Assembly: GCA_963744715.1 (NCBI GenBank)
Contig: CAVUUR010000006.1
Coordinates: 96,001 to 160,000 of the forward strand
Origin: an uncultured bacterium
Lineage (GTDB): Bacteria; Babelota; Babeliae; Babelales; JACPOV01
DNA: 64,000 nucleotides
Direction of reading: 5' to 3'
Below the pieces are notes generated by a model that saw nothing but the letters and a program-made list of their open reading frames with translations, was not told where the DNA came from and made no database searches. Position 1 is the first letter of the stretch; every line of letters begins with the position of its first letter. Position numbers and translations under genes: made by a program. This document shows positions 1 through 64,000 of the stretch, in pieces.

Positions 1-1276
1 ATGAAAGAAGTTCATAAGAAATAGTTCCTTGCAACATTGGCATTATTTCACTGAGTTTTTGTTCCAATTTTATCAATAACGTAAAATGTCGCTTATTAAG
101 TAAAAATGGAGAAGTTAATGCAGTACATAAAACTGAAATTTTATCCTCAATAACACCAATCAAAAGTTCTATACTCTGTTTATCATGACAAGAAACATAC
201 ACGATTGAATCGGTTGCAAAATAAGGATTCTGTGAATATGCAGGCAAATCTGATTTGTTAGCAACCACAATAGTTTTTTGAGCGTATTGCTCAAGTAATT
301 TTAGATATAGAGCACGTTCATGGTCATGCATAGCGCGAGCATTATCATATACTAATATCATAATATCGGCTAACTGGGCTTCTTGTTCTGAACGCTGTAT
401 TCCTTCTTTTTCGATAACGTCATCAGTTTCTCGCAAACCGGCGGTATCAATGAGCGTCCAATATAACCCATTTCTATACAAACCAGCTTCAATTGAATCA
501 CGTGTTGTGCCAGCAATAGCCGTAACAATAGAACGTTTTTGATTAAGTAATGCATTAAAAAGAGATGATTTTCCAGCATTCACTGAGCCAAGTAATGCAA
601 TACGAACTCCTTGCCGGACTTGTTTTTGTTGATCAAATGTTTTTTTAAGCATAACAATTTTTTCTAAAACATTCGTAATATGTTCACGAATAGTAGTGCC
701 AAACTCCATTGCCTCATCAATAAATTCAAAACTTGCTTCTGACAATGCCAAACACGTAATTAACGTCTTCTCCAATTGCACAACCCATTGAGAAAAACTA
801 CCATTCATTTGCGATAATGATTGTTTTAAGGAAACCTGATGCGATGCATGGATAAATTCATTAATTGCTTCCGCTTGCATTAAATCAATTTTGTTATTCA
901 AAAATGCTCGCTTGCTAAATTCACCGTTGTGCGCAATTCGCGCACCACACGCTACAGCACGCTGAATAATTTGTTCTATAACGAATGGATTATTATGGCA
1001 GGTAATTTCTACCGTATCTTGTCCGGTAAAAGTTTTTGGTGCATGCATTACCAGAAACATAACCTGATCAATAGACACTCCACGTTCATCAATTACTGAT
1101 CCAACATGAATGGTATGCGTTTTTTGCTCAGACAGTTTTTGTTGATTGCGCAATATGCTTAATGACGTTGCAACCTGTAAAGCAGTTACTCCCGATAATC
1201 TTAATAAAGCTATTGCACCACTTCCTTGCGGTGTACATTGGGCAATAATCGGTTCTTCGTCGCGACTAAGAATCAT
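1..1276 (-). CDS. mnmE: tRNA modification GTPase MnmE (3' end runs off the window)
   Basis: Manual translation from ATG at 1276 gives MILSRDEEPIIAQCTPQGSGAIALLRLSG. G1 motif GSVNAGKSS (~601) and DTAGLR (~448) are in the same frame. Not in the ORF track because it is truncated. Confidence 0.95.
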   Translation of the reverse strand, partial: MILSRDEEPIIAQCTPQGSGAIALLRLSGVTALQVATSLSILRNQQKLSEQKTHTIHVGSVIDERGVSIDQVMFLVMHAPKTFTGQDTVEITCHNNPFVIEQIIQRAVACGARIAHNGEFSKRAFLNNKIDLMQAEAINEFIHASHQVSLKQSLSQMNGSFSQWVVQLEKTLITCLALSEASFEFIDEAMEFGTTIREHITNVLEKIVMLKKTFDQQKQVRQGVRIALLGSVNAGKSSLFNALLNQKRSIVTAIAGTTRDSIEAGLYRNGLYWTLIDTAGLRETDDVIEKEGIQRSEQEAQLADIMILVYDNARAMHDHERALYLKLLEQYAQKTIVVANKSDLPAYSQNPYFATDSIVYVSCHDKQSIELLIGVIEDKISVLCTALTSPFLLNKRHFTLLIKLEQKLSEIMPMLQGTISYELLS

Positions 1277-1286
1277 AATCCTCTAA

Positions 1287-1844
1287 TTAAGAAATTTTAA
1301 ATCCACGTAATGGACGTTTGAAAGTACGTTTTAATGATTGAAGCATCAAAAATGAAAAATTTTTAAATAACTGTTTTTCAAGTTCGCGATCGTTGACCAA
1401 AGAACCATTGAACGTAAGCGTAAGGGTATACTGATCAGCAGAAGGAACAAAGGTCATGGTAGATAAATTCATTGCTGATAAAGCGCCCTTCATCCATTGG
1501 CAGGCTTTATCAACCATTTCAGGAGCCCATACCAAACCTTGCGTAAATTCTTCTCTTTTCACTACATTTTTATTTTGTTCATATTTTTTTGGTTGATGAA
1601 CGGGTTGCTGTTGCTTTTTTGGCATTATTCTTTCTTTAGGGCGATAATGTTCGCTCGGTTCATGAGAAACATGCTGCTCATTGAAAAAAATACCAATTTT
1701 CGCTGATTGAACTACCATACCAATAAAATTTCTTTTTGGTTCTTCAAAAACTTTCACGGAAAATTCTTTAGGTTTCCCTGCACTAATCCAGGCCTTTTCT
1801 ATAGCCTTTGTTATTGATGATGCTTCCTGCATTATTGATTTCAT
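1287..1844 (-). CDS. Jag/EloR(KhpB) N-terminal domain protein
   Basis: Jag_N-like start (ASSITKAIEKAW...VKVFEEPKRNFIG); lies directly upstream of mnmE, the usual jag position; no R3H domain visible. Confidence 0.75.
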   Translation of the reverse strand: MKSIMQEASSITKAIEKAWISAGKPKEFSVKVFEEPKRNFIGMVVQSAKIGIFFNEQHVSHEPSEHYRPKERIMPKKQQQPVHQPKKYEQNKNVVKREEFTQGLVWAPEMVDKACQWMKGALSAMNLSTMTFVPSADQYTLTLTFNGSLVNDRELEKQLFKNFSFLMLQSLKRTFKRPLRGFKIS

Positions 1845-2005
1845 CGATTAAACCTTCTGGTGAAAAAATATCATAGTCCTATTTTTAGAATAATAAACAC
1901 CGCATATATCAAAATTTTGTTACTATTTTTCTAAAATGTACAATAAACTGCGGTTACAAAAATGTATCATGAGACTACGTTACAATGATAGCTACCGTAT
2001 AATAT

Positions 2006-2080
2006 TGGAGCGGGAAACGGGATTCGAACCCGCGACCTTTGCCTTGGCAAGGCAACGCTCTACCGCTAAGCTATTCCCGC
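2006..2080 (-). tRNA. tRNA-Gly(GCC)
   Basis: Reverse complement GCGGGAATAGCTTAGCGGTAGAGCGTTGCCTTGCCAAGGCAAAGGTCGCGGGTTCGAATCCCGTTTCCCGCTCCA; cloverleaf with encoded CCA. Confidence 0.97.
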
Positions 2081-2231
2081 TTATACAGCAAAGAAAAATC
2101 TATCATAAGGAGAATAATTGTCAATAACCATCAGCGTATATACCTATCAAGAATTATCGTTATTGTAGCAAAAATATAACGCAAAATTTAAAATTTGATT
2201 CAGTTTCGCAATAAAATAGGTCTTTTAGCCT

Positions 2232-3080
2232 TTACCAATTGGTGATCAGGCTCAATATACCCCTATCCTTTTTAGGCATGGTCGCACTGTGCTCAGTATC
2301 GTTAACAATAATAGTAGAAGGCGCATTAACTGCAATATTAGTGGTATCAGAATAGGTGGTTAATGTGGTAAAGGTGCTTTGGAATCCATCTGTAACCAGT
2401 GTGGCCAACGCATCAAGGGCATTATTGTTGGTTATTATTTGATCAGCTAATTGAGCGCAACAGGCAATTACGCTCTCTTTTAAAGCATCTATCATTGCTC
2501 GCGTTTCGCTACACTCACCTTGAATACGTAACAATTGCCGAATAATATTTTCATTAGAACCTAATTCGAGTGGGTTGCCCAAGGTACCCAATATCGTGAG
2601 CGCAGATGGATCTTGAAAAACATTACCTATGCGATTACGAATAATGCTTAACAAACGTAAAACTTCGGTAAGGTCAACGCTATCGTTATTGGTTGCCGGC
2701 GCGGACCAAAACCAACGATGCGAACTTGTCGTGTAACTCAATAATATGGGCATGGCCTTAATTAATTCATCTAGATGTAGATTGGTATAACCATGCTCTA
2801 AGCGTTCCATGCACGCAAAAATACTATTAAGTGATTCATTGTCATCGGGCTGCGCTGATTGGTGTATGACAATTTCTTGCAATAATGGTAAAAGACTTAT
2901 TGGTTGAACAACAATATGTTCACGTTTGCATCCATCCACGCACATCGCTTGTGTATTTTCCGAACAATCTTGAGCAATGGCATAATTCATATGACTAGCA
3001 ACGAGCATACCCATTACCACTAATTGCAAGTAAATAGTACGTTTTTTCATTATTACTCTCCTTATTACAAACAGCTTCAT
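2232..3080 (-). CDS. hypothetical exported protein
   Basis: 282-aa ORF with signal-peptide-like N-terminus (probable start MKKRTIYL) and helical C-terminal part. Confidence 0.65.
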   Translation of the reverse strand: MKLFVIRRVIMKKRTIYLQLVVMGMLVASHMNYAIAQDCSENTQAMCVDGCKREHIVVQPISLLPLLQEIVIHQSAQPDDNESLNSIFACMERLEHGYTNLHLDELIKAMPILLSYTTSSHRWFWSAPATNNDSVDLTEVLRLLSIIRNRIGNVFQDPSALTILGTLGNPLELGSNENIIRQLLRIQGECSETRAMIDALKESVIACCAQLADQIITNNNALDALATLVTDGFQSTFTTLTTYSDTTNIAVNAPSTIIVNDTEHSATMPKKDRGILSLITNW

Positions 3081-3262
3081 ATAATTCTCTGTTCAAAAAA
3101 ATACTATAAAAAATTAGAAATAATCAAGGTGTTTTTAGTAAAAAAAATAAATATTCTAGTGTAAAATTTTATTTGAATAAATATCAGAATATAGTTTTTT
3201 ATGTTATGCTGCTAAAATAAATCATTTTTTGCTGAAACATCTTAATTTTATAATGAACATGC

Positions 3263-3997
3263 ATGGTTATTCATACAGAACAGTTATTAACAATAGCATT
3301 TGGTGATGCCCGTACTGCATTTAACCCCCGCGATTATCGGGCAGTTAGTATGGATTTTTTGTTAGATGATATTAATAAAAAATCCAGCTTAGATACCTTT
3401 ATGCCTTTAAAAAAACTTGTTTTTTTGCATCAAATTCACAGTGCTGATGGTTTTTGTATTACTTCCCAAGATCAAGCTGAAACTATGCAACCGTTTGTTT
3501 ACGAAGGTGATTTTTTAATAACTAACGTTGCACATATTGGCCTGGCAATTGTGACCGCTGATTGTCTTCCCATAATATTATACGATAAACGAAATCATAT
3601 TGTTGCATTAATTCATGCTGGATGGCGAGGATCAATTAAAGGAATTGCTTATAAAGCTTTACAACGCATGCAAACGATATTTGGTACTCAGCCCGAATCT
3701 GTACGCACTTTTTTTGGACCTTCTGCCAAAGTATGTTGTTATCAGGTGGGAGTTGATGTGCAAGAAGCACTTGATGCTTTTTCCTGTAAAGATACGGTAC
3801 TTGTTTCTCATAAAGGCACTGATTATTTTGATCTTCCCTTATTCAATAAATTACAATTAGAAGCTAAAGGAATTATCAAGCAGACGGCGGTTATGGCATA
3901 CAATGTGTGTACCATTGAAAATAATTTATTTTGCTCGTACCGACGACAAAAAGACTCTTCCGGAAATCGACAAATAACTATTGTTGCGTTAAAGTAA
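3263..3997 (+). CDS. pgeF: YfiH/PgeF family purine nucleoside phosphorylase (laccase-domain protein)
   Basis: Motifs HQIHS, TADCLP, HAGWRG, GPSA..CCYQV and SYRR. Confidence 0.92.
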   Translation: MVIHTEQLLTIAFGDARTAFNPRDYRAVSMDFLLDDINKKSSLDTFMPLKKLVFLHQIHSADGFCITSQDQAETMQPFVYEGDFLITNVAHIGLAIVTADCLPIILYDKRNHIVALIHAGWRGSIKGIAYKALQRMQTIFGTQPESVRTFFGPSAKVCCYQVGVDVQEALDAFSCKDTVLVSHKGTDYFDLPLFNKLQLEAKGIIKQTAVMAYNVCTIENNLFCSYRRQKDSSGNRQITIVALK

Positions 3998-4137
3998 TTA
4001 TCCTTGTGTTGAGCAGTCTCATTATCTATGCTAAAGTGATGGTATATAAATAGAAATCAATATATTATGACAATTTTATTGCCAAGAGTTTGTTTGCAAT
4101 AAAATAATAAGCGCTTATTCAAGTATATAGGATCGTT

Positions 4138-6687
4138 ATGATAGCACGCATATTATCAATCATATTAGGAACTAATAATGCTCGTCAGTTGAGACGATTG
4201 GATGGCCTGGTTGCCAAAATTAATAGTTTAGAACCAATCATGAATGAACTAACTGATGAGCAGTTAACCGCAAAAACAACCACCTTTCGTGAGCAATTAA
4301 GCCAAGGAATGACGCTCGATGAAATTCTGCCCGAAGCATTCGCCGTAGTGCGAGAAACAGCAAAAAGAGTTTTGGGGCAACGCCATTTTGACGTACAGCT
4401 GATCGGTGGTATCGTTCTGCATCAAGGAAAAATTGCAGAAATGAAAACCGGTGAAGGAAAAACCTTAACCTCCACATTGGCACTCTATTTAAATGCTCTT
4501 GAAGGGAAAGGCGCCCATCTTGTAACGGTTAATGATTATTTAGCACGCCGTGATGCGGCATGGATGGGGCCAATATTTGAACGCCTTGGATTAACGGTAG
4601 GTGTTATTCAAAACTCAATGGATGATCATGACCGTAAAAAAGCGTATGCATGCGATATTATTTATGCTACCAATAATGAACTAGGTTTTGATTATCTGCG
4701 CGATAACATGAAATTTAGGTTAGAAGATTATGTACAACGTCCATTACATTATGCGATTGTTGATGAGGTTGACTCAATTTTAATTGATGAAGCGCGAACA
4801 CCGCTTATTATTTCTGGTTCGGCAGATCGTTCTAGTAATTTATATAGTGAAGTTAATCGCATTATTCCTCGCCTTACTAAAGGCCAAGATTTTGAAGTTG
4901 ATGAAAAAGCACGCTCAGTGCAATTAACTGAATCAGGTATTGATAAAGTTGAAGCAGCGCTCAATATTGAAAATCTTTATGATATTAAACAGCTCAATCT
5001 TTTGCATCATGTTACACAAGCTTTGCGCGCGTATACCCTGTTTAAACGCGACGTTGATTATGTAGTAAAAGATGATCAACTATTAATTGTTGATGAATTT
5101 ACAGGTCGCATTTTGCCCGGTCGCCGCTACAGCGATGGTTTGCATCAAGCCTTAGAAGCAAAAGAAGGTGTAAAAATTGAACGTGAAAGTCAGACCCTTG
5201 CTTCTATTACGTTGCAAAATTATTTTAGATTATATAAAAAATTGGCTGGCATGACCGGTACGGCAATAACCGAGGCAGAAGAATTCCACAAAATTTATGG
5301 ACTCGATGTTATTACTATACCAACTAATAAATCAATGATCAGAGATGACAAACCTGATCTTATTTTCTTAACTAAAAATGCAAAATACAAAGCCATCGTA
5401 CAAGATGTAAAAGAGCGTTACAAAAAAAATCAACCGGTATTGATTGGTACTATCGCAATCGAAACATCAGAGTTATTGAGCGATATATTACTCAGCAATG
5501 GCGTTCCGCATGAAGTTCTTAATGCAAAACAACATCAACGCGAAGCAGAAATCGTTGCACATGCAGGTGAGCCGGGCCACGTAACTATTGCAACCAATAT
5601 GGCTGGCCGAGGAACTGATATTAAATTAACGAGCCAATCAGTACAGGCTGGGGGGTTATATATTCTGGGTACTGAACGGCACGAAAGTCGTCGCATCGAC
5701 AACCAATTGCGTGGGCGCTCTGGTCGGCAAGGTGATCCTGGTGAATCGCGTTTCTACATCTCGTTGGAAGATGATCTTATTCGCATTTTCGCTGGCGACA
5801 GTATTAAGAAAAATATGCAACGCGTGGGCATGACTGAAGACGAACAAATTGAATCACGATTTATTTCAAAAACTATCGAACGCTCACAAGAACGTGTGGA
5901 AAAACATAATTTTGAGTTACGAAAACATTTACTTGAATATGATGATGTAGTAAATCAACAACGCATTGTTATTTATCGCTATCGCCGTTCAATATTGGAA
6001 GGTTCTGATGAAATTTTTGGCTTAGTGCGAGATATGCTTGTAGTAACCGCAGAAGATCTCATGGGAGAATTTTTTATCAAACGGTCAGTAACGCAAGAAG
6101 GTTTTGATCACGTATTGCACGCATTACATACCTTGACCGGTATTGAGCAAACAAAACTTGAGCAAAAAGGATTTACTAAGAAAAACGTTGATGCATTAGA
6201 AAAAGAGATCATTGATTTCTTACTACTTACGTATGATTTGTATCGCAATCAAAAGCAACATAATGAAACACTTCGTCAGGCAGAAAAATGGCTCATGCTT
6301 GAAACTATCGATCAAGGCTGGAAGCAACATATGTTAAATCTTGATCATTTAAAAGAGGGCATAGGTTTACGCGGTTGGGGACAAAAAAATCCTCTTATCG
6401 AATACAAGCGCGAAGCATTTGATATGTTCCAAGAAATGATGAAACAAGTTAGATTTGATATTACGCATCATATTTTTCATCTCAATGTAGAACATTTTAA
6501 TCAACAAGAGTTAGAACAAAAACGTGAGCGCGAATTGGCGCACCTTAATTTGATTGGTACACCCGATACAGCTGATCAAACAACTACTTCATCAAAAACC
6601 GCTTCTCGATCAGCAGATGTTGTCGGCAGAAACGATCCTTGCACCTGCGGATCAGGCAAAAAATATAAAAAGTGTTGTATGAAATAA
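4138..6687 (+). CDS. secA: preprotein translocase subunit SecA
   Basis: MKTGEGKT, DEVDSILIDEARTPLIISG, QLRGRSGRQGDPG and C-terminal SEC-C motif GRNDPCTCGSGKKYKKCC. Confidence 0.99.
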   Translation: MIARILSIILGTNNARQLRRLDGLVAKINSLEPIMNELTDEQLTAKTTTFREQLSQGMTLDEILPEAFAVVRETAKRVLGQRHFDVQLIGGIVLHQGKIAEMKTGEGKTLTSTLALYLNALEGKGAHLVTVNDYLARRDAAWMGPIFERLGLTVGVIQNSMDDHDRKKAYACDIIYATNNELGFDYLRDNMKFRLEDYVQRPLHYAIVDEVDSILIDEARTPLIISGSADRSSNLYSEVNRIIPRLTKGQDFEVDEKARSVQLTESGIDKVEAALNIENLYDIKQLNLLHHVTQALRAYTLFKRDVDYVVKDDQLLIVDEFTGRILPGRRYSDGLHQALEAKEGVKIERESQTLASITLQNYFRLYKKLAGMTGTAITEAEEFHKIYGLDVITIPTNKSMIRDDKPDLIFLTKNAKYKAIVQDVKERYKKNQPVLIGTIAIETSELLSDILLSNGVPHEVLNAKQHQREAEIVAHAGEPGHVTIATNMAGRGTDIKLTSQSVQAGGLYILGTERHESRRIDNQLRGRSGRQGDPGESRFYISLEDDLIRIFAGDSIKKNMQRVGMTEDEQIESRFISKTIERSQERVEKHNFELRKHLLEYDDVVNQQRIVIYRYRRSILEGSDEIFGLVRDMLVVTAEDLMGEFFIKRSVTQEGFDHVLHALHTLTGIEQTKLEQKGFTKKNVDALEKEIIDFLLLTYDLYRNQKQHNETLRQAEKWLMLETIDQGWKQHMLNLDHLKEGIGLRGWGQKNPLIEYKREAFDMFQEMMKQVRFDITHHIFHLNVEHFNQQELEQKRERELAHLNLIGTPDTADQTTTSSKTASRSADVVGRNDPCTCGSGKKYKKCCMK

Positions 6688-6706
6688 GAAATAAACACTT
6701 TAATAA

Positions 6707-6931
6707 TTATCGGCAATAGTTACACTGACCATGACCATGTTCTTCATGCTCCTCGTGATCATTGTCATGTCCTTCATGTTCATGCTCTTCTAATTCAAGA
6801 TTTGCATGGCATTTGAGTAATTTTTCTATGCGACAAAGTTTTTTATTAATACACCCTAAGGCCATCTCTAATTGAAGATGCTCAATATGGGAATGTAACC
6901 CTGCAAATCCCTCATTTTTTTTGCAACACAT
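6707..6931 (-). CDS. small His/Glu/Cys-rich protein, putative metal-binding
   Basis: AGGAG RBS upstream; begins MCCKK; tail HEHEGHDNDHEEHEEHGHGQCNYCR. Confidence 0.65.
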   Translation of the reverse strand: MCCKKNEGFAGLHSHIEHLQLEMALGCINKKLCRIEKLLKCHANLELEEHEHEGHDNDHEEHEEHGHGQCNYCR

Positions 6932-7086
6932 AATAACTCCTTAATTTTTAAGTATTTTTAATCACAAAACAGCATTATTCACTATACTTAGTATTTATAA
7001 TACTCTATAGCACTCTGTAATTTCAATATTTTTTTACAATTGAAAAATAATAGGCAAAATAGTTGAATAATTCAAGATAATTTTTT

Positions 7087-8088
7087 TTATAGATAATGCT
7101 CAAGATCTCTGCGATGATACCATAAATTTTCATAGCAATAGGCGGATTTGATCATATATTCTAAGGTTGAATAGCGCGGTTTCCATCGTAAAATTGCCTG
7201 CGCTTTGCTCGAATCAGCAATCAGTATAGCCGGATCACCCGCTCTTGCCTTACTTATTACTGTTTTTATAGGAACGTTACACAATTGTTCAACGGTTTTA
7301 ATCATTTCCCGCACCGAAAACCCATGGCCGGTTCCTAAATTGAAATGATCGGAAGGATATCCCTGCTTAAGATGCTCTAACGCTTTTACATGCGCATCGG
7401 CAATATCAAGTACATGTACATAATCACGCACCGCCGTGCCATCTTTGGTTGGATAATCATTACCATACATAACGAACGGTGTGTGATCTCGCATTGCGCG
7501 TAACAACAAAGGAATAATATGGGTTTCCGGTTTATGTTGCTCACCTAAATGCTCTGAAGGTAATGCTCCCGCTGCATTAAAGTATCGTAATGATACTGAG
7601 CGTAATCCGTAGGCATTGTAACAATCCCGCAATACCGACTCTATAACAGATTTACTGGTTCCGTAAGGATTAATGGGTTTACAAGGATGCTCCTCAAGTA
7701 TCGGCATCTGCTCAGGAACACCGTACACCGCACAACTTGAAGAAAAAATAAAAGTAGTAATCTCATGTTCAAGCATTGTTTCTAATAATACCAACGTTTT
7801 ACTGACATTATTATCATAAAATAACAATGGCGTTTTTACTGATTGACCTACTTCTATTGATCCTGCAAAATGCATAACGGCTTTAATCTGATACGTAGTA
7901 AAAATAGTAGCCAAAAGATTTTTGTCGGCAATATCTCCTTTAATAACCGTTGCCCATGGAGGATTAAAATACTGATGGTGAACAAATGAATCAAGCACAA
8001 TGACGCGATACTGGTGTTGCGCTAACAAGAATGCGGAATGTGATCCGATATACCCTGCTCCACCGGTAACAAGAATTGCTTCTGACAT
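7087..8088 (-). CDS. galE: UDP-glucose 4-epimerase
   Basis: TGGAGYIGSH, YGTSK, LRYFNAAGA, DGTAVRDYVHV. Confidence 0.96.
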   Translation of the reverse strand: MSEAILVTGGAGYIGSHSAFLLAQHQYRVIVLDSFVHHQYFNPPWATVIKGDIADKNLLATIFTTYQIKAVMHFAGSIEVGQSVKTPLLFYDNNVSKTLVLLETMLEHEITTFIFSSSCAVYGVPEQMPILEEHPCKPINPYGTSKSVIESVLRDCYNAYGLRSVSLRYFNAAGALPSEHLGEQHKPETHIIPLLLRAMRDHTPFVMYGNDYPTKDGTAVRDYVHVLDIADAHVKALEHLKQGYPSDHFNLGTGHGFSVREMIKTVEQLCNVPIKTVISKARAGDPAILIADSSKAQAILRWKPRYSTLEYMIKSAYCYENLWYHRRDLEHYL

Positions 8089-8168
8089 AATAAACTCCTT
8101 TGTATGCCATCAGCATATACCGTTATCATAAGCAGAGCAATATCTTGGAAATCAAATGTTACTTACTC

Positions 8169-8201
8169 AAAAAAAATGAGGGGTTCATGTGAACCCCTCA
8201 T
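8169..8201 (-). terminator. Rho-independent terminator
   Basis: ATGAGGGGTTC/GAACCCCTCAT stem followed by a T run on the minus strand, just after the 8219-9130 gene. Confidence 0.85.
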
Positions 8202-8218
8202 AATTAATAATGTAAGTT

Positions 8219-9130
8219 TTATTTAACGTTGACTGCTATGTGCTCACCAAGCGACTTCCATTGAGAAAAATTAGTGAAACCCCACGTTGCGGCCAATTCA
8301 TTCGCTTCAGCTGCAGAAATCATAGAACCTTCTATGCTCTTAGCAACCTCAGAAAATTGTTTAGCTGCAGCATTATTTAACTGCTTAATATTATTAATAT
8401 CTGGTTTAACAACTGGTGGTTTTGGCGCTGGACCCTTGGCTAATGCCTTAGCTGTTGCATATAAACCATCAAATTGGTGAATATTTCCTTTATATCCTTT
8501 GTCCAATAAATCTTCCAACTGCTCATACTTACTAATAATATCATTAATAGTATTCATAGGAGTTGTAGTGTTTATCGCCATCTGCGCTAGCTTTGTTAAA
8601 CCCTTATACATCTGAGTGTCCTCAATCTTCCCACGAGCAGGGGGTGGCGGCGGCACGTTGCCTTTCCCTTGTTTTAATCCTTTGGCATCGTTGTAGATAG
8701 CCGTAATCTCGTTTGGTATTGCAGTATATTGGCCTGATTGTTCAGCAGGTAACAAATGGTTCTCATAGGTGTTTATTATATCATCCCACTGATCAGCATG
8801 TGCAGCCAGATCATAACCCTTGAAGGACTCTAAATAATCATATCCTGGTACAGATTCAATAGCTGCTTTATGCCCCACGGGTGGTTTAACCGGAATAGGA
8901 CCTACCGGTACTGGTTGAGTGACTGGTCTATAATCATTAAAAGTAGCATATCCATATTGTTTAGCCCATGCTCGTTCAGCTTTAATTCTTGTTGCTTTCG
9001 GCCCACCGGATGCTTGAGACATCTTGCTTATATTAAGCCATTCCTGATCCCTAGCACTGTACTGCGCCTCTATTAATCCAGCACTAAGCAAAATGCTTAA
9101 CGCTGCTATGATTTTAACTATTTGTTTCAT
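8219..9130 (-). CDS. secreted Pro-rich protein with an internal duplicated domain
   Basis: Signal peptide (..LIEA); Pro-rich linkers PVPVGPIPVKPP, PPPPP and PAPKPP. Confidence 0.75.
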   Translation of the reverse strand: MKQIVKIIAALSILLSAGLIEAQYSARDQEWLNISKMSQASGGPKATRIKAERAWAKQYGYATFNDYRPVTQPVPVGPIPVKPPVGHKAAIESVPGYDYLESFKGYDLAAHADQWDDIINTYENHLLPAEQSGQYTAIPNEITAIYNDAKGLKQGKGNVPPPPPARGKIEDTQMYKGLTKLAQMAINTTTPMNTINDIISKYEQLEDLLDKGYKGNIHQFDGLYATAKALAKGPAPKPPVVKPDINNIKQLNNAAAKQFSEVAKSIEGSMISAAEANELAATWGFTNFSQWKSLGEHIAVNVK

Positions 9131-9148
9131 ACAATTCTTCTCCCGTTA

Positions 9149-10633
9149 CTAGAATGAAACGCCAATTTTACCCCAGATATTCCAACGTTCAAGTGAGGTG
9201 TTCAATGAATCAAATTCATAAGAACCGCCTAAGCCAACAAATAGTGGCCAGCACATATCTTCCCAACGATATCCCATGGAACCATAAATAATATGAGAAA
9301 TCGTAGCTGGATGAGCTGCTGAATCAAGGTCAAGATCTTCTGCGCGTATTGCAGTTGCCGTTGTATAAGCAGTGCCTGCACCCGCATTATCATTACCAAT
9401 ATTGCTGAGGCGATTAATATCTACACCATCAGTTGATAAATCAAGAACGGCAGGACCTGGAACAAATGGTCTCTTGAGGGTAACTTTTTCACCTTGACGT
9501 GCCCAGAAGTTATAACCAAGTTCCCCTTGGAATCCACAGCTTTCATATACCAACGCTGCATTAAAGTCTCTGGTAAAACGCGGTTTAACGTTTACTTTTT
9601 GCGTTAAAAGATTGATAAGCTGTGTTGCAAAGGCTATTCCTTCAGCTGCATTAGTTGCATTAGCATAGGCCAAGCAATAACGAGACCATGGACGATATCG
9701 TAAGTCAAAGGAACGAACTTGAGTGTTGCGGAAGAGATAACGACTATTGGTTTCAAATTCTAAATTAATACTTCTGTCACCGCATTCCCAAATTTGTAAT
9801 CCAAATGAACCGCCAAACATAACACCTACGTGATGGTTATTACCAACCATTGGTTCAAACACGTATATACCTCTTGGCTTATTACCAGTAGGAATTACAA
9901 CACCAATATAACCATCGGCATGATAGCATTCTTCATTGGCATAATCATAACCCAATTTAATTTCAATATCAGCTACACCGGTTCTGTGTTTTGCACCATC
10001 AATTCTACCAAATTGAAGGCGATTTATATTTGAGAATGATTGGGTGACGCTCACCGCATTAAAAGGAGCAGCTCCTGGAAGACCCGTTGTTGTTAATCCT
10101 GATTCTGTAATACGCATATCATTACGTACATGCACAATCGGGAATGAAATCTCAAACCACCATTGCTTTTCACAACCGCAATGACCTATATATTGTTTAT
10201 AATCAAACCCAAAACCATACACGGTTTCTTGCGGTCTAAAGATTAAGGTACTGGTATAATTACCCAAAACCTCTGGCGAGATGAAATAATTAACACCAAA
10301 ATTAAGCGGGTTAATATCACGCGCTAAATTATTATCACTGAGGTCACCCCCAACCGTACTTTGGACAAAGAGCGCGTCCTTGCCACCATACATGAAGTAA
10401 CGTGCTAATTTTTTGGCATTCGTTGATCTTCCGCCAAAGGGTACAAATTGCATGGCACCACCCCAACCATTTTCAGCGGCTAACGGTGCATCACGGAACA
10501 TCGTTACACGTTCTGGCATACCGGATTGAAATTGTGGCCGGATCGAATAAAAAGTATGATCGGTTGCATCATTGGCTAATGCCGTTGAAGCCGCAACAAG
10601 CAAAAGTACCGGTATAATTAAATTTTTTCTCAT
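9149..10633 (-). CDS. putative outer-membrane beta-barrel protein
   Basis: Signal peptide, alternating amphipathic strands, terminal WGKIGVSF (BAM-type beta signal). Confidence 0.75.
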   Translation of the reverse strand: MRKNLIIPVLLLVAASTALANDATDHTFYSIRPQFQSGMPERVTMFRDAPLAAENGWGGAMQFVPFGGRSTNAKKLARYFMYGGKDALFVQSTVGGDLSDNNLARDINPLNFGVNYFISPEVLGNYTSTLIFRPQETVYGFGFDYKQYIGHCGCEKQWWFEISFPIVHVRNDMRITESGLTTTGLPGAAPFNAVSVTQSFSNINRLQFGRIDGAKHRTGVADIEIKLGYDYANEECYHADGYIGVVIPTGNKPRGIYVFEPMVGNNHHVGVMFGGSFGLQIWECGDRSINLEFETNSRYLFRNTQVRSFDLRYRPWSRYCLAYANATNAAEGIAFATQLINLLTQKVNVKPRFTRDFNAALVYESCGFQGELGYNFWARQGEKVTLKRPFVPGPAVLDLSTDGVDINRLSNIGNDNAGAGTAYTTATAIRAEDLDLDSAAHPATISHIIYGSMGYRWEDMCWPLFVGLGGSYEFDSLNTSLERWNIWGKIGVSF

Positions 10634-10958
10634 TAGGAACTCCTTTTTTGAGACTATTAAACATCTTCTATTTTCATCGCGCTTAGTTGAGTTCTAACAA
10701 TTTTGGAATTACATAGTCAATGTTTTTTTTAAATTTTTTCTCCTTTAATAATTTCGAATGATTCATGTAATTTAAAATATCTCATTGCATATGCATCTCC
10801 TTTATTCTTAATAATGTTTTTTTAGGCTATGGTGTTGTTGTAGCATGCGTGTAGCAAATAAGTCAATTGATTAGGTAAAAATATAATCAACTTTTTCAAT
10901 CGTATTTGATAAACTGATATTTTAGATGTTTTTTATATGAGCGACACAAAGGTTTTTT

Positions 10959-12206
10959 ATGATGAATACAATTCGTGGCACACAAGATTTTTTGGATATG
11001 AGCCTTTTTGATTTTATTACCCAAGCAGCCCGCAAACATCTTCAAAATTACCATCACACTGAAATTTCTACCCCCATTTTAGAACCCACAGAATTGTTCA
11101 AACGCTCGTTGGGCCTTCATACTGATGTGGTAAGTAAGGAAATGTTTACCGTACTAGCATCCGGCGATGAACAAATATGTTTGCGCCCTGAAGCTACGGC
11201 ATCAACCATGCGTTGTTTTTTAGAGCATCACGGCCAACTATTAACACCATGGAAAGTATTTTCAATCGGGCCAATGTTCCGCCATGAACGCCCCCAAAAA
11301 GGCCGTTTCAGGCAATTCCATCAAATTAACGTTGAGATTATTGATGCCCCCACGATCACCAACGATGCACTGCTGGTTACGATGCTTGACCGGTTTTTTC
11401 AGCAAACACTCTCCTTGGACACTTTTGCATTAACCATCAACTTTTTAGGATGCCCCGAAGATCGCGCTCAATTTAAAAATAAATTACACACCTTTTTGAC
11501 TAGCATTGGCCAATCAATTTGTGCCAATTGTACCGAGCGTAAAGAAAAAAATATTATGCGCGTATTTGATTGCAAAAATCCAATGTGCCAAGAGCAGTAT
11601 CGAAAAGCTCCGCATATTGCTGATAATCTATGCACGCAATGCGCACAAGAATGGCGTCAGCTCAAAGAACAACTTGAAGCATTATCTGTTTCATATACCT
11701 ATTTGCCAACGCTCGTACGCGGCCTTGATTACTATGATAAAACCGTGTTTGAATTTGTCAGTGGAGCCCTTGGCGCACAAAATGCATTTTGCAGCGGCGG
11801 ACGCTATGACCATTTAGCCGATGTTCTTGGTAGCAAAACCACGTATCCATCATTAGGGGCGGCTCTCGGCATTGAACGATTAATGTTATTACTTGAACCG
11901 CACAAAGACAAGCTAAACATGCCACAACCGCCTGCATTAGCGGTTATTATTCCTTTAGAAAATCCGCAGCATACGTTGGCTTTACTGCTTGCTGATGAAT
12001 TACATGCCAACAATGTTGCAACGGATGTTTTATTAGATGGTTCATTAAAAAGTATGATGCGAAAAGCCAATAAAATGGGTGCGCAGCATGTCATACTTAT
12101 TGGTTCAGAAGAGCAAGCTGCCGGCACCGTAGTACTAAAAAATATGATTACGGGGCAGGAAGAGCGAATTGCTCAACGGGACGTGATTACGCATTTAAAA
12201 AAATAA
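10959..12206 (+). CDS. hisS: histidine--tRNA ligase
   Basis: RGTQDF, LRPEATAS, FRHERPQKGRFRQFHQ, LVRGLDYY, GGRYD. Confidence 0.99.
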   Translation: MMNTIRGTQDFLDMSLFDFITQAARKHLQNYHHTEISTPILEPTELFKRSLGLHTDVVSKEMFTVLASGDEQICLRPEATASTMRCFLEHHGQLLTPWKVFSIGPMFRHERPQKGRFRQFHQINVEIIDAPTITNDALLVTMLDRFFQQTLSLDTFALTINFLGCPEDRAQFKNKLHTFLTSIGQSICANCTERKEKNIMRVFDCKNPMCQEQYRKAPHIADNLCTQCAQEWRQLKEQLEALSVSYTYLPTLVRGLDYYDKTVFEFVSGALGAQNAFCSGGRYDHLADVLGSKTTYPSLGAALGIERLMLLLEPHKDKLNMPQPPALAVIIPLENPQHTLALLLADELHANNVATDVLLDGSLKSMMRKANKMGAQHVILIGSEEQAAGTVVLKNMITGQEERIAQRDVITHLKK

Positions 12207-12237
12207 AGAGAGCAGATATTAATCACGCTCTCTTTAT
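12203..12237. terminator. bidirectional terminator between convergent genes
   Basis: ATAAAGAGAGC...GCTCTCTTTAT inverted repeat. Confidence 0.65.
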
Positions 12238-12259
12238 GTAATCTATAGAATATAGTTTA

Positions 12260-13132
12260 TTAATCTAGCCCTAACTCGCTGATAGCCTCATTAACAAGGC
12301 GATTCTGTTCCTTGTCCTTATTTTCTAAAGCTTTAGCTCTGTATTTATAAGCAAGAGCACCTAATGCTCCAACTGCAGCTAACGCACCAACGCCATATAC
12401 TATTTTTGAGTTTGGCACTATGCTTTGCATCGTAGGTAACGCAGGTAATTTTCCAGCAACGGCACCAGCTTGTTGCGCAATCCAACTACCAACATTTGAT
12501 ACTAATGTTTTGCCATGAGAAGCTATTGTTCCTAGTAGTTCAGGTTTGCAATAATCCAACAACGCTATACCAGAAGTTGTTGTAGCTAATGCACCAGTTC
12601 CAATAACTAATTTTGGATTACTGATTGTTACTGATTGCTGAATCTTCTGTATATAGTTGCTCATAACTTTTGAACATTTGTTCATTAAACCTGTTTTATA
12701 GATTGCGTAGCAAACACCACCAACTACAACAAAACCAACAACGCCTTGTGCTGCTAAGTAAAAATAGGCATGATCTTTGGTTAATTGCGTAAACTTGCTA
12801 CCAAATTCTTTGCTTAATCCAACAACAAAATCCGTGCTTTGTTTAAATATTTCTTGTACCTTCGCTACAAGATTTGCTTGTTGCGCAGCACTTATTTTTG
12901 GTAACTCTTCAGTTACAGTTGATTGCGCTACATTAGAAGCTTCATTAACAACTTTAGCAACGTTTGTAACAGCTGTTGCAACGGTATTGTTAACAGGAAC
13001 TAAGGATTCCTGTTCTACTGAAAGATTTCCTAGATCTGCATTTACCGAAGCAAGCCAATCCGCCTGAACTGGTAATTGTGCGCATGCAATACTCACGAGC
13101 ATTACACGAGCTATAAAACGTACATAATTCAT
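12260..13132 (-). CDS. MNYVRF-family exported membrane protein, copy 4
   Basis: Shared signal MNYVRF; several hydrophobic segments. Confidence 0.8.
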   Translation of the reverse strand: MNYVRFIARVMLVSIACAQLPVQADWLASVNADLGNLSVEQESLVPVNNTVATAVTNVAKVVNEASNVAQSTVTEELPKISAAQQANLVAKVQEIFKQSTDFVVGLSKEFGSKFTQLTKDHAYFYLAAQGVVGFVVVGGVCYAIYKTGLMNKCSKVMSNYIQKIQQSVTISNPKLVIGTGALATTTSGIALLDYCKPELLGTIASHGKTLVSNVGSWIAQQAGAVAGKLPALPTMQSIVPNSKIVYGVGALAAVGALGALAYKYRAKALENKDKEQNRLVNEAISELGLD

Positions 13133-13192
13133 AAAATAACCTCCGTTATAATTAATAAAAAATAACTGAATAAAACGTCATATAACAAAATA

Positions 13193-13720
13193 TTAATAAC
13201 CACGCACACAATCATTAACAATCAATCCGATCAATCCGAGAGATAAACAAGAATTTACAAATAGACCATAGGTATCAATACATTTTGCAACAAATCCAGC
13301 AACAAAAAAAGGCAATGCATCGGGATGCTTGTCTATAAATTGTTTGTACTGTAAGCCGATATTATCCAGCAAGGTAATAGTGGAATTCGCGCCTTGTTTA
13401 TATAATGCTTTTCCTTTATTGACACCTTGTGCATATAATTCCTGCATTTTTTTTACAAAAGCTTCACGCTGTTCAGCGCTAACCATATTTGCTAGTTGTT
13501 CACCAATAGACTGGCTTGCAGGAACTACTACTGTTGAATCAACTTCAGCAGGCGCTACCTTTGTATCCTGTACAACTGCTTGAGTCGTATTTGCATCAGA
13601 AACTACAGCCTCTTCAACCTGAATAATCACTGCAGGATTTTCTTCAGCTGCCTTGATAGATAATTGCGTAGATGCAACACTAAGAAGCATTACACCGGCC
13701 ATAAAACGTACATAATTCAT
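13193..13720 (-). CDS. MNYVRF-family exported membrane protein, copy 3
   Basis: Start placed at ATG 13720 (GGAGG RBS); first ~90 aa nearly identical to copy 2. Confidence 0.8.
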   Translation of the reverse strand: MNYVRFMAGVMLLSVASTQLSIKAAEENPAVIIQVEEAVVSDANTTQAVVQDTKVAPAEVDSTVVVPASQSIGEQLANMVSAEQREAFVKKMQELYAQGVNKGKALYKQGANSTITLLDNIGLQYKQFIDKHPDALPFFVAGFVAKCIDTYGLFVNSCLSLGLIGLIVNDCVRGY

Positions 13721-13767
13721 ATAACCTCCATTTGTGTATATATCTAAATCTTTGTAGCCACCTGGCA

Positions 13768-14271
13768 TTATAAACTACTAATAATAAGGCATGCTGGTAT
13801 GAAACGAGACAATGGTGCAAAAGGAGGCACTTTTGTCATAGCAAGGAATAAATCATACATCGCAGCTTGTAGTAGTAATGTATTAGCCCTACCGTTTAAT
13901 TCAACGCCAGTAATTTTTTTTGCTAAAATAATTCCAGTAACCAATGTAAACATTGGATGAGTGTCTACGAACTCTGCGAAATTTTCGCCAAATTTTTGCA
14001 TTTTTTTTACAAAAGCTTCACGCTGTTCCACGCTAACCATATTTGCCAATTGTTCACCAATAGATTGGCTTGCAGGAACTACTACTGTTGAATCAACTTC
14101 AGCAGGCGCTACCTGGGTATCCTCTACAACTATTTGAGTAGTATTTTCAGAAACTGCAGTATCTTCAACCTGAGTAATCACTGCAGGATTTTCTTCTGCT
14201 GCTTTAATAGATAATTGCGCAGATGCAACACTAAGAAGCATTACACCGGCTAGAAAACGTACATAATTCAT
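13768..14271 (-). CDS. MNYVRF-family exported membrane protein, copy 2
   Basis: MNYVRFLAGVMLLSVAS...; GGAGG RBS. Confidence 0.8.
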   Translation of the reverse strand: MNYVRFLAGVMLLSVASAQLSIKAAEENPAVITQVEDTAVSENTTQIVVEDTQVAPAEVDSTVVVPASQSIGEQLANMVSVEQREAFVKKMQKFGENFAEFVDTHPMFTLVTGIILAKKITGVELNGRANTLLLQAAMYDLFLAMTKVPPFAPLSRFIPACLIISSL

Positions 14272-14310
14272 ATAAATATAACCTCCATTTATACGTAAAA
14301 AACTCTAAAA

Positions 14311-15117
14311 TTATTCTTGGGTGAAAGAAAAAGCGCCCATTAAACGCTTCGTCAGCCCATTAACATCTACCGTTATGGTAGGTAATTTTTGCATAAGATC
14401 GCTACCAACTTTTGATAATGAGGCTAAAGCATCAGAAGCTAACTTGGTTGTAAATGCTGGTGCGTTAGAAATTACCTTAGTTGCAAATTCAGGATTAATT
14501 GCGGCCACTAGTGCTGCTGCACCAATGAGACCCGCTGTCACCGCTAATGTTGAACGCAATCGCAACGGTGATTTTTTTATTATTGCTTGGACCAATCCTG
14601 TCTTGTAAATTGCATAGCAGATGCCACCAATAACAACGTAACCAACAACACCTTTTGCAGCTAAATAATAGTCCGGATTATCTTTGGTTAATTGGGTAAA
14701 TTTTTCGCCAAATTCTTTGCGTAATGAACCAACAAAATCCGCACCTTGTTGATACAATGCTTGTCCCTGATTCATACTTTCTGTGTATAATTCTTTTACT
14801 GTGCTTACGAACGCTTCATACTGTTCTTTACTAAACATACTTGCTGGCTGTTCACTGAAAGATTGCTGTGTAGGGGCTTCAGGAAATTCGAGTTCACTAA
14901 CTTTACGAGAAAACTCTTTCCCATCACATTTACGAAAATTTTCTTCAAATTCATTAAAAACAGTTTGGACTGGTGTCTCGTGTTGATTAATTTTTTCTAA
15001 TTTTGCTTCTGATAGTACTTCTTCTAGAACAGTTTTTTCACCTTCTGCTTGTGCAGGTAATTGAACACATGCAAGGCTAACCAACGTTGCGGCAGTTATA
15101 AAACGTACATAATTCAT
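14311..15117 (-). CDS. MNYVRF-family exported membrane protein, copy 1
   Basis: MNYVRF start at 15117; shares KEFG.KFTQLTKD...CYAIYKTGL with copy 4. Confidence 0.8.
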   Translation of the reverse strand: MNYVRFITAATLVSLACVQLPAQAEGEKTVLEEVLSEAKLEKINQHETPVQTVFNEFEENFRKCDGKEFSRKVSELEFPEAPTQQSFSEQPASMFSKEQYEAFVSTVKELYTESMNQGQALYQQGADFVGSLRKEFGEKFTQLTKDNPDYYLAAKGVVGYVVIGGICYAIYKTGLVQAIIKKSPLRLRSTLAVTAGLIGAAALVAAINPEFATKVISNAPAFTTKLASDALASLSKVGSDLMQKLPTITVDVNGLTKRLMGAFSFTQE

Positions 15118-15172
15118 AAATATCTCCATCTATATAGAGTGATGTAAAGGGATAATAACTATTATATTCTCT

Positions 15173-15200
15173 ACTATAAATTATTTGATCTTCTTGTCAA
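15173..15200 (-). promoter_or_regulatory. sigma70-type promoter for the MNYVRF array
   Basis: TTGACA-16 nt-TATAGT on the minus strand. Confidence 0.55.
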
Positions 15201-15222
15201 CTGGGGGGAGGCAGAACATAGG

Positions 15223-15870
15223 CTATCTAAACCATATTCTCATCAGATAAAACAGGGGTGTCGTTAACAAAATACTATCGAAACGATCGAGTAAGCCGCC
15301 GTGACCACGTAAAAGTGTTCCAGCATCTTTAATACCGGCTTTTCGTTTAAGCCATGATTCTAATAAATCGCCTAAGGTTGCCGCGGTGGTAATGACCAAC
15401 CCCACAAAAGGCAGTTGCCACCACCCTATTGCTATAGTGCCTACCGATGTAGTGACAAAAAGGACTATCAACGTCGCTAAAAACCCACCGCAAAAACCTT
15501 CCCATGTTTTTTTGGGGCTAATAGTTGGCGCCATGCGATGCTTACCGCACCACGACCCAATCAGATATGCGCCCGTATCATGGCTAAAAACTATAATAAA
15601 AAGCAGCATAAGGGGCTGACGATCTAAAGGAGTTTGATTCATTACCATAAGAAGCGAAAATGGAACCATAATATATCCAATGGTTAATATGCTTGCCCAC
15701 ACTAACGAGCGCGGGCACAGCCGCGGCCACTCAACAACAAGAATAATGGCTGCAATGGCCACTAACAATAATGAAAAAACATAGGCTGGCAATAACAATA
15801 AAACGGCAAAGAAAAAACTTCCGCATACTAAGCCCGTGACAGTTCTATGTATGAGTGCCGATTGTTTCAT
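15223..15870 (-). CDS. cdsA: phosphatidate cytidylyltransferase
   Basis: DTGAY, ISPKKTWEG, GDLLESWLKR, KDAG.LL.GHGGLLDRFDS. Confidence 0.96.
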   Translation of the reverse strand: MKQSALIHRTVTGLVCGSFFFAVLLLLPAYVFSLLLVAIAAIILVVEWPRLCPRSLVWASILTIGYIMVPFSLLMVMNQTPLDRQPLMLLFIIVFSHDTGAYLIGSWCGKHRMAPTISPKKTWEGFCGGFLATLIVLFVTTSVGTIAIGWWQLPFVGLVITTAATLGDLLESWLKRKAGIKDAGTLLRGHGGLLDRFDSILLTTPLFYLMRIWFR

Positions 15871-15872
15871 AA

Positions 15873-16253
15873 CTATTCTTCGCTTGCAGGAACAAAAGCA
15901 TTAGGAATATAGGTTAAATTATAATTGCCGGGAGAACCTTCTAATAATGCAAGGTCAAAACGGTACACCATAGTATCGTAGTGATGATGCGCTATATACT
16001 GCTTTGCCGTCAAAATTATTTTTTTTTGTTTTGAAAGCGTAACAACCGTAGATAGATTAAAGTAATTGGCAGTACGGGTCTTTACCTCAACAAAAATAAG
16101 CACATTACTACGTATTGCTATAAGATCAATTTCACCATATTTTTTGCGATAATTTCGTTCTAAAATCGTAAAATGTTCCTGCTGCAACCATGTAGAAACA
16201 TAGTACTCACCCTGGGAACCAATGGTTGTACGTATATTAGAATCGGTCAACAT
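15873..16253 (-). CDS. yraN: YraN family endonuclease-like protein
   Basis: GE....WL, RNYR...GEIDLIA, FVEVKTR, RFD. Confidence 0.92.
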   Translation of the reverse strand: MLTDSNIRTTIGSQGEYYVSTWLQQEHFTILERNYRKKYGEIDLIAIRSNVLIFVEVKTRTANYFNLSTVVTLSKQKKIILTAKQYIAHHHYDTMVYRFDLALLEGSPGNYNLTYIPNAFVPASEE

Positions 16254-17196
16254 GACTTTTTTTTGCTTTATATTCAGCTACCGCCGTAGCATAGGTAGGA
16301 AATTTAGCAGTAAGTTCTTCCCGTTTTGCAGTTACTAATGGAGCATCACCTTCTATTTGGGCAAGTGCAATCTCCAACTCTATAATGCGATGTTCAAATT
16401 GGCTCATTACCGGCTGAAACTCTTTTTTTAAGTCACGCAAGCGCGCTTCTGCTTTTTGCCCTTGTTTACTATAAAAGGTAAGAATATTTGCTTCATGAGT
16501 AAAGAGATGATCAAAGCAGGTATTTTGAATTTTTTGAACTTCATCAATATATTTAGCGTACCCATTCTCCTTATTTAAATATGATAGGGTTATTTCAATG
16601 GTTCTCCTTGTTTTACTTTGATCAACATCTGGTTTTAAACAGGCGTAAAAACGGCATAAAATTTTTTTATACTGTACATATTCTGCTTGTTCTTTATCGC
16701 AACCAGGATACAGCGTAAGATACTCATCGTATAGATTGTCCGCTCGCGTGAAATCCCCTTTTTCAAAATGTATATCAGCTAACTCAAGGCGCAATATGCG
16801 CACTTCTTCATCTTGATTTCCTTGATGCTCACTTCCTTTCACAAAAATCGCCCGCTCAATTATTTTAGATGCATTATCGTATAATTTATGATCGAGAGCA
16901 TATTTCTGAGCGGTTTGCAATTCATCATCATTCATTTGTTTAGGTGATTTCTTTAATAAACTCGTTTTTTGGTACTGCTCGCGTTGTTTATTTTGTTGTT
17001 TTTTTCTCCGCTCATCGCGCGCAGCCTTACGCTCTTGTCGGTCAGACTTTCGCTCTTGGTGCATTTGCTTTTTTTTCATAGTTTTTTGTTGTTGCCCCGA
17101 TGGTGTTTGAATGGTATACGATGAACATTCAGTACGAACCATGATAGTAATGACAACAATAAGCAGCGATAAAAATTTGAAAAAAATCATAGGCAT
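16237..17196 (-). CDS. bamD: outer membrane protein assembly factor BamD-like TPR protein
   Basis: TPR pattern (LAD.HF..GDF..A...YDEYL.LYP), PDVDQSKT, HE..I..FY; has an extra basic N-terminal segment. Confidence 0.75.
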   Translation of the reverse strand: MPMIFFKFLSLLIVVITIMVRTECSSYTIQTPSGQQQKTMKKKQMHQERKSDRQERKAARDERRKKQQNKQREQYQKTSLLKKSPKQMNDDELQTAQKYALDHKLYDNASKIIERAIFVKGSEHQGNQDEEVRILRLELADIHFEKGDFTRADNLYDEYLTLYPGCDKEQAEYVQYKKILCRFYACLKPDVDQSKTRRTIEITLSYLNKENGYAKYIDEVQKIQNTCFDHLFTHEANILTFYSKQGQKAEARLRDLKKEFQPVMSQFEHRIIELEIALAQIEGDAPLVTAKREELTAKFPTYATAVAEYKAKKSHVDRF

Positions 17197-17355
17197 AAAT
17201 CTTATAGATGGTTTTTAGATATTTCATTATTATTTATACTATCATATACCAATAAGGTCATCAAGTAAGTTTGAATCGCTATCAACCTCTCCATAACTAT
17301 GTTATGTTGAGAATAAAAAATATTTTGGTCAGTGTTACCATGGAGTTTTGACACC

Positions 17356-19065
17356 ATGAAAAAGAAAGATATTGGAGAAATTCTTGTTGATGAAGGTGTT
17401 ATCACTAAGCAACAACTAACTATATGTTATCAAGTAAAACAGCAAACCGGGCAGAGTTTACAAGATTGCTTGCGCGAACATAATTTCTCTTCATCTGAAT
17501 CTATAGCAAAGGCATATGCCACATTGATTGGTGTTGAATATATTAATAAAATAACTGAAAAAATGGCTGACCCTAATCTATTGGCACAAATTCCTCTTAA
17601 ATTTTTACGTGCCAATGTGGTTATTCCTGTGATGATTAGTGATCAATTAACCCTTATCACGGCAAATCCTCATAATTTTCAACCCCTTGATGAGTTAACC
17701 ATGCTGCTCGGTGGCAATGCAGTAATTGCCGTATCAACAAGCGATACCATTCTTGATGCTATCAATCGCTATTATCCCCTTGAAGGCGCCAAGCAGATGA
17801 TTGAAGAGCTTGAGGAAGAAAAAGGATTACCAGAAGTTAGCTTTGGTGAGATAGAAGAAAAAGATATTTTAACCATGGCAAGCGAAGCACCCATCATAAA
17901 ATTGGTTAACCATATTTTAGTGCAAGCCGTTAAGCGCGGCGCCTCCGATATACATATTGAACCTTTTGAAAAAGAAGTACGAGTTCGCTATCGCATCGAT
18001 GGTATTATGTACAATGCCTTTAATCCCCCAAAAAGATTACAAGCAGCACTGACTTCACGCGTTAAAATTATGGCGGATTTAAATATAGCTGAAAAAAGAA
18101 AAACGCAGGATGGTCGTATCGAAATTAAAGTTGCTGATAAAGCAATCGACATTCGTGTTTCGGTATTGCCGGTTGTTTTCGGAGAACGGGTTGTAATGCG
18201 TTTACTTGATAAAACGAGAACATTTTCAAAACTTAAAGACCTCGGATTTAGTCAACGAGATTATGCGGTTATTGAAAAAAGTATCGCTCGACCCAACGGT
18301 ATCATTTTTGTTTCTGGTCCTACCGGTTCAGGTAAAACATCTACTTTGTATTCAATATTGACTGAATTAAACTCATCAGAAGTTAATATTGTTACCGTTG
18401 AAGATCCGGTTGAATATCAAATGCCTGGCATTGGCCAAGTGCAAGTGAAGGAAAACATAGGGCTTACTTTTGCCGCTGCATTACGTTCAATTTTGCGACA
18501 AGATCCGGATATTATCATGATCGGTGAAACGCGTGACGAAGAAACGGCACAAATTGCTATACAAGCAGCACTTACCGGCCACCTAGTGCTCAGTACTATT
18601 CATACCAATAATGCTCCCGCAACCATTACACGCTTAATCGATATGGGCATAGAACCTTTCTTAATTTCTTCATCGGTAGTGGCAATTTTAGCACAGCGAT
18701 TGGTAAGAAAATTGTGTCCTTTGTGTAAAGTTGAATATAAACCATCCCTTGAACAAATACAAAGTATTGGCCTGACTAAACATGAAGCTGATCAGATAAC
18801 TTTTTTTAAACCAGTTGGTTGTGAAGAGTGCAATATGACCGGATATAAAGGGCGTATGGCAGTTTTTGAAATTATGGAAATAACCAATGCCATTGCTAAA
18901 CTAACCATGGAACGCGCTAATATGTCAGTCATCCGCAAGCAAGCTGTTGCCGAGGGAATGACCTTACTTATTCAAGATGGTATCAGAAAAATTAAAGACG
19001 GTTTGACAACAATACAGGAAGTGGTGCGTGTTGCTGCATCTGAGGAAGAATTAGTTGATGAATGA
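17356..19065 (+). CDS. gspE: type II secretion / type IV pilus assembly ATPase (GspE/PilB)
   Basis: MshEN-like IGEILVDEGVIT, ASDIHIEP, GPTGSGKT, LRQDPD, AALTGHLV and a tetracysteine motif. Confidence 0.93.
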   Translation: MKKKDIGEILVDEGVITKQQLTICYQVKQQTGQSLQDCLREHNFSSSESIAKAYATLIGVEYINKITEKMADPNLLAQIPLKFLRANVVIPVMISDQLTLITANPHNFQPLDELTMLLGGNAVIAVSTSDTILDAINRYYPLEGAKQMIEELEEEKGLPEVSFGEIEEKDILTMASEAPIIKLVNHILVQAVKRGASDIHIEPFEKEVRVRYRIDGIMYNAFNPPKRLQAALTSRVKIMADLNIAEKRKTQDGRIEIKVADKAIDIRVSVLPVVFGERVVMRLLDKTRTFSKLKDLGFSQRDYAVIEKSIARPNGIIFVSGPTGSGKTSTLYSILTELNSSEVNIVTVEDPVEYQMPGIGQVQVKENIGLTFAAALRSILRQDPDIIMIGETRDEETAQIAIQAALTGHLVLSTIHTNNAPATITRLIDMGIEPFLISSSVVAILAQRLVRKLCPLCKVEYKPSLEQIQSIGLTKHEADQITFFKPVGCEECNMTGYKGRMAVFEIMEITNAIAKLTMERANMSVIRKQAVAEGMTLLIQDGIRKIKDGLTTIQEVVRVAASEEELVDE

Positions 19066-19570
19066 GCAACAACGTGAAAAAAATGGTTTTTCGTTAATTA
19101 CAATCATTATAATCCTAGCGCTCGTAGCATTATTAGTTAGTATTTCGTTGCCACGACTTTCTTTTATCCATCATTATATGCTTCGCTCAGAACTTGAAAA
19201 AATGCGCATGATCATTATGTATACGCATCAAAAAGCCATAGCCGGCAATCGGCAGCAGATTATTACCCTTGATAGCACCCATCATGCATATAATATTACC
19301 GATAGTAATGAACCATTATCCTCATGGGTTCAATTTGGCTTTTTACCCCATAGTTATGGACCGCCATCAAACCCGACCATGCCCCTGAAAACAGCTATTA
19401 CGTTTGTTAATAACAAAATAATATGTTATCCGGATGGAACTATTTCAGCAGGATCAATGTATCTTGTTGATTGTAATAAAAAGTATATGTACGTACTCAC
19501 GTGTCCCGTTGATGATATTAACTATTTACGCATCTATAAATACGATCAAAGGTGGGTACCCATATCATGA
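19055..19570 (+). CDS. type II secretion pseudopilin (GspH/FimT-like)
   Basis: Prepilin-like KNG|FSLI followed by a hydrophobic helix; directly after gspE. Confidence 0.7.
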   Translation: MMNEQQREKNGFSLITIIIILALVALLVSISLPRLSFIHHYMLRSELEKMRMIIMYTHQKAIAGNRQQIITLDSTHHAYNITDSNEPLSSWVQFGFLPHSYGPPSNPTMPLKTAITFVNNKIICYPDGTISAGSMYLVDCNKKYMYVLTCPVDDINYLRIYKYDQRWVPIS

Positions 19571-22281
19571 ATGGTGGCATCATTGCCCGCATCACTTTGG
19601 CTGTATTGGCAGGCTTACTTTTTTCATTATATCTTTTGCAAAATGATCATTTCGTTCGTGGTGTTTGCCAAGAAAAATTAAAGAAAATGTTCGAACAATC
19701 ATTTGACTGCGTAGCACAGGCAACGTTAAAACATATTAATTTTTTTTCTGCGGAACTTGAGGGTGAACGTATAGAAATTGTTGCTCCCGATGGCACATCA
19801 TGGCATTGGAAAGCACAATCCATTAAGGTAAATTTTTCTTGGTTATCCCTTATTCTCAATCGTAAAGTTGGATTAGAAATTACCCTTCAACAGGTCGATG
19901 CATTTTCTGAATTGCGCGATAATTCTCTACTCATATTTAATCACCTAAAAAAAATGATCGAAGGGGCTATTGGTTTACCGATAACCTTAAAAGGCTTAAT
20001 AGTTCGCAAAGGAACCTTAGAAATAATTGAACCTCATAATAAGATAAGAGGTTATTTTGTTTTCTCGAGCCAAATCAGCGCCATGCCCGAACGTTTTAAA
20101 GCTGCTTTATATCTGATAGATGGCACCATAGAACATAATCTAAATCAACTATTACATTCTTTTAATGCAACGATCAGTTTCGAAAAACAAACAACAAAAA
20201 CTGATCGTGCATTGATGAATATTATGGTTGATGGCCGGTGCATTCTTGATCGATTATTACCTTCGTCGCAAGAATTACATATTTTAGGACGATTTGCAGG
20301 CAATCAAGGAAAATTAAGTCTTGAAGCAAAAGATCGTTCATATTTTATTGATATTGATGTTAATAATGCAGCTAACCATATACAGCGTAAAGTGCAAGGA
20401 CACATTCCACTTAATGTTATCAATAACATAATTGCTTTATTTCCGGAACACACGGTTGATGGAACAGCCGATTTTTCCTTACAAACGAATAACGATGATT
20501 GCGATGGTTCAATAGTTATTTCTAATGCAGGTTATTTAAATTATCCACTGGGAACTATCACAACTCACATTAATAGTACTAATGGCGTATGGAATAGCAC
20601 TATTATGCATGATTCACAAGATAGTGGCCATTTAGAGGCGGTGTTCCATTTCAATCAACAAACAATGCAAGGAAGATGTGATCTTTATAACACTGATACT
20701 ATTAAACTTCCCAGCACTGAATATTGGATTATTAAGCCTCATGATTTTAGAATAAGTTTTTCTTATGATTCTGCTGGCGTTTTTTATGGAACATATGCAG
20801 GCACTATCAGCCATACTAAAATTGATACTATTTTATCTATCCAAGGTAAATTGTGGATTGAAGATGATCGTATACTACTTAATGGTAATATTAATGAAAA
20901 AAACTATCATGCAACCTTTCATATGCCGACCATGACCCTTGAAAAACTTTCATACTACGATGAGAAGGGCAATACTCTTATCAATGCATCCATGGATCAT
21001 CAATATGCTATTGTCGCGGATATTACCTACGCATTAATTCGCTCCTGTATGAGTAATTTTTTTGAAATTGATACGTTAGGACAAGGAACTTTTCATATTA
21101 ATGCTAATGTTGATAATAATCGTAATATTGCAGGAACACTATCATTACAAGAAGGTAATATTCAGGTATCACCAACCTATAATTTTATTCGCTCTATCAT
21201 GGGTAATTTTCTCATTAATACCTCTGCACGCACTATGCTACTCAATGATGCCATGATTACTTTTCATAAAGGTAATATTACCTGCAAGCGCGCTCGCATC
21301 GACTTTGACACATCCGGTATTACGTTTATGCATATACCATTGGTAGTTCAACAATTATTTCTGAATATAGAAAAAGAATTATTTTCCTGGACATCAGGAA
21401 CTATCATTATGCATAAACAAAATATTTTTTCCATCAAAGGAAAGTTACTTATTGATAGAGGACAACTGAAAAAAAATATTTTTTCTCCTCTCATGCAACG
21501 ATATTTTGCTCAAGCAGTAGGAAATTCTTTTGTACGCTATCCTCTTAATACAGAATGTAATTTGATTATTGAAACCAAAAAACCTATTCATATAAAAACA
21601 TCATTTTTAGAGACTGATGCAATAGTAGCACTCACCGTTAAAGGATCAATTAATAATCCTCACGTATCCGGTAATATTATTTTATCTATGGGAAGTTTAG
21701 GATTTCCGTATAAGTCATTATACATTACGCAAGGCATTTTATATTTCTTGCCGAATCAATTGAATGACCCTGTCCTTGAATTAACAGCAAAAGGCAAAAT
21801 AAAAAAATATCATATAACGTTGCGTGCATCAGGCTCATTGCATCATCCTCATATAATATTGGAATCAGCACCACCATTAACTGAAGAACAAATTCTTACG
21901 CTTCTCTTAGCAGGTTCTGAAAAAGGATCATTTGCTTTAGTAATGCCTACGCTCATTATGCAGAACGTGCAAAATATTATGTTTGGACCGGAACAATCAT
22001 CATCAAAATTAGAAACCTATTTTAAAAATTTATTAGCGCCACTACGGCATATTCGCATTGTCCCTAGTTTTACCGATCAAAGTGGCAGAGGAGGTTTTAG
22101 AGGAGCAATAGAAATTGATGTCAATGATCAACTACATGGTGTTATTCAAAAAAACTTTAGTTTGCCGGAAGATACAAAATTTGAAGTAGAATACGATCTT
22201 TCTGATGACATTAGCCTCCGTGGCATTAAAGATGAACGTGGAGATTTAGGAGGAGAGGTTGAAATACGGTGGAAGTTTTAG
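19552..22281 (+). CDS. tamB: TamB/DUF490 translocation and assembly module protein
   Basis: N-terminal anchor, beta-rich body, C-terminal P.LE..A...LES.PPL.EEQIL.LLL and EVEIRWKF. Confidence 0.8.
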   Translation: MGTHIMNGGIIARITLAVLAGLLFSLYLLQNDHFVRGVCQEKLKKMFEQSFDCVAQATLKHINFFSAELEGERIEIVAPDGTSWHWKAQSIKVNFSWLSLILNRKVGLEITLQQVDAFSELRDNSLLIFNHLKKMIEGAIGLPITLKGLIVRKGTLEIIEPHNKIRGYFVFSSQISAMPERFKAALYLIDGTIEHNLNQLLHSFNATISFEKQTTKTDRALMNIMVDGRCILDRLLPSSQELHILGRFAGNQGKLSLEAKDRSYFIDIDVNNAANHIQRKVQGHIPLNVINNIIALFPEHTVDGTADFSLQTNNDDCDGSIVISNAGYLNYPLGTITTHINSTNGVWNSTIMHDSQDSGHLEAVFHFNQQTMQGRCDLYNTDTIKLPSTEYWIIKPHDFRISFSYDSAGVFYGTYAGTISHTKIDTILSIQGKLWIEDDRILLNGNINEKNYHATFHMPTMTLEKLSYYDEKGNTLINASMDHQYAIVADITYALIRSCMSNFFEIDTLGQGTFHINANVDNNRNIAGTLSLQEGNIQVSPTYNFIRSIMGNFLINTSARTMLLNDAMITFHKGNITCKRARIDFDTSGITFMHIPLVVQQLFLNIEKELFSWTSGTIIMHKQNIFSIKGKLLIDRGQLKKNIFSPLMQRYFAQAVGNSFVRYPLNTECNLIIETKKPIHIKTSFLETDAIVALTVKGSINNPHVSGNIILSMGSLGFPYKSLYITQGILYFLPNQLNDPVLELTAKGKIKKYHITLRASGSLHHPHIILESAPPLTEEQILTLLLAGSEKGSFALVMPTLIMQNVQNIMFGPEQSSSKLETYFKNLLAPLRHIRIVPSFTDQSGRGGFRGAIEIDVNDQLHGVIQKNFSLPEDTKFEVEYDLSDDISLRGIKDERGDLGGEVEIRWKF

Positions 22282-22360
22282 TACGATTGGCGCAGTGATT
22301 TGTTAATACCTATGAAATAAATGTACATTCATATTCATTAACAATAATAATACTATTACT

Positions 22361-23113
22361 TTGTTACGAGGAAAAAGCATGAAATATGGATTATTGCGCT
22401 ACTTTGATATTTCGCTCCTTTGTTACACCTTGTTACTGTTAATTTTTTCATTTAGCTCTGCAAAAACCACCAAAGAAAATCCGGTCAACGTTGCCAAAGA
22501 ATTTTTAGGCGTTGGGAAAAAAATAAGAGTACCTTTATTCATTCCCGATATTCGAGTAAAACCTATTCTCTTGGGACTCATTATTAGTGAACAAAAAAGT
22601 ATTTCTGCAGCTCAATTTCGCCTTAATGATAAAGATATTGCCCAAGCATTAATTGATGCACATAAACGCGGAATTCCCGTTAGAATTGTCACCGATCAAA
22701 GTGCCTTTTTTGATAAGTACAATAAAATTAATGCCTTGCTACAAGCAGGTATCGAGATTCGTTGGTATGTAGTCCCTTTTTCTATTATGCACCATAAATT
22801 TTTTATCTTTGGTAAAAATTTAACCAATGAACCACTACTTGTTACTGGATCTGCAAACATGACTGTTTCTGGCTACACGAAAAATCAGGAAAATTTGAAT
22901 ATTTTTAATGATCGATCATTAATTACCGCCTATGAACAACAATTTGAACGACTTCTCAAAAGGACGGTTAGAGAAATGCCCGCGCCTGCCGCTGCACTTA
23001 ATAAGGCATTAACAGAAAAAGTATTTAATATACCACTACCTAAACAAAACCTGCTTAAAAGTCCGGCCAAACAAAAAAAAGCTTGTACAACAACAAGAAT
23101 TAAAACTAAGTAA
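22361..23113 (+). CDS. phospholipase D superfamily protein (Nuc/MitoPLD-like)
   Basis: IAQALIDAHKRGI.VRIV.D, MHHKFFIFG, TGSANMT, NQEN; signal peptide. Confidence 0.85.
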   Translation: MLRGKSMKYGLLRYFDISLLCYTLLLLIFSFSSAKTTKENPVNVAKEFLGVGKKIRVPLFIPDIRVKPILLGLIISEQKSISAAQFRLNDKDIAQALIDAHKRGIPVRIVTDQSAFFDKYNKINALLQAGIEIRWYVVPFSIMHHKFFIFGKNLTNEPLLVTGSANMTVSGYTKNQENLNIFNDRSLITAYEQQFERLLKRTVREMPAPAAALNKALTEKVFNIPLPKQNLLKSPAKQKKACTTTRIKTK

Positions 23114-23252
23114 AAAAGTCAGAAAAAAACTACGATAATAAGAGAAATTACTATAATGGCTTCATTACTACAATTCCTTCTTAGCCTGGCTTCAGACTAT
23201 TGATCTTTGGTAAAAAAAGCAAGCAATTTTTGTTAAGATTTTTGAACAACTA

Positions 23253-24182
23253 TTATAGCTGTTTTAAATGCGCAATAAGATTGCGAAAATCCTCAGGAAA
23301 TTCTTCTTTAAACTCGTAGGATTTATTTTGGAAAGTAAATGAAAGAGATGATGCATGCAATGCATGGCGATTAATTAATCGTGAACCAGTTCCGTATAAG
23401 GCATCTCCTAGTAAAGGGTTCCCCATAGCCGCACAATGCACGCGAATTTGATGAGTTCTACCGGTGACTGGGCGCAACCGCAGTAATGAAGAATTATTAA
23501 ATGATTCTTCAACCTCATAATGCGTAATTGCCGTTCTCCCCGATCCATTACAAGCCATTTTCGAACGCGTAATCACATCGCGCCCAATAGGCAACGTTAT
23601 AGTTCCTGTTGGCTCAGGATTACCTACAACCACAGCATGATACGTTTTGGTAATAAGCCGTTCTTTAAACATATCACTTAACGTTGCATGAGCATTATTA
23701 GTAGTTGGAATAATCATCAAGCCGGAAGTATTTTTATCTAACCTATGCACAATTCCCGGTCTATAATCACATCCAATGGATTCAATTGATACACCGTAGT
23801 GCATAAGCCAATCTACCAAGGTAAGTTCTTTGCTGGTTAGCGATGGCTTGTGGGTTATGAGCCCCGCAGGTTTTGATATAATTAAGAATTCAGCATGCTC
23901 AAAGATTATTTTTACGTTAAAGCTATCTAAAATCTTAATTTCTTCAGCAGTATACTTTGATGCGGGATACCATTGCGGAACACGTATTGTGATCAGATCA
24001 TGAGGCTTTATTATCGTACTTGATTTTACTAATTTATCATTAACAACAACAAGTTCCTGTTCAATGATTTTTTTTAAAAAACTTCGTGAATACAGCGGCA
24101 GTTTTTTTGCAATAAAACTATCAATTCGCATTGATAATTCTTCTTGTGGCACCTGCAGTGAATGAATAGTGTATGCTACCAT
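23253..24182 (-). CDS. rluD: RluA family 23S rRNA pseudouridine synthase
   Basis: S4 domain, RPGIVHRLDKNTSG, TGRTHQIRVH, GD.LYG, ALHA. Confidence 0.92.
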   Translation of the reverse strand: MVAYTIHSLQVPQEELSMRIDSFIAKKLPLYSRSFLKKIIEQELVVVNDKLVKSSTIIKPHDLITIRVPQWYPASKYTAEEIKILDSFNVKIIFEHAEFLIISKPAGLITHKPSLTSKELTLVDWLMHYGVSIESIGCDYRPGIVHRLDKNTSGLMIIPTTNNAHATLSDMFKERLITKTYHAVVVGNPEPTGTITLPIGRDVITRSKMACNGSGRTAITHYEVEESFNNSSLLRLRPVTGRTHQIRVHCAAMGNPLLGDALYGTGSRLINRHALHASSLSFTFQNKSYEFKEEFPEDFRNLIAHLKQL

Positions 24183-24457
24183 TGACTTTTATTTCCTTTT
24201 ATTTGTACTGCTTTAGTAAGTATTAACACTAAAAATATAGTTTTTTATCTGAAATAAGATGGCCAATTTATCTTATAGTTATGAGAATAAAGGATATTGC
24301 CTTAAAGTCAAATGGACAATATCGATTTAATCAATTATTATGAAAAAAATAGGTATAACAATTACTTAGATAATATTGTATAGTTCTAAGGCCTTGTAAA
24401 CCTAAATAACTATGGATTTCTTTAAACTAACGGTCATCTGATCAAAAGGAGTACGCC

Positions 24458-25813
24458 ATGGACTCAGATATGTTATTACATGAACTGCAGGACCATATTG
24501 ATGAATTGCTCAATCAAACTACTCCAGATGGTGTAATATGGTGGAAAAAATGTCTTGAACTCCACCCAGCAGACATTGCCCAGTTGCTTGCCATCCTTGA
24601 TAAAGATCATGCTGAACAACTCTTTAAAAAATTACCCGAAGATCTCCGCCTAGAGGTTTTTAGTGAACTATCTGATTCGATGAAGGTTTTTACTCTCTCG
24701 CTCTTGGATGACCAACAAAAAGCCGCCATATTAGCCAAAACTCCTATTGATGAACTGACTGATTTATTTGATATTCTTTCCGATCAAGAATTAAAAAAAT
24801 ATTTAACGTTACTCAGTACCCAAGATAGGCAGAAAGTTCTCTTATTATTGAACTTTAATCCTGAATCTGCCGGTGGGATTATGGATACTGATGTTTTAAC
24901 ACTCATACAAGATTTTGCGGTAGAAAAAAGTATTCAAATTTTACAACGCTTACAACCGCGCCGCGATTTGCATCACCAAATTTACGTTACCGATCAAAAT
25001 AATATTGTAGTTGGTCACATTCAATTGGAAGATCTTGTTCTTAAGCATCCCAAAACACGCCTTTCTTCATTTTTGCGCAAAAATGAACTGATTGTGCCAG
25101 CCACCGAAGATCGTGAAGAAGTCGCAAAAAAAATGATCCACTATGGCCTAATGACCGTGCCAGTTGTGGGAGAAAATAATTATTTTTTGGGTGTTATTGC
25201 CAGCAACACCTTGGTTGATATTATCGAACAAGAAGCTAGTGAAGATGTCTATCGTATCTCGGCAATGACGCCAATTAAATATCCGTATTTTGAAACGTCA
25301 TTCTTACGCATTTTTTACGAGCGCAGCTATATTTTAATTATTTTATTATTAGCACAATCGCTATCAAGTATGATTATCAAAAGTTATGAAACTACCTTAT
25401 TTGGATTTCTTCTTTATTTCATTACCATGCTTACGAGCACCGGTGGTAATTCAAGTAGCCAAACATCAGCCGTTGTAATTCAAGGAATGGCTTCGGGCAC
25501 CATTCACTCAGGAAATGTCCATCGTTTTTTGCGCAGAGAATTATTGATGGCGATCATGATTGCTCTTGTGCTAGGGATTGTTTCCTTTATTCGCGTTTAT
25601 GTAACCTATGGAGAATTATGGGGAAGTTTTGCCGTAAGCACATCATTATTTTTTATCGTTTTGCTTTCCGTTATCTTGGGAAGCGGTATTCCGTTACTAC
25701 TTAAACGCTTCAATATTGATCCTGCATATGCCGCAGGGCCTTTTTTAGCAACGTTGATGGATATTTTTGGGCTTCTTATTTATTGCTATATTAGCAAATT
25801 AATTTTACATTAA
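24458..25813 (+). CDS. mgtE: magnesium transporter MgtE
   Basis: LHPADIA, CBS pair (SAGGIM), GGNSSSQ, DPA.AAGPF.ATL.D. Confidence 0.96.
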   Translation: MDSDMLLHELQDHIDELLNQTTPDGVIWWKKCLELHPADIAQLLAILDKDHAEQLFKKLPEDLRLEVFSELSDSMKVFTLSLLDDQQKAAILAKTPIDELTDLFDILSDQELKKYLTLLSTQDRQKVLLLLNFNPESAGGIMDTDVLTLIQDFAVEKSIQILQRLQPRRDLHHQIYVTDQNNIVVGHIQLEDLVLKHPKTRLSSFLRKNELIVPATEDREEVAKKMIHYGLMTVPVVGENNYFLGVIASNTLVDIIEQEASEDVYRISAMTPIKYPYFETSFLRIFYERSYILIILLLAQSLSSMIIKSYETTLFGFLLYFITMLTSTGGNSSSQTSAVVIQGMASGTIHSGNVHRFLRRELLMAIMIALVLGIVSFIRVYVTYGELWGSFAVSTSLFFIVLLSVILGSGIPLLLKRFNIDPAYAAGPFLATLMDIFGLLIYCYISKLILH

Positions 25814-25916
25814 TTCTAATAAGAAATATATAAGGTTTTTTTAATGTTAAAAAGTTACTCTATTTTTTAAGTAATTTTTTTTATTTTATGCAATGCGATC
25901 AAAATTCCTCTTTTTC

Positions 25917-25945
25917 TTGACAAAAAAGCTCGTAGTTTATACTAT
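25917..25945 (+). promoter_or_regulatory. sigma70 promoter of the tRNA-Lys/tRNA-Glu pair
   Basis: TTGACA-17 nt-TACTAT. Confidence 0.7.
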
Positions 25946-25983
25946 GTAAAAGTCTTATTTTGAAATAATGCCTAAATTTTTGT

Positions 25984-26059
25984 GAGCCGCTAGCTCAGTC
26001 GGTAGAGCAACAGCCTTTTAAGCTGTGGGTCGTTGGTTCGAATCCAACGCGGCTCACCA
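25984..26059 (+). tRNA. tRNA-Lys(TTT)
   Basis: GAGCCGC acceptor stem; anticodon arm ACAGC-CTTTTAA-GCTGT; GTTCGAATC; CCA end. Confidence 0.97.
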
Positions 26060-26068
26060 TATTTTTTA

Positions 26069-26146
26069 GTCCCTATCGTCTAGCCCGGTCCAGGACGTCG
26101 CCCTTTCACGGCGAAAACAGGGGTTCAAATCCCCTTAGGGACGCCA
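26069..26146 (+). tRNA. tRNA-Glu(TTC)
   Basis: GTCCCTA acceptor stem; anticodon arm TCGCC-CTTTCAC-GGCGA; GTTCAAATC; CCA end. Confidence 0.97.
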
Positions 26147-26177
26147 GCTTTCGCCAAGGCTTCAGCTGGCACGGCCA
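26141..26177 (+). repeat. 37-bp direct repeat, copy 1 (tRNA-Glu 3' end plus palindrome)
   Basis: ACGCCAGCTTTCGCCAAGGCTTCAGCTGGCACGGCCA, identical to 27047-27083. Confidence 0.95.
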
Positions 26178-26384
26178 GTTTATCTAATGAAGAAAAAATA
26201 TCTTTAAATAAGACTGTCCCAAGTAGTTCTGAGTTTACGAAGAACGTAGTCGGATCAATTTTTTCAAAAACATTATTTATTGGGAATGTATAACGAAGCC
26301 ATGTGTAACCCAGAGCTAATTGTTTATAATTCTCAATTTGGTATGCTGATTTATAGAAATTAACTTTCAAATTAAGGATAATCC

Positions 26385-27023
26385 ATGAAAAAAATATTTT
26401 TTATAACGGGCTTTATGGTTGTGGGACTATTTCTAGAAGTTGGCGTCAGTTTTTCAGCTGATTCTTGGACGTGGAACCCTACAGGCCCCACTGCCGAAGA
26501 CATCCGATCAGCTACTGAAGTCGAAAACCTAGCTGCTAAAGGAAGTCCGGAGGATAAACTTATAAATGCCGTGAAAAATGGCGATCTTAAAAAGGTTGAA
26601 ACTTTCATTGCCGCGGGCGTAGGTCTTGAAGCTAGAGATAATGAGGATATGACTGCTCTTATGAGGGCTGCACAAAAAGGTTATTCTGACATTGTCAAAA
26701 TTCTCATAGATGCAGGGGCTGATATTAGCGCTGCGGATAGGTACCGTTGTACAGCGTTTTTTCATGCGGACAAAAACCACGTTGACATTGTGAAAATGCT
26801 TATAGCTAACGGAGCTACTGCAGACAGCTTCTTCAAAGAATTTTTTTTGGGTTCTGTACTTCAAGGCCATACTGAGATGGTGAAAGCTCTTATGGTTGAG
26901 AGCGCTAGGATAAAATACGATATCCTCGAAGAAGCTTATATGTTTGCCCGCGATACCCGCAGACGCAAGCCTGAGCTTTTTAATATTATTGTAGAAGCTC
27001 TTAATGAAAGAAAATCTCAATAG
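26385..27023 (+). CDS. secreted ankyrin repeat protein
   Basis: Signal peptide; LINAVKNGD, TALMRAAQKG..DIVKILIDAGAD. Confidence 0.9.
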   Translation: MKKIFFITGFMVVGLFLEVGVSFSADSWTWNPTGPTAEDIRSATEVENLAAKGSPEDKLINAVKNGDLKKVETFIAAGVGLEARDNEDMTALMRAAQKGYSDIVKILIDAGADISAADRYRCTAFFHADKNHVDIVKMLIANGATADSFFKEFFLGSVLQGHTEMVKALMVESARIKYDILEEAYMFARDTRRRKPELFNIIVEALNERKSQ

Positions 27024-27046
27024 TTCTAACATAGTCGCTGTATGGA

Positions 27047-27083
27047 ACGCCAGCTTTCGCCAAGGCTTCAGCTGGCACGGCCA
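27047..27083 (+). repeat. 37-bp direct repeat, copy 2
   Basis: Identical to 26141-26177. Confidence 0.95.
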
Positions 27084-27287
27084 ATGATAAAACTGCATAA
27101 AAAATAAATTTTTGTGCGGCGCAGATAACTTTTTCACCGAACAATATCCCGTTTGAGAGTATAAACTTAATTAGATGAATTTTGCTGTATGAAATATGTA
27201 GATACTATGGTTAAATTCTTGCCCTACATGAAATTAATACAATAAACTATAAAAAAAGTAACATTTAATGAGAATAATGGGAGAATT

Positions 27288-27533
27288 ATGATAAAAAAAA
27301 TAACAAAAAGTAAGAATAACCTGTCAATTGAAATTGACAAAGCCATTGCAGAGTCTCTCGGTATTAATCAGGAAACAGATATAGAGATGATTGTGATGGA
27401 TGACATGCTTATTATTAAACCTAAAAACAAAAAATTGCGTACTGCTAAAAAAAAACAAACTAGCCTTAACGACCTTACCAACAATTTAATGGATAAATAT
27501 GATTCTGTTCTAAAAAAACTTGCTAAAACATGA
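27288..27533 (+). CDS. AbrB/MazE-type antitoxin
   Basis: MIKKITK..NNLSI.IDK.I...LGI....IE......LIIKP pattern; overlaps a Doc-type gene. Confidence 0.85.
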   Translation: MIKKITKSKNNLSIEIDKAIAESLGINQETDIEMIVMDDMLIIKPKNKKLRTAKKKQTSLNDLTNNLMDKYDSVLKKLAKT

Positions 27534-27934
27534 GGCCATATTTTTTTGTTATTTTTATGAGTTCTTCAGATGTTATAAGAATTCATGACATGGTTATTAA
27601 CAGATTTGGTGGACGACTTGGTATTCATGATCAAAGATTACTCGAATCAGCTATTAACCATCCTTGGATGATTATTAAATATGGTAATGATGAGGAACAT
27701 CAAATTTCTAATTTAGCGGCTGCTTATTTTTTCCATATAATAAAAAATAATCCATTTATAGATGGAAATAAACGAACAGGATTGCTTACTACTCTAGACT
27801 TTCTTTATCAAAATGGTTTCGAGTTAGATGATAATCTTGATTTATATCAATTGTCATTAGATACAGCAGCTTCACACTTAAATGAAAAAGAGATTGCCAT
27901 TCTTTTTAAAAAAGCAATCAAAGAAATTGAGTAA
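27530..27934 (+). CDS. Doc/Fic family toxin, catalytic His replaced by Asn
   Basis: GG..GI.D..LLESA, AAAY, NNPFIDGNKRTG. Confidence 0.88.
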   Translation: MRPYFFVIFMSSSDVIRIHDMVINRFGGRLGIHDQRLLESAINHPWMIIKYGNDEEHQISNLAAAYFFHIIKNNPFIDGNKRTGLLTTLDFLYQNGFELDDNLDLYQLSLDTAASHLNEKEIAILFKKAIKEIE

Positions 27935-28172
27935 TCACACTGTAATGATATTCTACAAAGTTCTAAAATATACCATATTAGTCCCGTTTCAATTTTTTAA
28001 GAACAACATGGTCCCACTAATACATCTGGAATACTCATCCCTTTGATGGCCAACGATATTTTGCATTAAAAAAAAGTTAGATTATCATAAAAACAGCAAC
28101 GTTTAACACTTCTTGCTCTATATGAAATTAATACAATAAATTATAAAAAGTAACGTTTAATAATAGGAGATT

Positions 28173-28784
28173 ATGAAAAACAAAATTATTCTACTATGTA
28201 TTTTTTCAATCATTCCCTTAGTATGCATATTTCTAACAAACTGTTATCGAAAAAATGAAAACAGTTTAAGTGACAAAAATTACATTAAGACTGTGCTTTC
28301 TAAGATGGTAAGCATCGATCAGGCTTTAAGAGCAAAGGTAGCCCATGCTCAGTCAACAGTTGATGAATCTTTATGGAATGAAATAAAAAAAATAGATCGA
28401 GAACATACGAAAACTTTAAAAGAAATTTTAAACTACTATTATTGGATAACGATTCCTGAATTTGGAAAAGAAGCAGATGGACATGCATGGCTTTTAGTTC
28501 AGCATGCAGATCATGATCCAGAATTTCAAAAAGAAGCATTACATAGATTAGAAAAATTATACCCATCACAAGAAACTAGCCCTACAAATTTTGCCTATCT
28601 TCACGATCGGGTAGCTAAAAATGAAAAAAGGCCTCAAAGGTATGGCACACAAGGAACCGTAAAAGATGGCAAGTGGGTGCCATATGAAATAGAAGATCCG
28701 AATAGTTTAGACTATCGCAGGAGCGTGGTGGGATTACCTAGTTTTCAAGAGTACCTAAAGCTCATCAATGAGGTATACCATTAA
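28173..28784 (+). CDS. DUF6624-like exported protein
   Basis: DQALR, AWLLVQHADHD, AYLHDRV......QRYGTQ. Confidence 0.8.
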   Translation: MKNKIILLCIFSIIPLVCIFLTNCYRKNENSLSDKNYIKTVLSKMVSIDQALRAKVAHAQSTVDESLWNEIKKIDREHTKTLKEILNYYYWITIPEFGKEADGHAWLLVQHADHDPEFQKEALHRLEKLYPSQETSPTNFAYLHDRVAKNEKRPQRYGTQGTVKDGKWVPYEIEDPNSLDYRRSVVGLPSFQEYLKLINEVYH

Positions 28785-28995
28785 AAATAGTCGAATTCTC
28801 CCGGAGGTTTTCACTCTTTTGCTAATCCATAGATTCCGTAGCATAAAAAATAAAAAGCAAGCATCTTAATAGTTATGTAATTGTTAACCCTATTCATGGT
28901 TACCTAGTTAATTTTTGATGCCCCAGTTAGTTAATTATTTACATGGCCGCATGATTTTTTGAATAATATTTTATAAATAGTATTGAGGGGTAATA

Positions 28996-30187
28996 ATGAA
29001 AAAAAATATCGTATTTTTCTCGTTCTTAGTAATTGGTATAATATATTTTTTTGTTGTAGCACCATTTCTTCACGAAGATAGTAAACTATTTGCGCAAAAC
29101 GTATTGTCGCGAGCAGGTATTACTATCAATGGCAATGAACCTTATGATGTCATGATACATAATGACCAAATTTATTCTAACATTCTCAGTAATGGATCAT
29201 TGGCACTCGGCGAATCATATATGAATGGCTGGTGGGATTGCTTATCGCTTGATCAATTTTTTTATCATATCACCCGCTCCGATATCTATAATCGAACGTA
29301 CAAAAACATTCATTCTCTTGTGCTCTATGTAAAAGCAAAGCTCACAAATTTACAATCATCATCACGCGCCTTCCAAGTAGGTGAGCAACATTATGATATT
29401 GGCAATGATTTGTTCACGCGTATGCTTGATAAAAATATGTTGTATTCGTGCGCTTACTGGAAAAATGCCGATACGTTAGATAAAGCACAAGAAGATAAGT
29501 GTGAACTAATTTGTAAAAAATTATATCTCAAGCCGGGCATGAAAGTTCTGGATATTGGATGTGGCTGGGGAGGATTTGCATTATATGCAGCAAAAAACTA
29601 TGGTGTTGAAGTTGTTGGTGTCACCATTTCTAAAGAGCAAGCCGAGTACGCCCGCAACATAACAAAGGGCTATCCAGTTGAAATACGTTTACAAGATTAT
29701 CGCGATATCGATGAACGCTTTGATCGCATTGTTAGCATCGGCATGTTTGAACATGTGGGATATAAAAATTATGCAACCTTTATGAATATTGCCCAAAAAG
29801 TATTAAAGGATCATGGGTCTATTATTATTACATACTATTGGTGGTAATAATTCGCAAACACATGGAGATCCTTGGCTTAATAAATATATTTTTGCAAATG
29901 GCATGCTTCCTTCAATAGAACAAATTGCACAAGCCAGCCAAGGCATTTTTGTTATGGAAGATTGGCATAATTTTGGGGCTGATTATGATAAAACATTAAT
30001 GGCCTGGCATGCAAATTTTGAAAAAAACTGGGTTGACTTAAAATCTACTTATAGTGATCGTTTTTATCGCATGTGGAAATATTACTTGTTGTCATGTGCC
30101 GGGTTATTTCGAGCACGAACGATACAATTGTGGCAAGTAGTTTTCTCTAAATCTGGTGTTCCCGGCGGCTACGTATCCGTCCGATAA
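28996..30187 (+). pseudogene. cfa: cyclopropane-fatty-acyl-phospholipid synthase, frameshifted
   Basis: HYDIGND, YSCAYW, LDIGCGWG and SIGMFEHVG in the first ORF; LLHTIG...FYRMWKYYL in the second. An extra G at 29815-29817 shifts the frame. Confidence 0.9.
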
Positions 30188-30420
30188 TCATATGTGAGAC
30201 AAAAATAATCTTAAAAAATGCCTGCGATTAGAATGTATGAAAAAATATTAGATGGTCATGCAAAACAGCAATATATCAGCATTTAATGTTTCTTATTTTC
30301 TTAAACTACTGAATTTAAATAGCCATAATTTATTATTTTTGTAATTAATATTGATATTAATAAGAAAAATTTTTTATAATATAATTATATTATAAGATTA
30401 TTTAAGGAAGAGAAAGTATT

Positions 30421-31926
30421 ATGACTACGAAATATCTTTTATATGTAGGCAGTTTTTTGTATTGTACATTGCCATCCTTTTTATATGCTTACCCATATGC
30501 TTTTTACCGATTAATACAGGAAAAAGATAGAGAAATTATAAAAGTAGTCGATTTAATTTGTGATCGTCATCAGAACATTGAACAAAAAGTAAGCAAACCG
30601 TCACGAGGCATACCTATAACGTTATTGTCATCAGATGAACGAGGAATTTTCACTTCCGTAGAGCGAACTTTACTACATACATTACGTGAAATAGCACAAA
30701 AAAAAGAAACGGAGCCTATCACTTTATTGTGGGAAGGAAATAGGGTACTATTTGCAGCTGCTCCTTCGGGAGTCTTTATGCAAGATATTGAAGCAAAATT
30801 CGTTAAAGAGTTTGCAGAAGATCAACGAAAAAATATCATTTTTGCACCAGCAGATTCCTATCGCTTTAATAGTAGGGCGTGGACTCCATTAGTATATAAA
30901 GAATTCATGGATCCAAATGATATTGAACAAATCAGTCTCGGGATGATTGGTTTGTTTATCAAAGATACCTTTCGACAACCACCGCTCAGAGGTGAAGCGG
31001 ATAAGGATTTACAAAAAATACAAGATCCTGCACTAAAATTAAAATTAACTACTATATGGAATCATTATGTAGAAAACACTTTAAAACCCTTTTATGAAAA
31101 ATATATAGCAAACGATGAAGACATGACACTCAATGAATTTATTCGATTACCTATATACAAAGAATTTAATAAAGATTTTAATGATAAAATTATTGCAGTT
31201 ATGACCGATTATGAATTGCTCTTAAAATTATTTGGATCTACAAAACATGTTATTATATATGCAGGAGGAGAACATTGTGATGGTGTGGTAAATATGTTGA
31301 TGGATGAACGTAATACCTATGGCCTGGATGAATATAAATTTCAACTCGTTATGCGTTGTGGTATTGTTAGAGCTCCTGGTCTTTATAATGCAACGTTATT
31401 ACCTGATTTTTGTAGGCTTTTAAAAGAATCTCCTCAATTAATATTGTCAAAATATAAAGCAAAAGGAAAGTATGATCATGTAATCTATAACAGTACCATA
31501 GGAAGATTTTTTGACGTAATGCAGCAAATGAGACAATTAACATTCAAAGAACAACAGCAAATGTTAAACCCCATTTTATCAGAGGCACGTGCTGCTTATG
31601 TAGATTTAATCAATGCACAAGATGCTTCTGGACATACAGCATTATATTATGCTGTAGAAAATCAATCATTTGAAATGACTAAATTTTTACTTAATCATGG
31701 TGCCATCGTCAATATCACCGATGCTCCTTATGGAAATACACCACTTATGGAAGCTGTTTCTTCGGGAGATAAAAGTATAACAATGTTGCTCTTAAACAAA
31801 GGAGCAAATCCTTTGCAGAGCAATCTCTCAGGAACTTCCGTTTTTGATTGGGCACGCACCGAAGATATGAGAAAATTATTATTACCTTACATATATAAGG
31901 CCATGAGGAAACCGAGAAAAAATTAA
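30421..31926 (+). CDS. secreted protein with C-terminal ankyrin repeats (paralog of the 47171-50377 genes)
   Basis: Signal peptide; GHTALYYAV, GNTPLMEAV; N-domain DLICDRH, LLWE, YAGGEH. Confidence 0.88.
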   Translation: MTTKYLLYVGSFLYCTLPSFLYAYPYAFYRLIQEKDREIIKVVDLICDRHQNIEQKVSKPSRGIPITLLSSDERGIFTSVERTLLHTLREIAQKKETEPITLLWEGNRVLFAAAPSGVFMQDIEAKFVKEFAEDQRKNIIFAPADSYRFNSRAWTPLVYKEFMDPNDIEQISLGMIGLFIKDTFRQPPLRGEADKDLQKIQDPALKLKLTTIWNHYVENTLKPFYEKYIANDEDMTLNEFIRLPIYKEFNKDFNDKIIAVMTDYELLLKLFGSTKHVIIYAGGEHCDGVVNMLMDERNTYGLDEYKFQLVMRCGIVRAPGLYNATLLPDFCRLLKESPQLILSKYKAKGKYDHVIYNSTIGRFFDVMQQMRQLTFKEQQQMLNPILSEARAAYVDLINAQDASGHTALYYAVENQSFEMTKFLLNHGAIVNITDAPYGNTPLMEAVSSGDKSITMLLLNKGANPLQSNLSGTSVFDWARTEDMRKLLLPYIYKAMRKPRKN

Positions 31927-32003
31927 ACGGAGACAATACGTTCAAGGCCTTTTTTGTATCCGAGGTTAATCTGCTGTCATAACTTGTGGTTTTTGTGGCT
32001 CTG

Positions 32004-32033
32004 TTGACATTCTCAAAAATGATTTTTTACAAT
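32004..32033 (+). promoter_or_regulatory. sigma70-type promoter
   Basis: TTGACA-18 nt-TACAAT upstream of the YVTN gene. Confidence 0.55.
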
Positions 32034-32074
32034 AGCAACGAGTAGTTGTCGTAATATTTTTTTCAGAGTAGATT

Positions 32075-33193
32075 GTGATGATAAAAAAATTGCAGAGATA
32101 TTCTTTTTTAAGCTTTTTATTCTTAGTAATGTCAGCACCTATCCATGCGGTTTCGTCCGATCATGTTGTTGCAACTATTAATGTCGGCGTAACGCCGGCT
32201 GGGATTGGTATTACTCCCGATAATCGTTTTGCCTATGTTGCAAACAATAATAATTATAGCATTGCAGGGCAGGATAACGTTAGCGTATTAAATCTCATGG
32301 ACAACACCTTACAACAAACTATCAATGATGCGAGTTTTAATGAACCATATACGGTAACCATTAATAAGGCCGGAACAAAGGCTTATGTAACCAATAGCAA
32401 TAGCACAACCATAACTATTATTGATATACCAACTAATACCGTCAGCGGCATAATACCTGGTTTCGATGGCCCATCGGGTATGGTTATAACGCCCAATGGC
32501 AACACCGCATACGTTAATAATTATGGCGGCCCCGGTGGCCTTGGTAGCGGTAATGGAACAACCGTACGTGTGGTTAATTTAACTACCAATACTATTGTTG
32601 GCCCACCAATTACCGTCGGCCTCGCTCCCGCCGGATTAGCAATATCGCCCGATGGGGCATTCGTTTATGTTATTAATTACGTTACAGGAAATCCTGTCAG
32701 TGGCACCATCAGCGTTATACAAACAAGTACTAATACCGTAGTTAATACCATCCCGGGTTTTTCTGGGCCATTTGCCATCGCGATAACACCCAATGGCAAG
32801 TATGCGTATGTAACTAATTTTGGTAGCAACAATTTTGCACCTTTTGGTACCAGCATAAGTGTTGTAAATTTAACAAGTAATACCATAATTGCAGCTATTA
32901 ACGTTGGCATACAACCATCCGGTATCGCCATAACACCAGATGGCCGTTACGCCTACGTAACTAATTATAATACGTTGTATGCCGGTTCTGGATTTACTAA
33001 TTTAACCGCCGGCCAAGGAACGGTTAATATTATTGATATTGAAACCAATACCGTAATTCCTCCCATAATTGCTGTTGGGGAATCTCCCGCGAACATTGCA
33101 ATATCCTCAAATGGTAAATTCGCGTATGTTTCTAATTATACTTCTAATACGGTAACGGTTCTTAATATTCTCGAGAGAATGTGGCTTAAATAA
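32075..33193 (+). CDS. YVTN beta-propeller repeat protein (YncE-like)
   Basis: About seven repeats of P.GIAITPDG.YAYVTN.....VS.I; signal peptide. Confidence 0.92.
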   Translation: MMIKKLQRYSFLSFLFLVMSAPIHAVSSDHVVATINVGVTPAGIGITPDNRFAYVANNNNYSIAGQDNVSVLNLMDNTLQQTINDASFNEPYTVTINKAGTKAYVTNSNSTTITIIDIPTNTVSGIIPGFDGPSGMVITPNGNTAYVNNYGGPGGLGSGNGTTVRVVNLTTNTIVGPPITVGLAPAGLAISPDGAFVYVINYVTGNPVSGTISVIQTSTNTVVNTIPGFSGPFAIAITPNGKYAYVTNFGSNNFAPFGTSISVVNLTSNTIIAAINVGIQPSGIAITPDGRYAYVTNYNTLYAGSGFTNLTAGQGTVNIIDIETNTVIPPIIAVGESPANIAISSNGKFAYVSNYTSNTVTVLNILERMWLK

Positions 33194-33218
33194 TGGTAAT
33201 GAAAAAAAGTAGTAACCT

Positions 33219-33797
33219 ATGAAGAAAATTATAATTCTTATTTTTTTTATATCACTGATGTTATCGACCCATACATGGTGTGATACTGCAACAATGCGAT
33301 CGTGTTTTACCGGTGCACTTTCTGCCGGATATGTTTTTAAACACAGTGACCATAATTTTAAAAAAGTATATGGTCGCGGTATGGGCAATGTATTAACGGC
33401 TGACATTTGTTATTATCCTTGGCAATCATGGGGAATTGGTGGAAAAATAAGTTATTGGCTAGCACCAGGACGAACAACATTTTTCAAAAGACACACCTTT
33501 TTACAGGAGATACCGGTTACTTTTTATGTGCGCAAGATGATCGATTTCTGCAGCGGATTGCAACTGTATGCTTCACTCGGCGGTGGATTTACCTGGATTA
33601 GAGAGCACAGTTATCTTGGACGCGTGCAACAATGTAGAGGCGTTGGCGAAGTTGAAATTGGTTTACATTATCCCGTTTGGTGCCGCCTTGATTTTACCAG
33701 CGCATTTCGCTATCTGTTTCCGCGACAATCACAACGCCATGCAAAAGCAGACGTTGGTGGATTTGATCTAAGAACCGGTCTTGGATTCTCATTCTAA
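33219..33797 (+). CDS. small outer-membrane beta-barrel protein
   Basis: Signal peptide; YASLGGG; terminal DLRTGLGFSF. Confidence 0.75.
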   Translation: MKKIIILIFFISLMLSTHTWCDTATMRSCFTGALSAGYVFKHSDHNFKKVYGRGMGNVLTADICYYPWQSWGIGGKISYWLAPGRTTFFKRHTFLQEIPVTFYVRKMIDFCSGLQLYASLGGGFTWIREHSYLGRVQQCRGVGEVEIGLHYPVWCRLDFTSAFRYLFPRQSQRHAKADVGGFDLRTGLGFSF

Positions 33798-33807
33798 AAT
33801 TATTTTT

Positions 33808-34386
33808 TCAATCAAACTTATAACCGTTTTTACCGTGTTGATATCCTGTGTCAGTCTTTACAATAATTCCTTGTTCAATAAGTGCCTTATCATCTTCTTC
33901 ATAAAATAAATTAATTTCTGGCTTATTTTTAAAGCTCCTTACACAACATTCTAATTGTCCTTCAAAAGTACCACACTGGTTCTGAATTTTCTGGTTACAG
34001 GTTAGAATAATTTGTTTCTCTTTTTGTTTGGCCAATATAAAAGTTAGTTGATCACCATCTTTTTTTCCACGTAATGTACTCAATGGTAATACTTCGGGAA
34101 ACTCTATAAGCCCAGGCAAATAAAGAAGATTTCTTGAATAACCTTGTCCCTTAAATGCACGCACACTGACAAGCGGATCAGCTGCCTGCATCTCTAAATC
34201 AATCACTTTTTGAATATCTTTTTGAACTAATGGCGAGTAGAAAATATCATGAGGATGAATAACTAAAACTCCCGTGATAACTTCCAGTGGATCTGATTTT
34301 TTTTCAACCGATTGCCCAACATTATTATTATCCATGGCAACGCACATGGTTGTTGCAAACAATACGATTCCTATAATTTTTTTCAT
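33808..34386 (-). CDS. secreted hypothetical protein, tandem paralog A
   Basis: Highly similar to 34588-35235 (KKSDPLEVI, QKEKQIILTCNQKIQ, GYQHG.NGYKFD). Confidence 0.8.
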   Translation of the reverse strand: MKKIIGIVLFATTMCVAMDNNNVGQSVEKKSDPLEVITGVLVIHPHDIFYSPLVQKDIQKVIDLEMQAADPLVSVRAFKGQGYSRNLLYLPGLIEFPEVLPLSTLRGKKDGDQLTFILAKQKEKQIILTCNQKIQNQCGTFEGQLECCVRSFKNKPEINLFYEEDDKALIEQGIIVKTDTGYQHGKNGYKFD

Positions 34387-34587
34387 GTATACTCCTTATT
34401 AAATGTAGGTATATTTATCATGTACTTAATCCAACGCGCTCAGAAGTATAATCGATTTTTATGCGGAGCTCAAAGATTTTATTAAATTTTTTATCTACGA
34501 ACTTACACGGATAATAAGAATATCTTTGAGAGCCGCTCTTTTTTTTGAAGATTAAATGCTGTGAAAAAACTTTCTTGAAAAGCTTCT

Positions 34588-35235
34588 TTAATCAAATTTA
34601 TAGCCATTAGGACCGTGTTGATATCCTTCGCCACACTTTACAATAATTCCTTGTGCAACGAGGTCTTCTTCATCGAATAGATGAAAATTTGGCTTCTTTT
34701 TAAAGACTGTTATACAATATGCCAATTGCGCTTCAAAACTGTCAGCCCCATATAGATGAGTATGTGGTGGTATACAGCTTGTTTTGCAATATGCTAATGA
34801 CTCTTCAACAGCTGACTTCTTCTGAATTTTTTGATTACAGGTCAGAATAATTTGCTTCTCTTTTTGCTTGGCCAATATAAAAGTCAGTTCGCCACCATCT
34901 TTTTTGTCACGTAACTTACTCAATGGTAACATTTCAGGAAACTCCGCAAACCCTGGCAAGTAAAGAGGGCTTTTCGAAGAACCATCTCCCTCAAATGCAC
35001 GTATACTGACCAGTGGATCTGATGCCTTCATTTCCATATTAAGTGCTTTTTTAATACCTTTCTGAGCAAATGGTGAATATCTAATTCCCTCAAGCGTTTG
35101 AATGACTAAAGTTCCTCTGATAACTTCCAGTGGATCTGATTTTTTTTCAATCAGTTGTTCAACGTTATTATTATCCATAGCAACACACAGGGTTGTTGAA
35201 AACAATACGATTCCTATAATTTTTTTCATGGACAC
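34588..35235 (-). CDS. secreted hypothetical protein, tandem paralog B
   Basis: As paralog A, with a ~25-aa insertion. Confidence 0.8.
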   Translation of the reverse strand: MSMKKIIGIVLFSTTLCVAMDNNNVEQLIEKKSDPLEVIRGTLVIQTLEGIRYSPFAQKGIKKALNMEMKASDPLVSIRAFEGDGSSKSPLYLPGFAEFPEMLPLSKLRDKKDGGELTFILAKQKEKQIILTCNQKIQKKSAVEESLAYCKTSCIPPHTHLYGADSFEAQLAYCITVFKKKPNFHLFDEEDLVAQGIIVKCGEGYQHGPNGYKFD

Positions 35236-35438
35236 TCCTTTTACCTCTACCTAGTTTATTATTTGCTGAAGATAGTTCATTTCAGTAACTATAATCAAAT
35301 TTTTTGATGAACTCAAAGCTTTCATTAAATTTATTATCCTGCTCACACGATAATAAGAACAAATTTTTTACATTAATTTATTATAATATATTTGTTATAT
35401 TTTATAGTACTTTTTGCACACTTTTAAAGTGAGATTTT

Positions 35439-35772
35439 ATGGGCTGGAAAATAGAATTTTATGATAATAAAGTTATGGACATTATTCAAGATTGGCCTGC
35501 CCGTATTAAAGCTAAATTTGTGCGCATAATTGAACTCATTAAAAAAGTTGGTCCAAATGAAGTTGGCATACCCCCATATCAAACCATTAGGACATGGTCT
35601 TTTTGAGATTAGAGCAAAGAGTGATGAAGGTATTGGACGAGCATTTTTTTGTATGATAAAAGGACAAGTTATTATAATTCTTAACGGATTTATAAAGAAA
35701 ACACAAAAAACTCCTTTTGGAGAAATTGAATTGGCAAAAAAGAGAATGCTGGAGGTAAAAGACAATGGCTAA
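35439..35772 (+). pseudogene. RelE/HigB (Gp49/DUF891-like) toxin, frameshifted
   Basis: ATG 35439 MGWKIEFY...GPNEVGIP; an extra C in the C5 run 35571-35575 shifts off PHIKPLGHGLFEIR...GFIKKTQKTP. Confidence 0.88.
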
Positions 35773-36065
35773 AAGATCTGATTTTGAAACATTTAAAAAA
35801 ACAGCTATGCAGGATAAAGAGTTTAAGACTGAGTATGAATTACTGTAGTCAGAATTTGAACTCATACAAAAATTTATTGAAGCCAGAAAAAAGGCGCGTT
35901 ACTCACAATCGGAAATTAGCGCAAAGACTCAAGCTTCAACAGCCGGCTATTGCTCGTTTAGAAAAAGGGGGCTATACCAGAACCTCGGTTGCTAAATTAT
36001 CGAGAATTGCTGATGCGTTAGGGTATTCAATAAAAATTTCATTGGCCCCTAAAAAACAAAAATAA
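35765..36065 (+). pseudogene. HigA-like XRE HTH antitoxin, with nonsense codon and frameshift
   Basis: MAKRSDFETFKK...EYELL, in-frame TAG at 35846-35848, extra A at 35913-35915 before ELAQRLKLQQPAIARLEKG. Confidence 0.88.
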
Positions 36066-36091
36066 GATAAAGTAGAACCGATAGAAATCTA

Positions 36092-36937
36092 TTAATACAA
36101 CCATTTCTTAAATGCATTTTTTGTCCAACGGTAGCCTTCGATCCAACTATAATTTGCACGGATCATAGTTTGTGCTGAAGCTAATGTTCCGGGATCTGTT
36201 ACTTTACTCGTTAACTTCACCACCGCATTTAATAGTGCCTCCGAAGAACTTTTTTGATACGCAATGGCTGCAGTACCGGCGGCAATCGTTGCCACACCAA
36301 TAATTTTTCCAATAGTACCAACGCCGCGTAATGAATCTACAATATTTTGTTGTATATTTTTAAGAGTTGGTTGATCACTCGCTGCCGTCAGTGACGTTAA
36401 CACCACCGCAGAACACATCGATAACAACATTGCCTGATTTGCTGAGGGATCCATGCTCCATGCATAAAAACCCATACCCGCAGCGGCTAAGGTAGTAAGC
36501 ACCGTTTGTGCAAGTTCTCGTGATTCATTACCGCGAGCCAACGCAATTGCTTGTTGTGCAACTTCTTCACCCACTGCATACGTAACACCGGACCCAATAT
36601 TTTCTAATGCCAAATACGTAACTGCTTGCAAACTATCGATGGTAATAAATGATGATAAACAACGTAAAGAATTGCTTTGACAATCAAGCGTTAATACTAC
36701 AGCAGCTTCCATACCAAAAATAACCAGCGTCGGTTTATTTAGTTTACTAATAACATTATAAATACCAAAGTTAATAACGGCCGGACCGTGAGTGAGTGCA
36801 AGAGTACTTACATTTTGTGCACTCGTGGTAACGCATTCCACAATTGGTTCACTCAATTGAGTAATATTCATGGAATAACTGAGATTTGTGCTCATTAACA
36901 CAATGATAAGAAGAAATTTTCTGATGCCCATTGCCAC
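36092..36937 (-). CDS. hypothetical exported/membrane protein
   Basis: Signal-like N-terminus and Ala-rich hydrophobic segments. Confidence 0.7.
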   Translation of the reverse strand: MAMGIRKFLLIIVLMSTNLSYSMNITQLSEPIVECVTTSAQNVSTLALTHGPAVINFGIYNVISKLNKPTLVIFGMEAAVVLTLDCQSNSLRCLSSFITIDSLQAVTYLALENIGSGVTYAVGEEVAQQAIALARGNESRELAQTVLTTLAAAGMGFYAWSMDPSANQAMLLSMCSAVVLTSLTAASDQPTLKNIQQNIVDSLRGVGTIGKIIGVATIAAGTAAIAYQKSSSEALLNAVVKLTSKVTDPGTLASAQTMIRANYSWIEGYRWTKNAFKKWLY

Positions 36938-37160
36938 ACTTCCTATTTTTTATCTATTATTTCTAGTAGTTATTATTATACAGTAAATACCGCATAAATG
37001 GCAATACTATTATATTAGTATAGTGCGCACCTTTGATAACTGAAAACGGTTAACTAAAAAATCAGAAATAATGGTTTGTAAAATGAAAAGGTTGATAATG
37101 AAGCTAAAAAAAAATTAAGGAAATTTTTTTGGTAGATTTATTCTTTAAAATGTTCAATTT

Positions 37161-37505
37161 TTAGTTTTTAATCATATCTTCTTGTTTTACATAGTACCAA
37201 GATACATTAAAACTACCCGTTTGCTCCACCGCCTGCACAAGTTTAGTAACGTCATTGTTGGTTTGGACAGAATAATAACCGTCAACGTTATTCAATAAAT
37301 CAACTTTAGCGATCAATAATTTATCATTGCCTAGTGTTGACACGTCAGGTTTTGGATCATTTTGCGAATAAGTAGGTACGTGAAATTCTGTAAGTTTAGT
37401 TGCTATTTGTTCTATTTTTGCAGTATTAAGCTTTTTTATTCCACCAAGTATAGTCAGAGGTAAAGAACTTATGCATAGTACTAATAAAAAAATAACATTC
37501 TTCAT
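37161..37505 (-). CDS. small secreted protein, tandem paralog A
   Basis: Shares IATKLTEFHVPTYSQNDPKPDVSTL and NVSWYYV with 37623-38015. Confidence 0.8.
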   Translation of the reverse strand: MKNVIFLLVLCISSLPLTILGGIKKLNTAKIEQIATKLTEFHVPTYSQNDPKPDVSTLGNDKLLIAKVDLLNNVDGYYSVQTNNDVTKLVQAVEQTGSFNVSWYYVKQEDMIKN

Positions 37506-37622
37506 AAGTCTCCTAAAATGTAGATACCTTTGTGTAACTCAGTGCATAGTACTAAAAAATAGCAGGCGGGACAATCGGTTACTTCGGAAAATGAGATTAT
37601 ACAAGATTAATATATTTTAACG

Positions 37623-38015
37623 TTATTTAATTGCTAACTTCTCCATTGAAGGTATATCATCTCGTTGCACATAATACCAAGATACATTCCAACTACCATC
37701 AACAACCACTTCCACAAGCGAACCAAAAAGCGCAACCCCTCCCACAATCTTATTAACGTCATCGTTAGTTTGGAAAGAATAATAACGGCAAGAATCAGAT
37801 AAATTCGTTTTAGCAATCAGTAGTTTATCATCACCTAGCTGTAACGTTGACACGTCTGGTTTTGGATCATTTTGCGAATAAGTAGGTACGTGAAATTCTG
37901 TAAGTTTAGTTGCTATTTCTTGTATGCGCTCAACGCTAAGCTTTGTTATTACACCACATACTGCAAGAGGTAAAAAATTTGCGCATACTACTAATAAAAA
38001 AATAGCGTTCTTCAT
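37623..38015 (-). CDS. small secreted protein, tandem paralog B
   Basis: See paralog A; upstream sequences are also similar. Confidence 0.8.
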   Translation of the reverse strand: MKNAIFLLVVCANFLPLAVCGVITKLSVERIQEIATKLTEFHVPTYSQNDPKPDVSTLQLGDDKLLIAKTNLSDSCRYYSFQTNDDVNKIVGGVALFGSLVEVVVDGSWNVSWYYVQRDDIPSMEKLAIK

Positions 38016-38132
38016 GAGTCTCCTACAATATAGATATGCCTACATACACTCAATGCATAGTATCAAAAAATAGCCACGATGAAAATATTTTTTTAGCATG
38101 GACTAGATTTATTAATCAGCTAATTGATCATC

Positions 38133-38590
38133 CTAGTTCTTCATACCAAGATAGTGAAGAATTGTATGCGCTGCCTTACGGTATGCATCAACGTGTGGAT
38201 CACCTTCCCTTTCACGAAGCTTCTGCGTATAATCATCAATATTTTCACCAGGTTGACATTTTTCTTCAAATTCTTCTTTAACTTTACCTGCTTGCACAAC
38301 CGTATGCAAGTGGGCAGCTTGTCTTTAGTTTTTTCCGCATAATCTAAAGGAGTTTTGCCATGCTGATCCCGAGCCTTAACGCTATTGTTGCAAAAAATTA
38401 AAAAAGCCGCGCGATAAGCTCGACCTAAATCATATGGATCGTTGGCATCTAATACTAAGATGGGGTCTAAAGGTTGCCAATCGGGAGGATTCCCAATATG
38501 AATATCTCCAATTTTATTGCTTATATCTTCCTCCATACTTTTCACAATACATGGAATCAGAAACAATGAAATAATAATTATTTTTTTCAT
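38133..38590 (-). pseudogene. secreted ankyrin-like protein, frameshifted paralog of 40475-40951
   Basis: GKTPLDYA..TK.KLP; a 1-nt loss near 38310 hides LHTVVQAGKVKEEFEEK..., which matches the paralog and ends at TAG 38133-38135. Confidence 0.8.
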
Positions 38591-38787
38591 ACAATAATTC
38601 CCTTAATATAACCTAACATACATTATTGGGCACTTTACTATTCTCATTACAAACAATCAAGCCTATTGGTTTTTTTAATTCTTAGTAGGCCGTTGCTTTT
38701 TATGTAAAGTTAGGCATAATTACAATATATTATTCAATTATTTATTATTTTAAATAGTAAATCAGCTGTTTATGGGGGTTAAAAAGC

Positions 38788-40389
38788 ATGAAATTATATG
38801 AAAAAAGTAAAATAAAGAGCATTGTACTACTGTTTTTGATAGGAAATGCTTATGCGTATTCTTATCCAAAACCTTTTGGTTCTGGCAATACCTTATGGCG
38901 TTCACGCGATATTCCAGCTGCCAAAGTGGCATATGCACTTTCCGGTATTTCACTGCGGTTTCCCTCTCTTTTTTCTCGTACACCTGAAAGCATGCTCTTT
39001 TTTCTTTCGCAATTGAAAGCAAAAAAAATATTTTGGCATACCTATAATGCGGTTCCCGCCTATAAAGATTTTATTAACAATAACTGTCCCCATGGCCTGC
39101 CGGATTCGCTTGATGCTATACCGGTAATGAGCAAAGAAAATTATATTAAGAAATATGATATTGCCCAAACATTGCTTTGGGGCAAATTTCCTCTGCAAGG
39201 ACAAATTGATACTTCTACCGGTACCAGCGGAAAACCCACTAAATGGATACGCGGTCATCAAGAAATGGAAAATGTAAAATCATGGATTAACATAGCAAGT
39301 AAAGTAGCATTGGGTAACAAACCGTATATTTTTTGTAACATGTTTGCATTGGGCCCATGGGCAACGGGCATGACCTCTGCGTACGCACTTACGGGCAATC
39401 AGTTGATAGTATCGCTTGGTCCCGACATCGATAAATTATATGATACCCTCAAAGATATCGGTCCAGAACATCGCTACGTGATAGCAGGGTACCCACCACA
39501 CATGAAAAAATTTGTAGAAAGTGCACCTTTTGATTTGAAGAAGTACGATATTACGATAGTGGTTGGCGGTGAGGCAATGTCTGAAAATGTATACAACAGT
39601 ATTATAAAGAGTGGCATTAAACAAGTATATTCTTCATACGGAGCAAGTGATCTACGTATTAATATTGGGCAACAAACAGAGTTCGAACAAAAACTACAAC
39701 TGCTCTGTAAGGAAAACTCTGCATTTAAAAAAGAACTGTTAGGGTCTCTTGAGGGTACGCCACTCTTTTTCCATTTCAATCCGTTGCTTGATTATATAGA
39801 AGAAACACAGGATGGTACTTTATTATTTACTGACCTTGATGAAACACGAGTATCCCCACGTATGCGTTATGATCTTGGCGATAAAGGAAAAAGGCTCAAA
39901 ATAAGTACCGTTAAAAATCTTCTTAAAAAATACGGCTATCAGCTAGAACCACAAACTAATTTACCTATTTTATGTTTATACGGTCGCGGAGATGATGCAC
40001 TAACGTTCAATGGCGCTAATCTAATGTATGATGACCTTGAGCGCGCACTGGTGAAAATACCCGGTTTATATCAAAAGATAAATCGTTATGCCTATAATAA
40101 ATTTGAAAACAAAAATCTTGATCAACAACTTGAATTTTGGATTGAACTTAAAAAAAATGTATCGCTTGATGATCTTGGAATGGATCCAGAAACACTTAAT
40201 CAACGAATAATAACTGCTCTTGGTGAAGTCAATCAGGATTTTAAAGCTCAGATTGAGTATATTCAACACAATAAGGATTCTAATTTACCGCTGCCTTCTA
40301 CACTTGCATACGAGCATGACAAATCTCCTATGGTAGAACAAGGCGCGCACCATAAAAATAAATATGTATATAACGTTGTGCTCAAATAA
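38788..40389 (+). CDS. phenylacetate--CoA ligase (PaaK/CapK-like) adenylate-forming enzyme
   Basis: VPAY, TSTGTSGKP, AGYPP, GGE, YGASD, RYDLGD, GR.DD. Confidence 0.88.
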   Translation: MKLYEKSKIKSIVLLFLIGNAYAYSYPKPFGSGNTLWRSRDIPAAKVAYALSGISLRFPSLFSRTPESMLFFLSQLKAKKIFWHTYNAVPAYKDFINNNCPHGLPDSLDAIPVMSKENYIKKYDIAQTLLWGKFPLQGQIDTSTGTSGKPTKWIRGHQEMENVKSWINIASKVALGNKPYIFCNMFALGPWATGMTSAYALTGNQLIVSLGPDIDKLYDTLKDIGPEHRYVIAGYPPHMKKFVESAPFDLKKYDITIVVGGEAMSENVYNSIIKSGIKQVYSSYGASDLRINIGQQTEFEQKLQLLCKENSAFKKELLGSLEGTPLFFHFNPLLDYIEETQDGTLLFTDLDETRVSPRMRYDLGDKGKRLKISTVKNLLKKYGYQLEPQTNLPILCLYGRGDDALTFNGANLMYDDLERALVKIPGLYQKINRYAYNKFENKNLDQQLEFWIELKKNVSLDDLGMDPETLNQRIITALGEVNQDFKAQIEYIQHNKDSNLPLPSTLAYEHDKSPMVEQGAHHKNKYVYNVVLK

Positions 40390-40422
40390 CAACTTGTCGG
40401 AATATAAGTAGTTTTGCAAAAC

Positions 40423-40450
40423 AAAACCCTCGATTTAGAGTCGAGGGGTT
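40423..40450. terminator. hairpin terminator between convergent genes
   Basis: AACCCTCGA...TCGAGGGGTT. Confidence 0.65.
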
Positions 40451-40474
40451 CCGAATATCTTATAGGATGATGTA

Positions 40475-40951
40475 TCATTCTTGTGACCGTAAATTTTTGG
40501 CAATCACTACCATTGCATTACACCATGCATCAACTTCTCCCTTTGGATAAACTTCCTGCATATAAACCGAACTATATATCCCATTTGGATCGGGCTTATA
40601 TTTTTGTTCAAATTCTTCCTTAACTTTGCCTGCTTGCAGAACTTCATGTACTTTAGGTAGTTTTTCTTTAGTTTCTTGCGCATAATCTAACGGCGTTTTA
40701 TCGGCCTTATCTTTAACATTAACACTAAGGCCATGTATAATTAACCAAGCGGCATCGGAGGCTTGATTTACATCAAAAGATACCAATTCTGAATCGTCAA
40801 CACCTGATAATATTGGTACAAGATGTAAAGGCGTCCTACCAAGAATATCCGTAGTATGAATATCTAAACTTTTTTTGCTAATATTTTCTTCCATGCTTTT
40901 TACAATACATGGAGTAATAAGAAGCAATGAAATAATAATTATCTTTTTCAT
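40475..40951 (-). CDS. secreted ankyrin-like protein
   Basis: GRTPLH, VNVKDKADKTPLDYA; signal MKKIIII...KSMEE. Confidence 0.82.
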   Translation of the reverse strand: MKKIIIISLLLITPCIVKSMEENISKKSLDIHTTDILGRTPLHLVPILSGVDDSELVSFDVNQASDAAWLIIHGLSVNVKDKADKTPLDYAQETKEKLPKVHEVLQAGKVKEEFEQKYKPDPNGIYSSVYMQEVYPKGEVDAWCNAMVVIAKNLRSQE

Positions 40952-41171
40952 ACAACAACTCTCCTGCTTAATATAACAATACTATGAATTCCTAGTACTT
41001 TACTCTTTACCATAAAAATATTCAAGCGTGTTTGGCTTTTTTTAATTTCCCAAAGAGCCAAAATTTGCCTTAATAAAGCCCTTTTTTTATTGATTTTACT
41101 CTCTTTTTTATGCTATTATTAAATTTGTATTACTAATTGTGCAATATAAGCCTTAAAAAGGGGAAAAAGCT

Positions 41172-41456
41172 ATGCACGTGAAATATTCTGTTTATATGTT
41201 TTTATTCCTACTATCATGCGACCTACTCGATGCTAGTTACATGAGTATTTGCAAAAACAAACAGCAATGCCAGGATTTAAAGAATTCGTGCCAATGTTAT
41301 TGTTCACGCAAATGTGGGCCCCGCGATAAAAAACCTGATGACAAACCAGTTTTTGTTGCTGATGATCCTCGCGGTTATCGTTGCTATTGTAAACAATGGG
41401 ATCTTGATCACGTTGACGAATGCAATCCAATACAGCCGCCTATTGACAACCAATAG
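41172..41456 (+). CDS. small secreted Cys-rich protein
   Basis: Signal peptide; 9 Cys in the mature part (CQCYCSRKCG, CYCKQWD). Confidence 0.75.
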   Translation: MHVKYSVYMFLFLLSCDLLDASYMSICKNKQQCQDLKNSCQCYCSRKCGPRDKKPDDKPVFVADDPRGYRCYCKQWDLDHVDECNPIQPPIDNQ

Positions 41457-41696
41457 TAATTATTGGTCGAGTTTCTCTATCAATACTTTTTTGTTCTTTT
41501 AGAATAGTAGTAATTATATTTTTGCCACCACATATTGTGCCATATCTTTTTTAGTACTCAACATATTTTCAAAAAAATATATCTACGTAGTTATCAAAAA
41601 AATAACCTTTTAATATACAAATTTTTATTGTATTATTCTTTCCGTTTACTATAGCAAACTTATTTTTATTATCTCTTTAACGCAGAAAATATCATT

Positions 41697-42707
41697 ATGA
41701 AAAGTTACACACTATCATCCAAGTCACTCCACTCTATGCTCGTGACACAAATCTTACTGATGAACTGGCAATGTTTGATTGGCAACCCAAACGATCCTAC
41801 TAAAGAATCGAATAATGAAATCGCTATCGATAATTTCAGAAAGGCGGTTGAGGATATTGTATCAAACCGTAGTTATGTTCATGCAGGATCCGCTGGGGGA
41901 AAAATTACAAAAATTATAAACGACCTTAACGACAAAAATATTGTTGGCATGGTTCGCTTTAATAAAAATCAAACATTACTCCATGTAGCTGGGCAACTAA
42001 GATCAGCATGTTTAATTAAATTATTGATTAAACGATATAAATTTAACCCTCTCATTGAAGATGGCGATGGAAATAAGCCAAGCAATTACCTTGTTGTATC
42101 AGATGACTCACTTTTAAAAGGGGAACAAGCTCGAAAATATTTAGCATTTAGCGAAACAATGCAAAAGTACAAAGATAATGCTTCCGCCGTAAATGCTTTA
42201 GTGAGCTTGAGTCAAAATAAAACCGCCAGGAAAGCTCGAAACATTACATTAGAGGATAACAATGCAATTGACCCGAACGTAACACAAAAATCTGATCACC
42301 CGACGACATTTGTAGAAAAGATTATCAGCGCATGCCGATCCATAGATGACCCGCAAGAACGTCTTATATACTGCATTAACATTTTAAAACCAGGCGATGC
42401 AAAATATACCAAAAATGGCTGGTTTATCAAAACAATCATGTGCTTTGATGGATGCTTTAAGTTAAATAAGGAATTTATTGAATCAACCATCGTGGACGAT
42501 AAAAATCAATATACCCTCATTGATATAGCGGTACGCTATGGACAATTAAAATTACTAAAATATCTTATAAATGAGAAAAAAATTGCGCTTGATACTACCA
42601 AGTTACATCAATTAGCCAGAGCAAATAATCGTACAACGACGCTACAATATCTGGAAACTCTGGACAGCACCTTAAAAGACGTTACGAGAAAAAGAAAACG
42701 GATATAA
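41697..42707 (+). CDS. ankyrin repeat protein with C-terminal basic motif
   Basis: QTLLHVAG, TLIDIAVRYGQLKLLKYLI; ends TRKRKRI. Confidence 0.8.
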   Translation: MKSYTLSSKSLHSMLVTQILLMNWQCLIGNPNDPTKESNNEIAIDNFRKAVEDIVSNRSYVHAGSAGGKITKIINDLNDKNIVGMVRFNKNQTLLHVAGQLRSACLIKLLIKRYKFNPLIEDGDGNKPSNYLVVSDDSLLKGEQARKYLAFSETMQKYKDNASAVNALVSLSQNKTARKARNITLEDNNAIDPNVTQKSDHPTTFVEKIISACRSIDDPQERLIYCINILKPGDAKYTKNGWFIKTIMCFDGCFKLNKEFIESTIVDDKNQYTLIDIAVRYGQLKLLKYLINEKKIALDTTKLHQLARANNRTTTLQYLETLDSTLKDVTRKRKRI

Positions 42708-42749
42708 TAAATACTCATGGTATTGAACGTGATGCTATGAAATTTTAAC

Positions 42750-43466
42750 ATGAAAAAAATAGGCCAGAAAAATATTACTTTAGACAACGAATTAATCATG
42801 ACAACTGTATTTCTCCAATTGGAAAAACTTCTCTTACCCCTAAGCAATAAAGAGCTTGCTGCCGTACAACGTAAATACCTCAAAAACAACTTTGATTTTA
42901 TCGGTATACAAAAACCAGTTCTGCTCAAAGTACAACAAGATCTGCTCAAACAATTTCCCATTAAACATGAAGAGGAATTAATAGAAGTCGTAACGCAGTT
43001 GTGGCAAAAACATGAACGTGAATATCATTATCTTGCTTGTAATATTGCTCAAAAATTTCACCGGTTATGGACACCAAATATGTTTCCATTATTTGAAACG
43101 ATGATTCGAACAAAATCATGGTGGGATACGGTAGATACTATTGCAGCAAATTTAATCGGGCCACTCGTTGCCCGCTATCCATTATTAAAATCCACCTTGG
43201 ATTTTTGGATACGTGATGAATATATGTGGGCACGAAGAACTGCGTTGATCTATCAGTTACGATACAAAAAAAATACTGATTACAAAAGATTGTTTATGTA
43301 TTGCTCAGCAACCATGCATGAGAAAGAATTTTTTATACGAAAAGCTATAGGATGGGCGTTACGAGAATACTCAAAAACTAATCCCGCGCATGTCGCTACC
43401 TTTATAGAAACCAATAAAAATAATCTTTCTTACTTGAGCATCAAAGAAGGTAGTAAGTATATTTAA
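42750..43466 (+). CDS. DNA alkylation repair protein (AlkD family)
   Basis: LW...ERE, SWWDTVD, W.RR.AL..QL, EFFIRKAIGWALREYSKT. Confidence 0.92.
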   Translation: MKKIGQKNITLDNELIMTTVFLQLEKLLLPLSNKELAAVQRKYLKNNFDFIGIQKPVLLKVQQDLLKQFPIKHEEELIEVVTQLWQKHEREYHYLACNIAQKFHRLWTPNMFPLFETMIRTKSWWDTVDTIAANLIGPLVARYPLLKSTLDFWIRDEYMWARRTALIYQLRYKKNTDYKRLFMYCSATMHEKEFFIRKAIGWALREYSKTNPAHVATFIETNKNNLSYLSIKEGSKYI

Positions 43467-43576
43467 AGCACCCAATCATCCCTATTTTTCTCGACCTATT
43501 TTTGCTAAATTTGATTTATTATCTATACTAGGAATCATGTGCGTGTAACTAAAGTATTTAATACAAAGGGATTTTT

Positions 43577-44119
43577 ATGAAAAAACAAATGTTATTGTTG
43601 TCTCTGGCAACAACGTTAATAATGTATGCAGAAGAAAGTTCGACTCCTGCAGAACCAAATGATATACCGGCAATCATTCAAGAAATTCAAAAAGTAGATG
43701 AACAATTTTCACAGTTGCCAGAAACATCAAAAATAAGAAATGCTTGTAGCTTCACCAATAAGAAAAATACATATTGTGATAAAATAAGAACATTCCTTTA
43801 TTGCGCTAAAAATTATCTTCCAAAAGAACACGTTCAAAAAACATGTCAAAATTCAAAACATAATGCTGAACAACGTCGCCTAATAGCAATTGATGCACAA
43901 TGTTCATCCGATTGTTGGAATAAGAGTTTTCTTGATCATCCGTACAGGTATTTTCAACTTTATTCTAGGCTTTTATGTGAACAACTCGATCTTTCTCCGG
44001 AAGAATCTACACAAGAAATGGCAGACTTATTACATGTTTTAGAAACATTACAAGAACAATGCCATGCACAATACAAAGAATCTAAGAATCAAGAAAAAGA
44101 TGCTCCTGATTTTTTTTAA
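43577..44119 (+). CDS. secreted hypothetical protein
   Basis: Signal peptide; Cys-containing helical protein; followed by a terminator. Confidence 0.7.
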   Translation: MKKQMLLLSLATTLIMYAEESSTPAEPNDIPAIIQEIQKVDEQFSQLPETSKIRNACSFTNKKNTYCDKIRTFLYCAKNYLPKEHVQKTCQNSKHNAEQRRLIAIDAQCSSDCWNKSFLDHPYRYFQLYSRLLCEQLDLSPEESTQEMADLLHVLETLQEQCHAQYKESKNQEKDAPDFF

Positions 44120-44135
44120 TGTAACTATGTAGAAC

Positions 44136-44170
44136 AAAAAAAAGAGGATCGTAATTGCGATCCTCTTTTT
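44136..44170 (+). terminator. Rho-independent terminator
   Basis: AAAAAGAGGATCG...CGATCCTCTTTTT. Confidence 0.85.
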
Positions 44171-44251
44171 ACTTTAATTGAAATCTTATCTAAGTTTTAA
44201 TAAACTTGAAAAAATATAAACTTTTTTCGGAAACTACCATAGGATGTACTA

Positions 44252-44920
44252 ATGAATAAATTTCATAGAACCAGTATATTTGTACTTATCACTAATCTGT
44301 TGATGCTATCCGGTTGCAACAACAAACAGTCTGAAACCGATCAACCTAACAATAATGAAAAAGCAGTCATGAAAAAACCTACTATCCATATTATTCTTGG
44401 TAGCACACGGCAAGGTCGAACCTCCGACAAAATAGGAACCGCCATCAAAAACATGGCTGATAAAAGAACTGACATCATTACTGAAATTATTGATTTAAAA
44501 GATTATAATCTTCCTTTTTTTAATGACGAGGTTGCTCCTGCTTCACGAGAAACCATTGGCGATCCATTAATAAAAAAATGGTCTGATACAATAAAAAGAG
44601 CCGATGCATTCATTATAGTAACACCAGAATATAATTCCGGTTATCCAGGCGTATTAAAAAATGCATTAGATAGTTTGTATAAAGAATGGAATAATAAACC
44701 GGTAACCTTTGTAGGATATTCGGGTGGGCCATCCGGCGGCAGTTCAGCTATCGCACAGTTACAACAAGTTGCACGTGCATTAAAAATGACACCGGTTTCT
44801 GCTACGATCACTATTCCAAGTGCATGGAAAGCTTTTGATCAAAAAGGGAATTTAACCGCTAAAAATATCGAACAAGAATTAAATACGAGCATCGATCAAC
44901 TAATTAATGCTAAAAAATAA
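44252..44920 (+). CDS. NADPH-dependent FMN reductase with lipoprotein signal
   Basis: ILGSTRQGR, VTPEYNSGYPGVLKNALD, EW.NKP; lipobox LSGC. Confidence 0.9.
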   Translation: MNKFHRTSIFVLITNLLMLSGCNNKQSETDQPNNNEKAVMKKPTIHIILGSTRQGRTSDKIGTAIKNMADKRTDIITEIIDLKDYNLPFFNDEVAPASRETIGDPLIKKWSDTIKRADAFIIVTPEYNSGYPGVLKNALDSLYKEWNNKPVTFVGYSGGPSGGSSAIAQLQQVARALKMTPVSATITIPSAWKAFDQKGNLTAKNIEQELNTSIDQLINAKK

Positions 44921-45431
44921 CTCATGTTCACCAATTCATCTAGATCTTCTTGTAGCGCAACAATATTATGAATCATGTGGATTGTTATGCACCAATATAA
45001 TTCAAGAAAAAGAAAGTACTGAGTATGGTGCCTGTACCTTTGAAATTAATAATCGACACATTGCCTTTAGAGTAGCAAAAATAACCCCAACAAAAGTTGG
45101 ACAGTTTGTTACGCTTTGGAAACGACTCGACACCGGAATTATTGCGCCATATGATACCGCAGACCCAGTAGATTTAGTTATTATAAGCGTTCGGAAAGAA
45201 GATCGTTTGGGTCAATTTGTTTTTCCCAAAACTGTTTTGCACAAAAAAGATATTTTTTCACACAAAGGCACGGGAGGCAAACGAGCTTTGCGCGTCTACC
45301 CTCCTTGGGATATAGCAAACAGTAATCAGGCCAAGGATACTCAAGCATGGCAATTGCACTACTTTTTTGAAATTACTATAACTGCGGTTGCTAAAAGTAA
45401 TAGTATTCATTCATTACTTTTAGCGCACTAA
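44907..45431 (+). CDS. MepB family protein
   Basis: E.ES.EYGA, RVAKITPTKVGQFVTLWKR, GKRALRVYPPW. Confidence 0.9.
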   Translation: MLKNNSCSPIHLDLLVAQQYYESCGLLCTNIIQEKESTEYGACTFEINNRHIAFRVAKITPTKVGQFVTLWKRLDTGIIAPYDTADPVDLVIISVRKEDRLGQFVFPKTVLHKKDIFSHKGTGGKRALRVYPPWDIANSNQAKDTQAWQLHYFFEITITAVAKSNSIHSLLLAH

Positions 45432-45448
45432 AAAATTATAGGCTATCT

Positions 45449-46294
45449 ATGTATGTAAAACAAAATATACCCGATATACTAACATCTCTTTCTGCTCGAT
45501 GGCATTTAACTAATATAAGACCATTAGTGCCAGTTCAATGTAACAATAATTATGTTGCGGTTGCCTATAGCGCACAGTACAAAACCGATGTTGTAGTAAA
45601 AATTTTAATAGCCAATACTCGTGAACCGGAAGCATTAAAACTTTTTAATGGAAATGGTTGTGTAACATTACTGGATTATGATCCGGATACACGAGGACTT
45701 TTATTGGAGTATATAAAACCAGGAACAACTCTTAGAACGCTGTTTCCCGAACATGATTCTCAAGCCATTAGCATTGCTGCACAACTCGTACAAAAATTAC
45801 ACACAAAAAATCTTATGGCACACGCGCATAGTTTTCCAACCATTAATCAATGGCTCGATGTATTACATACCACTAAGAGTAAAAAAATTCCTGCGCATCT
45901 TTTAACAAAAGCTCAACAATTATCTGCAACATTATTGGCTTTAAAACAAAAATTGTATCTATTGCACGGGGATTTACATCATGAAAATATTTTACAACGT
46001 GGTCAAGAATGGATTGCCATTGACCCTAAAGGTGTCATTGGGCCGTTAGAATATGAAGTTGGTAGATTTATTATGAATCCTATTCCGGATTTACTTGAAC
46101 AATCTAATGTAGCGGCAATAATCAACAACAGAATTGCCACGTTCAGTAACATTTTCGGCTTTGAACAACACCGTTTACGTGATTGGACATTCGTACAAGC
46201 TGTTTTAAGTGCATGCTGGACGGAACAAGGTGGAAGTGAAGATTTTTTTAACTATTTCATCAGATGCGCAAACACCCTAGAAAACTTATCTTAG
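45449..46294 (+). CDS. APH(6)/hydroxyurea-type aminoglycoside phosphotransferase family protein
   Basis: E..AL..F.G.G.V.LL, LLLE...PG, LHGDLHHENIL, W.AIDPKG. Confidence 0.9.
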   Translation: MYVKQNIPDILTSLSARWHLTNIRPLVPVQCNNNYVAVAYSAQYKTDVVVKILIANTREPEALKLFNGNGCVTLLDYDPDTRGLLLEYIKPGTTLRTLFPEHDSQAISIAAQLVQKLHTKNLMAHAHSFPTINQWLDVLHTTKSKKIPAHLLTKAQQLSATLLALKQKLYLLHGDLHHENILQRGQEWIAIDPKGVIGPLEYEVGRFIMNPIPDLLEQSNVAAIINNRIATFSNIFGFEQHRLRDWTFVQAVLSACWTEQGGSEDFFNYFIRCANTLENLS

Positions 46295-46321
46295 TATATT
46301 AAATGACCCTTCAAAAAAATA

Positions 46322-46978
46322 TTATATTACTTGACCAAGAAGACTCTTAACAAACACAGTAATTCTATTCTGTTCACGGTAATTGTTATGAAAAATATAT
46401 TTATGTATAATTTCAGCAACCCTATCAACACTATTTAATACAATCGTATCATCCGCTACAGGCTGTATTGCTATTAGTCCTGTGTCAGCTAATGCCATAA
46501 AAAAATCTTTATCCTGATGCGTATCAAATTGTTCTTGCGTCAAAATTGGCTTTTCATCGTTAACCCAATAAAGAATACGTCCACTATGATCATCCAAATT
46601 TTTGATAGAAGACAAAATAGTACACTCATCGACAGTGAGATTCTTATGAAGCATAATTTTTTCTATTGCTTCTTCGTAGTGAATGATGAACATGCGGTCA
46701 TACAAGGTTCTTGTTCGATCAACTAGCCAATGCATGCCTTTGCCTTCATTAAAAGCATAGTCAAGCCCAATTATCATAGCAGCGGTCGTTGCTACAGCAA
46801 TCCCCTTGGCAAGCAATGGATGTCTGCGCATAAAATGTTTCATGCGAAAAGAAATATCTTTTTCATGATAATCTTGTACTATCTTTTCTCTCAATAACAT
46901 ATCTTCTATGGAAGATGAATCAGATGCTACTGTTACATTGGCCACAATAAGCCACACACTGAGAAATAATTTTTTCAT
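46322..46978 (-). CDS. hypothetical exported protein
   Basis: Signal peptide plus one TM-like segment. Confidence 0.7.
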   Translation of the reverse strand: MKKLFLSVWLIVANVTVASDSSSIEDMLLREKIVQDYHEKDISFRMKHFMRRHPLLAKGIAVATTAAMIIGLDYAFNEGKGMHWLVDRTRTLYDRMFIIHYEEAIEKIMLHKNLTVDECTILSSIKNLDDHSGRILYWVNDEKPILTQEQFDTHQDKDFFMALADTGLIAIQPVADDTIVLNSVDRVAEIIHKYIFHNNYREQNRITVFVKSLLGQVI

Positions 46979-47170
46979 GATAAGGTTAACCCACTAATTA
47001 TATATACAAAAAGAGTAATATTATTTAAGAGTATAGCAATAACGATTTATTGTAAAATAAAAAAGTTTACTAACACAACACATTCTCTCTCATAATAATA
47101 AAAAATAGTTACTATTTTTTTAAAGCTTTATTAGAAAATTTTTGCATTAAAGGTTAAAGACCTTGTGAAA

Positions 47171-48751
47171 TTAATGGGACCGTGCCTTTTTTGTTTTGTT
47201 GTAATGCATTGCACTAAGAACGAATACATCATTGTCTCGATCTTCAGCTTGCTCAATACTTGTTTTATCGTTAAAATTTTTGATATCAGTTCTTGCTCCA
47301 TGGGCAAGCAGCAAGTCGATAATTTTAGGTATTGCATATTGTTCTGCATAATGCAAAGGGGTGTTCAAATCAAGATCTTGAATATTTACTCGGGCGTTAT
47401 GTTGTAACAAAAAATCCGTCGTTTCAACTAAATTTTTTTCTACCGCATAATAGAGCAATGTTTTTCTTACTTCATCACGCACATTAATAAAGTCAATAAA
47501 GGTTTTGGATGCCTTTGCATAAAAATTTACTAATTCCTCTTTTATTTTTTGATCTTCATCGATGCGTTCAGAACGTGAAAAGCCAAGATCCTCAAGAGTA
47601 GTAAACAACGTAATAAATTCATTCCATAGCTCATCGCTAGCAAGATTGATAATCGGCCGGCCGCGTGATTTAAATCGTCTGAACGTTTTGGATGGATCTT
47701 CTGCTAAATATGTCCATGTTCTTGCTATCAGTATTGGGTACAATGCTATTCCTCGGCCTTGTATATTAAAAACAACCGAATCATTTGCAGTACCAAGACT
47801 AACTAGTTCTTTTCCTGCAAATTGATTCACTAAAATTTTTTTTACGTTAGCGCAATGAGTGCCTCCTGCATAAACAATGGTGTGATTAGAGGGGGATGCG
47901 AATAATTTAATGAGAAACTCCATGTCAGCAACTTTTTCCATAAATTCCCACAACAGTGTATCCAATTCAGTTTGTCTACATTCCGTTCTGATAATGTCTC
48001 TAAATTCACGCAAGGTCATAGACCGAGACCGATCACGATCTATTATTTCATCTACATACCTATAGAATGGCATTATTGTTCCCTGCATACACATATTCCA
48101 TAATCTACGTAATGCCCCATAATACTGTTTAAACCCATTTTTTTTAACGTTCTCAAGGTCCTGTTCCGCCTTAGAGGTTTTAGGATCGGCTAATTGAGCT
48201 ATAATAGCAAGGTAACGTTGCGCTGAAATATCCAATATTTTATCAGGAAGCACTACTCCCCTCATTAACATTAAGTGTGTCAAATCGATATTAGGAGCAC
48301 CATTGCGATAAGTATCTCCATTATTATATACTACCGATGCATGGTTACTTGGGGCAAATTCTTTTTTTAATCTAAGGCTATATACAAGCCAATTAAATGA
48401 AACCGGATCACTCAGAAGATTAGAATCTGACCGGCCAACCGGTTCCTCCCATAATAGTTCTATAGGATTTTTTTGTGCAGCTAATTTTCGTAACGTGATT
48501 AATAACGTTCTTTCTGATGTAGTAAAAGCACTTTGCTCATCAACGGCAAGATATCGCTTCCGTTTTCTTGATGGTTTTTTAACGAATTCATGTACGGGAA
48601 CATGCCAATCCGATATAAGATCTACTGTTTTGATGATAGTATTACCATCGGCAATAACAATTCGTTCATAGTTAAAAGGAAGCCCATTAATTATAGTATT
48701 GATGGGAGCTACTATTAAAAGTACGATGAACCATTTATTGAACATGATCAA
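47171..48751 (-). CDS. secreted protein with C-terminal ankyrin repeats
   Basis: DLISDWH, LLWEE, YAGGTH; KTLLYYAVE, NTPLHYA. Confidence 0.88.
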   Translation of the reverse strand: MIMFNKWFIVLLIVAPINTIINGLPFNYERIVIADGNTIIKTVDLISDWHVPVHEFVKKPSRKRKRYLAVDEQSAFTTSERTLLITLRKLAAQKNPIELLWEEPVGRSDSNLLSDPVSFNWLVYSLRLKKEFAPSNHASVVYNNGDTYRNGAPNIDLTHLMLMRGVVLPDKILDISAQRYLAIIAQLADPKTSKAEQDLENVKKNGFKQYYGALRRLWNMCMQGTIMPFYRYVDEIIDRDRSRSMTLREFRDIIRTECRQTELDTLLWEFMEKVADMEFLIKLFASPSNHTIVYAGGTHCANVKKILVNQFAGKELVSLGTANDSVVFNIQGRGIALYPILIARTWTYLAEDPSKTFRRFKSRGRPIINLASDELWNEFITLFTTLEDLGFSRSERIDEDQKIKEELVNFYAKASKTFIDFINVRDEVRKTLLYYAVEKNLVETTDFLLQHNARVNIQDLDLNTPLHYAEQYAIPKIIDLLLAHGARTDIKNFNDKTSIEQAEDRDNDVFVLSAMHYNKTKKARSH

Positions 48752-48816
48752 ATCCTTTTTTTACTCTTTTTTGATAGGAAAAATAATTTTTTTTCTAATC
48801 AAGCCCCAAAAATTTA

Positions 48817-50377
48817 TTATCTTTTTTTTGTTTTTTTATAACGCTTCACACTAAGAAGAAATACATCGTTACCCTTTTCTTCAGCCTGCTCAATACTCGT
48901 TTCATCTTCCAAATTCTCTATGTCAGTTCTTGCTCCATGAGCAAGAAGCAACTCGATAATTTTAGGTATTGAGTGTTGTTCGGCATAATGCAAGGGTGTA
49001 TTCAAATCAAGATCTTGAATATTTACTCGGGCGTTATGTTGTAACAAAAACTCCGTCGTTTCAACTAAATTTTTTTCTACGGCATAGTAAAGTAAGGTTT
49101 TCCTGAATTCATCACGCACATTAATAAAGTCAATAAAAGTCTTGGACCCTTTTGCATAAAAATTCACTAATTGTTTTTTTATTTTTTGATCTTCAGCTAA
49201 GCGCTCGTACAACGCCGATGGTAGGGCGACGAGAGCATCACGCAATGCAATAAATTCATTCCATAGCTCATCGCTAGCAAGATTAATGATCGGTCGGCCA
49301 CGTGATTTAAAACGTCTGAATGTTTTATATGGATCTTCCGCTAAATATCCCCACGTTCTTGCTATCAAGGCGGGAGAAAATTCTATTCCTTGTCCTTTTA
49401 CATCAAAGCAAACAGAATCGGTTGTAGTACCAAGACTAATAATCGCTTGACCTCCAAATTGATCCACTAAAAAATTTTTCACAGCGGTACAATGGGTACC
49501 TCCTGCACAAATAATAGTATGATTGTACGGTGATGCAAATAATTTAACGAGCAACTCCAGATCAGTAACTTTTTCCATAAATTTCCATAGCAATGCTTCC
49601 AATTCGGCTTGTCTATATTCCATCCTGATAATGGTTCTAAATTCACGCAGGGTCATAGCTGGATCATGATTTATTATATCATTTACATACCTATACAATG
49701 GCATTATTTTCATGCATACAGGTATCCCATAATGCATGCAATGCCCCATAATACTGTTTAAACTCATATTTTTTAACATTCTCAAAATCTTGTTCAGCTT
49801 TAGAGATCTTGGGATTGAGTAATTCAACGATGATGGCAAGGTAATTCGTAGCCGGAATATTTAATATCCGATCAGAAAGAGCTTTGCCAGGAAATGGCAC
49901 CAAGTGCGGCAAATAAATATCCGATCCATAATGACGATACGTATCCCCATTATTATATACTATTGATGTGAGCTTGGTTACATCAAATTCATTTTTTAAC
50001 TTAAGGCCATACGCAAGCCAATTAAATGAAACCAGATCGCTCGGAACATCAGAAGCTTCCCAGCCAACTGGCTCTTCCCATAATAGTTCTATAGGATTTT
50101 TTTGCTCAGCAAGTTTTCTTAACGTAATTAATAACGTTCTTTCTGATGTAGTAAAAGCACTTTGCTCATCAACGGCAAGATATCGCTTCCGTTTTCTTGA
50201 TGCTTTTCTAACGAATTCATGTATAGGCTCATGAAAATCCGAAATAAGATCTATAATTTTAACAATAGTATTGCCTTCGATAATGATAATTCGGCGATAT
50301 TGATAAGGTAATGCATTAATTATAGTATTGATGGGAGCCACTATTAAAAGTACGATGAGCCATTTGTTAATATTCAT
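48817..50377 (-). pseudogene. tandem paralog of 47171-48751, frameshifted
   Basis: ORF 49691-50377 matches the paralog N-half and ORF 48817-49839 the C-half; the frame changes at the A run 49707-49710. Confidence 0.88.
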
Positions 50378-50511
50378 TACTAATCCCTTTTTTTTACTTC
50401 ACCATAGTAGTGTATCAAAAAAATTCAATTTGAAACAACATATCTACGGTTGAACTAAGAAAAGGTTGTAAAATGCAATAAAAAATCGTCTTAGATAATG
50501 CAGACTTTTTT

Positions 50512-51807
50512 TTAACGCAATCGTTTAGTTGATATGTATATAATGGATACCATGCCAAGAATATAACAATAATAGACATGCGGCATAATATGTAATGGCG
50601 AAACCCCCGCAATGGTACTTGCTAGCAAAACTTGCGCACCGTAAGGAATAATCCCTTGAAAAACACATGAAAAAATATCAAGCCATGCAGCACTGTAGTG
50701 GGGAGGAATATGATAACGTTTTGCAATATCACGCGCAATTTCTCCACTAAAAATAATTGCTACGGTATTATTTGCAAGCAGTATATCAAATCCTGAAACA
50801 ATCGCTGCTATTATTAATTGTGCCGTCTTTTTACTGCCACCGGTTTTAGAAATCCATCTACTCAAACTCTGGGTGAGCTCTTGAGTACTTTTGCCGGCAA
50901 GGCCAGAAAGACCACCAACCATTAATGAAAGAACCATTATTTCATGCATGCTTGCAAAACCTTTAACGATATCATTACTAAAGGCAAATAAGGTGTATCC
51001 GTGATGCACATATCCTATAAACCATGCAAATACCAGCGACAACAATAAGGTAATAAAAACATTCACCCCTAGTAAGGCTAATGCCATAAGAACTATATAC
51101 GGTGTAACTAAAAGCAATGCGTAATCTTTAAACCCAAGTGCCACATTGGCATCTTGTACAAAAAACAAAACGGCAATGGTAATAATTGAGGCAATGCCGG
51201 CAACAAGCGCGTTGATGCGCAATTTTGCTTTCATATCTGCTTCTTGTGACATAACTGCAGCAATGGTTGTATCTGAAATAATTGATAAATTATCGCCAAA
51301 CATAGCACCACCAACAACGGTAGCTATGCCGTTAATTACCGAAAATGCACCCTGACTTGCAAGGCCTGCTGCAATAGGAGCAACCGTGGCAATGGTGCCC
51401 ATGGAGGTGCCTATTGAGATTGAAATAAATGCTGCCGTTAAAAAAATGCCAATTAATAAAAACTGTGGTGAAATACAGGATAACGCTACGTTTACGGTAG
51501 AGCTAACGCTGCCAATTGAAGTGGTAACGGAACTAAATGCGCCCGCCAATAAAAAAATGATACACATGGTAATAATATCGGGATGCCTAACCCCTTCCAG
51601 AAATCTATGTAATTTTTGGTCTTTGGTGCCGCCATCGAGGAGCCATCCTAATGCAATGGCCGGAATAATAGCAACCGTTGGAGAAAGTTGATAAAAGGCG
51701 TTATTAACTCCTAACAGAGAAAAATAAATACCGGTACCTACATAAATAACAACGAATAATAAAATCGGTAAAAAACTGATAAAAATCATAGAAATAATCT
51801 CATGCAA
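50512..51807 (-). CDS. Na+/H+ antiporter NhaC family transporter (possibly MetT-like amino acid permease)
   Basis: IFLLAGAF, GTSMGT, GGAMFGDNLS.ISDTTIAA, NNTVAI, LDIFSC..QG.IPYGAQ. Confidence 0.92.
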   Translation of the reverse strand: MHEIISMIFISFLPILLFVVIYVGTGIYFSLLGVNNAFYQLSPTVAIIPAIALGWLLDGGTKDQKLHRFLEGVRHPDIITMCIIFLLAGAFSSVTTSIGSVSSTVNVALSCISPQFLLIGIFLTAAFISISIGTSMGTIATVAPIAAGLASQGAFSVINGIATVVGGAMFGDNLSIISDTTIAAVMSQEADMKAKLRINALVAGIASIITIAVLFFVQDANVALGFKDYALLLVTPYIVLMALALLGVNVFITLLLSLVFAWFIGYVHHGYTLFAFSNDIVKGFASMHEIMVLSLMVGGLSGLAGKSTQELTQSLSRWISKTGGSKKTAQLIIAAIVSGFDILLANNTVAIIFSGEIARDIAKRYHIPPHYSAAWLDIFSCVFQGIIPYGAQVLLASTIAGVSPLHIMPHVYYCYILGMVSIIYISTKRLR

Positions 51808-51886
51808 AAAAAGTGAAAACAGATAATTAAAAAGAATACTACTAAATATTTAGGGAATAATGAAAGAACCGAGAATGGTGTGCCTG

Positions 51887-51976
51887 TTAGGCCAAAACAT
51901 TCTCGCATCGCATGAGATGTAATGTTTGCAAAGTTTTTTGAACGCGTTGCGCAGAGTTTTTTGTAGTATTAGCCAT
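51887..51976 (-). promoter_or_regulatory. putative leader peptide (29 aa) with attenuator hairpin
   Basis: MANTTKNSAQRVQKTLQTLHLMRCENVLA*; the stop codon lies in hairpin CGAGAATG..GCCT-AAC-AGGC..CATTCTCG. Confidence 0.55.
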
Positions 51977-52054
51977 AGAATAATACCCTGAAATAGGTTA
52001 AAATATAGTTATAGTATATAAGTATTATTAAGAAAAAACAATGTAGCAGTACTA

Positions 52055-52735
52055 ATGATTAATATCGTATTGGAACATGCCATGAGAAAAGTTTTTTGGG
52101 ATAATCCTTATCAACATATCTTAACCACTACGGTTGCATCAGTTGATGGCAATAAACTGTTATTTGAAGAAACCATAGCCTACTCTTTTGCAGGCGGCCA
52201 AGAAAGTGATAAAGCCTACATTAATGGCCTGCCGATCCTTGACTCAGTACGTGAAGGTAATCTTATTTATTACACGTTGCCGGAAGGGCATAATCTTTCA
52301 ATAGGTGATGAAGTTATCATGACCATTGATTGGCCACGCAGATATAGATTGATGAGGTTGCATTTTGCTGCTGAATTAATTCTTGAAATTGTAACCAAAA
52401 AATTTGGATTTGAAAAAATTGGTGCGCACATTGCTGAAACTAAATCGAGAATAGATTTTATAGCAAACACCAACATTACACCGCTTTTTGAAACTATAGT
52501 AGCTGAATATAATGAAATCATCACAAGCAACAAGCCGATTCAAACCGGTTATTCTGATATTGAAAATCAAAGGCGTTTTTGGAAAATTGACGGCTTTGCG
52601 CAAGTACCCTGCGGCGGCACTCATGTTAGATCAACCGCCGAAGTTGGATTTGTAACGCTTAAAAGAAAACATCCGGGCAAATCGATTGAAAGAATTGAAA
52701 TCAGACTCGTTGATGATACGGTTCCCAATGTTTAA
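52055..52735 (+). CDS. alanyl-tRNA editing protein AlaX
   Basis: GGQESD, IDW.RR...MRLHFAAE, PCGGTHV. Confidence 0.92.
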   Translation: MINIVLEHAMRKVFWDNPYQHILTTTVASVDGNKLLFEETIAYSFAGGQESDKAYINGLPILDSVREGNLIYYTLPEGHNLSIGDEVIMTIDWPRRYRLMRLHFAAELILEIVTKKFGFEKIGAHIAETKSRIDFIANTNITPLFETIVAEYNEIITSNKPIQTGYSDIENQRRFWKIDGFAQVPCGGTHVRSTAEVGFVTLKRKHPGKSIERIEIRLVDDTVPNV

Positions 52736-52792
52736 TTGGTGGTCACGATTCAAACAATAATAAAAACCTAACAATATTCGGGGATATTTTTA

Positions 52793-53389
52793 ATGAATAA
52801 ATTTTTTATGATTTCTTTTACTTCTTTTTTTATGATCATAACAGGTGCTCGTGCAATGCAACAAGACCAAAAAAAAGCATTAGTATCTGCTCTTGCACAT
52901 ACCATACGTAAGGCCGATTACGCTACATTTAACGGACTTTATGCAAATAAAAATAATAGTCTTTCCGGTCCTAAAAAAATACAACTTTCTATCCTTGCCT
53001 GTAGCAAATTGTTAGCCGCAGATCATGAACAATCTTTGAATAATGGAGCAATATATAAAAGTAAAATGATTAAAGGCATCTTTGGCTTAGGATTTGGTTT
53101 AGCTACCGGCTATTTTGTATATAAAGGAATGTCACCAGATTTTTTTCCCAGAAATAACGCAGCCCTAGAAAATAGTTTTTCATCAGTAATACAATCAAGC
53201 TATGCTACCGCAAAAATATGTTTGCAGGCTGCAGCCTGGGCGGGGCCATCAGCTCTTGTTGCCGACGGATTACTTAATGTATATCGTGGGTATAATTACC
53301 AAAATCACTTAATAAATAATTTTTACCAATTGCAATCGATTAACAAAGACATTGGTAGATTAACTCAACCACGGGTTGGCAATCGATAA
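52793..53389 (+). CDS. secreted/membrane hypothetical protein (paralog of 58436-58912)
   Basis: MNK.FMI, DY..F.GLY, GAI...KM.KG, GY.YQ..L. Confidence 0.75.
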   Translation: MNKFFMISFTSFFMIITGARAMQQDQKKALVSALAHTIRKADYATFNGLYANKNNSLSGPKKIQLSILACSKLLAADHEQSLNNGAIYKSKMIKGIFGLGFGLATGYFVYKGMSPDFFPRNNAALENSFSSVIQSSYATAKICLQAAAWAGPSALVADGLLNVYRGYNYQNHLINNFYQLQSINKDIGRLTQPRVGNR

Positions 53390-53420
53390 CGTTAAAATAA
53401 TGAGTAAAGCGACAATTGCT

Positions 53421-54155
53421 TTACTCATTATTTTTTAATCTCTTTTCCATGAAACGTTCACCGTTACTATTTTTTACTATTTCATAAAAATAATGTTGCG
53501 CATAGGTATGAATTAATTCTTTATCATGGGTGATACAAATAATAGTAATCTGATGCAACTGCGTTAATTTTGTTAAAAAATTCATCACCATCTGCGCATT
53601 TTTTTCATCAAGCGCCGCGGTCGGCTCATCCAACAATAACAACGTAATTGGTTTTTGCAATGCCATAACAATTGCCAAAATCTGCCGTTGCCCACCAGAT
53701 AATGCTGCAACCTGGTTATTCGGCGTTATGCCAACTTCTTGCAGCATATCAGCATATTTGAACGTAGTAGACAAAGCAGTTAGCGATGGATAATAAGGCA
53801 ACTGCGCTACTGATAGATTATTTGCAACAGAAAAATCAGTCGCGAGCATCGTATTATAATTTTGATGCACTAATCGACTGGTCGTTTTCAATAATAATTG
53901 AGTATTTTTATCTGCAAGATTATAGATAACTTCATTAAGTTTTATTGATCCTTGAATATACTCTCCATCATATAATTCACCTTGCAAAATACGCAAAAAG
54001 GTTGATTTGCCTATACCATTTCTTCCCATAATAAACATGATGGCATCGGTAGTAAAATCACAGCTCAAATCCTTGAAAAATAATGTATCACCTTCGAAGG
54101 CAAACGAAACGTTCACTGAAATAGTACTCATATTATTGTTATAAACCCTGTTCAT
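53421..54155 (-). CDS. ABC transporter ATP-binding protein
   Basis: GRNGIGKST, LSGGQRQ, LLLDEPTAALD, ITHD. Confidence 0.95.
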   Translation of the reverse strand: MNRVYNNNMSTISVNVSFAFEGDTLFFKDLSCDFTTDAIMFIMGRNGIGKSTFLRILQGELYDGEYIQGSIKLNEVIYNLADKNTQLLLKTTSRLVHQNYNTMLATDFSVANNLSVAQLPYYPSLTALSTTFKYADMLQEVGITPNNQVAALSGGQRQILAIVMALQKPITLLLLDEPTAALDEKNAQMVMNFLTKLTQLHQITIICITHDKELIHTYAQHYFYEIVKNSNGERFMEKRLKNNE

Positions 54156-55014
54156 ATTTTTTTCCTTTGGTAAATATTTGCGTAAGAACTAGGAGCACAA
54201 ATACTATGCATGCTTGTACCATAATAAAATAACGAGAATCAAAATGTATTTGCAAAAGCACCTGTTGCAGAATAAAGTAACTAACAATACCGAAAATCGG
54301 AATCATTATGCCATATTTAACCTTGGTAAAAGCTTTTCCTAAAATAATCATCGTAATACAGAATAAGTTAATGCCAAAGCCCATTGAGATATCGGCAAAT
54401 CCATTCACGCCGGCATTTAAAAATCCCGAAATACCTGCAAGTGAACTGCTCACAACAATGCAAGCAAATTGAACAAAATAAGAAGAGATATTATAGTGTG
54501 TAAAAAAATCGGGGTTATTGCCGTATATACTACAACTCAGACCAAGGGCAGACCTGCTAAAGCAGAAAAACATACTGGTAATTATGAGAGCAACGATTAT
54601 CAGCGTTGCTAATTGAGGATATCCCTGCACGCTCGGAATCAGCGATAAAATGCCATCCACCGTAGATAAGGAAACATGGGTACCATGTATAATCATTTGA
54701 TTAATGCCGTGAAATAGTCCCAAACTAATAATACTTGCCAATAAAAATGAAATATGCGCATAGTATCTTACTATGCAGGTAACTAATCCAACAAAAGCAC
54801 CCCCTAATAGCGCCGCACTACTCGAAAAAACAAGTCCAAAAAATGGACCTAGGTTGAGTAGTAACACCAAACTTCCCATCAATCCACCAAAAACATACGA
54901 AGATTCTATCGCCAAAAATGGCACTTTTAACACCGAAAATGCACAATAGGAACCCAATATAAGTGGCATATAGATACACACTTGTTCTAAAAAAGTACAC
55001 AAAATATTCAGCAT
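54139..55014 (-). CDS. ABC transporter permease (TrpY/BPD_transp_2-like)
   Basis: Multi-TM protein; LLASII, GFADISMGFG. Confidence 0.88.
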   Translation of the reverse strand: MLNILCTFLEQVCIYMPLILGSYCAFSVLKVPFLAIESSYVFGGLMGSLVLLLNLGPFFGLVFSSSAALLGGAFVGLVTCIVRYYAHISFLLASIISLGLFHGINQMIIHGTHVSLSTVDGILSLIPSVQGYPQLATLIIVALIITSMFFCFSRSALGLSCSIYGNNPDFFTHYNISSYFVQFACIVVSSSLAGISGFLNAGVNGFADISMGFGINLFCITMIILGKAFTKVKYGIMIPIFGIVSYFILQQVLLQIHFDSRYFIMVQACIVFVLLVLTQIFTKGKKYEQGL

Positions 55015-56060
55015 TACTGTTCTCCTGCAAATAAGGTTGATTTCAATAGAAAGAGTACTGTTTGATCAAGTATAAAACGTTGAGCACTCATTTCGCTAAT
55101 ATTAATTTTAACTCTAAAATCATGTATGAAATTGCTTGGAATTTCTGATGGTTGTTTATGATCTCGTAAAATATATATAGCTTTTTGTGCAGCTGCAACA
55201 CCTATTTCATATTCAAACACACCAAAGCCTAAAACAGCACCTTTATCAACTGAGTTCAGATCTGAAACATATAATGGTGTATGTTTTCTTCGTGCTAACG
55301 CCACTAATGCTTCAATACCGGAAACAACAAGATTGTCTTTGAGAACCATAATGACCGCATCGTTATTATGCGCTGATAATAATGCATCTACTCTGGTAAA
55401 CAATTCGTGGGTCGCGTAAATTTTAGTGGTAATTAATGCAATGCCAAATTTTTCGCACACGATTCTAAGTTGTTCAGTTTGCTTTTCCAAGCCTGGAGAA
55501 GGATAATAGGGAACTATCAATGTTTTAGTTGGATGCAACCTCAAGAGTACGTTAAGTTGTTGGTCAAAATCATAATGATCACTCACTACAACAACATTAT
55601 TGCCAGAATGTTCAAGACTTTCAACTAATCCAATTTCAACCGGATTTTCAGATACGGCACAACACACTACCGGAATAGAACTTTTTCGTTGAGAAAAAAC
55701 CTCCTTACAAATAAGTGATACCGGCGTTGTTATAGCGCACACCAAATCATAGTTTTTTTGTATGGTTTGATCTGCTTGTGAGCGCATCAAAATACGATCA
55801 CCGTTACCATTATAGATATCATAAGAAATAGCTACTTGTTTTGACAGTTCATCAATAAATCCCTGCTGAATTTCCTCGAGTGCCGGATGTGATACCGGAA
55901 GCAAAATAGCAACACGATAGGTTGTAGCAGAAATTGCGTCACAGGGAGCAATATCCTCATTATTAGATTTGCGCACTACATTTTTCTGATTTAAAATAAA
56001 AAATCCAAGAAGCACTCCCAGAGTGCATAATAAGGTAATTATAATGCCTATTCGTTTCAT
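55014..56060 (-). CDS. ABC transporter substrate-binding protein (ABC_sub_bind, TrpX/tyrosine-type)
   Basis: SHPALE.I..GF.D.L, TP, PV...AV..P...GLV, DN.VVS, SV.KGA. Confidence 0.85.
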   Translation of the reverse strand: MKRIGIIITLLCTLGVLLGFFILNQKNVVRKSNNEDIAPCDAISATTYRVAILLPVSHPALEEIQQGFIDELSKQVAISYDIYNGNGDRILMRSQADQTIQKNYDLVCAITTPVSLICKEVFSQRKSSIPVVCCAVSENPVEIGLVESLEHSGNNVVVVSDHYDFDQQLNVLLRLHPTKTLIVPYYPSPGLEKQTEQLRIVCEKFGIALITTKIYATHELFTRVDALLSAHNNDAVIMVLKDNLVVSGIEALVALARRKHTPLYVSDLNSVDKGAVLGFGVFEYEIGVAAAQKAIYILRDHKQPSEIPSNFIHDFRVKINISEMSAQRFILDQTVLFLLKSTLFAGEQ

Positions 56061-56836
56061 ATGTGTTCCTTTAAAACTAACGTATTGTCGGTTATTTTTT
56101 CAGCATGAAAACGCTCCTTGCCCGTATCAGATTTTTTAAATGCAATACGTTTTTCATAGAGGTATTCGTACTGCAAATAATCTATTAATCGGTCATCTTC
56201 GCGAGAAGCTCTGTTATTGATGATGGTAATTGTTTCGAGCGATGAGCCCGAAATATTTTTTAATACCGGAAACTGTTTAATTAAATAGCGTATGCGTTCA
56301 TCAATGCCAGAAATTTCTTGTGGCACACGCGCAAGTTGATAATCGGGAGGAATGATAAGAGTTACGTCACCCGTAAATTCAGTATCAACAATCGATTGCT
56401 CAATGATGGCAATAATCTCTTGTATGATGCGTTTGAAAAAAATTCTGCATCCATCAACAAAATGTTCACCGAGTAATTTCCGCATACCACTATAATAGAT
56501 GGGCAAATACGCGATCACCAGATGATCAACATCATGCTCTTTGCATAGTGAGAATGTTTTTTTAAAAGAATCCCGCACATAATCAATATCTAAAAAATCA
56601 GCAAGTTTAATAGTGTGTAAAAGTTGCCTACTATTATTATTCTTTTTTATGTACTCAGTTGGATGAGGAGTACAACCAAGCAAAGCAATATGTTTGCTCT
56701 CGGAAGGAATAACAAAATAATCGCCCACGTATGCATGCACCTGTTGACGATGCATGCTAGTTGTGTACACCATTATTGCTAAAAATCCACCGATCAGTAT
56801 CGTACTCAAGGCCACAATCGGCATTACTTTATTCAC
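56057..56836 (-). CDS. hypothetical membrane-anchored protein
   Basis: Probable GTG start at 56836 (GGAG RBS, coupled to the upstream stop); N-terminal TM segment; stop overlaps the SBP start. Confidence 0.65.
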   Translation of the reverse strand: MNKVMPIVALSTILIGGFLAIMVYTTSMHRQQVHAYVGDYFVIPSESKHIALLGCTPHPTEYIKKNNNSRQLLHTIKLADFLDIDYVRDSFKKTFSLCKEHDVDHLVIAYLPIYYSGMRKLLGEHFVDGCRIFFKRIIQEIIAIIEQSIVDTEFTGDVTLIIPPDYQLARVPQEISGIDERIRYLIKQFPVLKNISGSSLETITIINNRASREDDRLIDYLQYEYLYEKRIAFKKSDTGKERFHAEKITDNTLVLKEHI

Positions 56837-57858
56837 AGGCCTTCTCCTTATATTGTGCATGAACATGATCAACAAGGTGCTGGTTGAATAGCGGAGAAGT
56901 TTGATAGGTATAGGTACTATCAGGCTGCACAATGTACGGATTGAATTTTTTAGTCGGATACCCTTTGCTATTGGTAATGGGTAAACTCGCCCCCGTTGCC
57001 TGAATCCCTTTTTCCTGCAAGGCAAGAATCATCGGCTTTAAATCATCAGCATCTTGATCCATAAGTATATAATTATGGCTAGAATCTAACTGCTGCGTTA
57101 ATTCTTTATGCAGTACATCAATATTAGCACTCAGTTTGCTCGGTGGATTATCCTGCTCAATCATATTCGTAAAATATTCTAATTTTGGAATAACAATACG
57201 AATATCTAAAGGATAATTTTTAGCCTGTTCTTCATATAATCGCTTGTAAAACAATGCCGATTCTTTAAGAAATGTATGAAAAACCGATGGTTGCAGGGTA
57301 TCTTTTAGATGGCGCATATCAGCACAATAACTTGGCATAAACATATGTACAAGATATCTTGATTGGTTATCTACAGTATTTTCTGTTTTTTGATCCGCTG
57401 TTTTGAGCAGAATGCGTACATTTTCTTGAAGTGTTGTATAATCAAAACCGGCATCAAAAAAAAGTTTAAATAGTGCCGGATTGGAAGAATCACCAATATA
57501 TTCGTTAAATTTTTGTAAGCCAGGGACAACTTTCAAGCGATGCAATATGAGTTTTTACACGCTTTTCTACACCCTTAAGTACTTTATTAATATTATTGGC
57601 CGTAATAGGCTTATTGCTATGATCTGCAAGTTTTTGACAATGTTCTTGCAAACAATGCATATACTGCTCAAAAGCAGAAAAACGTGGCGTTGCACCAAAA
57701 ACAGAAATGCTCGATGGTCTATTGCCAATGGATGTGCCAATTGATACATCTTCATTATGATCAATAATAGTTAGTTTTGCTTCTAATCCACTATCCATCG
57801 CGCTGAGATTGCCACTAAAAAAAGGTATTAAACAAATTAAAAACAATATCTTATTCAT
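56829..57858 (-). pseudogene. exported hypothetical protein, frameshifted
   Basis: ORFs 57505-57858 and 56829-57545 join as ...KRVKLILHRLKVV if one A is removed from the run at 57552-57556. Confidence 0.7.
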
Positions 57859-58006
57859 GATTATCCTTGCTAAAATTGTCTGAATTACTGATTTTTTGCA
57901 TCAGTATTACTAGGTGAGTGCTAAAACAACACAAACTCAGATCAATTACATAAATACATTATTCAAAAGTATTAAAAAACAGCTATGTAAAATAAAAAAA
58001 ATGGTG

Positions 58007-58141
58007 TTAGGCGCAAGGCCAGCAAGAATTTTCCCACAAAGCTGGGATCAGAGAGGCGCAACGGGTTGTTGCCATAGATAGAGAAAAAGTAAAGACTGGC
58101 TTAGGAGCATGCCGATCTTTCATATAATACCTATTTTCCAT
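58007..58141 (-). promoter_or_regulatory. putative leader peptide (44 aa) of the ABC operon
   Basis: GAGGAG RBS, ATG 58141, MENRYYMKDRHAPKPVFTFSLSMATTRCASLIPALWENSCWPCA*, then CACCA and T8. Confidence 0.6.
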
Positions 58142-58435
58142 AGGGTTCTCCTCAAGAAAACTAAAAACTACTAATTCTATGAAACCATACATTTTCTTAT
58201 TTGTCAACTGTAATTAAAAAAGGAGCGTAATACAAACAATGTTACTAACTTTGAACCTACCCGTAATAACCGATAAAATCTTATCGCAAAATACATTTTT
58301 TCTACTTATTTTCATAATCACGCAATTATTGTAAAAAAAAGCGCAAAGATAATAATAGAAATGGTAATATGCATCATTAATGATAGTATTTTCATGATAA
58401 AAACAATAATAACTAATAATTTTCAAGGATGTTTT

Positions 58436-58912
58436 ATGAATAAATTGTTTATGATTTTTATTGTCCTTGCTTTCGCGATGACAACAAGTATTAATGCCAC
58501 GCAAGAAGAAAAATCACTTGCTCCTTTTATGATGCAAGCGATCAATAAGCGCGACTATTCTAACTTTCACGGACTTTATACGGGTGCACAAAATTTTAAT
58601 ACTTACAAAAAAAAACTTTCTGATTTTTCTCAAGCTAAATTAGATATAGCACAACAAAAAATGAATATAAATCAAGGAGCTATCAATCCAGAAAAAATGC
58701 TTAAAGGGTTCTGGTTTGTAGGAATGGGTTTAGCTATTAGTCATCTTGTATTATCTAAAGAAACAGATATTGCAGTTGCGTGCGGAGCTGCTACCCTTCT
58801 TACGTTCGGAGTACATGATTTGGTTGATGGCTACTATTACCAAGAGTATTTAAAGTATCAGTATGAACAAGCAAAACAATTGCATGATCAAGCATTTGCT
58901 ACACAGAATTAA
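58436..58912 (+). CDS. secreted/membrane hypothetical protein (paralog of 52793-53389)
   Basis: Start MNKLFMI at 58436, placed by paralog alignment and AAGGA RBS. Confidence 0.75.
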   Translation: MNKLFMIFIVLAFAMTTSINATQEEKSLAPFMMQAINKRDYSNFHGLYTGAQNFNTYKKKLSDFSQAKLDIAQQKMNINQGAINPEKMLKGFWFVGMGLAISHLVLSKETDIAVACGAATLLTFGVHDLVDGYYYQEYLKYQYEQAKQLHDQAFATQN

Positions 58913-58926
58913 TTTGTCTAGTTAAG

Positions 58927-60021
58927 TTATTGGACTCGTCGCACCTCCCTCAATAATTTTTCAAATAATTCGTCTGAAGATTTTTTGACATAATAGCTAA
59001 TTATTTTGTCCATAACAATCATACCTGCTAATGCATATGCAGTATAATATACATGCTGAATATAAGAAGCAAATTTAAAGAAAGCATAGCCAAGTGGATT
59101 GTTATACCTGCATTCCGCCTCTTTTATTTTTCTAATAACAGTAGCCCTTTTCAATCTTTTTGCTGACGATGAATGTTTTTCTCTATCGCTTTCTCCAAAC
59201 ATTTTTGCTGCTTCTTCATGATCTTGCGCTGTTAATAGTGATGCATATGCCAATGGCATAAGATCGGCTTCTGTTTCTACACTTCTTGATAGTTTGTTAC
59301 TTTGTTTTTCGGTTATTTCAATAGGCTTAAGGCAAAAACTTTTTCTGTTATTATTAATTAGATGATGATACATTTCAACCGACCCATGATTTTTTTTGAT
59401 GTGTTCAAATTCATGTCGCAAGGTGGCAAGCCCCATTTTTTTGCAAGAACACCGTGAAGATTGAGAAACTACACATTCAGCACACCAACCACGGAAATTT
59501 ATTACACTATTGAGGTAAAGATAAAAGTTATCTTTGAATAAGTAATCTTCAATGTTCGCACTATCAATACGTTTAAAACGCTTCATTATTGATGAGCAAG
59601 TTCCTTCACCCCATATCATTTCAACGTTTATAGTACCACGCACGTCCATTTCATTAACTACTTGTTTAATCATTTTTCTTAAATACGTTGGAACATCATC
59701 CTTATAATTAATAATGGAAAGCCACTGCCCATAAATTCTTTTTATATATTGCTGTTCATTGTTTAATTGCTCAAGTTCATGCTTACCATATATAGCCGCT
59801 AAAGCTTTTTTCTTTTTTTGCTCAACAAATTCTTCTACGCATTCACCAGGCGCAATCCCTGCTTTTTTGACTTTTCTAACGAATGTATAAAATGTTTTAT
59901 CAGAATCACTTTGCTTTAATTGTTTAAAATAATTCACATATTTTTGTGGAACTAATTGAGCCGATACGCATCCACCGTTACTCATTAAAATACATACAAT
60001 ATATTTAAATTTACTCATCAT
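58927..60021 (-). CDS. putative zinc metalloprotease (M48-like)
   Basis: LRHEFEHIKKNH, SRSVETEAD, H.S...R. Confidence 0.7.
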   Translation of the reverse strand: MMSKFKYIVCILMSNGGCVSAQLVPQKYVNYFKQLKQSDSDKTFYTFVRKVKKAGIAPGECVEEFVEQKKKKALAAIYGKHELEQLNNEQQYIKRIYGQWLSIINYKDDVPTYLRKMIKQVVNEMDVRGTINVEMIWGEGTCSSIMKRFKRIDSANIEDYLFKDNFYLYLNSVINFRGWCAECVVSQSSRCSCKKMGLATLRHEFEHIKKNHGSVEMYHHLINNNRKSFCLKPIEITEKQSNKLSRSVETEADLMPLAYASLLTAQDHEEAAKMFGESDREKHSSSAKRLKRATVIRKIKEAECRYNNPLGYAFFKFASYIQHVYYTAYALAGMIVMDKIISYYVKKSSDELFEKLLREVRRVQ

Positions 60022-60205
60022 ACATCATTCTTATAGTACATGTGAGGGTTATGATATGGTGTATCTTCGTTTACATAAAATTTATGTTAAAAAACTTATT
60101 TTTCTTGCAACTATTATATTTTTTTCACAAAATACCAAAATAATTGAAAAATTAATACCAATTATATAATGCTCAACGTAAATTTCTATACTATTTTTTA
60201 AGGAG

Positions 60206-61009
60206 ATGTATATGTGCTGCACATCACTGATCGATGCCCTTGTTATGTTATTAGGTTTGCTTTTTATCTATTTAACCTGCATGGTTGCCGTTGTGCAATT
60301 TAAAGGTGATACCAGTATTGCAAATTTCACCTGGGGCGGCGGGGTCATGCTCGTAGCACTTTACACTTTTTTTGTATTCAGCGCTTTTCTGCCACAACAA
60401 ATTCTCATGACTGCACTCATGGTATTGTGGGCAATGCGCCTGATTATGTATGTGTATCTACGGTACACCGGTAAAGATCCGCGCTTTGCTGCATGGAAAT
60501 GGCAAGGCTTTAAAGCACTCTGCATTAATATTTGTTGGGTTTTTGGCCAACTCATTATGATTGCCATTATGAGCTATCCGGTTTTTGCTGTGAATGGTAA
60601 TAATATTCCACGTGGCATAACCATGCTTGATCTATTTGGTTTAGCCATCTGGCTCTGCGGGTATTGTTATGAAGCAATCAGCGATTATCAGCTATTTGTT
60701 TTTATGCACAATCCGGCCAATAGAGGACGTGTCATGCAATCTGGGCTTTGGCATTACTCGCGTCACCCTAATTATTTTGGTGAAATTTTAATCTGGTGGG
60801 GCGTTTTTTTCATTGCATTTGCAACACCATATATACCTCGTAGTTTATTATTCTCACTTTCTTTTCTTATTACTCCCGTCACTATAACGTGCTTGCTCGT
60901 TTTTGTTACCGGTATTCCATGGATTGAAAAAACCATGATCAATAATCCGGAATATCAACAATACAAAAGAAAAACAAGTATGTTAATTCCGTGGTTTGTA
61001 AAAAAATAA
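60206..61009 (+). CDS. DUF1295 / steroid 5-alpha-reductase family membrane protein
   Basis: W..RL, DPRF, D.QL..F, GLW.YSRHPNYFGE...WWG. Confidence 0.92.
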   Translation: MYMCCTSLIDALVMLLGLLFIYLTCMVAVVQFKGDTSIANFTWGGGVMLVALYTFFVFSAFLPQQILMTALMVLWAMRLIMYVYLRYTGKDPRFAAWKWQGFKALCINICWVFGQLIMIAIMSYPVFAVNGNNIPRGITMLDLFGLAIWLCGYCYEAISDYQLFVFMHNPANRGRVMQSGLWHYSRHPNYFGEILIWWGVFFIAFATPYIPRSLLFSLSFLITPVTITCLLVFVTGIPWIEKTMINNPEYQQYKRKTSMLIPWFVKK

Positions 61010-61028
61010 TATGCGAAGGAAATGTAAT

Positions 61029-61247
61029 ATGGCAGAAGATTTTAAGGTAGGCGATCATGTCGAGTGGAATTCTGAAGTCGGGCGTGTTCGCGGAACCATA
61101 CAAAAAAAAATTACGCAAGAAATTACGTTTAAAGGATATACGGTTCATGCATCACAAGAAGAACCGCAGTATTTAATCAAAAGCGATACTACTGATCATC
61201 TTGCTATGCATAAAGGATCGGCTCTTAAAAAAATAACAAAAAAATAA
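61029..61247 (+). CDS. DUF2945 (Hva1 Tudor-like) protein
   Basis: FKVGDHVEWNSE.G...G, AS.EEPQY.IKSD.T.H.A.HK..AL. Confidence 0.88.
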   Translation: MAEDFKVGDHVEWNSEVGRVRGTIQKKITQEITFKGYTVHASQEEPQYLIKSDTTDHLAMHKGSALKKITKK

Positions 61248-61250
61248 TTG

Positions 61251-61802
61251 TTATGGGTAATATATTGTATGATCTTCTATCGTTGCATATGAACGCAATT
61301 GGTGAATTTTTACTGAATGAATAGTATAAATATTTTTTACAACAATTCCCTGCGCCGTAAGAACATCGGCAATAAGTGAACGATGACATCTGAACGGAAG
61401 AATTTCGGCACACATGATGGCAACATGTTTTTTTGCAGCAATTTCAATTAATTTTTTTATATTTTTTTTAAACATATCAGTTTGCATGTAATCAGCAAAC
61501 CCGCGAAATGATTTATTGTGCAATCCCTGATTGATTGATTTTTTTGTTGTGTGCCGCAACCCTGATAATCCGACCATATGCCGATAACCGATTTTTTTAT
61601 TGCGTAAATAATGCGCCAACGTTTCTTTATTAAATTGTGGATTATGCTGAGAGTAGGGAATTTTTCGAATATCGATAATCTGATTGATCTGATAGTGTTC
61701 TAATATATTTTTAAATTCATCGATTGGTCGTGTAGAATGCCCAATCGTGAAAATTATTTTTTGCTTCATCGCTTTTCTCATGCACAAAATATGAATCACC
61801 AA
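61251..61802 (-). CDS. DUF488 family protein
   Basis: IFTIGHSTR, DIR..P.S..NPQF, FRGFADYM, MCAE....RCHR.LIAD. Confidence 0.92.
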   Translation of the reverse strand: MVIHILCMRKAMKQKIIFTIGHSTRPIDEFKNILEHYQINQIIDIRKIPYSQHNPQFNKETLAHYLRNKKIGYRHMVGLSGLRHTTKKSINQGLHNKSFRGFADYMQTDMFKKNIKKLIEIAAKKHVAIMCAEILPFRCHRSLIADVLTAQGIVVKNIYTIHSVKIHQLRSYATIEDHTIYYP

Positions 61803-61853
61803 TCAAAGGTAAGATACATCAATTTCTAATCTAATCAAAAGATTATAGTAGAT

Positions 61854-62879
61854 TTATTGGTTCGACTCACCTAATTTTACTGTTTCTTCTTCTGGCAGAG
61901 TAGCTGATAAATTATTAAGAAGGTATCCTATACGCTTTTCTTTCGCTTCAAAAAAGGCCCAATTCGCTTCTTCTGAAGCATTCGTAATTTCTTGTTGTAT
62001 TCTTCCGATTTCACTAAACGATGCGGTAAGTTCATCGATAGTGGATGGAATAGTAATGGTACTTTTTTCTAATGACTTCTTAACGTCATCAGAAGATGTT
62101 GTTATTAGATGTTTATGTAATGCTAAATATCGCTCTTTAAGCTGCTCGTAGTTTTCATAATTAGAGTTTAATAACATGGTATCGAAAAAAGGCGCTTCGG
62201 CCTTTCTAAGATCATCCGCTAGATTATCTAAACAACGCCGACGCTCTGTCTGATTATCTTTATTTTTTATGAGCACATTCCACACGTTCCTAAAGTTAGA
62301 AGGTTGATATTGAGAATAGTTTATCTCTTTCGTTATACGCTCTATTATCTTGATTTCATTCTTACTGATTTTTTTTCTTCCGACAAGCGCTTCCGCTAAT
62401 CGTTGATTAGGATTAGGCACTATATTTTTTTCTTTAATAAAATCTACCAGTTCTTTATCCGACTGAGACTTGTCCAATAAATCTACCATTAAGGCAGCTA
62501 CCTTGCTTTGTTGTTTGGAAAATTTAAGATTCAGTTTTGGTGAATCTTTCGATTCATCATTTACTTTAATCCATCGCAACAATCCCCGAAATGTATCAAA
62601 TCTTTCAGGAGCTAAAGGTATATATTGAAAAATTTTTTCTATATGATGATTGTCAACAGAACCAAAATTTGGAATGTTAGTATCTGGAATTAACTCAACT
62701 TGATCAATATGATGAGCAATAACTTTACAACACAAATCATATAATGAATCTATATTTTTTACTTTATTGTGCTCAATGCCAAATTCTTGTTTATTTTTTT
62801 TGGTAATAACATCAATTTCCATTGCTATGAGCGGAAATCCAAAAATTAATGTGTATAGTAGTAGTATATACTGTTTCAT
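61854..62879 (-). CDS. secreted protein with BC-box-like motif
   Basis: Signal ..LIAMEID; SLYDLCCKVI; paralog of 62938-63938. Confidence 0.75.
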   Translation of the reverse strand: MKQYILLLYTLIFGFPLIAMEIDVITKKNKQEFGIEHNKVKNIDSLYDLCCKVIAHHIDQVELIPDTNIPNFGSVDNHHIEKIFQYIPLAPERFDTFRGLLRWIKVNDESKDSPKLNLKFSKQQSKVAALMVDLLDKSQSDKELVDFIKEKNIVPNPNQRLAEALVGRKKISKNEIKIIERITKEINYSQYQPSNFRNVWNVLIKNKDNQTERRRCLDNLADDLRKAEAPFFDTMLLNSNYENYEQLKERYLALHKHLITTSSDDVKKSLEKSTITIPSTIDELTASFSEIGRIQQEITNASEEANWAFFEAKEKRIGYLLNNLSATLPEEETVKLGESNQ

Positions 62880-62937
62880 AACAATTAACCTCCATTAAAT
62901 AAAACTTAAACCCCCAAGATACCGTAGTAAGTTAGGT

Positions 62938-63938
62938 TTATTTGCCTAACTTACCTAATTTTATTGCTTCTTGCCCTGGCAACGTAGCCGATAAATTTTT
63001 GAGTAAAAATTGCACATTACCGCTTTGATCTTTATCAAGCGCTTTTTTCCCAGCTTCTTGTTTGATATTTTTTATCCTATTAAAGGCCGTAAACTCATCA
63101 ATAGTTAAGGTATCTGATTCAATGCCGATTGTGTTTAATAGCGTCTCAGTACCAGGACAGGCTTGTACCAATGATGTATGCAATTCTGCATATCGCTTTT
63201 TAAGTTGCTGATAATGTACATAATTATTATTCAAGAGCGTAGTATCGAAAAACGGCTTTTCTGCCCTTTTAAAAGTATTTACTAACGTAGATACACAAAG
63301 CCCGCGCAATGGAGATGTCTTCTTAGCATTTATCAACGAGTTCCACGTCTTTTCAAATGAAAAACGCTCATCGGCATTGTAAGATAAGTTTTTTGTCATT
63401 TGTTCCACTAATGTGATTTCACGTGGACTGATTGATCTTCTTTCAATAAGCGCTTGCGCCAACCATTGATGAGCATTTGGCAATATTGGACTCTTTTTAA
63501 TGGCATCCAGTAGTTTCTTTTTTTCTTTATCTAGAGAAGTATCCCTACTTAATTGCTCCACCATCAATGCGGCTCGACCACTTTGTTGGTCGGGAAATGT
63601 AATGTTTTTATCCCGAGACTGATTGTTTACCTCAATCCATTCCAATAATCGATAAGCCTATTAAGCTTTTCAGGATTTAATAAGTAATTAAAAATTTTTT
63701 CTGTGCAGTGGTCTGGAATTTGACTGAAAGCAACCGCATCAAAATTTAACTCTTTATTATTGGTAGCAATATGCTCACCAATTGCATTACAACACAAGTC
63801 ATGCAACGAAGCAATTTCTCCAACAACGGCTTGCATTTCGTGTACATTTTTGTTCTTAGAAGAAGCACGATCTATTTCCATTGCTACTACTGGAAATCCC
63901 AAAAATATGCAGAGCGATAACAATATATAATGTTTCAT
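62938..63938 (-). pseudogene. tandem paralog of 61854-62879, frameshifted
   Basis: ORFs 63627-63938 and 62938-63645 align with the paralog N- and C-parts; frame break near 63650. Confidence 0.8.
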
Positions 63939-64000
63939 ATAATTCCCCCACTAGATATGGGGAATTCATAATTTAAAAACTATGAACTCCCAAAAAAATT

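Follow-up and report, generated by a model that had tools for sequence, protein, structure and literature searches.

Introduction

Several bacterial operons are controlled by uORF-dependent Rho attenuation, namely those with tnaC, speFL, cruR, mgtL, and corL; as described in PMC12360218, the ribosome shields a C-rich rut site, no intrinsic terminator takes part, and in cruR the rut site lies within the uORF itself. Cys leaders with control codons near the stop and with polypyrimidine tracts have been predicted in Actinobacteria (PMC1262725). In Streptococcus suis, trpXYZ is controlled by a T-box and is induced by Trp limitation (PMC9382623). Frameshifting in leaders has also been reported, induced by ketolides in ermCL and incidental (at CCC-UGA) in pheL, and the account of hungry codons given in a 2016 review holds that no productive hungry-codon frameshift is known (PMC5009743).

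Here, we analyzed a stretch of 64,000 nucleotides (the window) from an uncultured member of the Babeliales with a small genome. These bacteria are auxotrophic and parasitic. On balance, we consider it probable that the Babeliales use hungry-codon +1 frameshifting as a built-in Trp sensor, in which a cassette resembling that of prfB, but with UGG where prfB has UGA, leads ribosomes to a second frame where they stall at Trp and so keep Rho off the RNA. In the window this cassette would lie inside the first gene of the operon, the protein being made only under Trp starvation, and the system would be one of a phylum-wide set of terminator-less Trp, Met, and Lys/Arg leaders that replace riboswitches and T-boxes.

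A conserved Trp leader heads the ABC operon

The ABC operon of the window is preceded by a conserved short frame that ends in Trp codons (Table 1), and the final 15 bases of this frame are identical to those of the leader in a related genome, G106 (locus L089). A scan upstream of the leader found no -10 partner for the TTGACA hexamer. The leader body has a mild C excess (33 C versus 27 G), and the spacer as a whole is balanced (19 C, 20 G).

Table 1. Features of the two leader loci in the window
Feature	Position	Strand	Basis or remark
-35 hexamer TTGACA, perfect	58202..58207	-	sequence; 5' of Trp leader
Shine-Dalgarno GAGGAG of Trp leader	58148..58153	-	sequence
Trp leader ORF, 44 codons, ending WENSCWPCA-stop	58007..58141	-	family membership, phylum-wide
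Trp codon Trp36 of Trp leader	58036-58034	-	
Trp codon Trp41 of Trp leader	58021-58019	-	
Small GGC/GCC hairpin, opened by Trp41 codon, closing just 5' of stop	58007..58021	-	pair probability ~0.51
G-poor U/C-rich tail 3' of Trp leader stop	57967..58006	-	G 5%; candidate Rho-utilisation tract
Zero-frame portion of first operon gene, 117 codons, N-terminus hydrophobic, last residues C-P-W-L-T-K-I-stop	57505..57858	-	
CCC-TGG, candidate +1 site at Trp codon, or one-base assembly insertion	57520..57525	-	junction with intact homologues exactly here
+1-frame continuation of first operon gene	56829..57521	-	homology to intact proteins
Second accessory gene, family unassigned	56057..56836	-	one also in the G247 operon
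ABC substrate-binding protein	55014..56060	-	PF04392; NF041285 TrpX E 4e-41, under cut-off
ABC permease	54139..55014	-	PF02653
ABC ATPase	53421..54155	-	PF00005
Weak Shine-Dalgarno of nhaC leader	51990-51985	-	
nhaC leader ORF, 29 codons, ending LMRCENVLA-stop	51887..51976	-	sequence
Only internal in-frame Met of nhaC leader (Met22)	51913-51911	-	
Only in-frame Cys of nhaC leader	51907-51905	-	
Stable hairpin spanning nhaC leader stop	51871..51904	-	folding
NhaC-family transporter, likely MetT-like methionine importer	50512..51789	-	PF03553

By a blind rule, 45 of 58 orthologous loci have a uORF that ends in Trp at the head of the operon, versus 84 of 380 control heads in the window genome; after curation by eye, leaders with terminal Trp codons were assigned to 52 of the 58 orthologous ABC operons. 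These 52 leaders range from 11 to 74 codons, and only the final Trp context is common to the family. Their last Trp lies 2 to 7 codons from the stop, so that it is the residue being decoded and not one deep in the tunnel, and of 89 residues that directly follow a Trp, 37 are Arg, 14 Pro, and 12 Trp. The ABC leader likely senses charged tRNA-Trp, and the operon itself is likely a tryptophan importer. In this regard, the substrate-binding protein is a family-level relative of TrpX: it matches PF04392 and scores 141 bits on NF041285, for which the curated cut-off is 390 bits, and a paralogue with a Tyr leader outscores it on the same model.

The Trp codon opens the 5' arm of a local hairpin in 43 of the 52 leaders. 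The hairpins average -7.5 kcal/mol, compared with -5.8 after synonymous recoding and -4.1 in shuffled sequences, and 39 of the 52 fall below their synonymous mean. Covariation is weak, its score being reached by 9 of 500 shuffles of the full alignment and by 126 of 500 of a 19-sequence subset, and RNAalifold returned no consensus structure for the Trp leader alignments; a single consensus RNA structure was therefore rejected.

C:G counts for the 52 leaders are 649:323 upstream and 535:332 downstream, compared with 6658:7024 in background heads; G makes up 4-7% of the first 40 nt 3' of the stop, and 45 of the 52 tails have G≤5 and C≥5. A terminator-like hairpin was found by one rule in just 2 of the 52 Trp leaders versus 18 of the 30 loci of a paralogous binding protein, the majority of which carry Tyr-rich leaders. 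Neither window leader has an intrinsic terminator by this rule or in further scans, and a classical terminator was thus rejected for the Trp and Met classes. Since terminators are this rare and a Rho profile matches in all 41 genomes (above the cut-off in 39), we infer Rho-dependent attenuation.

Searching 261 genomes with a degenerate Trp-leader pattern gave 24 matches, comprising 7 known ABC leaders, a new one at a contig end (L285), and 16 others that lie inside or antisense to genes or are ambiguous; 17 of the 24 were inspected. Wherever a downstream gene was visible, the leader-like matches stand before either the ABC operon or accessory genes that have no annotation, and none of these precedes trp biosynthesis genes.

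Leaders share an architecture rather than a sequence motif

The original prediction held that the ABC and nhaC leaders carry a common motif, made of Glu-Asn codons, GARAAT folding onto ATTYTY, and flanking CACC. Both short ORFs are present as quoted. The fold was borne out at nhaC, where GAGAAUG/CAUUCUC pair with probabilities of 0.985-0.995, and failed at the ABC leader, where GAAAAU pairs with the U tract at ≤0.01. Among the 52 orthologous Trp leaders, Glu-Asn occurs in the window alone, GARAAT in 1, and CACC in 2. The two leaders align locally with a score of 24, which 2375 of 20000 randomly paired small-ORF ends also attain; with one partner kept constant, 16 of 615 and 4 of 615 pairs attain it. 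A pattern written post hoc from the two copies returns those two alone in the genome, and a covariance model of the Trp leaders misses the nhaC leader among its 21 window matches at E≤10. We therefore regard Glu-Asn, GARAAT/ATTYTY, and CACC as incidental, being rare in the 52 leaders and paired at nhaC alone.

The common element of the leaders is their architecture: a control codon, a small hairpin that spans or precedes the stop, flanks rich in C and poor in G, and no terminator. The proposal of ribosome-coupled leaders whose codons fit the transporter cargo in this lineage finds good support for Trp and moderate support for Met; the specific shared RNA motif is not supported. The proposed lack of SAM riboswitches and T-boxes agrees with Rfam, which has no match at either leader at gathering score or E≤5 and no T-box or SAM family at 12 related loci at E≤5. 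Cys, as the residue sensed by the nhaC leader, is unsupported.

The nhaC leader is probably a Met sensor, albeit a weak one in the window. MetT is a member of the NhaC family (PMC3228920), and the MetQ family was found in none of 261 genomes. Met within the last 8 uORF codons, together with a G-poor tail, occurs in 7 of 15 head-of-operon nhaC homologues versus 58 of 478 in the background; of the 24 Babeliales nhaC loci, 14 lie inside operons, and among the other 10 the blind rule gives Met in just 4. A SAM riboswitch check of 20 distant nhaC loci gave one match that is not directly before the gene and is uninformative on cargo. An ATG in the nhaC hairpin stem (51900-51898) lies outside the reading frame of the leader, and a third frame running from the leader into the nhaC start was set aside, as it is absent in relatives with Met leaders.

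With its single in-frame Met, its near-chance likeness to the Trp leader, and its absence from the matches of the Trp model, the window uORF might instead be degenerate or fortuitous, the hairpin having another role. We take this as possible but the less probable reading, given that the uORF is one of 17 among 103 RBS-bearing uORFs of the genome (the Trp and Lys/Arg leaders included) with a G-poor, C-rich tail and that its nearest head-of-operon homologues (58-73% identity) carry Met leaders. The same genome also has Tyr leaders, paralogous and of the classical type, and a Lys/Arg leader at C6:52899, and these widen the set of cargo-matched leaders beyond Trp and Met.

A candidate +1 frameshift in the Trp leaders

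The original prediction overlooked a +1 frameshift layer at CCC-UGG. In a census of 63 loci, the +1 frame reaches a Trp codon and a stop in 12 of 13 leaders with CCC-UGG, in 8 of 14 with NUU-UGG, and in none of the 36 without a slippery codon, and the -1 frame does so in none of the 63. The A-site codon is UGG in every slippery leader, TGT precedes CCC in 5 of the 13 CCC leaders, and the two-stage form is conserved across seven families. The second frame is about 85 nt long and C-rich (203 C, 79 G), spanning 32-36 codons in 10 of 12 CCC-UGG leaders. Shine-Dalgarno-like bases lie 3-4 nt 5' of the slippery codon in 12 of 20 two-stage leaders versus 0 of 43 others. The Fisher values of the analysis as a whole (1.4e-10 and 0.0014) overstate significance because the related genomes are non-independent. 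Based on these frames, CCC-UGG two-stage leaders likely undergo a hungry-codon +1 frameshift.

In the window, a CCC-UGG shift site probably lies inside the first gene of the operon. Joined across it, the two parts of this gene form a 342-aa protein with 37% identity over 345 columns to an intact homologue, while the 117-aa first fragment used alone retrieves only itself. TGT directly precedes the site, as in some CCC leaders, and an SD-like element is absent. In a quick tree of 49 proteins picked for known leader class, the binding protein of the window falls into one group with those of two CCC-UGG loci of the two-stage form (SH-aLRT 100). The G247 homologue of the first gene has a weakly predicted HUP/Rossmann-like fold with Z 7-9 matches; for this accessory protein, no Foldseek match was found at E≤0.001, and all Atlas matches were <0.9.

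Alternatively, the split in the window could be an assembly error and the tandem frames of the relatives could be separately initiated or re-initiated leaders, a combined reading that we hold to be unlikely. Its two parts fare differently. An assembly error in the window is only somewhat unlikely: the assembly is rich in indels, with rho broken by several one-base shifts and three apparent frameshift overlaps within the window; of 12 other genomes, 11 have the first gene unbroken; and Pro-Gly stands at the junction in 10 of 19 aligned rows, so that one inserted base would create CCC-TGG. Against this, no other CCC-TGG in the genome stands within 14 codons of a stop, and the site sits in the Trp operon. 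Leaders of the relatives without any shifting are improbable. Some ATG or TTG is present in 8 of 18 second frames, but none of these starts bears an RBS and the other 10 frames have no start codon; moreover, the second frame is +1 in every case and goes with the slippery codon, and the SD-like spacing resembles that of prfB.

Proposed mechanism

The account that we favor, as fairly probable, is that ribosome stalling on scarce Trp at the leader keeps Rho off the importer RNA, with a two-step frameshift in many relatives. When Trp is plentiful, the ribosome would finish and leave the leader, and Rho could bind the RNA, which is rich in C and poor in G, and would likely terminate transcription. 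When Trp is scarce, the ribosome would be held at a Trp codon, so that the RNA is shielded and the importer transcribed, as the geometry suggests. The small hairpin would most likely be a polymerase pause or timing element and not a terminator. In relatives whose first frame ends in CCC-UGG or NUU-UGG, the ribosome may slip +1 at the starved Trp codon and continue for some 85 nt to a second Trp site, the two sites making a two-step switch. In the window, with CCC-UGG probably within the first gene, both the full-length protein and coupled ABC transcription would require Trp starvation. An equivalent scheme with methionine likely applies to the nhaC leader. Observed directly are the ORFs, with their conservation, composition, and frames, as well as the rho genes and the scarcity of terminators; stalling, dependence on Rho, the sense of the regulation, the frameshift itself, and the cargo are inferred from them.

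Trp stalling could also be sensed with a different output, namely intrinsic termination with the help of a factor, or mRNA decay, signaled by the hairpin and a U-rich run. A U-rich run does lie about 3-10 nt past the hairpin in many Trp leaders, and in Chlamydia ytgCR stalling at Trp codons leads to Rho-independent polarity (PMC7755916). Yet the terminator rule is passed so rarely, the C-rich second frame is left unexplained, and, on geometric grounds, the control codons being inside the hairpin means that polymerase would already be at the U run when the ribosome comes to decode them; we judge this output distinctly unlikely. It is more improbable still that stalling opens a sequestered RBS of the operon, since predicted RBS accessibility rises by >0.1 in 7 of 52 leaders but the mean merely moves from 0.40 to 0.43, and the spacers (58-355 nt) have no conserved sequestering helix; RBS sequestering as a general mechanism was rejected on this nearly unchanged mean. 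Finally, a TnaC-like arrest peptide that senses high free Trp and induces a catabolic or modifying operon, which the N-methyltryptophan-oxidase-like, Dit1/PvcA-like, and M20 aminoacylase genes in the operons of relatives might recommend, is scarcely credible given the position of Trp close to the stop, the unconserved leader length and body sequence, and a shift at a Trp codon, which implies a response to scarcity.

Comparison with known systems

If Rho-dependent Trp sensing with a +1 shift holds true, the Babeliales would provide a bacterial case in which the hungry-codon frameshifting brought on by starvation has a natural, selected use, of a productive kind that the 2016 review does not count among known cases (PMC5009743), together with a compact frameshift cassette. 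The dozens of natural variants of terminator-less Trp leaders could help to explain how Pseudomonas-type attenuators act, Met- and Lys/Arg-codon leaders on transporters would be added to them, and leader codons could indicate the substrates of unannotated transporters and accessory enzymes throughout a phylum with hardly any cultured members.

The E. coli trpL type shares an RBS and cognate control codons with the leader described here, which lacks a terminator and, as no consensus structure emerged, apparently also an antiterminator. S. suis trpXYZ belongs to the same transporter family, but its T-box is absent at the Babeliales leader (PMC9382623). Closer is Pseudomonas, where trpL1 and trpL2 (trpE, trpGDC) likewise have Trp codons among their last few and a Trp-Arg or Trp-Pro context; the Babeliales leader differs in preceding an importer rather than biosynthesis genes, in its longer, C/U-rich body, and in its +1 two-stage form (PMC13434334).

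Like the uORF-Rho systems, the Babeliales leader combines a uORF and a C-rich tract without an intrinsic terminator; Rho is encoded, and C-rich, G-poor RNA lies by the predicted stall site, although less markedly in the window leader. In tnaC, speFL, and cruR the ligand acts via the nascent peptide, whereas the Babeliales leaders seem to respond to charged tRNA at the codon (PMC12360218), and the conserved residues at a fixed tunnel distance that mark a TnaC-type arrest peptide are absent in the Trp leaders. As presented in the same source, tnaC, speFL, cruR, mgtL, and corL have no frameshift stage. In ermCL and pheL, by comparison, frameshifting also takes place in a regulatory uORF, but the shift predicted in the Babeliales is amino-acid-specific and conserved across families.

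The nearest parallel to the cassette is the +1 frameshift of prfB, which joins a slippery codon followed by U, a slow A site, and an internal Shine-Dalgarno 3 nt upstream (PMC5009743). The slippery codon followed by U recurs in the leaders, with a putative slow A site at the Trp codon, and the SD-like bases accompany it in 12 of the 20 two-stage leaders but not at the site in the window; one relative, at locus L110, reads GGG TAT CTT TGG C. The prfB gene of the window genome is itself a single frame. Compared with prfB, the A-site codon of the leaders is UGG (Trp) and not UGA, the commonest P-site codon is CCC, and what lies at the end of the new frame is a second control site instead of a protein (PMC5009743).

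Conservation and composition of the tryptophan leader

The window covers C6:96001-160000 of genome G000, a Babeliales bacterium; members of this order are presumably intracellular amino-acid auxotrophs. The binding protein of the window's ABC operon, a PF04392 protein that is TrpX-like but under the cut-off, has 59 matches in 56 of the 261 genomes of the phylum; one match, at a contig start, was excluded, and 58 loci were analysed. Under a blind rule, a Trp-ending uORF heads the operon at 45 of these loci versus 84 of 380 head regions of the window's own genome (G000). Curation by eye places a Trp leader at 52 of the 58 orthologous loci. Of the six without one, two lie at contig ends, one seems to be disrupted by an insertion element, one belongs to an expanded paralogue set and two are unexplained. 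The 52 leaders span 11-74 codons, have endings such as SWRWWR, FWPWA and AWPCA, and place their final Trp 2-7 codons ahead of the stop. We regard it as very likely that the ABC-operon uORF is a Trp-sensing leader.

In 43 of the 52 leaders a small hairpin opens at a Trp codon, and in 39 of the 52 the local hairpin is more stable than synonymous recodings. Covariation is weak (score reached by 9 of 500 shuffles, and by 126 of 500 in a second test), partly because the hairpin register varies among leaders, and RNAalifold returned no consensus structure for them. Upstream, C outnumbers G about twofold, and in the 40 nt 3' of the stop G drops to 4-7%; background heads are balanced. Terminators were detected in only 2 of the 52 leaders, predicted RBS access is nearly unchanged by a stalled ribosome, and Rho was found in 41 of 41 genomes.

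Trp leaders also head accessory-gene-first operons outside the ABC search (L383, L388, L397, L399, L402, L404); the regulon is therefore broader than the transporter. Other Trp-leader operons of relatives carry N-methyltryptophan-oxidase-like, Dit1/PvcA-like or M20 aminoacylase genes (L104, L069, L096; genomes G014, G213, G194) or, at L061, a CPT-like phosphotransferase gene, hinting at salvage of modified tryptophan. The binding-protein family is greatly expanded in one genus (7-26 matches; G026, G043, G058), and the few expanded copies inspected there have no Trp leader.

Features in the window and elsewhere in G000 (plain coordinates, window; C prefix, contig)
Feature	Position	Strand	Observation
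Split of first operon gene	CCC-TGG at 57525-57520	-	TGT CCC TGG; frame comparison with intact homologue
First accessory protein	56829-57858	-	P0002 / L395
Third frame from nhaC leader	51908-51786	-	MRECFG...CMRLFL; three ATGs in three frames within 16 bases
AlaX-like tRNA editing gene	52055-52735	+	NF040865, under cut-off; divergent from nhaC leader, short promoter region common to both
Small proteins, family unknown	52793-53389; 58361-58912	+	Similar to each other; flank ABC operon on opposite strand
Tandem paralogues	47171-50377	-	Second split by apparent frameshift near 49690-49839
Lys/Arg-type leader (L299, L301)	C6:52899-52759	-	Outside window; ends KRYLKRFPKRKQ; strong RBS; before 540-aa NhaC-family gene at C6:52414
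Tyr-rich leaders (L300, L331)	C9:135518; C9:136763	+	Classical terminator hairpin at each; upstream of paralogous ABC binding-protein genes in tandem
rho (L042, L043)	C3:17408-18665		Broken by several single-base shifts within 500 nt
prfB (L410)	C6:45876-46901		One open frame, without the usual frameshift

The motif attributed to both leaders

The original prediction joined the ABC and nhaC leaders through a common leader-end motif (Glu-Asn, GARAAT, CACC) and fold. Both short uORFs are present exactly as quoted, and the fold holds at the nhaC hairpin (pair probability about 0.99); it fails at the ABC leader, where GAAAAU pairs with the U tract at <=0.01. The common motif is incidental: the two ends resemble each other at close to chance level, only one of the 52 Trp leaders has Glu-Asn, one has GARAAT and two have CACC, and a model built from these leaders does not recover the nhaC leader. 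A T-box or SAM riboswitch, neither of which had been recognisable by eye, was rejected, as an Rfam search matched neither leader. Stripped of its motif, the finding still points to a genuine family of transporter leaders through which ribosomes would sense amino acids.

Leaders for other amino acids

Control codons were predicted to track the transporter, which holds for Trp and for Tyr paralogues and more weakly for Met. A search of 151 genomes gave 46 matches to the paralogous binding proteins, spread over 37 of them; most of these proteins have Tyr-rich leaders, with a classical terminator at 18 of 30 loci. A quick tree built from 49 chosen proteins groups the 16 with Tyr leaders on one side of a branch, a partly circular result, as the Trp and Tyr sets came from separate searches. 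The C6:52899 leader probably senses Lys/Arg and shares the terminator-less layout of the Trp leaders: the closest homologue of its gene (G073, L302) has a leader with the similar ending LKRCHKRLPKRT, and the other seven close homologues with upstream space have no such ending.

Among 24 Babeliales nhaC loci, 14 are operon-internal; four of the other ten have a uORF with a G-poor tail and Met among its last 8 codons, namely the window, L044, L032 (ending PMASMPFFMMA) and L050 (ending AMIMMPRFGA, shared by L051, which has no in-frame start). Of five close metagenomic homologues with room upstream, three have leaders that end in RMPV, RMPVRG or RMFAKHS. Met leaders thus total 7 of 15 nhaC heads versus 58 of 478 in the background, by a test devised after the leaders had been seen. 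MetT is a Met transporter of the NhaC family according to the available text of PMC3228920, and a family search found no MetQ among the 261 genomes. The window's copy is the weakest, with a single in-frame Met and the hairpin's ATG out of frame; Met sensing there is somewhat favoured. Its third frame stays open until a 4-base overlap with the nhaC start and was not seen in relatives. The tandem paralogues nearby have C-termini that we take to be ankyrin-like.

Two-stage leaders and the split gene of the window

The model search revealed tandem leaders. A census covered 63 loci (52 Trp leaders, 3 from the model and 8 through the accessory gene; upstream frame substituted by hand at three). The codon preceding the first terminal Trp is CCC at 13, NTT at 14 and another at 36, and reading on from that Trp in the +1 frame leads to a closing Trp and stop at 12, 8 (two doubtful) and none of these, respectively; the -1 frame does so at 0 of 63. 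Seven families are represented among the CCC loci, whose second frames span 32-36 codons in 10 of 12; second-frame bodies are C-rich (203 C, 79 G). Ten of 18 second frames lack a start codon, and an RBS is missing from all 18. In 12 of 20 two-stage leaders, versus 0 of 43 others, SD-like bases stand 3-4 nt 5' of the slippery codon, the spacing given for +1 stimulation in the accessible part of PMC5009743. The most economical interpretation of these sequences is that ribosomes slip into the +1 frame when charged tRNA-Trp runs short, and we consider this predicted frameshift highly probable in the relatives.

The window's Trp leader is itself single-stage, but the first gene of the operon is split: the zero frame ends four codons past the Trp codon, and continuing in +1 gives a complete protein of 342 aa that shares 37% identity with an intact homologue along its full length. 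A single base inserted in the assembly could produce this split, since Pro-Gly is common at the junction (10 of 19 aligned rows) and one extra base would yield the same CCC-TGG letters. Of 12 other genomes, 11 have the gene in one piece, no SD-like element accompanies the window's CCC-TGG, and the assembly (1.26 Mb, 12 contigs, GC about 35%) carries indel errors, as judged from a broken rho and three apparent frameshift overlaps inside the window. The rho shifts are most likely assembly errors; in 39 of 40 relatives, unlike here, rho passes the family cut-off. Yet this is the only one of 12 in-frame CCC-TGG in G000 within 14 codons of a stop, 5 of the 13 CCC leaders share its TGT-CCC-TGG context, and the binding protein's two nearest relatives have CCC two-stage leaders (quick tree). 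A real frameshift site is the probable reading of this candidate. Genes that are presumably typA, lepA and ftsH also seem fragmented in ORF lists of G000. The model of the first accessory protein is confident (pLDDT 87); its predicted HUP/Rossmann-like core bears a loose resemblance to domains of class I synthetases and cyclodipeptide synthases (only Z 7-9).

Proposed mechanism and comparison with known systems

The ORFs, their conservation, composition and frames, the presence of Rho and the scarcity of terminators are direct observations. When Trp is plentiful, ribosomes would finish the leader, Rho would load on the C-rich RNA and transcription would end; when it is scarce, a ribosome stalled at UGG would shield or block that RNA. 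The C-rich stretch of a two-stage leader would be translated only after the slip, so that the switch would require two starved codons. A ribosome that failed to shift in the window would leave a gap of about 670 nt without translation before the remaining operon genes. Because the control codons sit inside it, the hairpin probably acts as a pause signal, and Rho is a rather plausible effector.

Unlike classical attenuators, the Trp leaders mostly have no terminator. As far as the available texts go, the ABC-operon leader would work like Pseudomonas trpL leaders (PMC13434334) and resembles uORF-dependent Rho attenuators (PMC12360218; PMC1262725); premature 3' ends adjoin the trpGDC uORF (PMC8297930). 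A literature search, with most subscription papers outside its scope, returned nothing on Babeliales/Dependentiae leaders or a Trp-codon frameshift attenuator. A starvation-triggered frameshift stage is likely within the Babeliales sensor family. The accessible part of a 2016 review describes frameshifting in the leaders ermCL and pheL and states that no productive case at a hungry codon was known (PMC5009743). The leader frameshift is similar to that of prfB, yet the A site here holds a sense codon: one leader, L110, reads like the release-factor-2 site as described there, with UGG replacing UGA.
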